Assembly (NCBI GenBank): GCA_030673825.1
Contig: JAUTCS010000092.1
Location: 48,954-72,953, forward strand
DNA: 24,000 nt
From: Verrucomicrobiota bacterium JB024
GTDB taxonomy: Bacteria; Verrucomicrobiota; Verrucomicrobiia; Opitutales; Cerasicoccaceae
Direction of reading: 5' to 3'
Part shown: positions 1-24,000 of the stretch, one piece after another
How positions within the stretch are numbered: position 1 is the first letter of the stretch
How the letters are laid out: the number at the start of each line of letters is the position of its first letter
The notes under the pieces: model-generated
The model's database searches: none
Seen by the model: only the letters and a program-made list of their open reading frames with translations
Told to the model about the DNA's origin: nothing
Position numbers and translations under genes: made by a program

Positions 1-392
1 GGGGAGGAGACGGAGGTACCGCCAGCGGCCACGGTGAGGTCTTCGCCTTCGGCCCAGGTCTCATCATTGATGATGAACTTGAAGACGAGCCCGTCAGTCG
101 CGCTGGCTGTGGACCAGGTCCAGTCGCCATCGACGCAGTCCATGAGCAGGCCCTTGTCCCAGGACAGGCCGCCGCCTTCACCGCGGATGCAGAGGTTGTT
201 CCCCCAGCCGATATCGACCTTGGCGATAACGGTGGTCAGCGGGGTCGCGGCTTTCTTGACCGTCTTCTTGGCGGCGGGCTTTTTGGCAGCCGTCTTCTTG
301 ACGACAGCCTTCTTGGCAACCGTCTTTTTAACGGGGGCCTCTTGCTTGACCGCTTTCTTCACAGCCTTCTTTGCAGCTTTTTTTGTAGCCAT
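1..392 (-). CDS. Lys/Ala-rich (histone H1-like tail) protein with a C-terminal beta-sandwich/carbohydrate-binding-module-like domain; the 3' end runs off the window
   Basis: Absent from the ORF track because it runs off the edge. Hand translation of the reverse strand from the ATG at 392-390 gives MATKKAAKKAVKKAVKQEAPVKKTVAKKAVVKKTAAKKPAAKKTVKKAATPLTTVIAKVDIGWGNNLCIRGEGGGLSWDKGLLMDCVDGDWTWSTASATDGLVFKFIINDETWAEGEDLTVAAGGTSVSS. That is 130 codons with no stop. The listed + ORF 34..408 is its antisense shadow. Confidence 0.75.
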   Translation of the reverse strand, partial: MATKKAAKKAVKKAVKQEAPVKKTVAKKAVVKKTAAKKPAAKKTVKKAATPLTTVIAKVDIGWGNNLCIRGEGGGLSWDKGLLMDCVDGDWTWSTASATDGLVFKFIINDETWAEGEDLTVAAGGTSVSS

Positions 393-545
393 AATATTGT
401 CTGTTTAGATTGGGGGTAGTTCAGAGTTCCTAGCACATGCAGGGCCAACTGCAAGATGATTTCCTAACCGCCATATAATCGTGACGCGATTTGAGGGACT
501 GTCCTTAAGTGGTTGATGGTTTGTCCCCGACTGTGGGAAGTCCCG

Positions 546-3308
546 TTAGTTTTCGTTGCGCGGGGGAAACGGATTGCGCGTGTTTATCCGTGAGAGAGAG
601 TCGTTCAGGCGGGAACCGAGCACACGTGAGAGGTTGAGGAAGAGCTTGCTGGAGATGAAGGGGCTGGAGCGCTGAAGCTTGAGCAGACTGTCCCAGTCGA
701 GCACGAGGAGTTTACCCGCGGTGCGCGCGGTGACGTCCGCCGTGCGCCGCACGCGCGAGACCAGCGCGACCTCGCCCACGACGTCGCCGAGCGCGAGATT
801 GGACAGGACCATCTTTTCGCCCTCGACCTGCTTGCTGACTTCAAATTCACCGTCGATGACGACATACATCCGGTGCCCGAGTTCCCCCTCCTGGATGATG
901 CGCTGGTCCGGCTCGCAGTTTTCGAGGTTGGCGAGGAGGATGAGTTTTTTCGCCTGCCACCGGGTCATGCCGTGGAAGACCGGCGAGGACTCAATGAGGG
1001 TCTTGCGCAGGTTGAAGCCGATCACGTCCCACAGGGTGATCAGGCGCGTGGTGGACAGCAGCACGGGCGTCAGGATGATGTCCGCCGCAAAGGCCAGGAG
1101 CATGACAAAGGCACTCAGCAGGCCGAACTGCATGACCGGCATGAAGCTGGAAAAGCCCAGCACGACGAAGCCCCCGGCAAGGCCGAGCGAGGTTGTCATG
1201 ACCGGGAAAAACTCCGCCCGCAGGCAATTGGCGATGGCGGGGCGCTCCTCCTTGCACACCTTCAGTTCGCGGTTGTAGCGCACCATGAGGTGCAGGGTGT
1301 CGTCCACCGCGATACCGATGGTGATGGCGGCGACCATGCACGTGCCGACGTTCAGCGGAATACCCGTGAGCGCCATCATGCCGAAGACTACCACGATGGC
1401 GAAGACGTTCGAGAGCACCGTGATGAAGCCCGCCCGGAAGGACAAAAACAGCAGCCCCACCGTGATGAACAAAAACGCGATCATGCTCGTGAGCGAGAGC
1501 ACCTGCCCGGTGATGATCTTGTCCACCGCGCTGGCCGCCAGCACGCTCTGCCCGGTCACGCTGAAGTCGTGCCGCCCGAAGTCCCCGCTTGCGAGCTTTT
1601 GCTCGATGTCGCTGACGAGCTCGTTAAAGGCGCTGCTGTCGTTAATGTCGCAGCGGATGACGATGTTGAGCTTCGAGTAGTCGCCGCTGACGTAGGGGCG
1701 AAGACTGGAGCGGTGGAAAAAGATCAGGTACTGCGCCACGAGCGCGTCCTTGTCGGGGACTTTGCGCAGGGTCGGATCGTCGCCGAACATGGCCTGGTTG
1801 ACCAGCGAGAGGTAGTCGGTCAGGCCGATGACCTTGTCGAGGTCGCCGCGCGCGCGCAGCCACTGCACGAGCTGCTCGGCCTGCTGGAGCTTCTTGGCCT
1901 GCTTGTAGTCGCCGGGTTCGCCCTCCAGGGTGATATACGCGACCTTGCTCCCGCTCATGCGCTCGGCCACGGTGTTGAGCTTTTCGAGGATGGGAGACTC
2001 GGGCTTGAGAAAGCTCAGCAGGTCGTTGCTCACCTTGATGCGGGGGATCAGAAACAGGCACGGCACCGCGATCAGCGTAAAAATCAGCATGACCGTGCGC
2101 GGGCGGGCGACCACGCGCGTCATGATCAGTGCGGTGACGGCGCGGGTCAGGCGACGGTGCCAGGCCTGCTCGGCCTCGGCATGAGGGGCGGGCTTGATGA
2201 AGCGTCCGAAGTAGCGCAGGTACGCGGGCAGGAAAAAGACGGACACCGCGAAACGCGCCGCCAGTCCGAAGGCCGCGCTCATCCCGAAGTCCTGCATGAT
2301 CCGGAGGGCGTTGATCCCCGTGACGGCGAAGCCGAGCGTCGTGGTCAGCGCGGTCAGGCAGATGGTCAGGCCGATGCGCCCGGCCACGCCGCGGATGGCG
2401 TCCAGCCCCTCGATGCCCTCGTCGCGCAGCTCGCGGTACTCGGTGAGTATGTGCACGTCCTCGGTCGCCCCGATGATCAGGATGAGCGCCGGGACGATGT
2501 AGTTGAGCATGCTCACGGGGATGCCCGCCAGCGCCATGAACCCGAGGGTCCAGACGGTGGCGATGGCAGCGTTGAGCACCGGGATGACGGAGGCCTGGGC
2601 GCTGCTCATGAGCAGCCCGATGAGTCCGATGAGGATCAGGCAGGAGACCGGCAGGAGGAGCTTCTGGTCGCCCAGGATGTAGTCGCCCATCCACACATGC
2701 ACGGCGGGTGCGCCCACTTGGAAGACCCGTCCGAACGTGTCCGCGTAGCGGTCGAGGATCTGTTGGATGGCGTTGTAAACCTCCCGGTCATAGGTGCTCT
2801 CGGAGCCCGAGGGCGGCTTGAGGTAAAGGGTGAGAAGCGTAGCCTCGCCGTCGGGGGAGATGACGGCACGCTCCAGCAGCGGATTGGCCAGGGCCAGCGC
2901 TTTTTCCTGGTCGGCGGCTTTCTGCGTCTTCGGGAGGGTCTGGAGCAGGGGGGTAGTGTCCACCCAGCCACCGGAGCCCCGGATGTTTTTCACCGTAAAG
3001 AGGTTTTCCTCGCGCTGGACCTGCGGCAGCTGCTTGAGGTCCTGGCTCAGGGCCTTGAGCGCTTCCAGCTTTTGCGGGCTGAAAAGCGCAGCATCCTCGA
3101 CGTAGACGGAGGCCAGACGGTCGGAGCCGAACTCCTCGCGCACGGCCTCGTAGCGCAGGCGCTCGGGGCTGTTTTTCGGGATGAGCTCCTCGGTCGAGAC
3201 ATTGACCTGGAGGTGCGAAGCCTGCCAAAGCCCAAGGCCCGTGATCACGGCAAACGCCACTATGACCACCCAAGCGTGCCGATAGCAGAACTGGAAGAGA
3301 GACTGCAC
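546..3308 (-). CDS. MMPL/RND-superfamily membrane transporter (predicted lipid/envelope exporter) fused to a C-terminal cyclic-nucleotide-binding domain
   Basis: 920-aa ORF with a GTG start at 3308. It shows the duplicated 6-TM plus large-loop architecture typical of MMPL/RND. Paired membrane motifs are ALILIIGATEDVHIL and AITIGIAVDDTLHLMVRY. The C-terminal ~110 aa form a cNMP-binding fold (see next feature). Confidence 0.9.
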   Translation of the reverse strand: MQSLFQFCYRHAWVVIVAFAVITGLGLWQASHLQVNVSTEELIPKNSPERLRYEAVREEFGSDRLASVYVEDAALFSPQKLEALKALSQDLKQLPQVQREENLFTVKNIRGSGGWVDTTPLLQTLPKTQKAADQEKALALANPLLERAVISPDGEATLLTLYLKPPSGSESTYDREVYNAIQQILDRYADTFGRVFQVGAPAVHVWMGDYILGDQKLLLPVSCLILIGLIGLLMSSAQASVIPVLNAAIATVWTLGFMALAGIPVSMLNYIVPALILIIGATEDVHILTEYRELRDEGIEGLDAIRGVAGRIGLTICLTALTTTLGFAVTGINALRIMQDFGMSAAFGLAARFAVSVFFLPAYLRYFGRFIKPAPHAEAEQAWHRRLTRAVTALIMTRVVARPRTVMLIFTLIAVPCLFLIPRIKVSNDLLSFLKPESPILEKLNTVAERMSGSKVAYITLEGEPGDYKQAKKLQQAEQLVQWLRARGDLDKVIGLTDYLSLVNQAMFGDDPTLRKVPDKDALVAQYLIFFHRSSLRPYVSGDYSKLNIVIRCDINDSSAFNELVSDIEQKLASGDFGRHDFSVTGQSVLAASAVDKIITGQVLSLTSMIAFLFITVGLLFLSFRAGFITVLSNVFAIVVVFGMMALTGIPLNVGTCMVAAITIGIAVDDTLHLMVRYNRELKVCKEERPAIANCLRAEFFPVMTTSLGLAGGFVVLGFSSFMPVMQFGLLSAFVMLLAFAADIILTPVLLSTTRLITLWDVIGFNLRKTLIESSPVFHGMTRWQAKKLILLANLENCEPDQRIIQEGELGHRMYVVIDGEFEVSKQVEGEKMVLSNLALGDVVGEVALVSRVRRTADVTARTAGKLLVLDWDSLLKLQRSSPFISSKLFLNLSRVLGSRLNDSLSRINTRNPFPPRNEN
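594..926 (-). other. Cyclic-nucleotide-binding (CAP/PKA-type) domain at the C-terminus of the MMPL transporter
   Basis: Sequence RIIQEGELGHRMYVVIDGEFEVSK...LALGDVVGEVALVSRVRRTADVTARTAGKLLVLD. An intact phosphate-binding cassette GEVALVSRVRRTADVTA maps to nt 726..776, checked by hand back-translation. It follows the last TM, so it is predicted cytoplasmic. Confidence 0.85.
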
Positions 3309-3434
3309 CCGTTAAGTCGCAGGCATGGGCTTGATTACCCAGCCTGATAGGCTCTGAGCATGGGTAATTGCCCCTTGCTCACAAGCGAAAATACACGGGC
3401 TTTCCGTGGGGAAAGCACGGATGGGGGAGGGGCA

Positions 3435-4307
3435 TCAGCTCTTTTTGCCGTCGTCAGCCTGCGTTTCTTCCAGGATCTTCAGCAGGAGGGCATCTTCCTC
3501 TTCCTGGTTCTGGAGAGCCTCGACGGTGAACAGCTCCTCGGGCACCGGCTTGTTCAGGCGGGCCTTGAGCACGGTCATGATGGAAGAGGTGCTGTTGGTG
3601 TGGTTATTCATCGTCGCGCGGCGGGGGCGCTCGGTGGCACCGTCCACTTCGGGCGAGTTGTAGTCGTACCCGTTGAAGGTCTTGAAGGGCTCCTTTTCGC
3701 CCTCGGCGTAGAACTCGATGCGCAGGATGTTGTAGCTGTCTTTGTCGATGTAGAGCAGGCGGCTCGGGTAGTCCTGGCGGTTCTTGATATCGACGTTGGC
3801 CGGAGCGGACATGATGACGAAGACTTCCTTACCCTCCAGCTCCTCGTCCATCAGGCGGTAGTACTGGAACTCTTCGGGGTTTTCCTTGCGCAGGTCGTCG
3901 AAGGTGAAGTCCGAGTCCATGAACGGCGCGTTCTTCTGGTTGCCGGTGATCTGGCGTGCCTGACCCAGCGCGGGCAGGTAAAAGTACTGGTCGGCCTCGC
4001 CGCCGGGCTTCTCCAGGGTCAGCAGGGAGACCCCGCTGATGTCCGCCGGGGAGAGGAAGCGGATGAGGTAGCGCAGGTTGCCGTCCTTGTCCGGCTTGAC
4101 GGCGCTGATCATCTCGCGCACCTGGGTGTTACCGTCCTCATCGACGATGACCATCTTGATCAACTCGACCTCGGATTCGGCAGCCTGGTGAGACTTGAGC
4201 TCGCTCATGATCTCATCGGCCTGTTTATAGTTAGCCTTCCGGAAGCCCGACAGCGGCAAAGCGGTCGCGAGCAGCAGAAGCGCGATGGCAATCCTACGGA
4301 ACGTCAT
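3435..4307 (-). CDS. LolA-like outer-membrane lipoprotein-sorting family protein (periplasmic partner of MMPL-type exporters)
   Basis: 290 aa with signal peptide MTFRRIAIALLLLATALPLSG. The motif YFYLPALGQARQITGNQKNAPFMDSDFTFDDL matches my memory of the LolA_like (PF17131-type) family. It lies directly upstream of the MMPL gene on the same strand. Confidence 0.8.
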   Translation of the reverse strand: MTFRRIAIALLLLATALPLSGFRKANYKQADEIMSELKSHQAAESEVELIKMVIVDEDGNTQVREMISAVKPDKDGNLRYLIRFLSPADISGVSLLTLEKPGGEADQYFYLPALGQARQITGNQKNAPFMDSDFTFDDLRKENPEEFQYYRLMDEELEGKEVFVIMSAPANVDIKNRQDYPSRLLYIDKDSYNILRIEFYAEGEKEPFKTFNGYDYNSPEVDGATERPRRATMNNHTNSTSSIMTVLKARLNKPVPEELFTVEALQNQEEEDALLLKILEETQADDGKKS

Positions 4308-4395
4308 GACGGTAGCAAAACTTGGCGTAATGTAAACGATTAGCAGATGTTGTCAAACGGGAAGCTTCCCGCGCTCTTATCGGCCGGACGTTCGC

Positions 4396-5046
4396 TCAGT
4401 TAAGCTGCTGCGGATTGTCGATCAGGCCAAAGGCGAGGGCTTGCCGGGTGAGTCCGGCGACGTCGTGGACGCCGAGCTTTTTCATCAGGTTCGCGCGGTG
4501 GGTGTCGGCCGTTTTCACGCTGATGTCGAGCTTGGCGGCGATCTCCTTGCTCGTGCAGCTCTCGGCGATCAACTGGAGGACCTGCCGTTCGCGCGGTGTC
4601 AGTTCCTCCAGGGAGTCCCCTTGTGTCGGGTTGATCATGATCTCGCGCATGATGTCCACGATACGGGGACCGAAATAGCTCTGGCCGGCGACGATCTTCT
4701 CGATCGCGACCTCCAGCTCGTTGAGGTTGGCGTCCTTTTCAATGAAGCCCTCGATGCCCGCCTCCAGCACCTTTTTGACCACGTTTTTACTCGGGAAGGC
4801 GGAAAAGATGAGGATGTCGGGCTTGCGGTCAGCGTTTTTGAGCTGGCGCAGGACCTCGACGCCGTTGAGCTGCGGCAGCATGATGTCGAGCACGACGATG
4901 TCGGGGCGCTTGTCATTGATTTCGCGCAGGGCCTCGTGCCCGTCGGCAAGGGCGCCGACGACTTCAATGCCGGGGTACGACTCCAGCAGGCGGCAAATCA
5001 GGTCCCGCAGGATGGTTTGGTCTTCGACTACAACGACGCGCTTCAT
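4396..5046 (-). CDS. NarL/FixJ-family response regulator (REC + LuxR-type HTH)
   Basis: The true start is taken at MKRVVVVEDQ (ATG 5046-5044). The track's 286-aa version adds a Pro/Gly-rich non-coding-looking extension. Receiver motifs are DIVVLDIMLP (acceptor Asp), ILIFSA and EGFIEKD. The HTH is LTPRERQVLQLIAESCTSKEIAAKLDISVKTADTHRANLMKKLGV. Confidence 0.9.
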   Translation of the reverse strand: MKRVVVVEDQTILRDLICRLLESYPGIEVVGALADGHEALREINDKRPDIVVLDIMLPQLNGVEVLRQLKNADRKPDILIFSAFPSKNVVKKVLEAGIEGFIEKDANLNELEVAIEKIVAGQSYFGPRIVDIMREIMINPTQGDSLEELTPRERQVLQLIAESCTSKEIAAKLDISVKTADTHRANLMKKLGVHDVAGLTRQALAFGLIDNPQQLN

Positions 5047-5267
5047 GAGAGATATTTGCGATACTACAGGGTTCCAACCCTCCTTGGCAATCCCCTTTCC
5101 CGCAGGGAAAGGACCGGGCGGGGGAGGGGGGAATGGCTGAGTGCGGGTAGGGAAAAATACCGAATGAGAAGCAGGATAGGCCGTAGTCGCTATTCGTACG
5201 AGGAAGAGGGCGTGCAGGGTGGTTTGGGCTTTGAATCGCGCGTGGCTGTGATACAAAGATTTTTGCC

Positions 5268-5921
5268 ATGTCCGCTCGTCGCCACAAATTGTCTGAGGTC
5301 CAACTACTGTTTGTTTTTTGTGTGCTTGTTGCCGCGTTTGGAGCGGTTTCTATTTATTTCCTTCGCGTTTACCTCGAAGCAACTGCTCCTGATCCAGGGC
5401 CGGTAAATATTGAATACACAGATTACGATTTCGACCGGAAGGGAAATTCGACCTGGTGGGGATTTCGTTGTACGTCTCCGACGTTTAAAGGCGAACTGAG
5501 GTTGGTGGCTAAATCGGAGGGTGAAGACCAGATACTGTTTTCGCTGCCGATTGTTGTCACCGATGCATCAACCGTAAATATACGCATCCTACAGGATTGG
5601 GAAAAAACATATGACGCACCTGCGAAATACATGCTGGACGTTTCGTGGGAGCCAGCTGATTCAAATGGCCAAGCACGGGATCAGGGGGAGGCGGATATCC
5701 GCGGACGTAGCTACACCTGCCTGATGCCGAAGTTCTCGGAGTTGAGTAATTATTCCTATAGTGTTTGGCTGGAGAATACTTACTACCGACTTTGGACTTT
5801 TGAGTCTATTGGGCAAGGAGAGGAACAATCCCCAGAGTCGAACCTGTTGCTCGAACTACGTCTCTATCCAGATGAGGCCTTGATAAATGCGTGGGAAGAA
5901 CGTGAGTCCGAGGCCTTTTAG
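5268..5921 (+). CDS. Hypothetical membrane-anchored protein (N-terminal TM anchor, no recognisable domain)
   Basis: 217-aa ORF with an ATG start. The N-terminus MSARRHKLSEVQLLFVFCVLVAAFGAVSIYFL is a signal-anchor. Local GC is 45-48% in two hand-counted 60-nt samples versus about 67% in ppdK. I recognise no family. Confidence 0.6.
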   Translation: MSARRHKLSEVQLLFVFCVLVAAFGAVSIYFLRVYLEATAPDPGPVNIEYTDYDFDRKGNSTWWGFRCTSPTFKGELRLVAKSEGEDQILFSLPIVVTDASTVNIRILQDWEKTYDAPAKYMLDVSWEPADSNGQARDQGEADIRGRSYTCLMPKFSELSNYSYSVWLENTYYRLWTFESIGQGEEQSPESNLLLELRLYPDEALINAWEERESEAF

Positions 5922-5987
5922 TTTTTCTCGAACTCTCGTTCCGCATCCATCAACCGGGCGGGGGTGAGACCCTGTGTTTAGGCTTTC

Positions 5988-6016
5988 TTGACATTTTTAA
6001 TCAGGAATCATGATAT
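5988..6016 (+). promoter_or_regulatory. Possible sigma70-like promoter (TTGACA - 17 nt - TGATAT) upstream of or overlapping the start of the 6015/6024 gene
   Basis: A perfect -35 hexamer TTGACA sits at 5988-5993, followed by a 17-nt spacer and the weak -10 TGATAT at 6011-6016. If used, the ATG at 6024 would be nearly leaderless. This is pattern match only. Confidence 0.25.
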
Positions 6017-6746
6017 GCGGGGCATGCGCCACCTGCCCCTCATTCTGATTTTCTGCGTGTCAACCGCCTGTTACGGCAACTCAGCGCAGCCCGCGCCGGA
6101 GATCATCCCCTATGCCTCTCAAGCGGCCTTTAACCAGGCTCGCTCAATACTACAAGCCAGACGACTGGACTATATCGAGCGTGTGTTGCACATCAATAGG
6201 AGCACCTATGCTCCCGTGATTGCTCATTTTACCGGGCGAGTCCAGATCGTGGAAGTGGATTCCGGGCGGATCATTTGCGAAGCCCGAGTCGAGGCCAACG
6301 AGGAGACGGTATTCGCCGCCGAGTATGTTTCGCGCCAGGTGCAGCTCGGCACGCCCAAGAGCGAATGGCCGGGCGGATGTGGCCGTCCGATCGACAACGT
6401 AGCGGTCTCGTTTTTCTGGGTCAACCTCTCCGACTACGGGAAGCCCGTCGGTCCGGGAGAACTGGGCAGCTCCTTTGACGTTAGCACCAGCTACGTGTAT
6501 GACAGCGATGAGTATCCGACTTGGTATCAGGTTCCGGTCAATGACTGGGGCGAGGATGGTACGTATGTCTTTTGGGTGAGTGCGGTGGTCAAGCGCGGCG
6601 TCGAAGTAGAGACGGTGAAGGCGGGCATCCCCACAGGAAAAGCCGAGGGTGTGGACTATCTGTACATGATGCGGCTCGTGCCGGACGAAGAAACGGAGGC
6701 CGAGAGCTCAGCCGGTGGCCCTCCCGCCACCGTTACGCCCCACTGA
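6015..6746 (+). CDS. Hypothetical secreted protein or possible lipoprotein
   Basis: The track ORF starts at TTG 5988. I prefer ATG 6015, with AGGAA at 6003-6007, or ATG 6024. The signal peptide is MRGMRHLPLILIFCVSTACYG. I recognise no domain. Its 3' end overlaps the convergent hflX 3' end by 14 nt (6733..6746). Confidence 0.65.
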   Translation: MRGMRHLPLILIFCVSTACYGNSAQPAPEIIPYASQAAFNQARSILQARRLDYIERVLHINRSTYAPVIAHFTGRVQIVEVDSGRIICEARVEANEETVFAAEYVSRQVQLGTPKSEWPGGCGRPIDNVAVSFFWVNLSDYGKPVGPGELGSSFDVSTSYVYDSDEYPTWYQVPVNDWGEDGTYVFWVSAVVKRGVEVETVKAGIPTGKAEGVDYLYMMRLVPDEETEAESSAGGPPATVTPH

Positions 6747-8022
6747 CTTTAAAGGCCTCCACCGCGTCCAGCAGGCGGGTGGGGATCATGCCCTGGATGA
6801 GCACGCCCTCGTCCTGGGCTTCCTCGGAGCGGACGGCGCCGGCCTGGTGGAGCTTGCCGATGAGGTCGTAGCGGTCGTGGGGGATGAGAAGGGTCATGGC
6901 CTGGCCGAACTCGCGCAGCATCTGCTCGCACTTGTCCAGCAGCAGCTCGAGGCCCTCGCCGGTGTGGGCGCTGATGAAGAGGGCCTTGGGGTGGTCGTGG
7001 CGCAGCTCGATCTCGCGCAGGTCGTCGAGGCCGCGGTCGATCTTGTTAAAGACGGTGATGATGTTCTTGGTGTCCGCGCCGAGCTCCTTGAGCACGTCGA
7101 GAGTGGTCTTGAAGTGCGCCTCGGCTTCCGGGCTGGTGGCGTCCACGACGTGGATGAGGAAGGTGGCCACGAGGGCTTCCTCCAGGGTGGCTTTGAACGC
7201 CTCGACGAGGCGGTGCGGTAAGCGGCGGACGAAGCCGACCGTGTCCGTCACCAGCAGGGGCAGGCCGGAGGGCAGCTCCATGCGGCGGGTGGTTGGGTCG
7301 AGGGTGGCGAACAGCTTGTCGGCGGCGAGAACTTCGGAGCCGGTCAGGCGGTTGAGCAGGGAGGATTTGCCCGCGTTGGTGTAGCCGACGATGGCGGCGG
7401 AGGGGAGGGGGACCTTCATGCGCTGCTTGCGCTGGGTCTCGCGGTGGCGGACGACGTCCTTGAGCTCGTGCTTGAGGCGGGCAATGCGCGTGCGGATGAT
7501 GCGCTGGTCGAGTTCGAGCTGGGTTTCCCCGGCGTCGCGCTGGAGGGCGCCGCCCCCGCGCTGGCGGTCGAGGTGCGTCCAGGCGCGCTTCATGCGCGGG
7601 AGCATGTACTCCAGGCGGGCCAGCTCGACCTGGAGACTGGCTTCCTTCGTCGAGGCGCGGCTGTTAAAGATATCCAGAATGATCTCCTGCCGGTCAATGA
7701 CGAGAACCTTGCCGCTGGCCTCACGCTCCCAGTTGCGCTGCTGGGCGGGTGTGAGCTCCTCGTCGAAAATGATCGAGTCGCACTCCTCCTGCGCGACCTC
7801 TTCGAGGACTTCCTTGACCTTGCCGGTGCCCAGCAGGAACGCCGCCTGCGGTTCGCGGATGCGGACGATCTTGCGGATGCCCACCCCGATGCCGAGGTTG
7901 GAAGCCAGCTCCTCGAGCTCCTCCAGCAGGCTCTCGGCCTCGCCGGATTTCATGCCGGGGCGTTCCACGCCCAGCAGGCAGGCGCGTTTGATCATCGGGT
8001 TCAGGTCGTCGGTATCGATCAT
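6733..8022 (-). CDS. hflX: GTPase HflX
   Basis: G-domain motifs are GYTNAGKSSLLN (G1), DTVGF (G3) and NKID (G4), with an HflX-type N-terminal domain (KRACLLGVERPG...). The start is taken at MIDTDD (ATG 8022-8020). The track's extra 15 aa (MRLCAFAVNPPSFPS, TTG at 8067) is a translation of the inverted-repeat arm. Confidence 0.95.
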   Translation of the reverse strand: MIDTDDLNPMIKRACLLGVERPGMKSGEAESLLEELEELASNLGIGVGIRKIVRIREPQAAFLLGTGKVKEVLEEVAQEECDSIIFDEELTPAQQRNWEREASGKVLVIDRQEIILDIFNSRASTKEASLQVELARLEYMLPRMKRAWTHLDRQRGGGALQRDAGETQLELDQRIIRTRIARLKHELKDVVRHRETQRKQRMKVPLPSAAIVGYTNAGKSSLLNRLTGSEVLAADKLFATLDPTTRRMELPSGLPLLVTDTVGFVRRLPHRLVEAFKATLEEALVATFLIHVVDATSPEAEAHFKTTLDVLKELGADTKNIITVFNKIDRGLDDLREIELRHDHPKALFISAHTGEGLELLLDKCEQMLREFGQAMTLLIPHDRYDLIGKLHQAGAVRSEEAQDEGVLIQGMIPTRLLDAVEAFKVSGA

Positions 8023-8036
8023 GGATGGAAAGGAGG

Positions 8037-8072
8037 GGGGATTAACCGCAAAGGCGCAAAGACGCAAAGGAG
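8037..8072. repeat. Left 36-nt inverted-repeat arm flanking the GxxExxY gene
   Basis: GGGGATTAACCGCAAAGGCGCAAAGACGCAAAGGAG. It contains three tandem 8-mers (CCGCAAAG GCGCAAAG ACGCAAAG). It is identical at 33 of 36 positions to the reverse complement of 8558..8593. Confidence 0.9.
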
Positions 8073-8107
8073 AATGTTGACGCAGTTGAAGAACGGGTTG
8101 GGTCGTG

Positions 8108-8500
8108 TTAGCGGCTTAGGACGACACGTCGGATGCCATGCTTGATTAACGGGGTGTTGAAGTTGATCAGAAGACCGAGTTGGTTGCCGGTTAATTTCAG
8201 ATAAGTGAGCAATTGGGCCTGATGAAGCGGTGTCAACTCCTCGGCTGCTTTGAGTTCAAGGATGACTTTTCTTTCCATCCAGATGTCGAGTCTGAGTCCG
8301 GCGTCCAGTTGTACGCCATCATAGATGACGGGCAGATGGACTTGTGTCTCAAGGCTCAGGTTTTGCTTGGAAAGTTCATGGGCCAGGCACTTCTCATAGA
8401 CCGATTCCAGCAAGCCGGGGCCGAGTGCACTATGCACTCTGAAGGCGCAATCAACGGCCATTTTAGCCAAGGAGTTTTCAATCCCCAGGAGCGTTTCCAT
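8108..8500 (-). CDS. GxxExxY family protein (PD-(D/E)XK nuclease-like superfamily)
   Basis: 130 aa. It has the signature GPGLLESVYEKCLAHEL (G-x-x-E-x-x-Y), plus D...ELK (LRLDIWMERKVILELKA) resembling a PD-(D/E)XK core. The C-terminal LGLLINFN is typical of the family as I remember it. Confidence 0.9.
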   Translation of the reverse strand: METLLGIENSLAKMAVDCAFRVHSALGPGLLESVYEKCLAHELSKQNLSLETQVHLPVIYDGVQLDAGLRLDIWMERKVILELKAAEELTPLHQAQLLTYLKLTGNQLGLLINFNTPLIKHGIRRVVLSR

Positions 8501-8557
8501 TTATTCCTACTACAAAGACCGAAAGCACAGAGGCGGTAAAGCCAGAAGTCGACTACC

Positions 8558-8593
8558 CTCCTTTGCGCCTTTGTGTCTTTGCGGTTAATCCCC
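8558..8593. repeat. Right 36-nt inverted-repeat arm flanking the GxxExxY gene
   Basis: CTCCTTTGCGCCTTTGTGTCTTTGCGGTTAATCCCC. Its reverse complement GGGGATTAACCGCAAAGACACAAAGGCGCAAAGGAG matches the left arm, with a 17-nt perfect outer block and 3 mismatches overall. Degenerate CAAAG-type 8-mers also occur at about 8511..8541. Confidence 0.9.
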
Positions 8594-8626
8594 AAACAAA
8601 AAAGCCCCGGCGCGAGGCCGGGGCTT
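8594..8626 (-). terminator. Rho-independent terminator of ppdK
   Basis: The minus strand reads AGCCCCGGC-CTCGC-GCCGGGGCT followed by TTTTTTGTTT. That is a 9-bp GC-rich stem (8603-8611 / 8617-8625) plus a U-tract, 27 nt after the ppdK stop. Confidence 0.8.
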
Positions 8627-8652
8627 TGAAAGGAGGGAACGCGCTTCGCGGG

Positions 8653-11409
<2,757 letters not shown>

Positions 11410-11538
11410 CCTGTATTTGGGTGGTACGGCGGCTAGATCACCGCACGTGGCGTGGTTTTAAGTATTGAACGATGGTAAGGAAACCGCGATAGAAAAAGGT
11501 TTCCAGCTCACCTGTCAACGGAAAGCTGGTGTCTGCCT

Positions 11539-12360
11539 ATGATGGACGAACCCGAGAACGGCGAAGAGCTGACCGAGGAACCGCAAGAGCGGGAGCCCGG
11601 CTCGATGGGACTGCTTGACCACTTGGAGGAGCTGCGCTGGGCTGTGCTCAAGAGCATGAGTGCCGTGCTCGCCGGGATCGTGCTGACGGCTTTTTTCTTC
11701 CCGAGTTTCTTCGCCGTGCTGCGCTATCCGCTGGACCGCGCCGTGGCCAACGAGCCGGAGGGACTCGTCGCCCTGACCACCACGAGCGTGATGGGGGTGT
11801 TCATGGTGATCATCCAGGTCTGCATGATCGGGGGCGTCGCCCTCGGGCTTCCCTTTGTCTTGTACAATTTCGCCCGTTTCGTCGCCCCCGGGCTGACGCA
11901 GCACGAGAAGCGCGTGCTCGTCCCGGCTTGCGGAACCACGCTGATCCTGTTCCTGTTCGGGTGCCTGTTCGCGTACTTTGTGGTGCTGCCGACGGGGCTG
12001 GAGGTGACCTTGTTTCTGAACAAGCAGCTCGGCCTCGGGATTATCTGGACCGCCCAGAGCTACTATAACCTCGTCATCTGGTTGATGATCGGGGTGGGGA
12101 TTGCTTTCGAGTTTCCGCTCGTGCTGGTCATCCTCCAGTACATCGGCGTGGTCACCCCCGGCCAGTTGCGTGAGTACCGTCGCGTGTCGGTCGTGGTGAT
12201 CCTGGTCGCCGCCGCGCTCATTACCCCCGGGGGGGACCCGGTGACGATGCTCATGCTCGCCAGTGTGCTCTACCTGTTTTTCGAGGCGGCGATCCTCGTG
12301 GGAGACCGGCTGGTGAAAAAACGCGAGGCCGAGACCGACGAGTATCTGGACGAGGAATGA
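11539..12360 (+). CDS. tatC: Twin-arginine translocase subunit TatC
   Basis: 273 aa with MGLLDHLEELRWAVLKS and a 6-TM TatC-like profile. An acidic N-terminal 22 aa precedes the conserved block, so the start could alternatively be the internal Met (MGLLDH). Confidence 0.9.
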   Translation: MMDEPENGEELTEEPQEREPGSMGLLDHLEELRWAVLKSMSAVLAGIVLTAFFFPSFFAVLRYPLDRAVANEPEGLVALTTTSVMGVFMVIIQVCMIGGVALGLPFVLYNFARFVAPGLTQHEKRVLVPACGTTLILFLFGCLFAYFVVLPTGLEVTLFLNKQLGLGIIWTAQSYYNLVIWLMIGVGIAFEFPLVLVILQYIGVVTPGQLREYRRVSVVVILVAAALITPGGDPVTMLMLASVLYLFFEAAILVGDRLVKKREAETDEYLDEE

Positions 12361-12472
12361 TCTCTGTGCGCAATATTTTTCGGTAGGAGGATGGAGACGC
12401 CCTCGGGTGTGGCGAGAAACAGCGGCATTTTCGTTGAAAAAATGGGATTTCAGCGTTATTTTTTAAATAAAG

Positions 12473-12502
12473 TTGAAACCGTTAGCCCTTTTGGACGATA
12501 AA
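12473..12502 (+). promoter_or_regulatory. Possible promoter for the 12571 gene (TTGAAA - 18 nt - GATAAA)
   Basis: An AT-rich patch sits in an otherwise GC-rich intergenic region. TTGAAA is at 12473-12478 and GATAAA at 12497-12502, about 70 nt upstream of the ATG. This is pattern match only. Confidence 0.2.
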
Positions 12503-12570
12503 TAGCTCTACCGGGTCGATCTCCTATCTTGATCCGGGGGTTGATTAGTCTATCGAACACCACAATATCC

Positions 12571-13329
12571 ATGAAGCGTTTCTCTTCGCTCTCCAGCCGC
12601 CTCGGCAAGCTTGCCCTTGCCTCGGCCGCGCTTATCGGCCTCACGGCGATCGCCTCGGCCACGCCGGTTTCGTTCACGTTCGACAGCTTCACGCACTCCA
12701 AGACGCTCGGGGGTAGCCTCAACGGTGAGACGATCTCGAACCTTTACGTGGGCAACATCAATGTCACGTTCACGGACAGCACCAGCAATGCAAGCGTGGT
12801 GGCCTACTGCATGGAAATTTCCCAGTCGATCAACATCGGCCAGAGCTACGACTATGACGCGGTCAGCCTGACCAGCGCCGGCCTCAGCGATACGCAGGCG
12901 CGGCTCGTTGGCATTTTGTACGACCTGTATTACGCGGGCGACACTACTCAGGACTGGAACTCCGTCAACACCGGTGCTTTTCAGCTCGCCCTTTGGGAGC
13001 TGACCCACGACGACGACGGCAGCCTGCGGTCCGAGAGCGGTAACTTTTACATTGATCCGGGCTCTAACACCAAGCACGTGGCCGACGTGGCTGACGACTA
13101 CCTGGCGAGCGTTTACGCTCAGGCCGCGGACAGCAGCTACTCTCCGTATTCGCAGCTGGTGTCGCTGACCAACCCGTACAATCAGGACCTGATCGTGCTG
13201 GCCTCGCTGGTCCCCGGCTACGAGGGCGGACAGCCCGTCGCCATTCCCTTTGGCGTCAATCCGCTCCCGGGCTTGGCCCTCGTCGGCCTGTTTGGCTGGC
13301 GTCGCCTGCGCAGGCGGGTGAATGTGTAG
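12571..13329 (+). CDS. Secreted surface protein with thioester-domain-like Cys/Gln motifs and a PEP-CTERM-class (NPLP variant) C-terminal sorting signal
   Basis: The start is taken at MKRFSS (ATG 12571), with signal peptide ...LIGLTAIASA/TP. The motifs are AYCME (Cys80, nt 12808-12810) and AFQLALWELTHDDD (Gln138, nt 12982-12984). The C-terminus is GVNPLPGLALVGLFGWRRLRRRVNV: a Pro motif, a hydrophobic helix and an Arg cluster. Confidence 0.85.
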   Translation: MKRFSSLSSRLGKLALASAALIGLTAIASATPVSFTFDSFTHSKTLGGSLNGETISNLYVGNINVTFTDSTSNASVVAYCMEISQSINIGQSYDYDAVSLTSAGLSDTQARLVGILYDLYYAGDTTQDWNSVNTGAFQLALWELTHDDDGSLRSESGNFYIDPGSNTKHVADVADDYLASVYAQAADSSYSPYSQLVSLTNPYNQDLIVLASLVPGYEGGQPVAIPFGVNPLPGLALVGLFGWRRLRRRVNV

Positions 13330-13383
13330 TGGCCCGCTCGGCCCATGCTGCCGGGCCCGGATTTCCACTTCTGACTATTTTCG

Positions 13384-13410
13384 ACCTCCCGCTTGTCGGG
13401 AGGTTTTTTA
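13384..13410 (+). terminator. Rho-independent terminator of the 12571..13329 gene
   Basis: CCTCCCG-CTTGT-CGGGAGG followed by TTTTTTATT. The stem is 13384-13390 / 13396-13402. Confidence 0.8.
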
Positions 13411-13466
13411 TTGATTGCCGGTCCCCCCTGCGAGTGGCCGAGCCGGTCAACTTTTGGCATCCGGGC

Positions 13467-13504
13467 AAAAAAAGGGGGAGTCCGTCTCTCACCCCGGACT
13501 CCCC
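13467..13504 (-). terminator. Rho-independent terminator of the PAS gene (convergent with the previous terminator)
   Basis: The minus strand reads GGGGAGTCCG-(10-nt loop)-CGGACTCCCC followed by CTTTTTTTG. The stem is 13495-13504 / 13475-13484 and the A-run on the + strand is 13467-13473. Confidence 0.75.
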
Positions 13505-13568
13505 ACGCCGGCACTAAATGGCCGGTTAATCCCCTAATCTATTCTCTCTGTCTATACCTCAAAAAGCT

Positions 13569-14069
13569 TCATGACGAAACTTCTAGGAGGGATAAAAGTA
13601 CATAACGGCCGACCCGGGTCTCAACCGGACGGGCGTTGATATGGTAATTACGTATCACTTGCTGGCTGCCATTCACTATACGAAGTTTGCAATCGTCACG
13701 AGTTTCTTCGCCGTCGAAGGCCCGGTCCACCGTCGTGCTCACGGCACACTTGTCGCAGCCGGGGGCGGTACCGCATCCGGTGCGGCGGAGGGTGGAGGAC
13801 TGGCAGCCGAGCAGCTCGCCGATGCGCAGGCCCACGAACAGGTTGTCGTTGGCCATATCGAGCAGGCCGCTAAAGGTGCGGTTGGCGAAAACGACCTGGC
13901 GGTGGCGATTGAGAATCGCCCATGCGCCGGGCATCACTTCGATCACGCGGCGCAGATGCGAAAGCCGCTCGATCCGCGAGGCTTCCTGGCGGATCGACTC
14001 CTTCGAGCAGCGCACCGGAGAGGTGCGTCTCTTGGAGAATGTTGAGCGGGTTGTTGCAACCGTTGCCAT
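13569..14069 (-). CDS. Stand-alone PAS-like sensor domain protein with a C-x9-C-x5-C-x2-C insert
   Basis: 166 aa with an ATG start. The PAS N-cap and core pattern is LRRVIEVMPGAWAILNRHRQVVFANRTFSGLL. The Cys cluster GCQSSTLRRTGCGTAPGCDKC (Cys89/99/105/108, nt 13746..13805) lies within the fold. No output domain is present. Confidence 0.75.
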   Translation of the reverse strand: MATVATTRSTFSKRRTSPVRCSKESIRQEASRIERLSHLRRVIEVMPGAWAILNRHRQVVFANRTFSGLLDMANDNLFVGLRIGELLGCQSSTLRRTGCGTAPGCDKCAVSTTVDRAFDGEETRDDCKLRIVNGSQQVIRNYHINARPVETRVGRYVLLSLLEVSS

Positions 14070-14297
14070 GTTGTCGTGACATTAGTCACACTCATGACGG
14101 AATCAATAAAAGATTAGCAGATTTGTATGTTGCATGGGCACAAATTAGGGAACCTGATTGTTTCAAAAAGGTTATCTTTCCTAATGGCCGGGGAGCAAAC
14201 GGGGCTATGGTTGGGGTCAATACCCCCGGATGACTGATTCCTTCTGGCTTGGGGACGTGAAGCGACCATAGGAGCGCTTCGTCGCAGATGGACGGGC

Positions 14298-14324
14298 ATA
14301 AAAAATCCGCCCGGGGGGCGGATT
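14298..14324 (-). terminator. Rho-independent terminator of the small membrane protein gene
   Basis: The minus strand reads AATCCGCCC-CCC-GGGCGGATT followed by TTTTATG. The stem is 14316-14324 / 14304-14312, about 40 nt after the stop at 14366. Confidence 0.8.
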
Positions 14325-14365
14325 AGTTAAAATAATACAGTATGGGGATTCGTAGCCTGAATGGC

Positions 14366-14614
14366 TTAGCTTTTCTGCTTCCGACGGCGCAGTTGGTCCA
14401 CCAGGGTGACACGGAACAGGCACAAGGCCAGCCAGCTGAAACCGCCCATCACGACGGAGCAGTAACCGGAGAAGATCATCTTCCAGGTCGGGTCGTAGAT
14501 CGGCACGTGCGACGGGATGATCACGAACATGAAGACGAGAAACACGCAGAAGGCGATCGCCACATCGACGAGCGCGCCTAAAACGCCAACCAGCTTCCGG
14601 TTTTCAACTTCCAT
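14366..14614 (-). CDS. Small (82 aa) two-TM membrane protein, hypothetical
   Basis: ATG start. The two hydrophobic helices are LVGVLGALVDVAIAFCVFLVFMFVII and IFSGYCSVVMGGFSWLALCLF. It has a basic C-terminus RRRKQKS and its own terminator. Confidence 0.6.
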   Translation of the reverse strand: MEVENRKLVGVLGALVDVAIAFCVFLVFMFVIIPSHVPIYDPTWKMIFSGYCSVVMGGFSWLALCLFRVTLVDQLRRRKQKS

Positions 14615-14719
14615 GCCCCTAACGTGGATGAACCGAGCGCCACAGTCAAAATAAATTTATAGGCATGATTACGGTTGCTTGGGCACGGGGGCGGGGTTTC
14701 CGCCCAGCTGACGTGGCTA

Positions 14720-14766
14720 CGAAAACGGAAACGCCCCGCCCGCCTCCGGGGAGGCGCGACGGGGCG
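14720..14766 (-). terminator. Probable intrinsic terminator of the SGNH hydrolase gene (composite GC-rich hairpin plus interrupted U-tract)
   Basis: The minus strand reads CGCCCCG-TCG-CGCCTCC-CC-GGAGGCG-GG-CGGGGCG followed by TTTCCGTTTTCG. The outer stem is 14760-14766 / 14732-14738 and the inner stem 14750-14756 / 14741-14747. It starts 46 nt after the stop. Confidence 0.5.
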
Positions 14767-14811
14767 AAAAGCTCGCGGTTTCAGTGATTGAGGCCGTATT
14801 TGCGTACTAAC

Positions 14812-15444
14812 TTAATGACACAGGCCGACGCAGCGCAGCCACTGGCGGGACATCAAGGCGTGTCCGGCGGGGGTGGGATGGACGCCGTCCGCCGCCCAGG
14901 TGGCGGGGCCGTGCTGGATCGCCTGCGCGGCGAACATGCCGTCGAAGGGCACATAGACCGCTTTAAACTCCTCGGCGAGGGCGCGGGCGACCTGGATTTT
15001 CGGATCGAGGTCTTCGCGCCAGGCCTGACGGTCGGCGGGGTGGCGCAGGACAAAGGGCTCGCAGATGATGAGCTTGATTCCTGCGGCGACGCTGCGGGTG
15101 AGGATGTCGCGGTAGTGCTTTTCGTAGGCCTCGGTGGAGGTCGGGTCGTTGCTGTCGAAGCGGCGCCAAGTGTCGTTGATCCCGATGAGGATGGAGACCC
15201 AGTCCGGCTTGAGGTCGAGGCAGTCCTGCTGCCAGCGGTCGGAGAGGTCGGCGGCGCGGTTGCCGCTGATCCCGCGGTTGAGGAAGGTCAGTTTCAGGTC
15301 CGGGCGAGCTGCGCCCAGCGCGGCGGCAGTCAGGTGGGCGTAGCCTCTGCCCGTGTTGTCAGGATACGCCCGGTTGCGGTCGCAGTCGGTGATGCTGTCC
15401 CCCTGAAAAAGGATCGTTTGTCCACGTTCGAAAATCAGACTCAT
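14812..15444 (-). CDS. SGNH/GDSL-family hydrolase (esterase/lipase-like)
   Basis: The start is taken at MSLIFERG (ATG 15444-15442). All four SGNH blocks are present: FQGDSITD, RGISGNRA, IGINDT and DGVHPTPAGH. The track's 262-aa version has a non-homologous extension. Confidence 0.9.
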   Translation of the reverse strand: MSLIFERGQTILFQGDSITDCDRNRAYPDNTGRGYAHLTAAALGAARPDLKLTFLNRGISGNRAADLSDRWQQDCLDLKPDWVSILIGINDTWRRFDSNDPTSTEAYEKHYRDILTRSVAAGIKLIICEPFVLRHPADRQAWREDLDPKIQVARALAEEFKAVYVPFDGMFAAQAIQHGPATWAADGVHPTPAGHALMSRQWLRCVGLCH

Positions 15445-15617
15445 AAGCCGCCAATTCTGTATCAGTGCCGCTTCTTTGAAAAGCGGAAAGCGTGGGTTTT
15501 TCTCTGGGGGGAGCCTGTCCCGCTGCTGAAAATCGCTTGCCGGAATGGACAGGGTTGCCGGATAGGGTGGCACCGGTTGTGCTTCCCCTGCTATGCGCAA
15601 TTTTTAACCTTTTGAAT

Positions 15618-15875
15618 ATGGGAGCTGGCGAAACACAGATCCACGGCCACGCCGCGATGGACATGATGATGGCGGCGGATAAGCCCTATACGCGCGAGAC
15701 GCTACGGGCGGACATTGTGGCACGCTTTGGCGAGGACGCGCTGTTCTACACCTGCTCGGCCAGTGGGCTGAGCGTGGACGGGCTGATCGACTTTCTCGCC
15801 GGTCATGGCAAGTTCAGCGGCGGCTCTGAGGCATTTCGGATCGATCCGGCCAGCCGTTGTGCCGACGACGAGTAG
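15618..15875 (+). CDS. yecH: YecH-like putative metal-binding protein (DUF2492 family)
   Basis: The start is taken at MGAGETQIHGH (ATG 15618). The 85-aa product, IHGHAAMDMMMAADKPYTRETLRADIVARFGEDALFYTCSASGLSVDGLIDFLAGHGKF, resembles E. coli YecH as I recall it (IHGHEV...ARFHTCSAEG...KGKF). Confidence 0.8.
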   Translation: MGAGETQIHGHAAMDMMMAADKPYTRETLRADIVARFGEDALFYTCSASGLSVDGLIDFLAGHGKFSGGSEAFRIDPASRCADDE

Positions 15876-15907
15876 CCGGCAGCGTTTGGTATTAACCTGA
15901 ATAGGCC

Positions 15908-16843
15908 CTAGAAGCTCGCGCCGATCTCGAAACCGAGGGTCGCGCCGGGCTCGGCCTTGATCGTCTGGTACTTGTTGCGCTGGGCACGGAACTCGTACTC
16001 GCGGAAGAAGTCGCCCTGGACGAAGCCGCGCACGTAGAAGGGCCCGCCGAAGCGATAGGTCGCGCCGACGGCTACGGTGACCGAGCGCTCTTCCACCGCG
16101 GGGTTGGTCATGCCGCCGACGGCGGGGACGAACTGGCGGTTGAGCTGGAAGCTGCTGGAGTTGTACTGCACGGTGGCGTCGACCACCAGTTCCTGGTCGG
16201 CGTTGACGTCATAGACGACGGTGACGCCGTTAAAGCTGCGTACGCGCAGCTTGTCATTGACCTTCCACTCGATGAAGGCGACCGGCCAGTAGTGGACGGA
16301 CTCCTGCAGGTCGGCGGTGGCCAACACCCCGAAGGAGAAGGAGAAGTCCTTGAAAAACTCGTAGCTGGCCCCGACGCTGAAGAGGTAGGAGTCGCCGTCG
16401 GTCAGCGAGGCGTCGCCGGACTCGGCCCCGAGGCTGCCGTTGGCCATGACGTACGCGCCCCAGTCGCTGTCCTCGAACTGGTACTGGTAGATGGCGCTGA
16501 GGGCGATCTGGTTGATGTCGCTGAAGTACGAGGGAGCACCGTCGGACCAGCCGTAGTCGCTGTACACATAGTCAAAGGTCACGCTCAGCCGGTTGTCCTT
16601 CCAGCCCTTCTTATACGAGAGGGTGGTCTGGAGCTCGGTCAGGTCCACCTCGCCGGGCAGGCCGCCTTTCAGGCCGCTGGCGAAGGTGTGGCTCACGCCC
16701 TGGCCCACGGTGATGCCCACGGGGATTTCCGGCGAGAAGATGTCCAGAAAGGTCCCGGAGGTCGTTAGCTGTTGCGCGTGAGCGCTGATGGCGGCGAGGC
16801 CGGTGAGCAGGGCGAGGGCGGTGGTTTTAAAAGGGAGAGGCAT
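15908..16843 (-). CDS. Outer-membrane beta-barrel protein (porin-like, family not recognised)
   Basis: 311 aa with signal peptide MPLPFKTTALALLTGLAAISAHA/QQ. It shows alternating aromatic/polar beta-strand patterning throughout and a C-terminal ...LGFEIGASF with a terminal Phe, typical of BAM substrates. Confidence 0.8.
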   Translation of the reverse strand: MPLPFKTTALALLTGLAAISAHAQQLTTSGTFLDIFSPEIPVGITVGQGVSHTFASGLKGGLPGEVDLTELQTTLSYKKGWKDNRLSVTFDYVYSDYGWSDGAPSYFSDINQIALSAIYQYQFEDSDWGAYVMANGSLGAESGDASLTDGDSYLFSVGASYEFFKDFSFSFGVLATADLQESVHYWPVAFIEWKVNDKLRVRSFNGVTVVYDVNADQELVVDATVQYNSSSFQLNRQFVPAVGGMTNPAVEERSVTVAVGATYRFGGPFYVRGFVQGDFFREYEFRAQRNKYQTIKAEPGATLGFEIGASF

Positions 16844-16857
16844 GGCTGGAATACGGC

Positions 16858-16904
16858 TTATTCAAAATGAGTCGTTTCGAAGGTCAAGTTTCATTATTCA
16901 AAAT
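16858..16904. repeat. Two copies of the 11-mer TTATTCAAAAT spaced 36 nt apart, in the AT-rich region upstream of the OMP gene
   Basis: The copies lie at 16858-16868 and 16894-16904, 15-61 nt upstream of the OMP start codon (16843). A GTCGTTT...CGAA module is also repeated nearby (16871.. and 16919..). Confidence 0.7.
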
Positions 16905-17143
16905 CAATAAAGAATAATGTCGTTTGCATCGAAAGCTTGAAGAAAAAACGGTCTTTGGGCGAGGCCGCATTTTGCTGTGCTTGTGGAAGGATGGGGGCGT
17001 GCGGGGTGGAGCACAAGCCGGGCCTGGGGTGGCGGGGCTTGAAAGGAATCCTTGCTATTTGCGTCAAATTGAAACATCACCAGCAGCTACGGGCACATGA
17101 CTTCTCCCCTTGGCCTGCTCTCTCAAACACACCGGGAACGACT

Positions 17144-17665
17144 ATGTTGCAACTTGTCCACGACAATGTGCGCTGCCTGCGTCAGGGGATCGACCTGATC
17201 ACGGCGCTGCCCGAGGGCGAATACACCCGTAAACACGCGGCCTGCTTCGGCAGCACGATCGGGGGGCACATGCGCCACAACATCGACCACTACGAGCGCT
17301 TCGCCCAAGGGTGGTCAACGGGCCGTATCGACTACGACGCGCGTACCCGCGATCCGGGGGTAGAGACCGACCCCGCCATCGCCGCCACGGCCATGACGGC
17401 GCTGGAAAACGCCCTGGAGCAACTGACCGATGGCGACCTGGACAAGCAGGTCGAGGTCATCATGGACAGCGGAGGCGACCCCGAATTGTGCGGGCCGGGC
17501 CACTCCAGTGTGCGTCGCGAACTGCAATTTCTCCTCAGTCACACCGTCCACCACTACGCCCTCATCGCGGTGCTGTGCCAACTGCGTGGGATCGAGACCG
17601 GCCCGTCCTTCGGCGTGGCCCCGAGCACGCTGCGCTACCGCGGGCAGTCCTCATGTGCACGGTAA
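17144..17665 (+). CDS. DinB-like (DinB_2 / four-helix-bundle metal-binding) family protein
   Basis: The start is taken at MLQLVHDNVRCL (ATG 17144). His ligand candidates are GGHMRHNIDHYERF and LLSHTVHHYALI, in the spacing expected for the DinB superfamily. The track's 242-aa version starts at a TTG in the upstream intergenic region. Confidence 0.75.
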   Translation: MLQLVHDNVRCLRQGIDLITALPEGEYTRKHAACFGSTIGGHMRHNIDHYERFAQGWSTGRIDYDARTRDPGVETDPAIAATAMTALENALEQLTDGDLDKQVEVIMDSGGDPELCGPGHSSVRRELQFLLSHTVHHYALIAVLCQLRGIETGPSFGVAPSTLRYRGQSSCAR

Positions 17666-18396
17666 GCTGGTGGAGCGCGGCGGACGGATACGAGCTGTAC
17701 TTTAACCGGGACGAGCTCAAGTCGCGCCTGCCCGGGTTTCCCCCGGAGGAGCTGGAGCTCGACGGGGTACGCTACCTGAGCCCGCGTGACGCGGACGCCG
17801 GGGGCACTTGGCTGCTGGTCAACGAGTACGGCCTCACCGTCTGCCTGATCAACCAGTACCCGCTACGCCGCCCGGTCAAGGTCGGTCCCCTCGTGAGCCG
17901 GGGGCACCTCGTGCGGCGGATGGCTGCCTGCGCCCATGTGGCCGAGGTGGAGCGACGCCTCGGGGAAGAAGAGCTTTTCTCCTTTCGTCCATTTCAAATG
18001 ATCGCGGTCGAGCCCGGCGGCACGGGCGCGGCCTTCGCCTGGGACGGGCACAAACTTACCCCGACCGAGAACGCCCACGAGCATATGCCTTTCACCTCTT
18101 CCTCTTATCTGTCCGAGCAGATCGTGCAGCACCGCCGTGAGCGTTTCGCCCGGATCGTGGCCGAGCGCGGCGACATGACCCCGGCGGATCTGCTGGCCTT
18201 TCACCGCGAGCACAATATCGGCGCGGGCGCTTTCTCGGTCTGTATGCAGCGCGATGACGCCGAGACCGTCAGCCTGACTCAGGTTGTGGTGCGCCCGGAC
18301 ACGATTTCGATGACTTACGCGCAGAAGGTGCCGGGGCGGCCGAACTTCGCCGAGCCGGTGCGTGTGAGCCTGAAACCCCACGCCTGCCTTTCCTGA
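17653..18396 (+). CDS. NRDE-family (TANGO2-like) protein with an N-terminal Met-Cys
   Basis: ATG 17653 lies inside the longer track ORF 17311..18396. The sequence MCTVSWWSAADGYELYFNRDELKSR...DAGGTWLLVNEYGLTVCLIN...SRGHLV carries the NRDE motif, GGTW and SRG blocks. The gene overlaps the DinB-like gene by 13 nt (ATGTGCACGGTAA). Confidence 0.85.
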   Translation: MCTVSWWSAADGYELYFNRDELKSRLPGFPPEELELDGVRYLSPRDADAGGTWLLVNEYGLTVCLINQYPLRRPVKVGPLVSRGHLVRRMAACAHVAEVERRLGEEELFSFRPFQMIAVEPGGTGAAFAWDGHKLTPTENAHEHMPFTSSSYLSEQIVQHRRERFARIVAERGDMTPADLLAFHREHNIGAGAFSVCMQRDDAETVSLTQVVVRPDTISMTYAQKVPGRPNFAEPVRVSLKPHACLS

Positions 18397-18398
18397 TC

Positions 18399-21035
18399 AT
18401 GCGCGCGCAGATGAACAAACAGCAGCGCGAAACCCGGCGGCTGCACTGGCGGCTGGGGTTGACCATTGTTTTCGTCGTGGCGCTGGTGGCTTCCTTTCTC
18501 TGGCGCCAGGCGATGCTCCCGCCGGAGGGACCTCTACTGCCCGGCCAGGTGCGCATCGCGGTGCCGGAGTGGAAGGGCGACCGCGCCACCGGCGACAAGA
18601 TCGAGCTGGCCTACCGGGACCTGCCCGCGCTCAACGGCGATGCCGAGGCTCCGGCGCTGATTCTTGTGCACGGCAGCCCGATGGCCTCGCAGGCCATGGA
18701 CCAGCTCATCCCTGCGCTCAACGAAGACTACCGGCTGATCCTGCCCGACCTGCCGGGTTTCGGCGGGTCCACCCGTGACGTGCCGGACTACTCGATCCGC
18801 GCCCACGCCCACGCCGTGCTCGACCTGATGGACGCCCTCGAAATCGAGCGGGCCAACCTGCTGGGCTACAGCCAGGGCAGCGGTGTGATTATCAACGTGG
18901 CCGATCTCGCTCCGGAGCGGGTGGAGAGCCTGACGCTGCTCTCCGGCATCGGCGTGCAGGAGTACGAGCTGATGGGCGACTACACGCTCAACCACGGCCT
19001 CTACGGGATGCAACTGCTGGTGCTGACGGCAGCCCGCGAGGTGCTGCCGCACTTCGGCGCGCTGGACCGCTCCATGCTCAATGTGCCCTACGCGCGCAAC
19101 TTCTGGGACAGCGACCAGCGGCCCCTGCGCGGTGTATTGGAAAAGTATGACGGCCCTATGCTGATCGTGCAGGGGCGGCAGGACTATTTCGTCCCCTCGA
19201 CGACGGCCCGCGAGCACGCCCGCATCGTCCCCCAGAGCGAGCTGGTCCTGCTGGATGGCGGACACCTGTTGCCCTTTAAGAAGGCGAAAGAGGTGGGCGG
19301 GCATGTCCATGATTTCCTGAAAAAGGTGGAAAAGGGGACGGCCAAGCTGCGGAAGGATGCCTCGCCGGAACGCCTGCTCCAGGCGGCGTCGGGCCAGCCC
19401 GTCGCCCGCCGCGAGGCTGGCGGACGCACGTTGGCTTTTTACTGCGGACTGCTCCTGGTGGGGACGCAGGTGGCTGAGGATTTGACGTGCATTTCCGCCG
19501 GTTTTTTTGTCGCGCGGGGTGTGGTGCCATTCTGGGCCGCGACGGCGGCGTGTACCTTTGGCATTTTTGTCGGTGACATCTTTTTGTACCTGGCGGGGCG
19601 CTTCCTCGGACGCAAGGCGCTGCGCCACGCACCGATCAAGTGGATGCTCAAGGAGCGCGATTTGAGCTCGATGCAGGAGTGGTTCCAGCAGCGCGGTCCG
19701 ATGCTGATCGTGATCTCGCGCTTCATGCCCGGCACGCGCATCCCGGTGTATTTCGGCTCGGGGATGCTGCACATGCCGATGGGCAAGTTCGTGGTGTATT
19801 TCTTCCTGGCGTCGGCGGCGTGGACGCCGTGCCTGATCGGCCTGGCCTGGTGGATGGGCGACGCCTTTATCGGGTACTTCGAGCGCTTCGAGAAGTACGC
19901 CATCGTCGGACTGCTCGGGGTCGTTGTCCTGCTCATGATGATCATTCACCTGGTGGTGCCGCTTTTTACCTGGCGCGGACGCCGCCGCCTGTACGGCCGT
20001 TGGCGGCGCTGGGTACGCTGGGAGTATTGGCCGGCGTGGCTCTTCTATCCGCCGGTGGCGCTCTATGTGCTGTGGCTGGGATTCAAGAATCGGCACCTCG
20101 CTCTCTTCACCGCGGTCAATCCCGGCATGAGCGGCGGCAGTGGCTTTACGGGCGAGTCCAAGGTGGACATCCTCGACAAGCTTAGCGGCGCAGGCGAGGC
20201 CGTGGCCGCCTGGACGGCGCTGGAAGCGGATGCCTCGGCGGAGGAAAAGGAGGAGCGCCTGCGGGCCTTCATGGAGCGCGAGGGGCTGGACTTCCCTGTC
20301 GTGCTCAAGCCCGACATCGGCGAGCGTGGCAGCGGCGTGGCCATCGTGCGCGACTGGGAAGCGGCGCGTGCTTACCTGGATAAATGCCCGGACACGGTGA
20401 TCGCGCAGCGTTATGTATCCGGAAATGAATACGGTGTCTTTTACGTGCGCTACCCCTGGGAGGAAAAGGGGCGGATTTTCGGGATCACCGACAAGCGGTT
20501 TACCGCCGTGACCGGCGACGGTAAGACCCCGCTGGAGGAGCTGATCCTCGGGGACAACCGCGCGATATGCATGCGCGCCTTTTTCGAGCAGAAGCACAGC
20601 GAGCACCTCAGCGATGTCGTCCCGGCGGGCGAACGCTACGTGCTGGCCGAGCTGGGCACGCATTGCCGGGGGGCGCTTTTCCTCGACGGGAGCGACCTGG
20701 CGAGCGAGCCACTACGGGCATGGATGCAGCAGGTCAGTGACACATTCGACGGTTTTTACTTTGGCCGCTACGACGTGCGCGTGCCCACGGAAGAAGACCT
20801 ACGTGCCGGGCGCAATCTCACGGTGATTGAGCTCAACGGCGTGAGCTCGGAGGCGACCTGGATCTACGACCCGAAACACTCGGTCCTGTTTGCCTGGCGC
20901 ACGCTGTTTGAGCAGTGGCGCATCGCCTTTAAAATCGCCGCCTGGAATCGCGAGCACGGCGAGCGGCCGATGGGGCACCGGGCGACGGTCCGCGCCATCC
21001 TCGGGCGAGGTGTGAGGGAGCCTTTCGAGGCATAG
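18399..21035 (+). CDS. Tri-modular membrane protein: alpha/beta-hydrolase + DedA/VTT-like membrane domain + C-terminal ATP-grasp ligase
   Basis: 878 aa, with the ATG 2 nt after the NRDE stop. The hydrolase spans about nt 18600-19328 and has VHGSP, GYSQG (Ser158, nt 18870-18872), GRQDYF (Asp262) and DGGHLL (His289). The VTT-like module spans about nt 19425-19868 (FGIFVGDIFLYLAGRFLG, ISRFMPGTRIPVYFGSG). The ATP-grasp spans about nt 20196-20918 (VVLKPDIGERGSGVAIV, AQRYVSGNEYGVFYV, TVIELNGVSSE). Confidence 0.9.
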   Translation: MRAQMNKQQRETRRLHWRLGLTIVFVVALVASFLWRQAMLPPEGPLLPGQVRIAVPEWKGDRATGDKIELAYRDLPALNGDAEAPALILVHGSPMASQAMDQLIPALNEDYRLILPDLPGFGGSTRDVPDYSIRAHAHAVLDLMDALEIERANLLGYSQGSGVIINVADLAPERVESLTLLSGIGVQEYELMGDYTLNHGLYGMQLLVLTAAREVLPHFGALDRSMLNVPYARNFWDSDQRPLRGVLEKYDGPMLIVQGRQDYFVPSTTAREHARIVPQSELVLLDGGHLLPFKKAKEVGGHVHDFLKKVEKGTAKLRKDASPERLLQAASGQPVARREAGGRTLAFYCGLLLVGTQVAEDLTCISAGFFVARGVVPFWAATAACTFGIFVGDIFLYLAGRFLGRKALRHAPIKWMLKERDLSSMQEWFQQRGPMLIVISRFMPGTRIPVYFGSGMLHMPMGKFVVYFFLASAAWTPCLIGLAWWMGDAFIGYFERFEKYAIVGLLGVVVLLMMIIHLVVPLFTWRGRRRLYGRWRRWVRWEYWPAWLFYPPVALYVLWLGFKNRHLALFTAVNPGMSGGSGFTGESKVDILDKLSGAGEAVAAWTALEADASAEEKEERLRAFMEREGLDFPVVLKPDIGERGSGVAIVRDWEAARAYLDKCPDTVIAQRYVSGNEYGVFYVRYPWEEKGRIFGITDKRFTAVTGDGKTPLEELILGDNRAICMRAFFEQKHSEHLSDVVPAGERYVLAELGTHCRGALFLDGSDLASEPLRAWMQQVSDTFDGFYFGRYDVRVPTEEDLRAGRNLTVIELNGVSSEATWIYDPKHSVLFAWRTLFEQWRIAFKIAAWNREHGERPMGHRATVRAILGRGVREPFEA

Positions 21036-21098
21036 AAAGACAGGCGCTGCAAGCGGTTGGCCTGGAAGGATGACTGGCCCGCAGGGGAGTTGCCACTG

Positions 21099-21653
21099 TC
21101 AGGCCGAGAGGTCTTCGCGGTCCTGCGGTCGCTCGAAGGAGGAATGTCCGGAGCCGGGGCCGTGATGGAAGGACTCAAGTTCGGCGCGCAGGTCGGCGTT
21201 TTCCTTTTCCAGTCGGTGGTTGGCCTGTTCGAGTCGGAAGAGCTTTTCATCGGCAGCGCGCTGGTAGGCCATGCGCTCGGAGGCGTTGTTGATCGCGCGC
21301 AGCAGGCGGTCGGGCGAGAGGGTGGGCTTTTTCAGGTAGTCCTGGGCGCCGCGCTTCATGGCCTCGACGGCGGTGGCCTCGTCTCCGGCACTCGTAAGTA
21401 CGACGATAGGCCAGCAGAGGGTTTTGAACTCGCGGCGCAGCTCCAGGATGAAGTCCAGCCCGTTCATCCCGGGTAGCTGGAGATCGAGCAGGATGACGTC
21501 CACCTTGACGGCCCGGCAGTAGTTGAGCCCCTCGTCGGCGTTGGGGGCTTCCAGCACCTGATTGGTAAATTCCTTATCTGTCCCCAGGTATTGCGCGATT
21601 AAGCTGCGGTCCCGGGGATTGTCTTCGACAATAAGTATTCGGCGTTTTTTCAA
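21099..21653 (-). CDS. Single-domain response regulator (CheY-like receiver) with a C-terminal coiled-coil tail
   Basis: 184 aa with a TTG start at 21653. Receiver motifs are ILIVEDN, VILLDLQLPGMNG, VVLTSAGD and DYLKKP. The tail LFRLEQANHRLEKENADLRAELESF is heptad-like. No DNA-binding or enzymatic output domain is present. Confidence 0.85.
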   Translation of the reverse strand: MKKRRILIVEDNPRDRSLIAQYLGTDKEFTNQVLEAPNADEGLNYCRAVKVDVILLDLQLPGMNGLDFILELRREFKTLCWPIVVLTSAGDEATAVEAMKRGAQDYLKKPTLSPDRLLRAINNASERMAYQRAADEKLFRLEQANHRLEKENADLRAELESFHHGPGSGHSSFERPQDREDLSA

Positions 21654-21743
21654 AACGTCCTTTCAGGGGGATACGTTGGTAATGGTACTCCCTTTTTAAC
21701 CGGAGCGCAATGGTTGTTTTTACTGTCGGTGTGCGAACCGCGC

Positions 21744-22658
21744 TCAGGGTGCGCTCGGGGCGGGAGGTGCCGGGTAGTCGAGCAGGGTCTGGAGCTCAAG
21801 GGCTCGCAGATCGTCGGGGTTGGCCTTCAGAAGTTGATCCACGTAGTGGCGGGCCGAGGAGGGGGAACCTGCCTCGATCAGTATCTCGGCTTTCAGGTAC
21901 GGGTACTCGCGGTACCAGGGGACGGCGCGTTCGGCGTTGAGCAGGAGGGCCTCGGCCTGGGCGTACTGCCCGGCGGCGGACTCGATACGGGCCAGCTCGG
22001 CGGCGGCGGGGGCGTTGCCGTCGTCAGTCACGACGGTGTGGCGCAGGCGCGCCTCCGTGTCGCGGGACCAGCGGATGCCGTCCTCGATCGCCAGACACAC
22101 GACCCAGACGGTCAGCGCCGCCGTCATAAAGAGGTAAAGGTGCTTCCACGCGCGCGGGCAGCGCGGGCGGGACGCGAAGCGCGCGCACTGGATGATCAGG
22201 CTGGCCATCATCAGCGCCAGCCCCAGGCCGGGCACGAGCAGGTACTTTTGGGAAAAGGGCTGCCCGCCCATCTCGATGAGCACTCCCACCGGCAACAGCC
22301 AGGCTACGGCCCAGCCGAGTCCGGCGACGACCCAGGGGTTGTACTTGCGCAGGCGCCAGGCGTGCCGGAGCATGAGCACGAGGATGAGCCAGAAAAGCAG
22401 GTTGATCGCGAACAGACCGCGCGGGTCCAGCGGGCGCAGCACCCAGTCCCTCCCGAAGGGCCACAGCCACCAGCCCATATGCTCAAGCACGACATAGGCG
22501 AGCGAGAAGATCCGTTCGCCGAAACTCGAGGGGGCCACCAGCGGGCTGCCGGGTAACGGCACGCCGAGAAAGAGCGCCTGCGTGGCGGGCGAGAGCAGCC
22601 AGATCAGCGCCGCCAGCGAAAAGAGTCTTTTGTCGGGAGGAAAGGGGTTCGGCTTCAA
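21744..22658 (-). CDS. Polytopic membrane protein with C-terminal TPR repeats; it resembles only the C-terminal half of TPR-linked (TMTC/GT39-like) membrane proteins; start uncertain
   Basis: The track ORF (to 22964) overlaps the NhaC gene out of frame, and no in-frame ATG occurs before aa ~153. I place a tentative TTG start at 22658, with GTG 22562 as the alternative. The sequence has several TM helices, a ...PFSQKYLLVPGLGLAL... motif, then TPR-like AELARIESAAGQYAQAEALLLNAERAVPWYREYPYLKAEILIEAGSPSSARHYVDQLLKANPDD. Confidence 0.55.
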   Translation of the reverse strand: MKPNPFPPDKRLFSLAALIWLLSPATQALFLGVPLPGSPLVAPSSFGERIFSLAYVVLEHMGWWLWPFGRDWVLRPLDPRGLFAINLLFWLILVLMLRHAWRLRKYNPWVVAGLGWAVAWLLPVGVLIEMGGQPFSQKYLLVPGLGLALMMASLIIQCARFASRPRCPRAWKHLYLFMTAALTVWVVCLAIEDGIRWSRDTEARLRHTVVTDDGNAPAAAELARIESAAGQYAQAEALLLNAERAVPWYREYPYLKAEILIEAGSPSSARHYVDQLLKANPDDLRALELQTLLDYPAPPAPSAP

Positions 22659-22692
22659 GAGACGGACAGGATTGGCGGATGCGGGCGCGGGT

Positions 22693-24000
22693 TCAAGGTT
22701 TTTGGCGGCTACGACGATCCAGCAGGCGGGCCAGCATCCAGAGCGCAGTGACTCCGAGGGCGAGTCCGGCCCAGCCGGGCAGCCCCAGTCCGAGCGGGAG
22801 AAACCCCAGCAGCAGCGCCGTGCCGGCGGCAGTGAGCGCGTAGGGCATTTGCGTGCGCACGTGGACCTCGGGGCGGACGCCGGTAGAAATAGAGCTGACC
22901 AGCGTGGTGTCGCTGATGGGCGAGCAGTGGTCCCCGAAGACCGCGCCGCTGAAGACCGCCCCAACCACGGCGGGCATGAGCGCTCCGGGCGCGCCGCCGG
23001 TCAGCTCGAAGGCGACGGGGATGGACAGCGGCATGAGGATACCCATCGTCCCCCATGAGGTGCCGGTACTGAAGGAAATCGCCGCTCCGGCCAGAAATAC
23101 CGCGCCCGGCAACAGCCACACGGGGAGGTCGCCCCCGAGCAGTCCTGCTATAACCTGGGCGGTGCCGAGCGCTTGCATAGCCCCACCCAGCAACCACGCG
23201 CCGATCAGCACGAGGGTTGGGGCGAACAGCGCCGCCGCGCCTCCGGCAAAGGTCCGCAGCCGCTCGGCGGGGCGGATGGCGCGGGGCATCATAAGCGCGG
23301 CGACGGTTGCGGCCAGCAGGCTGCACACGACGAGCACGCTTGCCGCGTCGGCCTGCCCGAAGGCTTCGGAAATCCCACGCCAGCTCAGGGGCCAGAGTTG
23401 CTCCGCTCCGCTGAGATAAAGCCCGATCAGGAGCGAGCCGATGAGCACGCCGAGCGGGATGAGGGCGTTGCGGATAGAGCCGGGCGGAGTGGCGTCGCCG
23501 GAGGGGTTATCAAGGGGAGCGGCGGGGGTGGCGGCTTCGGCGGCGCGCATGGGGCCGAGGTTGAGGTTGCGGTGGATGGCCAGCGCCAGCAGCACGAGCG
23601 TGAACCAGCAGTAGTAGTTGACCGGGATGGAGGCGAAGAACAGCCCGTAGGCATCAACGGGCTGGCCGACCTGATCGAAGCCCTCGCGGATCATGGCGAG
23701 CTGGTAGGCGATCCAGGTCGAAACCACCGCGAGGCAGGCGACCGCCGAGCTGGTGCTGTCCACCAGGTAAGCCAGCCGCGGGCCGGAGAGGCCGACCTTC
23801 GCGGCGGGGGTGCGCATCAGGCGGCCCACGAGCATGGAGTTGGCCAGGCCGTCGAAAAAGCACACCAGCCCCAGCAGGTACGCGGCCCACTGTACGCGGC
23901 GTTTTTCGTCGCCGGTCGAGTTTTGCATGAATCGGCGCAGCAGGGCGCTGAGCCCGCCGCCGCGCTCGATGAGGGCGGCGGTCCCGCCGAGGATGAGCGT
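22693..24000 (-). CDS. NhaC-family Na+/H+ antiporter-like membrane transporter; the 5' end lies outside the window
   Basis: FFDGLANSMLVGRLMRTPAAKVGLSGPRLAYLVDSTSSAVACLAVVSTWIAYQL matches the NhaC-type C-terminal domain pattern. The track starts it at Met 23928, but hand translation of 23929..24000 stays in frame with no stop (TLILGGTAALIERGGGLSALLRRF-MQNS). The gene therefore continues past the edge. Confidence 0.85.
   Translation of the reverse strand, partial: TLILGGTAALIERGGGLSALLRRFMQNSTGDEKRRVQWAAYLLGLVCFFDGLANSMLVGRLMRTPAAKVGLSGPRLAYLVDSTSSAVACLAVVSTWIAYQLAMIREGFDQVGQPVDAYGLFFASIPVNYYCWFTLVLLALAIHRNLNLGPMRAAEAATPAAPLDNPSGDATPPGSIRNALIPLGVLIGSLLIGLYLSGAEQLWPLSWRGISEAFGQADAASVLVVCSLLAATVAALMMPRAIRPAERLRTFAGGAAALFAPTLVLIGAWLLGGAMQALGTAQVIAGLLGGDLPVWLLPGAVFLAGAAISFSTGTSWGTMGILMPLSIPVAFELTGGAPGALMPAVVGAVFSGAVFGDHCSPISDTTLVSSISTGVRPEVHVRTQMPYALTAAGTALLLGFLPLGLGLPGWAGLALGVTALWMLARLLDRRSRQKP

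What the first reader, a model, noticed from the sequence alone, without database searches (positions are those of the whole stretch)
546..3308. MMPL/RND exporter with a built-in cyclic-nucleotide sensor
**Seen in sequence.**
- A full 12-TM-type MMPL/RND transporter continues without interruption into a ~110-aa cNMP-binding domain (nt 594..926).
- Its phosphate-binding cassette GEVALVSRVRRTADVTA (nt 726..776) retains the Gly-Glu and the Arg-Thr-Ala that contact the cyclic phosphate in CAP/PKA/PKG-type domains.

**Established knowledge.**
- RND/MMPL pumps are proton-motive-force driven and are normally regulated transcriptionally.
- cNMP domains act as allosteric switches in channels, kinases and transcription factors.

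**Inference.**
- Export by this pump may be gated directly by cAMP or cGMP.
- Arg-Thr-Ala rather than Arg-Ser/Ala-Ala is only a weak hint toward cGMP.
- Post-translational second-messenger control of an envelope lipid exporter has, to my knowledge, not been studied experimentally.
Basis: partly seen in the sequence, partly recalled or inferred. Interest (0 to 1): 0.6.

Follow-up and report, generated by a model that had tools for sequence, protein, structure and literature searches.

The report
Lipid-type RND pump with cAMP sensor
A proton-driven membrane pump of the lipid-moving RND type really does end in an intact cyclic-nucleotide sensor domain. It belongs to a large, old, unstudied bacterial family in which a second messenger (here most likely cAMP) probably controls export of a hydrophobic cargo to a periplasmic carrier.

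Summary
Its cassette motif, Gly-Glu...Arg-Thr-Ala, is invariant in 31 relatives.

It is not a mis-assembly. All of the best 150 clusters (50% identity) in a 1.8-billion-protein library span the junction. So do 78 of 86 fetched loci, from about 15 bacterial phyla. In my tree the fused pumps form one clade (support 1.0).

A secreted LolA-like protein (window:3435-4307) lies directly upstream, as it does in 51 of 66 loci with enough flank.

The genome holds a single nucleotide cyclase, with adenylate-type specificity residues. In the same order, 32 of 32 genomes with the fusion have a class III cyclase, against 46 of 119 without it. I therefore favour cAMP over cGMP.

Ligand binding, gating and cargo remain inferred. 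I found no paper describing an RND-CNB fusion. Earlier agents of this scan noted the same family on at least eight other genomes. Here it lacks the PqiABC neighbours reported there.

Verdict: a new variant of known kinds, untested experimentally. Interest 0.6.

The parts
546..3308 (-). Gene for the 920-aa RND-CNB fusion protein (GTG start at 3308, stop at 546-548)
   Evidence: ORF and translation. Pfam MMPL, SSD and cNMP_binding. Homologues of 918-920 aa align from residue 1.
1056..3308 (-). RND transporter core, aa 1-751: 12 TM helices and two periplasmic domains (aa ~31-199 and ~424-594)
   Evidence: AF2 secondary structure. Foldseek matches to MmpL5/4/3, NPC1/NPC1L1, Patched and HpnN, E 1e-26 to 1e-19. 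HAE3 model TIGR00921 at 2.4e-65.
2451..2471 (-). TM4 motif GATEDVH (aa 280-286), candidate proton-relay residues D284 and H286
   Evidence: D284 in 58 of 68 and H286 in 64 of 68 distant family representatives. The proton-relay role is inferred from the TM4/TM10 charged pairs of other RND pumps (my own knowledge).
1290..1310 (-). TM10 motif AVDDTLH (aa 667-673), candidate proton-relay residues D669, T671 and H673
   Evidence: D669 in 65 of 68, T671 in 68 of 68, H673 in 67 of 68. TM8-12 is the best-conserved region of the protein.
930..1055 (-). Short conserved linker and N-terminal helices of the CNB domain (aa 752-793, 'RLITLWD...WQAKKLILL'), which join TM12 to the sensor
   Evidence: Helices at aa 759-764, 769-774 and 783-792 in the model. 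R755, T758 and W760 are at least 90% conserved. Conservation is 0.67, as high as in the TM regions.
579..929 (-). Cyclic-nucleotide-binding domain: beta-roll (aa 794-871) and B/C helix (aa 872-910)
   Evidence: PF00027 at 3e-15. Best solved relatives by sequence are PKA regulatory subunits and PKG, E 7e-16 to 1e-11. With the family profile, SthK matches at 8e-19. Secondary structure from the model.
726..776 (-). Phosphate-binding cassette GEVALVSRVRRTADVTA (aa 845-861)
   Evidence: G845, E846, R855 and A857 are invariant and T856 at least 90% conserved in 31 relatives. In 68 distant representatives: G 68, E 61, R 64, T/S 55, A 61.
3435..4307 (-). Partner gene: a secreted LolA-like protein of 290 aa, with a signal peptide and no lipobox cysteine
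   Evidence: PF17131 LolA_like at 3.3e-42. N-terminus MTFRRIAIALLLLATALPLSG. PDB 3BK5 at 1.6e-22. A LolA-like gene lies directly upstream on the same strand in 51 of 66 loci. It is the only strong LolA_like match in this genome.
4329..4356 (-). Sigma-70-like promoter match (TTGACA-16-TACATT, 10 of 12) just upstream of the LolA-like gene
   Evidence: Consensus scan. This is a pattern match only, not evidence of function.
4396..5046 (-). Orphan NarL/LuxR-type response regulator upstream of the pair. It is a neighbour only in the closest relatives, so its membership of the system is doubtful
   Evidence: Response_reg plus GerE. The same neighbour occurs in the 83%-identical locus L003 but not in L004. 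It was found in only 5 loci overall.
1..392 (-). Downstream small gene (133 aa, runs off the window start): a Lys/Ala-rich histone-H1-like N-terminus and an unassigned C-terminal domain. Its link to the pump is unknown
   Evidence: Translation of L002:11991-12392(-). A gene of about 131 aa sits in the same position in L003. No Pfam match at 1e-3.

Best explanation
This is a two-gene envelope export module. The first gene encodes a secreted LolA-like periplasmic carrier. The second encodes a proton-motive-force-driven RND transporter of the HAE3-like, lipid-handling branch, the same fold class as HpnN, MmpL3/4/5, NPC1 and Patched.

The pump most likely extracts a hydrophobic or lipid cargo from the inner membrane and passes it to the LolA-like protein for delivery towards the outer membrane. 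Its cytoplasmic C-terminus is a canonical cyclic-nucleotide-binding domain, attached to TM12 by a short, conserved helical linker.

The likely ligand is cAMP, made by the genome's single class III cyclase, which carries a CHASE2 sensor domain. In other CNB proteins, ligand binding moves the cassette, the hinge helix and the N-terminal helices. Here that movement would be passed through the linker to the TM8-12 bundle that carries the TM10 proton-relay residues. This would switch or tune transport after translation.

Shown here: the fusion, the intact cassette, intact transporter motifs, the conserved partner, a single origin, and co-occurrence with cyclases. Inferred: ligand binding, the identity of the ligand, the sign and mechanism of regulation, and the cargo.
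For: - **Domains and model.** Pfam domains; 12-TM RND plus CNB model at pLDDT 84.6; fold matches to lipid-type RND proteins.
- **Sensor conserved.** The cassette motif G-E...R-T-A is invariant in 31 relatives and kept in most of 68 distant ones. The linker and CNB domain are as conserved as the TM regions.
- **Transporter looks functional.** The TM4 and TM10 Asp/Thr/His motifs are conserved in 58-68 of 68 sequences. This argues for a working pump rather than a relic.
- **Partner.** A LolA-like protein with a signal peptide lies directly upstream here, and in 51 of 66 loci.
- **Origin and spread.** All 142 fused cores fall in one clade, support 1.0. The fusion is found in about 15 phyla.
- **Cyclase supply.** The genome has one class III cyclase (CHASE2 plus a catalytic domain with Lys in 'DKYIGD' and Thr in 'NYTMMGD'; best PDB match CyaB, 3R5G). 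No class I or CYTH cyclase was found.
- **Co-occurrence.** All 32 genomes of the order that have the fusion also have a class III cyclase, against 46 of 119 without it. This includes a within-genus contrast, G118 versus G017.
- **Adjacency.** A cyclase gene lies within 6 kb of the pump in 5 fetched loci, for example L007.
Against: - No experiment exists, and neither binding nor gating was tested.
- I could not inspect model coordinates or the predicted error map, so the contact between the CNB domain and the TM bundle is unverified.
- A minority of distant family members have degenerate cassettes (for example P0146, P0172, P0195, P0202, P0222). One lineage lost the domain and another has a decayed copy. 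Regulation by the domain is therefore dispensable in some lineages.
- Arg-Thr-Ala does not discriminate between cAMP and cGMP.
- The cargo is unknown. Nothing nearby points to a cargo or its synthesis; DUF374 and the other neighbours were not examined for this.
Confidence: 0.5

Rival explanations
1. Transceptor or signalling scaffold. The RND/sterol-sensing-domain module senses membrane lipid status, as SCAP and Patched do. Together with the CNB domain it passes a signal to other proteins. Transport would not be the regulated output.
For: - The transporter matches the sterol-sensing-domain and Patched models.
- Family variants carry further signalling modules: a GGDEF-like domain after the CNB domain (P0126, P0133, P0149, P0117), an N-terminal FHA domain (P0161), or two CNB matches (P0200, P0227).
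- An orphan response regulator lies next to the operon, and an orphan CNB-histidine kinase lies elsewhere in the genome.
Against: - This protein has no output domain.
- The GGDEF-like domains of the variants lack the GG[DE]EF motif.
- The TM4 and TM10 proton-relay motifs are strongly conserved, and a periplasmic carrier gene is coupled to the pump gene. Both fit active export.
- The response regulator is a neighbour only in the closest relatives.
Confidence: 0.15
2. The C-terminal domain has the CNB fold but does not act as a cyclic-nucleotide switch of transport. It might bind another ligand. It might instead serve oligomerisation, localisation, stability or partner recruitment, as the C-terminal domain of MmpL3 is said to do for localisation.
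For: - Many CRP/FNR-type and KCNH-type domains with the CNB fold do not bind cyclic nucleotides (established knowledge).
- Two of the other three CNB-domain proteins in this genome have non-canonical cassettes.
- Some family members have a degenerate or lost domain.
Against: - The residues that contact the cyclic phosphate (Gly-Glu and Arg-Thr/Ser-Ala) are invariant among close relatives and retained in most distant ones.
- The closest solved relatives by sequence are true cAMP/cGMP receptors: PKA regulatory subunits, PKG and SthK.
- Every genome with the fusion in the order sample has a cyclase.
Confidence: 0.2
3. The mechanism is the same, but the ligand is cGMP or another cyclic nucleotide rather than cAMP.
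For: - The Arg-Thr-Ala cassette is shared with PKG and CNG channels.
- PKG domains are among the best sequence matches.
- Other genomes of the order carry up to 16 cyclase matches of unknown specificity.
Against: - The single cyclase in this 95%-complete genome has Lys and Thr at the two base-specifying positions, as in the adenylate cyclases CyaB and CyaC. The guanylate cyclase Cya2 has Glu and Gly at the aligned positions.
- HCN channels also have Arg-Thr-Ala and prefer cAMP (my own knowledge).
Confidence: 0.12
4. Artefact: two genes joined by mis-assembly or by a lost stop codon, or a chance match to the CNB model.
For: None found.
Against: - The same junction occurs in 78 of 86 loci from independent assemblies, including complete genomes of isolates (Rubellicoccus peritrichatus CP136920, Cerasicoccus, Thalassospira, Terasakiella).
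- The CNB match is 3e-15.
- The linker is conserved.
Confidence: 0.01

Closest known systems
HAE3 family of RND transporters (TIGR00921): HpnN hopanoid transporter (PDB 5KHN/5KHS), AmeD of Castellaniella defragrans (PMC6394551)
   Same: 12 TM helices, two small periplasmic domains, and TM4/TM10 charged motifs. HAE3 is the best subfamily model (2.4e-65). HpnN is a fold match. Like AmeD, the pump is encoded next to a periplasmic LolA-superfamily protein (AmeB is DUF1329; PMC6394551).
   Different: It scores below the curated cut-offs of TIGR00921 (221 against 351.9 bits) and of both HpnN models. There is no hopanoid or monoterpene gene context. None of the characterised members carries a cytoplasmic sensor domain, and no PDB chain covers both modules.
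LolA_like (PF17131) plus MMPL transporter gene pairs, for example the iron-starvation-induced PG1175-81 locus of Porphyromonas gingivalis (PMC10434189)
   Same: The same two-gene unit, annotated 'outer membrane lipoprotein-sorting protein' plus 'MMPL family transporter'. The cargo is unknown there too.
   Different: Those loci are controlled at the level of transcription (TetR-type regulator, iron), and their pumps are not described as carrying a CNB domain. I did not test whether they belong to the same clade.
Prokaryotic cyclic-nucleotide-gated channels SthK and MloK1 (and CNG/HCN channels)
   Same: A C-terminal cytoplasmic CNB domain attached to the last TM helix of a membrane transport protein. 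The SthK CNB domain matches the family profile at 8e-19. This is the best working analogy for ligand-driven coupling to TM helices.
   Different: Those are tetrameric ion pores with a C-linker. This is a secondary active transporter with a much shorter linker (about 8 residues before the first CNB helix). It is not a member of that family.
Other transporter-CNB fusions known only from sequence: NTT-HEAT-cNBD proteins (PMC5381601) and MFS-CNBD fusions mentioned in a 2023 review (PMC10710835)
   Same: A CNB domain recruited as a plug-in regulatory module at the C-terminus of a transporter. A single origin is inferred for the NTT-HEAT fusions; the cNBD end is described as labile, with repeated fusions and fissions. 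cAMP control is proposed but untested.
   Different: The transporter superfamily is different. Neither source mentions RND pumps.
PKA regulatory subunit and PKG cyclic-nucleotide-binding domains
   Same: These are the best sequence matches of the sensor domain (E 7e-16 to 1e-11), with an identical Gly-Glu...Arg-(Thr/Ala)-Ala cassette logic.
   Different: Those are tandem soluble domains that regulate a kinase. Here a single domain is tethered to a membrane pump.

Membership tests
RND superfamily (MMPL/Patched/SSD fold) | 12 TM helices with large extracytoplasmic domains between TM1-2 and TM7-8, and an internal two-fold repeat | tested here: met
   AF2 model secondary structure. Pfam MMPL matches in two stretches. 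Foldseek hits to MmpL5/4/3, NPC1, Patched and HpnN with probability 1.0.
RND superfamily (MMPL/Patched/SSD fold) | Conserved charged or polar proton-relay residues in TM4 and TM10 | tested here: met
   GATEDVH (D284, H286) and AVDDTLH (D669, T671, H673), conserved in 58-68 of 68 family representatives. Proton translocation itself was not tested.
HAE3 subfamily (TIGR00921) | Score above the curated cut-off of the subfamily model | tested here: not met
   221 bits against a cut-off of 351.9. It is the best-matching subfamily, so I call the protein 'HAE3-like' rather than a curated member.
HpnN hopanoid transporter (TIGR03480 / NF052374) | Score above the model cut-off, and a hopanoid biosynthesis gene context | tested here: not met
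   112 against 751.85 bits, and 43 against 1100 bits. No hopanoid genes were seen among the annotated neighbours.
Mycobacterial-type MmpL (HAE2, TIGR00833) | Score above the model cut-off | tested here: not met
   108.5 against 874.7 bits. About 13-16% identity to the MmpL structures.
Cyclic-nucleotide-binding domain (PF00027) | Score above the Pfam gathering threshold, and a beta-roll followed by B/C helices | tested here: met
   56.4 against 27.5 bits. Strands at aa 794-871 and helices at aa 872-910 in the model.
Cyclic-nucleotide-binding domain (PF00027) | Phosphate-binding cassette with Gly-Glu and Arg-(Ser/Thr/Ala)-Ala | tested here: met
   G845-E846 and R855-T856-A857 are invariant or nearly so in relatives.
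Cyclic-nucleotide-binding domain (PF00027) | Actual binding of cAMP or cGMP | not testable with these tools
   This needs ITC, DRaCALA or a ligand-bound structure.
LolA_like periplasmic carrier (PF17131), for the partner gene | Score above the cut-off, export signal, and homology to solved LolA-like structures | tested here: met
   144.7 against 30 bits. Signal-peptide-like N-terminus without a lipobox Cys. PDB 3BK5 at 1.6e-22 and 9TP6 at 8.7e-18. Ligand binding was not tested.
Cyclic-nucleotide-gated channels (SthK/MloK1) | Tetrameric pore domain with a selectivity filter | tested here: not met
   The membrane part is an RND transporter. The resemblance is confined to the sensor domain and its position.
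PqiABC-LolA-like-RND operon noted elsewhere by this scan | pqiABC genes adjacent to the LolA-like gene and the pump | tested here: not met
   No Pqi genes lie next to the pair in this window. The genome has only two MlaD-domain ORFs, of 400 and 352 aa, on other contigs. Pqi genes are adjacent in only 2 of the fetched loci, L008 and L083.

The most novel reading that the evidence does not exclude
cAMP made by an envelope-sensing CHASE2 adenylate cyclase binds the C-terminal domain of this pump and directly switches proton-driven export of an outer-membrane-bound lipid on or off. This would be the first RND transporter gated by a second messenger. The family arose once and is now spread over about 15 bacterial phyla. 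It would also give a natural ligand-controlled handle on the transport cycle shared with MmpL3, NPC1 and Patched.
Probability: 0.45. Interest if true: 0.75.

Novelty: new variant of a known kind. Interest (0 to 1): 0.6.

Why it matters
RND transporters of the lipid-handling branch (MmpL3, HpnN, NPC1, Patched) matter in medicine and cell biology, yet their control after translation is poorly understood. A natural RND pump with a built-in, well-understood ligand switch would offer three things:

- a new layer of envelope regulation, with a second messenger acting directly on lipid traffic to the outer membrane;
- a tractable system in which a small molecule can trigger the conformational cycle of an RND or sterol-sensing-domain protein, for structural and biophysical work;
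- an entry point to the largely uncharacterised HAE3 / LolA-like export modules.

Cultured, non-pathogenic carriers exist: Thalassospira profundimaris, Terasakiella pusilla DSM 6293, Pacificispira spongiicola, Cerasicoccus maritimus and Rubellicoccus peritrichatus. The hypothesis is therefore directly testable.

Tried and rejected
- **Mis-assembly or chance.** Rejected.
- **Membership of HpnN or of mycobacterial MmpL.** Rejected on model cut-offs.
- **PqiABC linkage reported by earlier notes.** Not present in this lineage, and adjacent in only 2 of my fetched loci.
- **GGDEF variants as an enzymatic output.** Rejected: all four lack GG[DE]EF, with WSGTRF, WDGNVF, WGDYRF or VDHHRF in its place.
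- **AmeABCD-type partners for the gammaproteobacterial subgroup that lacks a LolA-like neighbour.** Rejected: their upstream genes are homogentisate dioxygenase, a LysR regulator, a CoA-transferase and the like.
- **Class I and class IV (CYTH) cyclases in the genome.** None found, in a genome that is 95% complete.
- **Technical dead ends.**
  - The search for related loci with the diverse alignment A2 failed for lack of a conserved stretch. A1 was used instead.
  - Two Pfam calls failed on input limits.
  - A regex for cassettes in the other CNB proteins found nothing, so I read them by eye.
  - The structure tool returns no coordinates or error map, so the docking of the CNB domain against the TM bundle could not be examined.
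- **Literature.** Seven literature searches found no description of an RND/MMPL-CNB fusion. Subscription journals are not covered.
Full report
**1. The observation**

The minus strand of window:546-3308 holds one open frame of 920 codons, starting at GTG 3308.

- Pfam finds the MMPL family in two stretches (1.3e-33), the sterol-sensing and Patched SSD models, and a cyclic-nucleotide-binding (CNB) domain at aa 797-880 (3e-15; 56.4 bits against a cut-off of 27.5).
Nt 594-926 are aa 795-905. Nt 726-776 are aa 845-861, GEVALVSRVRRTADVTA, with R855 and T856 numbered correctly.
- An AlphaFold2 model built on 31 relatives is confident (mean pLDDT 84.6, pTM 0.76). It shows TM1, a periplasmic domain, TM2-6, a cytoplasmic helix, TM7, a second periplasmic domain and TM8-12.
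- TM12 ends near aa 751. Three short helices follow, then a beta-roll (aa 794-871) and a long B/C helix (aa 872-910).
- With 12 TM helices, both termini should be cytoplasmic, as in solved RND proteins (established knowledge). The sensor therefore faces the compartment where cyclic nucleotides are made.

**2. What the two modules are**

- The best NCBIfam subfamily model is HAE3 (TIGR00921, 2.4e-65), but the score is below its cut-off. The HpnN and actII/MmpL models score far below theirs.
- The model matches MmpL5/4/3, NPC1/NPC1L1, Patched, Dispatched and HpnN at 12-16% identity with Foldseek probability 1.0. These are the lipid-handling RND proteins.
- The TM4 motif GATEDVH and the TM10 motif AVDDTLH are conserved in 58-68 of 68 distant relatives. 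This argues for a working proton-driven pump.
- By sequence, the sensor domain is closest to the CNB domains of PKA regulatory subunits and PKG (E 7e-16 to 1e-11), then to CRP and HCN/CNG channels. With the family profile it also matches SthK (8e-19).
- No PDB chain covers both modules.

**3. Not an artefact, and not rare**

- A word-indexed search found about 44 clusters (90% identity) with the same MMPL plus CNB architecture, at 83% to 28% identity. The named ones are Puniceicoccales and other Verrucomicrobiota: Ruficoccus amylovorans 82%, then Rubellicoccus and Cerasicoccus.
- I searched 1.84 billion cluster representatives with aa 640-920, which spans TM10-12 and the CNB domain. This gave 367 proteins at E <= 1e-30. 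In 149 of the 150 listed, the best match runs across the junction.
The best 80 loci include fused genes from these groups:
  - Verrucomicrobiota, Desulfobacterota, and Alpha-, Gamma- and Zetaproteobacteria;
  - Planctomycetota (Scalindua), Elusimicrobia and Deferribacterota (Calditerrivibrio);
  - Nitrospinae, Spirochaetes, Myxococcota, Bacteriovoracaceae, Latescibacterota and Binatia.
- Cultured isolates among them are Thalassospira profundimaris, Terasakiella pusilla DSM 6293, Pacificispira spongiicola and Cerasicoccus maritimus.
- In my own ORF analysis, 78 of 86 loci carry the CNB domain in the pump ORF. The eight exceptions are:

| Loci | State |
|---|---|
| L038, L042 | Cut off by contig ends |
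| L084 | Interrupted gene, with the CNB part about 1.4 kb downstream |
| L071 | Decayed domain |
| L072, L074, L091 (Kiritimatiellales) | No CNB domain |
| L092 (Geobacteraceae) | No CNB domain |

- Within the window's own order the fusion is patchy. It is present in 32 of 151 sampled genomes, 5 of 6 in its own family, and some genomes have two copies.

**4. The sensor is under selection**

- In 31 relatives, G845, E846, R855 and A857 are invariant and T856 is at least 90% conserved.
- In 68 representatives at 27-53% identity, the counts are G 68, E 61, R 64, T/S 55 and A 61. A handful have clearly degenerate cassettes.
- The linker and N-terminal CNB helices (aa 752-793) and the cassette are as conserved as the TM regions, and more conserved than the periplasmic domains. 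The adjoining TM8-12 bundle is the most conserved part of the protein.
- This pattern fits mechanical coupling between sensor and pump. That reading is an inference.

**5. A single origin**

I built a FastTree (LG+gamma) phylogeny of the RND cores of 142 fused and 30 unfused relatives, rooted on a Fervidobacterium sequence.

- All fused sequences fall in one clade with support 1.0.
- Nested inside it are the three Kiritimatiellales sequences without the domain, the decayed L071 and the interrupted L084. These look like secondary losses.
- Caveats: the unfused sample is small, and the support values are SH-like.

**6.

- Directly upstream on the same strand, window:3435-4307 encodes a 290-aa LolA_like protein (PF17131, 3.3e-42).
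- It has a signal-peptide-like N-terminus and no lipobox cysteine. It shows clear homology to the structural-genomics entries 3BK5, 9TP6 and 4Z48.
- A sigma-70-like promoter match precedes it at 4356-4329. A weak hairpin lies between the two genes at 3399-3416.
- The same gene lies directly upstream in 6 of 6 loci fetched by exact protein look-up, including relatives at 28-32% identity. It does so in 51 of 66 loci that have at least 900 nt of upstream sequence.
- The CNB-less Kiritimatiellales pumps keep the partner.
- A gammaproteobacterial subgroup lacks it; there the upstream genes are unrelated.
- In this genome it is the only strong LolA_like match.
- HAE3 pumps paired with LolA-superfamily proteins are known from AmeABCD (PMC6394551). 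They are also known from iron-induced loci of Bacteroidetes (PMC10434189). No cargo is known for this type of pair.

**7. Which nucleotide**

- The genome (95% complete) has one class III cyclase, a 774-aa protein with a CHASE2 domain and a catalytic domain. No class I or CYTH cyclase was found.
- Its catalytic domain matches the adenylate cyclase CyaB best (3R5G, 6e-31).
- At the two base-specifying positions it has Lys ('DKYIGD') and Thr ('NYTMMGD'), like CyaB and CyaC. The guanylate cyclase Cya2 shows Glu and Gly at the aligned positions. Which positions are base-specifying is from my own knowledge.
- Arg-Thr-Ala occurs in both cAMP- and cGMP-preferring domains, so it does not decide the question. 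I favour cAMP.
- The genome has three other CNB-domain proteins:
  - a Crp-like regulator;
  - a protein combining CNB, CBS and DUF294 domains;
  - a CNB-histidine kinase.
- The first two have non-canonical cassettes. The kinase has a near-canonical one.
- The pump therefore carries the most canonical cyclic-nucleotide site in this organism.
- Across the order, all 32 genomes with the fusion also have a class III cyclase, against 46 of 119 without it. This includes a within-genus contrast, G118 with both and G017 with neither. Relatedness and genome size confound this comparison, so I treat it as a necessary condition met, not as proof.
- A cyclase gene lies within 6 kb of the pump in 5 fetched loci, for example L007.

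**8. Mechanism proposed**

A periplasmic LolA-like carrier and a proton-driven HAE3-like pump together move a hydrophobic cargo out of the inner membrane. cAMP binding to the C-terminal domain repositions the cassette, the hinge and the N-terminal helices. Through the short linker this acts on TM12 and the TM8-12 bundle that carries the TM10 relay residues, and so tunes transport.

- Shown here: the architecture, conservation, the partner, a single origin and the cyclase supply.
- Inferred: binding, ligand identity, the direction of regulation, and the cargo.
- Rival readings are scored in the rivals section: a signalling 'transceptor', a CNB fold with another role, and cGMP as the ligand.
- Variants with extra modules hint that the cytoplasmic end is a signalling hub. 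These include a degenerate GGDEF domain after the CNB domain, an N-terminal FHA domain, and two CNB matches. None supplies an enzymatic output.

**9. Novelty**

- Seven full-text searches found no paper on an RND/MMPL-CNB fusion.
- A 2023 review of post-translational transporter control mentions CNB fusions only for MFS transporters (PMC10710835). NTT-HEAT-cNBD fusions are described only from sequence (PMC5381601).
- NCBI names these proteins simply 'MMPL family transporter', and no NCBIfam model fits the fusion.
- Earlier agents of this scan reported the same family on at least eight other genomes, often inside a pqiABC / LolA-like / pump operon.
- In this lineage the Pqi genes are not adjacent, and they are adjacent in only 2 of my fetched loci. 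The LolA-like plus pump pair therefore appears to be the core unit, at least in this part of the family.
- I class the finding as a new variant of known kinds: a known transporter superfamily joined to a known sensor module, in a combination that I did not find described and that has no experimental test.

**10. Limits**

- I had no access to model coordinates.
- The cargo is unknown.
- The literature library lacks most subscription journals.

Noticed in passing
window:1-392 (-), full gene L002:11991-12392 (-): A 133-aa protein just downstream of the pump. It has a Lys/Ala-rich histone-H1/HC2-like N-terminus (KKAAKKAVKK...) and a Trp/Gly-rich C-terminal domain of about 80 aa with no Pfam match. 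A gene of about 131 aa sits in the same position in the 83%-identical locus L003.
   Followed up: partly
window:18399-21035 (+): An 878-aa ORF combining an alpha/beta-hydrolase domain, a VTT (DedA/SNARE-associated) membrane domain and a weak RimK-like ATP-grasp match. This is an unusual three-part fusion that may relate to membrane lipids.
   Followed up: no
window:4396-5046 (-) and L010:1405-2523 (+) (G000:C102): An orphan NarL/LuxR response regulator lies next to the LolA-like/pump operon. An orphan CNB-HisKA-HATPase histidine kinase with a near-canonical cassette lies elsewhere, flanked by a poly(A) polymerase-family (PolyA_pol/HD) gene and a trypsin-like protease gene. They could form a cAMP-responsive pair controlling transcription of the operon. 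This is pure speculation, and the regulator is a neighbour only in close relatives.
   Followed up: partly
P0126, P0133, P0149, P0117, P0161, P0200, P0227 (family members from other organisms): Longer variants of the family: RND-CNB followed by a degenerate GGDEF-like domain (no GG[DE]EF), FHA-RND-CNB, and proteins with two CNB matches.
   Followed up: partly
window:3399-3416 (-): A terminator-like hairpin (7-bp stem, weak T tail) in the 126-nt gap between the LolA-like gene and the pump gene. It might attenuate read-through and set the ratio of carrier to pump.
   Followed up: no
L084:5908-10163: In a Latescibacterota genome the fused gene is interrupted after the TM10 motif. The CNB-bearing remainder lies about 1.4 kb downstream, which suggests an insertion.
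   Followed up: partly
L071:5872-8535: A Verrucomicrobiia relative keeps the conserved linker but has a shortened beta-roll without the cassette. This is a decaying sensor domain.
   Followed up: partly
L008:1401-8742 and L083: pqiA, pqiB (MlaD) and pqiC lie directly upstream of the LolA-like/pump pair in L008. L083 also matches all three. This is the operon type reported by earlier notes of this scan, but it is rare in my sample.
   Followed up: partly
G094:C34:8412-9251 and G048 (same genus as the window): One same-genus genome shows a TAA inside the match to the junction segment. Another same-genus genome (98% complete) has no match at all, although it keeps the cyclase. The system can be lost even within the genus.
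   Followed up: no
window:873-3347 (+): An 824-aa open frame antisense to the pump gene, rich in Arg, Asp, Gly and Glu. It is most likely a shadow ORF of a GC-rich gene. I did not test it against any library.
   Followed up: no

Follow-up and report, generated by a model that had tools for sequence, protein, structure and literature searches.

The window, a stretch of 24,000 nucleotides from Verrucomicrobiota bacterium JB024 (contig JAUTCS010000092.1, positions 48,954 to 72,953), carries a small gene cassette in the spacer between ppdK and hflX (Table 1). The cassette is bounded by a 36-nt inverted repeat (8037-8072 and 8558-8593), in which 33 of the 36 positions are complementary (92%), the outermost 17 nt of both arms match perfectly and 485 nt are enclosed. 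From the outside to the inside, each arm is composed of GGGGATTAACC followed by three CGCAAAG-type units at an 8-nt phase. These units are located at 8047-8053, 8055-8061 and 8063-8069 in the left arm, and their complements at 8561-8567, 8569-8575 and 8577-8583 in the right arm. The sole convincing gene within the arms encodes a protein of 130 residues and, like ppdK and hflX, is on the minus strand, with an AGGA Shine-Dalgarno-like motif 6 nt upstream of its ATG in the inner 5′ spacer. The GC content is 0.50-0.535 within the element versus 0.65-0.70 in the flanks. Since the cassette fills nearly the whole spacer, from the ppdK terminator to the start codon of hflX, transcription of hflX probably starts inside the cassette or reads through it; a sigma-70-like promoter was not found in a scan of 7900-8750. 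An earlier reading of the letters alone (the sequence-only reading) had described the extent of the arms and their match, the three tandem units in each, a single GxxExxY or PD-(D/E)XK-like ORF in the enclosed 485 bp, a lower GC content inside than outside, the ppdK terminator next to the right arm and the identity of the two neighbours, and on all of these points it agrees with the arm alignment, the profile matches and the base composition measured here. It had also placed the left arm close to the hflX ATG, which is correct, but the ATG (8022-8020) is 14 nt beyond the arm and not 15 nt.

Table 1. Features of the ppdK-hflX spacer and its neighbours (positions in the window)
Feature	Position	Strand	Remarks
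hflX, downstream neighbour	6733..8022	-	HflX, TIGR03156, E 2e-124
Left arm	8037..8072		3′ arm on the gene's strand; GGGGATTAACC, then three CGCAAAG units at 8-nt phase
Inner 3′ spacer, stop codon to left arm	8073..8107	-	Only 50% conserved in G003
GxxExxY / PDDEXK_3 gene, 130 aa	8108..8500	-	Motifs G29-E32-Y35, D72, E82-x-K84, Q96-xxx-Y100
Inner 5′ spacer, right arm to start codon	8501..8557	-	82-86% conserved in G001 and G003
Right arm	8558..8593		5′ arm on the gene's strand; inverted copy of the left arm, 33/36 identical
ppdK intrinsic terminator	8601..8627	-	T-tail adjoins the right arm
ppdK, upstream neighbour	8653..11409	-	Pyruvate, phosphate dikinase, TIGR01828, E 0

The protein matches the profiles TIGR04256 GxxExxY (E 1e-42; 145.2 bits against a curated cut-off of 35) and PF13366 PDDEXK_3 (E 1e-41; 142.4 bits against a curated cut-off of 22). 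PDDEXK_3 is its only Pfam match, and there is no match to GIY-YIG. Among 55 sequences, G29, E32 and Y35 of the G-x-x-E-x-x-Y motif are invariant, as are D72 and K84, and E82, Q96 and Y100 reach 90% conservation or more; of these eight residues, all but G29 and Y35 are predicted to be catalytic. An Asp followed by E-x-K and Q-xxx-Y is the motif set of PD-(D/E)XK nucleases of the RecB/Cas4/lambda-exonuclease type. The nearest solved fold to the AlphaFold2 model (pLDDT 95, pTM 0.88) is that of Cas4 SSO0001 (E 4.6e-4, TM about 0.5, with a high rmsd), followed by those of LHK-Exo, MGME1 and lambda exonuclease; by sequence, no PDB chain matches the protein. Motifs and model together suggest that the protein is a minimal PD-(D/E)XK nuclease of the RecB/Cas4 type. 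It is not Cas4 proper, since it has only two cysteines (positions 18 and 38), not the four that hold the Fe-S cluster, and its neighbours are ppdK and hflX instead of cas genes. The protein has no match in PADLOC or PHROGs, and is therefore not a member of a listed defence or phage family. PF13366 is listed as a family of unknown function (PMC3424549). A search of the literature on GxxExxY, PF13366 and PDDEXK_3 found no description of flanking arms.

The arms are members of a large set of dispersed repeats. The JB024 genome (G000 in the comparisons below), a 4.6-Mb assembly of 163 contigs with 61% GC, was scanned for arms of at least two phased C-N-C-N-N-A-G/T units, with the reversed genome as the control. 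About 620 phased arms are present versus 60 in the control, and a looser first scan gave 232 convergent arm pairs versus 12. Arms within three mismatches in 24 positions of those at ppdK-hflX number 44 in the genome and zero in the reversed genome, which excludes chance as the source of this arm type. The repeat is not unique, and the remark in the sequence-only reading that GxxExxY genes are multi-copy in some genomes is borne out, with seven such genes in JB024 and zero to eight in its relatives.

By prefix, unit and phase, the arms sort into seven families (Table 2). Most of the arm pairs are hairpins that enclose no gene, their loops being either 7-30 nt or 70-210 nt long, and the elements are at times nested one in another. 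The arms of family D consist of TTAACC and 7-nt CRCAAAG units at an 8-nt phase. The ppdK-hflX cassette is the single gene-bearing member of this family, and the gene-less members resemble it only at cassette positions 1-39 and 518-557. An origin of the gene-less copies by internal deletion is ruled out, since the similarity ends at the arms. Four genes in the genome are weak matches to Y1 transposases, and none has phased arms within 1.5 kb, which rules out a RAYT as the mobilising enzyme.

Table 2. Arm families in the JB024 genome (arm counts are those within 3/24 mismatches of the gene-bearing arms; the control is zero for each)
Family	Prefix and unit	Phase	Arms
A	TTAAC-CACGGAT	9	52
B	TTGCC-CGCGAAG	10	93
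C	TTAAC-CACAGAG	9	33
D (ppdK-hflX cassette)	TTAAC-CRCAAAG	8	44
E1	CTCT-CACAAAG	8	8
E2	TCA-CACGGAG	9	8
F	GGT-CACAGAG-CACACAGAG-GAGG		15

Each of the genome's seven TIGR04256 genes is enclosed by inverted phased arms, and no two of them share an arm family. The rough chance of finding seven genes in seven families, weighted by family size, is about 0.001, a value that is indicative only because the families were assigned after the arms of the paralogues had been seen. The seven paralogues are 34-57% identical to each other and, judged from their sequences, are old. When 30 proteins from JB024 and four relatives are placed in a tree, the clades match the prefix, unit and phase of the arms. Three orphan ORFs for secreted or membrane proteins in JB024 also lie within arms of the same types, so that the nuclease does not have to be encoded in cis; no paralogues of these cargo ORFs were found in the JB024 genome. 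The three TIGR02436 genes of the genome likewise lie between inverted arms made of tandem units.

Gene and arms tend to be present or absent together. In a comparison of 41 related genomes from one order, which are kin and hence not independent samples, the number of GxxExxY genes ranges from 0 to 8 and that of three-unit arms from 0 to 249. Three-unit arms are present in all 27 genomes with a GxxExxY gene and in one of the 14 without; after subtraction of the control, 13 of these 14 have no arms and the remaining one has a single match. Gene and arm counts over the 41 genomes are correlated with a Spearman rho of 0.91, although some of this association is inherent, as every gene comes with two arms of its own, and the genomes are kin. 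Within one genus, five species have both gene and arms, and one species with a 4.9-Mb, 99% complete genome has neither. Over a wider range, covering more than 15 phyla plus one archaeon, 76 loci that encode relatives could be evaluated. At 46 of them, flanking inverted repeats of the same grammar score above every shuffle, and most of the remaining loci also carry the TTAACC or CTCAC prefix with CRCRRAG units at a phase of 8-11 nt.

The association is strong at the level of the single family as well, where arm abundance follows the presence of the matching gene. Arm matches of family B number 158 and 67 where the gene is present, and 14, 2, 0 and 0 elsewhere. For family D, the counts are 30, 21, 21 and 6 with the gene, and 2 and 0 elsewhere. 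For family A, they are 75 and 34 with the gene, 40 with a variant gene, and 26, 10 and 6 elsewhere; the count of 26 belongs to G008, which has just a TGA-broken gene of this kind, beside one hairpin. Family F allows the comparison to be made within the unit itself. In JB024, the gene-bearing arms have NGAG units, and the dispersed copies comprise 19 NGAG versus 6 RAAG arms. The cognate gene in G002 has RAAG arms, and RAAG matches number 17 in G002 and 18 in G003, while NGAG matches number just 2-3 in these two genomes, counted with a narrower NGAG pattern than in JB024. At one shared intergenic site, the element follows this NGAG/RAAG rule in all eight units. The exceptions are orphan hairpins: G003 has 18 matches of the F′ type and 14 of the B type with no cognate gene detected, and G008 has its 26 A-type matches with only the broken gene.

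The cassette at ppdK-hflX is not a recent insertion. G001 and G003, two sister species of the same genus, have the same cassette at the same site. The left arm is 94-100% conserved in both; relative to G003, identity is 92-94% for the arms, 80% for the ORF and 50-82% for the inner spacers. With a dN/dS of 0.09-0.12 and dS of up to about 1, the ORF is evolving under purifying selection. Since the site is shared, the dN/dS is low and the arms are well preserved, both gene and arms are conserved and vertically inherited here, and the cassette has resided at this site for a long time and has been kept under selection. In G002, the left arm is kept and the right arm has decayed, and between them is an unrelated 178-aa ORF to which a Pfam search assigns no family. 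In three other genera in which hflX and ppdK are adjacent, the spacer has no phased arms. The spacer of G008 has a terminator and then tandem ACTGCTAC-like units, that of G007 has a terminator, tandem ACTGCTAC-like units and an opposite-strand ORF, and that of G024 has an opposite-strand ORF; none of these three is a precise empty site.

Turnover of the contents is seen at other sites too. At the site of the family C cassette, four species have four different contents, with the arm ends partly retained. At one further site, one species has a small membrane ORF in a cassette and the others have gene-less hairpins. A 20-kb syntenic block contains six element sites, every one of them in a gap between conserved blocks and with differences from species to species; a clean empty site is not found at any of the six, where the relatives have other elements or a diverged spacer. 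No target-site duplications are found, and direct repeats of 2-4 nt next to the elements are at the shuffled expectation for 99 pairs. The suggestion made in the sequence-only reading, that this is a small selfish or MITE-like cassette inserted into a housekeeping spacer, is therefore partly supported. It is correct in outline, as indicated by the dispersed arm family, the similar framing of all seven paralogues, the arm-free spacers of three genera (although no precise empty site is among them) and the different cargo in one sister species. The features of a classical MITE are lacking, however: there is no target-site duplication, the gene-less members share only their arms with the gene-bearing copy, and the gene is old and vertically inherited with a dN/dS of 0.09-0.12.

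The observed architecture of the cassette, structure of the arm families, co-occurrence of gene and arms and selection on the gene are best explained if the cassette is a pair of a predicted nuclease and its cognate repeat, one of seven such pairs in the genome. Judged from sequence comparison, this is probably the case, though the confidence in it is modest. The predicted GxxExxY nuclease would recognise its own arms by their phased 7-nt units, most likely while the arms are extruded as a hairpin or are single-stranded, and would cut there. The gene-less hairpins of the same family would depend on the nuclease to arise or to persist. The net role of such a pair may be selfish spread, or it may be a host function, for example control of recombination. 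The phased units would more likely be recognised in DNA than in RNA. A counterpoint to cognate pairing comes from families B and C, in which partner arms are no more complementary to each other than non-partner arms, while in families A and D they are. The orphan hairpin families, the unrelated ORFs inside the same arms and the lack of target-site duplications and of a clean empty site also count against it. A more far-reaching version of the proposal would have GxxExxY proteins as sequence-programmed nucleases for hairpin or single-stranded DNA, for which the 7-nt unit, repeated three times at an 8-10-nt phase, would be the code, with seven orthogonal pairs in one genome and with cutting at the arms driving both the spread of gene-less hairpins and the exchange of small cassettes at fixed sites between genes. 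This version is improbable on present evidence; if true, it would describe a gene-cassette system that has neither an integrase nor a known transposase.

The arms might act in RNA instead, as a long stem that is cut by RNase III or another host RNase and that releases or silences the ORF, with the nuclease itself not acting on the arms; the sequence-only reading had likewise drawn the comparison with ORF-bearing rRNA intervening sequences excised by RNase III. In the minimum-energy and centroid folds of 8610-8020, the arms are indeed paired around the ORF (z = -3.4). Many members have arms that abut start and stop codons, which leaves no space for a dedicated promoter; one element, in an operon-like spacer, is 6 nt from the stop codon before it and 14 nt from the ATG after it. 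The TIGR02436 genes found within tandem-unit arms also fit an RNA stem, as they belong to the family known from rRNA intervening sequences. However, the mismatches in the arms have no preference for G.U on the sense strand (65 versus 77, with 95 transversions), and by this one indirect test cleavage by RNase III is not favoured. The unit sequence is specific to each family and conserved across phyla, which is more than pairing requires, and the equal match of partner and non-partner arms in families B and C is not expected of a stem either. RNase III has little sequence specificity, and therefore does not account for the way in which each arm family tracks its own gene. At ppdK-hflX, the ppdK terminator is directly upstream of the 5′ arm, so that a transcript across both arms would need read-through. 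Moreover, the closest solved folds are those of DNA nucleases. An RNA-level element is thus rather unlikely.

A similarly small chance is given to the arms being the boundaries of exchangeable cassettes, or recombination hot spots, served by another enzyme or by host recombination, in which case the GxxExxY gene would be merely the commonest passenger or an addiction-type gene. The orphan secreted and membrane ORFs inside the same arms would fit such boundaries, as would the nesting of elements, the two intergenic sites at which congeneric species have different cargo with the arm ends kept, and the third site at which a small membrane ORF cassette alternates with gene-less hairpins. A passenger, however, would not be expected to be framed in seven of seven cases, each time by its own family, nor should 13 of 14 relatives that lack the gene lack the arms as well. 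The Y1-transposase-like genes are not tied to the arms, and no other candidate enzyme that tracks them was found. As for the arms being ordinary operators or a chance palindrome peculiar to this spacer, phased direct repeats in inverted orientation can serve as regulator sites, but this reading is already contradicted by the genome-wide counts of arms and of convergent pairs relative to their controls, and by homologues framed by the same grammar in more than 15 phyla, and is very improbable.

The cognate nuclease-repeat pair proposed here has its closest parallels in two known systems. The first is that of the Ssn nucleases and their NTS/SRM repeats, in which SsnA, a small nuclease unrelated to the JB024 protein, has been shown biochemically to cut single-stranded DNA site-specifically at its own NTS repeats (Chenal et al. 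2025, PMC11893778). Common to both are a gene for a small single-domain nuclease with hairpin-forming repeats on both sides, many copies of these repeats throughout the genome, co-occurrence of gene and repeat across phyla, and enzyme-repeat pairs that appear to diverge together. The two differ in the enzyme, which is of the GIY-YIG type (cd10448) in Ssn and a PD-(D/E)XK protein (PF13366) in JB024, and in the repeat, since NTS is a single semi-palindrome with an oriented upstream tag, whereas the arms of JB024 have three phased 7-nt units. Cleavage is demonstrated for Ssn on single-stranded DNA, but for the JB024 protein it is predicted. The second parallel is that of RAYT with REP/REPIN, the REPtrons and TIRtrons (PMC3333891, PMC3733652). 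As in a REPtron, inverted copies of a repeat enclose a single-copy gene, and the repeat is also scattered over the genome in gene-less hairpins. One genome may likewise harbour several orthogonal pairs of gene and repeat, target-site duplications are absent and the gene is vertically inherited. RAYT, however, is an HUH Y1 transposase (PF01797) and not a PDDEXK_3 protein, and REPs have GTAG or CGTC tags where the arms of JB024 have phased CRCRRAG units. As for a REPIN-RAYT-like dependence of repeat abundance on the cognate gene, the association between the two is strong, yet G003 and G008 have orphan families and the genomes are kin. Both the enzyme superfamily and the grammar of the repeat therefore set the JB024 elements apart from RAYT-REP and Ssn-NTS, even though the logic appears to be alike.

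Other repeats share some of these features. The ORF-bearing intervening sequences in the 23S rRNA of Coxiella and Leptospira (PMC4990558) are, like the cassette, 0.4-0.6 kb long with inverted ends that can form a stem around a small ORF, and the TIGR02436 genes within tandem-unit arms of JB024 are of their type. Unlike them, the cassette is located between ppdK and hflX, not in an rRNA gene, and has an ORF of another family. MITEs, such as the Correia elements of Neisseria, are also short, intergenic and present in many copies with terminal inverted repeats; the elements of JB024 differ from them in that target-site duplications are absent, gene-less copies have only the arms in common with the gene-bearing copy and no transposase of a known family is involved. 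The STRR (short tandemly repeated repetitive) sequences of cyanobacteria are arrays of tandem 7-nt units, often in inverted pairs, and have been described without an associated gene.

PF13366/TIGR04256 is a large family that extends across bacteria and some archaea, and the tie of each paralogue to its own phased repeat suggests a testable role for it. If the pairing holds, this would be the third independent enzyme superfamily, after HUH (RAYT) and GIY-YIG (Ssn), in which a small nuclease is paired with a genome-wide hairpin repeat, and it would point to a general route by which bacterial genomes gain and keep families of repeats. The pairs could also yield a set of orthogonal site-specific nucleases. 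The pairing would further account for the hundreds of intergenic hairpins in such genomes and for spurious annotated peptides. In the window, peptides derived from translation of the arms are present in the list of ORFs, as had been noticed from the letters alone.

Arms of families D, C and F in the source genome are not confined to GxxExxY genes, but also enclose three unrelated orphan ORFs. Two of these are secreted, with lengths of about 125 and 243 aa, and the third is a membrane ORF of 99 aa; no paralogue of any of them exists in the genome. The second cassette site, that of the family C cassette, is flanked by the same pair of genes in all four species of the genus but is filled differently in each of them: one has a GxxExxY cassette, another an unrelated CCATTTAG-type hairpin, the third a membrane ORF and the fourth a pair of ORFs. 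Arm-end pieces are still present at this site. At the ppdK-hflX site of the sister species G002, the left arm is retained and the right arm has decayed, while the GxxExxY gene is replaced by a different ORF of 178 aa that has no Pfam match. In two other genera, the hflX-ppdK spacer carries a small hairpin rich in GC and, after it, a run of ACTGCTAC-like units, a tandem-unit repeat that is distinct from the cassette arms but occupies the same site. In the source genome, the 14 nt upstream of the hflX ATG are C/T-rich on the coding strand, with no purine-rich Shine-Dalgarno sequence, and include a 4-nt insertion relative to three sister species.

All three TIGR02436 four-helix-bundle genes of the source genome likewise lie between inverted arms, which consist of 7-8-nt units in tandem (GTTTGAGA, CTTGGTG and CATTGGT). 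These arms have the opposite polarity to the arms of the GxxExxY genes, with their T/G-rich strand on the 5' side. Genes of the TIGR02436 family are found in the intervening sequences of 23S rRNA. PF01797, the Y1 transposase family, has four weak matches in the source genome, within ORFs of 236-319 aa, and none of these ORFs has phased arms within 1.5 kb.

Nesting occurs among the elements: two family D half-arms that face outward lie inside one family B pair, a complete family A hairpin lies inside another, and an E2 hairpin is regularly found inside family E1 elements. Outside the window, on the same contig (C92), there are two gene-less family D elements, each about 240 bp long and almost identical to the other. 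They are inverted with respect to each other, with 1.1 kb between them, an arrangement that resembles a composite structure. Both have an inward arm extension with a CGCTGNCG motif.

Coordinates of the features (L, extracted loci; G000, source genome; C, its contigs)
Feature	Coordinates
Region upstream of hflX ATG	window 8023-8036
G002 ppdK-hflX site	L019:790-1530
hflX-ppdK spacer, two other genera	L020:1180-1290; L026 spacer
Second cassette site	L151:18885-19345; matching sites in L170, L171, L169
Orphan ORFs within D, C, F arms	L062:77-629; L064:80-1012; L065:78-464
TIGR02436 genes with arms	L148:1371-1879; L149:1404-1877; L150:1423-1876
Weak PF01797 matches	G000:C83:26244-26573; C138:63-353; C138:1146-1439; C67:2201-2488
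Nested elements (family B pairs)	L151:659-992; L151:3010-3319
Paired family D elements	G000:C92:4180-4425; 5508-5755

Follow-up and report, generated by a model that had tools for sequence, protein, structure and literature searches.

What is the function of a block of three tightly packed genes in Verrucomicrobiota bacterium JB024, in which a DinB-like gene and one for a bacterial relative of TANGO2, a human disease protein, are followed by a gene for a large membrane-anchored fusion protein? In the analyzed window, the whole 24,000-nucleotide stretch of DNA to which all coordinates refer, the DinB_2 gene (17144-17665), the NRDE/TANGO2 gene (17653-18396), and the gene of an 878-aa fusion protein (18399-21035) all lie on the plus strand. 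The DinB-like gene opens with the ATG at 17144 and closes with the TAA at 17663-17665, and the ATG of the NRDE gene is at 17653. The two genes share the 13 nucleotides ATGTGCACGGTAA (17653-17665, plus strand), read as the NRDE codons Met-Cys-Thr-Val and, in the DinB frame, as Cys-Ala-Arg and the stop codon. The NRDE stop codon TGA (18394-18396) is followed, after a 2-nt gap (TC), by the ATG of the fusion gene at 18399, opening the 878-aa ORF that runs to 21035. Both neighbors, an OMP-like ORF (15908-16843) and a response regulator gene (21099-21653), are on the minus strand, which leaves the trio isolated on its own strand. From the gene geometry, the divergent intergenic region (16844-17143) between the OMP-like ORF and the trio is presumed to contain the promoter; a simple sigma-70 scan gave no promoter-like site there.

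The coordinates, overlap, and gap given in the first-pass annotation proved exact to the base, and its proposal of a tight three-gene operon is borne out by related loci, as the gene order is kept, with tight packing, in all 12 close loci inspected. Judged from the gene arrangement, the DinB-like, NRDE/TANGO2, and fusion genes probably form one conserved operon. A gene-neighborhood check of their co-occurrence, suggested at the same time, was strongly positive. All three genes are present in about 20 of 41 relatives, the set of genomes being near-identical for each gene; two relatives have no clear match for one of the three. The DinB-like gene is directly upstream of the NRDE gene in 72 of 80 loci from about ten phyla, with the exact 13-nt overlap in 43 of these 72 pairs, across phyla, and a spacing of at most 32 nt in 70 of them.

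The DinB_2-family protein (173 aa; 17144-17665, plus strand; Pfam DinB_2, 34.4 bits, cut-off 24.8) retains the candidate histidine ligands noticed earlier: H45, H133, H136, and H137 never vary, and H42 hardly does, in an alignment of 14 sequences from at least seven phyla, in which R44, R67, R69, E74, R125, and E126 are invariant as well. H45, H133, and H137 form a candidate metal triad. The NRDE/TANGO2-family protein (247 aa; 17653-18396, plus strand; Pfam TANGO2, 30.5 bits, cut-off 22.6) contains, as described in the first-pass annotation, the Met-Cys start (here Met-Cys-Thr) and the NRDE (FNRDE, residues 17-21), GGTW (50-53), and SRG (82-84) blocks, all invariant across ten orthologs. A Met-Cys-Thr/Ser start is found in 257 of 262 NRDE homologs. 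The NRDE model (pLDDT 80) is structurally most similar to crystal structures of human TANGO2 (TM 0.62-0.63); bile-salt hydrolases and penicillin V acylases rank next. The protein is a putative N-terminal-nucleophile hydrolase or transacylase with Cys2 as the nucleophile. In human TANGO2, the active site is of the Cys-Ntn type and includes a pocket suited to fatty-acid derivatives (PMC13044924); the protein binds acyl-CoA via the NRDE motif (PMC11867700).

The fusion protein (878 aa; 18399-21035; this and the following domains on the plus strand) combines an N-terminal transmembrane anchor, an alpha/beta-hydrolase, a DedA/VTT domain, a Trp/Tyr-rich linker helix, and an ATP-grasp ligase. A hydropathy scan places the N-terminal transmembrane helix, preceded by a basic tail, at aa 17-35 (18447-18503). 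In the alpha/beta-hydrolase domain (18651-19292; Pfam Abhydrolase_1, 98.6 bits), the HGS oxyanion motif (H91-S93), the nucleophile S158, D262, and H289 are invariant in an alignment of ten sequences from multiple phyla. The DedA/VTT membrane domain (19416-19958; Pfam VTT_dom, 60.8 bits, and hydropathy) has its Pfam core at aa 368-480 and hydrophobic segments that reach aa 520; E360, D361, G392, D393, R441, P444, G445, and R447 are invariant in a ten-sequence alignment. A conserved E-W-P...Y-P-P helix (aa 542-556; 20022-20066) lies directly 5' of the ATP-grasp domain, and an N-terminal E-Y-W-P...F-Y helix is kept even in stand-alone ATP-grasp homologs. The ATP-grasp carboxylate-amine ligase domain itself (aa 561-878; 20079-21032) is supported by alignment, profile search, and structure model. 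Though its RimK-type ATP-grasp score of 20.4 bits is slightly below the cut-off of 21, the assignment is confirmed because the model (pLDDT 89) matches known ATP-grasp modules, the top Foldseek matches being the cyanophycin synthetase G domain, GshF, and Ddl. The profile matches are CphA2, CphA1, and GshF, and K77, E251, and N253 (domain numbering) are invariant. By profile and fold, the closest relatives of the domain are amino-acid and peptide ligases. The original family calls for all three genes were right, as judged by the Pfam scores and, for the ATP-grasp domain, by the model; the alignments show intact catalytic motifs throughout the NRDE, DinB-like, ATP-grasp, and hydrolase parts. Full-length orthologs of the fusion occur in 16 of the 41 relatives and also in Acidobacteriota, Planctomycetota, Calditrichia, Gemmatimonadota, and Latescibacterota.

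A possible substrate is suggested by neighboring genes in other genomes. Within the 24,000-nt window no aminolipid synthase gene was found beside the trio, so the link to aminolipids comes from other lineages and from co-occurrence at the genome level. An Acetyltransf_5 (OlsB-type) gene is present in 55 of the 80 loci, mostly accompanied by a PlsC-type (OlsA-like) gene. The order OlsB-(PlsC)-DinB-NRDE-(ABH-)VTT-ATP-grasp, with PlsC and the hydrolase part (ABH) optional, was observed in Acidobacteriota, Planctomycetota, Calditrichia, Gemmatimonadota, and Myxococcota, and the order DinB-NRDE-OlsB-PlsC-YHS in Arenicella-like Gammaproteobacteria. All 15 loci with both OlsB and ATP-grasp also contain PlsC or the hydrolase domain, and the loci without PlsC always have the latter. 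An OlsF-like gene is present in 20 of 21 cassette-positive relatives versus 8 of 20 negative ones; in a sample of Verrucomicrobiota, an OlsB-type GNAT gene is found in 14/14 NRDE-positive and 81/137 NRDE-negative genomes (Fisher p = 0.001; the genomes are related and not independent). Since OlsB/OlsF genes are common, occurring in 63% of the phylum sample, this co-occurrence is only moderately informative. The JB024 genome has a single OlsF-like gene (PlsC + Acetyltransf_5, 620 aa), on contig C4.

A similar set is found in Vibrionaceae, where the order VTT, ATP-grasp, DinB, NRDE, YHS, OlsF is kept in all 12 genomes inspected. Mapping of locus tags via annotations indicates that this cluster is most probably VCA0651-VCA0646 of V. 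cholerae. VCA0646, the second, low-salinity OlsF of this species, is a functional ornithine-lipid synthase, encoded last in a four-gene operon (PMC12186959). The co-transcribed, HapR-activated genes vca0646-0649 were described as an operon "of unknown function"; vca0648 and vca0649 are dispensable for the sole phenotype reported, and deletion of the operon had no phenotype (10.1101/2024.09.23.614608). In an iurV mutant, VCA0650-1 ("D-Ala-D-Ala ligase, hypothetical"), VCA0648-9, and VCA0646-7 are jointly down (PMC7600106).

As the unit occurs in many phyla and usually adjoins genes of amino-acid lipid synthesis, it probably modifies those lipids. We suggest, with a probability of roughly 0.55, that the trio is a membrane-associated module tailoring or remodeling amino-acid membrane lipids, that is, acyloxyacyl aminolipids of the ornithine-lipid type, by a predicted chemistry that would be a modification undescribed so far. 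From the earlier proposal of a membrane pathway acting on an amide- or thiol-containing head group, the amide part is supported by the OlsB, OlsA, and OlsF neighbors in many phyla, and for thiol chemistry nothing was found. In JB024, the OlsF-like synthase encoded on the other contig would supply the aminolipid substrate, and the DedA/VTT domain may hold or flip the lipid at the inner membrane. The cytoplasmic ATP-grasp domain would convert a carboxylate, in the simplest case the lipid's free head-group carboxyl, to an acyl-phosphate for coupling with an amine or an amino acid, comparable to the ATP-dependent taurine transfer in cerilipin. After removal of Met1, the NRDE protein could use Cys2 as N-terminal nucleophile to act on the same lipid, cleaving or transferring an acyl or head-group moiety bound by an amide link, a step for which bile-salt hydrolases, penicillin V acylases, and acid ceramidase provide precedents on their own substrates. 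The start/stop overlap would keep the DinB-like protein, possibly the metal-dependent partner of NRDE, in a fixed ratio with it. Finally, the alpha/beta-hydrolase domain might add or remove an ester-linked fatty acid, OlsI being the O-acyltransferase precedent.

The module could instead degrade or recycle aminolipids rather than decorate them, allowing remodeling under changing phosphate, salinity, or stress, which we consider possible but clearly less probable. The hydrolase would then take off the ester-linked fatty acid and NRDE, assisted by DinB, would cut the N-acyl amide, as do its closest fold relatives beyond human TANGO2; the ATP-grasp domain would re-use the products (amino acid or fatty acid), though breakdown offers no obvious role for an ATP-consuming ligase. 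The Ser-Asp-His triad of the hydrolase domain is intact, the Arenicella-like genomes pair DinB-NRDE with OlsB/PlsC and have no adjacent ligase, and in Vibrio, salinity and phosphate influence the synthesis of ornithine lipids (PMC12186959). However, catabolic genes are more seldom translationally coupled in one operon with biosynthetic genes, and the bile-salt hydrolase and isopenicillin N acyltransferase relatives act as transferases too (PMC13044924).

Somewhat more doubtful is a different membrane-bound carboxylate as the substrate, such as a phospholipid head group or a cell-wall or glycan precursor carried on undecaprenyl phosphate; the OlsB/OlsF neighborhood would then reflect only shared envelope regulation. 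Such regulation alone would rarely produce the observed adjacency to OlsB/PlsC or OlsF, in shuffled orders and at least seven phyla, and no peptidoglycan or glycan genes recur across the 80 DinB/NRDE loci. The VTT domain has sub-threshold NCBIfam matches to the undecaprenyl-phosphate transporter UptA (60.7 bits, cut-off 250) and to DedA, and the ATP-grasp domain is Ddl-like, its V. cholerae counterpart being annotated as a D-Ala-D-Ala ligase (PMC7600106). Further, OlsB-type genes are missing in some carriers: three of five orphan cases (a DinB-NRDE pair or a lone NRDE), those of Marispirochaeta, Moanabacter, and an Eiseniibacteriota MAG, lack Acetyltransf_5. These three genomes have no clear ATP-grasp homolog either, hence the DinB-NRDE core pair is not strictly dependent on OlsB or the ligase. 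In the two samples above, however, the cassette is restricted to OlsB-type-positive genomes (20/21 relatives, OlsF-like; 14/14 in the phylum).

A soluble pathway like that of ergothioneine, making a small thiol or thio-imidazole, with DinB resembling EgtB, NRDE resembling EgtC, and ATP-grasp as the ligase, is very improbable. Thiohistidine-dipeptide clusters do combine DinB-fold domains with ATP-grasp ligases, but the FGE-sulfatase-like domain that defines sulfoxide synthases and is required by them (PMC13674229) is absent from the 173-aa DinB-like protein in a Pfam search, and the EgtB analogy of the first-pass annotation fails. Its EgtC analogy, to which the Met-Cys start, resembling that of Ntn amidohydrolases, lends itself, falls too: NRDE has no match to any class-II glutamine amidotransferase family, and its fold is matched instead by TANGO2, the bile-salt hydrolases, and the penicillin V acylases. 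Across the 80 loci, no EgtD, EgtA, or methyltransferase gene recurs beside the pair, and a polytopic membrane domain is fused or adjacent to the ligase. Least probable of all are a heme-trafficking chaperone, since the Shewanella TANGO2 homolog HtpA (SO0126), tied to cytochrome c maturation (PMC10470608), is encoded next to a metal transporter rather than a DinB gene and TANGO2 reportedly binds heme non-specifically (PMC13044924), and a programmed-cell-death or defense module, as PADLOC gave zero matches and the killing by over-expressed vca0646 and vca0647 (10.1101/2024.09.23.614608) needs OlsF and YHS but not the NRDE/DinB counterparts, lipid over-production being a simpler cause.

Known systems share parts with the aminolipid-tailoring module proposed here. 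The ligase resembles cyanophycin synthetase, GshF, and Ddl, which couple amines to the carboxylate of an amino acid or peptide, in its ATP-grasp fold and its conserved ATP/Mg residues (Lys and Glu-x-Asn), but at TM of only ~0.55 and ~20% identity, and it differs by the preceding Trp/Tyr-rich helix and the fused DedA membrane domain. To our knowledge, no ligase of this type has a lipid substrate. With human TANGO2 (PDB 8sv7, 9bwa) and the Cys-Ntn hydrolases compared (bile-salt hydrolase, penicillin V acylase, acid ceramidase, NAAA, and isopenicillin N acyltransferase), the NRDE protein shares the Met-Cys N-terminus, NRDE motif, and alpha-beta-beta-alpha fold, whereas its identity to TANGO2 is only 14-15%, the Pfam match is limited to residues 1-175, and the translationally coupled DinB-like partner has no equivalent in eukaryotic TANGO2.

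The V. cholerae cluster VCA0651-VCA0646 has the DedA/VTT, ATP-grasp, DinB-like, and NRDE families in common with the trio, but there DedA and ATP-grasp are separate genes and the alpha/beta-hydrolase domain is absent, whereas here the three modules are fused and the ligase gene is the last of the trio; the Vibrio cluster also includes a periplasmic YHS protein and OlsF, which in JB024 is on another contig. OlsI, an alpha/beta-hydrolase O-acyltransferase (PMC12971839) of the OlsHI ornithine-lipid pathway in Singulisphaera acidiphila, is similar, by its description, in fold and aminolipid context, whereas the hydrolase domain here is fused and possibly periplasmic. Finally, the module is genomically linked to OlsB/OlsA/OlsF-type genes of the OlsBA and OlsF pathways, yet none of the known ornithine-lipid tailoring enzymes (OlsC, OlsD, OlsE, OlsG, and the cerilipin taurine transferase) is an ATP-grasp, DinB, or TANGO2 protein. 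In cerilipin, the ornithine-lipid carboxyl receives taurine in an ATP-dependent reaction whose gene is unidentified; such a head-group modification calls for an ATP-dependent amide-forming enzyme, and the predicted ATP-grasp ligase of the trio fits this description (PMC12971839).

The three genes analyzed here, encoding a DinB-like protein, an NRDE/TANGO2 protein, and a fusion of alpha/beta-hydrolase, DedA/VTT, and ATP-grasp domains, all lie on the forward strand of the window. The DinB-like gene (173-codon frame) extends from the ATG at 17144 to the TAA at 17663-17665, the NRDE gene (247-codon frame) from the ATG at 17653 to the TGA at 18394-18396, and the fusion gene (878-codon frame) from the ATG at 18399, 2 bases past the NRDE stop, to 21035. 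The DinB-like and NRDE genes overlap by 13 nt, with the common sequence ATGTGCACGGTAA. The first-pass annotation had described a tight three-gene operon, and its gene coordinates, 13-nt overlap, and 2-nt gap all match the window sequence exactly. Upstream, 300 nt separate the trio from an OMP-like ORF without a Pfam match (15908-16843, minus strand), and downstream it is followed by a response regulator gene (21099-21653, minus strand). Since both flanking genes are on the opposite strand, the trio is a self-contained same-strand block. In scans that are uninformative for this phylum, no internal promoter-like site was found between 17144 and 18399 (sigma-70 scan) and no terminator in the 63-nt spacer past 21035 (terminator scan); the spacer shows no stronger folding than shuffled sequence (z = -0.42). 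A small gene for a DUF2492 protein occupies 15612-15875 (plus strand), flanked by the OMP-like ORF and by an SGNH/GDSL hydrolase gene (14812-15600, minus strand). A 709-codon open frame antisense to the fusion gene (18534-20663, minus strand) is of a kind typical in high-GC coding sequence and was not taken as a gene. The nearest named protein is from Ruficoccus sp. ZRK36 (77% identity), and the source of the window is a Ruficoccus-like member of the Verrucomicrobiota.

The three-gene operon structure is conserved in related bacteria. All three genes were found in about 20 of 41 related genomes, the set of genomes being nearly identical for each gene, and two of the 41 relatives have no clear match for one of them. 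Comparison of gene neighborhoods, a check that the first-pass annotation had proposed, comes out positive: in all 12 related loci inspected base by base, chosen where the contigs permit, DinB, NRDE, and the fusion gene follow one another directly in this order. Without exception, the NRDE gene starts in related loci with ATG-TGC-ACN, and the DinB stop is located anywhere from 13 nt inside the NRDE gene to 28 nt before it.

The DinB-NRDE pair is distributed much more widely. A profile scan with one genome per species yielded 80 loci from the Verrucomicrobiota, Gammaproteobacteria (Arenicella-like bacteria, Aliivibrio, and Hahellaceae), Acidobacteriota, Planctomycetota, Spirochaetota, Calditrichia, Gemmatimonadota, Myxococcota, Latescibacterota, and others. 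The DinB gene is directly upstream of NRDE in 72 of them; 43 of these 72 pairs have the identical 13-nt overlap, and the spacing is at most 32 nt in 70. What preserves the overlap is that the NRDE codons for Met-Cys-Thr-(Val/Met/Leu), taken in the DinB frame, spell Cys-Ala-X-stop. A coupling this fixed points to production of the two proteins in equimolar amounts, and they probably form a complex. No DinB-NRDE or NRDE-acyltransferase fusions were found among 120 word-index matches or in the best 150 of 5448 profile matches; a long ORF in comparison locus L068, considered as a fusion candidate, is merely an upstream extension without a domain.

Clustering of all ORFs in the 80 loci, combined with domain scans of representatives, links the trio to aminolipid genes. 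An Acetyltransf_5 GNAT gene, of the OlsB or N-acyl-amino-acid-synthase type, is present in 55 loci, and other recurrent partners of DinB-NRDE encode a PlsC-type (OlsA-like) acyltransferase, a periplasmic YHS-domain protein, and small membrane proteins. In about 35 loci NRDE is followed by an ATP-grasp, which may stand alone or be fused, either to VTT (VTT::ATP-grasp) or in the three-part arrangement of this window. The order is OlsB, (PlsC), DinB, NRDE, and VTT-ATP-grasp, the last with or without the hydrolase domain, in Acidobacteriota, Planctomycetota, Calditrichia, Gemmatimonadota, and Myxococcota; DinB, NRDE, OlsB, PlsC, and YHS in Arenicella-like bacteria; and VTT, ATP-grasp, DinB, NRDE, YHS, and OlsF in Aliivibrio. 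All 15 loci that have both OlsB and ATP-grasp also contain PlsC or the hydrolase domain, and four acidobacterial loci have the hydrolase domain without PlsC. A hydrolase domain handling the ester-linked fatty acid would fit this distribution.

Several other features of these loci were observed. The Arenicella-like loci (L020-L079; for instance, L024:5432-9557) contain DinB, NRDE, OlsB-like, PlsC-like, YHS, and small membrane protein genes. The operon usually lacks the ATP-grasp gene in these genomes; a 340-aa homolog with the same N-terminal E-Y-W-P helix was found elsewhere in an Arenicella-like genome (L095:1405-2427, minus strand) among unrelated flanking genes. The YHS-domain protein beside the DinB-NRDE pair has a signal peptide and recurs in Verrucomicrobiota, Hahellaceae, and Vibrionaceae, often together with a small DoxX-like membrane protein (L087:862-1782, L078:1174-2322, L081, L028, and L042). 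In one Verrucomicrobiia locus, an ORF between the OlsB-like gene and NRDE (L089:3399-4436, plus strand) encodes a ferric-reductase-like membrane domain fused to a Rieske [2Fe-2S] domain, and a similar ORF cluster occurs in eight loci.

The 24-kb window contains no OlsB-type GNAT (Acetyltransf_5) gene; here hydrolase, DedA, and ATP-grasp are all fused, in a lineage whose synthase gene is unlinked. The sole OlsF-like, Acetyltransf_5 gene of this genome lies on another contig, C4 (L093:430-2292, plus strand), and encodes a 620-aa protein in which a PlsC-type acyltransferase (N-terminal) is fused to an Acetyltransf_5 GNAT (C-terminal). The aminolipid substrate is likely made by this protein. A mechanosensitive-channel-like gene adjoins the OlsF-like gene. 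Among the 41 related genomes, an OlsF-like gene is present in 20 of 21 cassette-positive relatives, the lone exception being a genome 79% complete, versus eight of 20 negatives. Across 151 evenly sampled Verrucomicrobiota genomes with a completeness of 90% or more, an Acetyltransf_5 gene was found in 14 of 14 genomes with this NRDE subfamily versus 81 of 137 without it (Fisher p = 0.001). This co-occurrence supports the aminolipid link moderately, since OlsF genes are widespread and genomes that share ancestry do not count independently. Three genomes are exceptions to the link: no Acetyltransf_5 gene was detected in the searched genome of Marispirochaeta associata (L070), which has the DinB-NRDE pair, nor in Moanabacter (L026) or an Eiseniibacteriota MAG (L060), which both have a lone NRDE gene. 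The Marispirochaeta and Moanabacter genomes also contain no clear ATP-grasp homolog. In L070, the gene after NRDE encodes an MFS transporter.

The NRDE protein matches the TANGO2/NRDE family profile (PF05742) over residues 1-175 with 30.5 bits (cut-off 22.6; 30.4 bits in the genome search), and both the M1-C2-T3 start and the N18-R19-D20-E21 motif are present. Positions M1, C2, T3, R19, D20, and E21, the GGTW and SRG blocks, and a C-terminal S-V-x-M-x-R-x-D block are invariant in 10 orthologs, and 257 of 262 homologs start with Met-Cys-Thr/Ser. At E <= 1e-30, the subfamily comprises 1485 clusters (50% identity). For the structure model (pLDDT 79.7, pTM 0.84), Foldseek ranks human TANGO2 crystal structures in the top four places (TM 0.60-0.63), with bile-salt hydrolases and penicillin V acylases next. 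By profile and model, the protein is thus assigned to the TANGO2/NRDE family with a predicted alpha-beta-beta-alpha Cys N-terminal-nucleophile (Ntn) hydrolase fold. In the human TANGO2 structure, Cys2 was placed in an Ntn active site, where it forms the N-terminus of the mature protein; the site has a large amphipathic pocket, and fatty-acid derivatives were proposed as substrates (PMC13044924); acyl-CoA binding by TANGO2 depends on the NRDE motif (PMC11867700).

The DinB-like protein, a predicted member of the DinB_2 superfamily (PF12867, 34.4 bits versus the cut-off 24.8), has a candidate three-His metal site. H45, H133, and H137 (the latter two forming an H-x3-H motif), together with H136, are invariant across 14 sequences; so are four arginines and two glutamates, which hint at an anionic ligand. 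No solved structure related to this protein by sequence was found.

Each domain of the fusion protein retains its characteristic residues. The N-terminal domain matches Abhydrolase_1 (98.6 bits), and the HGS motif and S158, D262, and H289 are invariant, as expected for an alpha/beta-hydrolase fold with a Ser-Asp-His triad. The central domain matches DedA/VTT (PF09335, 60.8 bits versus the cut-off 33.9) and keeps the VTT acidic and Arg/Pro/Gly signatures; it was not assigned to UptA, as matches to the UptA equivalogs are far under their cut-offs. The C-terminal domain scores slightly below the cut-off with the Pfam RimK-type ATP-grasp profile (20.4 bits versus 21), and a profile search identified CphA2 (1.4e-09), CphA1, and GshF. 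The top structural matches of its model (pLDDT 89) are the cyanophycin synthetase G domain, GshF, and Ddl. K77, E251, and N253 (domain numbering) are invariant, the catalytic Lys and Glu-x-Asn being kept, and the domain is predicted to have an ATP-grasp carboxylate-amine ligase fold with conserved ATP/Mg residues. Cyanophycin synthetase, GshF, and Ddl all ligate an amine to the carboxylate of an amino acid or peptide. A conserved E-W-P...Y-P-P helix upstream of the ATP-grasp domain, also found in stand-alone homologs, suggests a position at the membrane interface. Hydropathy and the positive-inside rule suggest that the hydrolase domain is outside the cytoplasm and the ligase inside.

The best-supported explanation of these observations is that the trio is a membrane module that tailors or remodels aminolipids made by OlsF or OlsBA. 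The operon structure, its conservation, its link to aminolipid genes, and the folds with their intact motifs are established here; the substrates and reaction directions given below are inferred, as are the DinB-NRDE complex and the topology. The ligase would couple an amine to a carboxylate of the lipid; an amide-linked group would be cleaved or transferred by NRDE and its DinB partner; the hydrolase domain would deal with the ester-linked acyl chain; and presenting or flipping the lipid would fall to the DedA domain. A precedent for the hydrolase step is OlsI, an alpha/beta-hydrolase acting on an ester-linked fatty acid (PMC12971839). A more specific version, to which we give only about three chances in ten, is that DinB-NRDE is a two-subunit enzyme with N-acyl amino-acid lipids as native substrates, from which it would cleave or transfer the acyl or head-group part held by the amide bond, and that, together with the DedA-anchored ligase, it makes a new aminolipid class with an extended or exchanged head group.

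Among the rival explanations, the most likely is a catabolic or recycling role. It is followed by a module acting on another lipid-linked substrate, which the three exceptional genomes would suit and the recurrent OlsB-type neighbors would not. Less likely still is an analogy with ergothioneine or thiohistidine pathways. The first-pass annotation compared the two small proteins with EgtB and EgtC and envisaged a pathway for a small amide- or thiol-containing head group or metabolite; neither comparison held. The 173-aa DinB-like protein matches DinB_2 alone and is devoid of the FGE-sulfatase-like domain, for which reason both its identification as an EgtB/OvoA-type sulfoxide synthase (NHISS) and the pathway analogy were rejected (comparison in PMC13674229). 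The NRDE protein has no GATase_2-type Pfam or NCBIfam match at E <= 0.01, as would be expected of an EgtC-like class-II glutamine amidotransferase, its lone extra match being a far sub-threshold C45 acyltransferase (16.6 bits versus 85). Haem trafficking and defence are the least likely, as the gene context of the haem chaperone HtpA differs and there are no PADLOC matches.

If the two-subunit-enzyme version is true, the TANGO2 family would gain its first class of physiological substrates. Loss of TANGO2 in humans causes a severe metabolic disorder, and its biochemical activity is disputed, with haem transfer, acyl-CoA binding, and Cys-Ntn hydrolysis all proposed. The linkage, across many phyla, of a translationally DinB-coupled NRDE subfamily to N-acyl amino-acid lipid synthases offers a genetically tractable hypothesis for the TANGO2 substrate, directly testable in the cultured carriers Ruficoccus, Cerasicoccus, Aliivibrio, and Arenicella. 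The trio also points to a so far undescribed modification of bacterial aminolipids, which serve under phosphate, salinity, and antimicrobial-peptide stress. To our knowledge, the gene for ATP-dependent modification of the ornithine-lipid carboxyl has been missing since the 1970s, and the trio offers a candidate enzyme type. The nearest biochemical precedent for the proposed ligase step is the formation of cerilipin, in which taurine is attached to the carboxyl of ornithine lipid at the expense of ATP by a step that has no assigned gene (PMC12971839). A full-text search of literature outside subscription journals for ornithine lipids with TANGO2, DedA, or ATP-grasp found no linking paper, and two aminolipid reviews give the DinB, NRDE, DedA, and ATP-grasp genes no function (PMC11631085, PMC12971839).

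The closest known gene system is found in the Vibrionaceae, where this NRDE subfamily occurs in 49 of 101 species genomes. The order VTT, ATP-grasp, DinB, NRDE, YHS, and OlsF was observed in all 12 genomes inspected. Judging by gene count and annotations, this cluster appears to correspond gene for gene to V. cholerae VCA0651-VCA0646, the YHS gene apparently occupying the vca0647 position. VCA0646 is a functional ornithine-lipid synthase, which is induced by low salinity and ends the putative four-gene operon VCA0649-VCA0646 (PMC12186959). The vca0646-0649 operon is activated by HapR and was described as "four genes of unknown function"; over-expression of vca0646 plus vca0647 leads to cell death, vca0648 and vca0649 being dispensable for this effect (10.1101/2024.09.23.614608). 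The 21 genes down-regulated in an iurV mutant include VCA0646-7, VCA0648-9, and VCA0650-1, the last annotated as "D-alanine-D-alanine ligase, hypothetical protein" (PMC7600106). In none of these three papers is a function assigned to the genes for DinB, NRDE, DedA, or ATP-grasp (PMC12186959; 10.1101/2024.09.23.614608; PMC7600106). The V. cholerae VCA0651-VCA0646-type cluster differs from the window in having YHS and OlsF genes. The proposed aminolipid role offers a functional frame for vca0646-0649.
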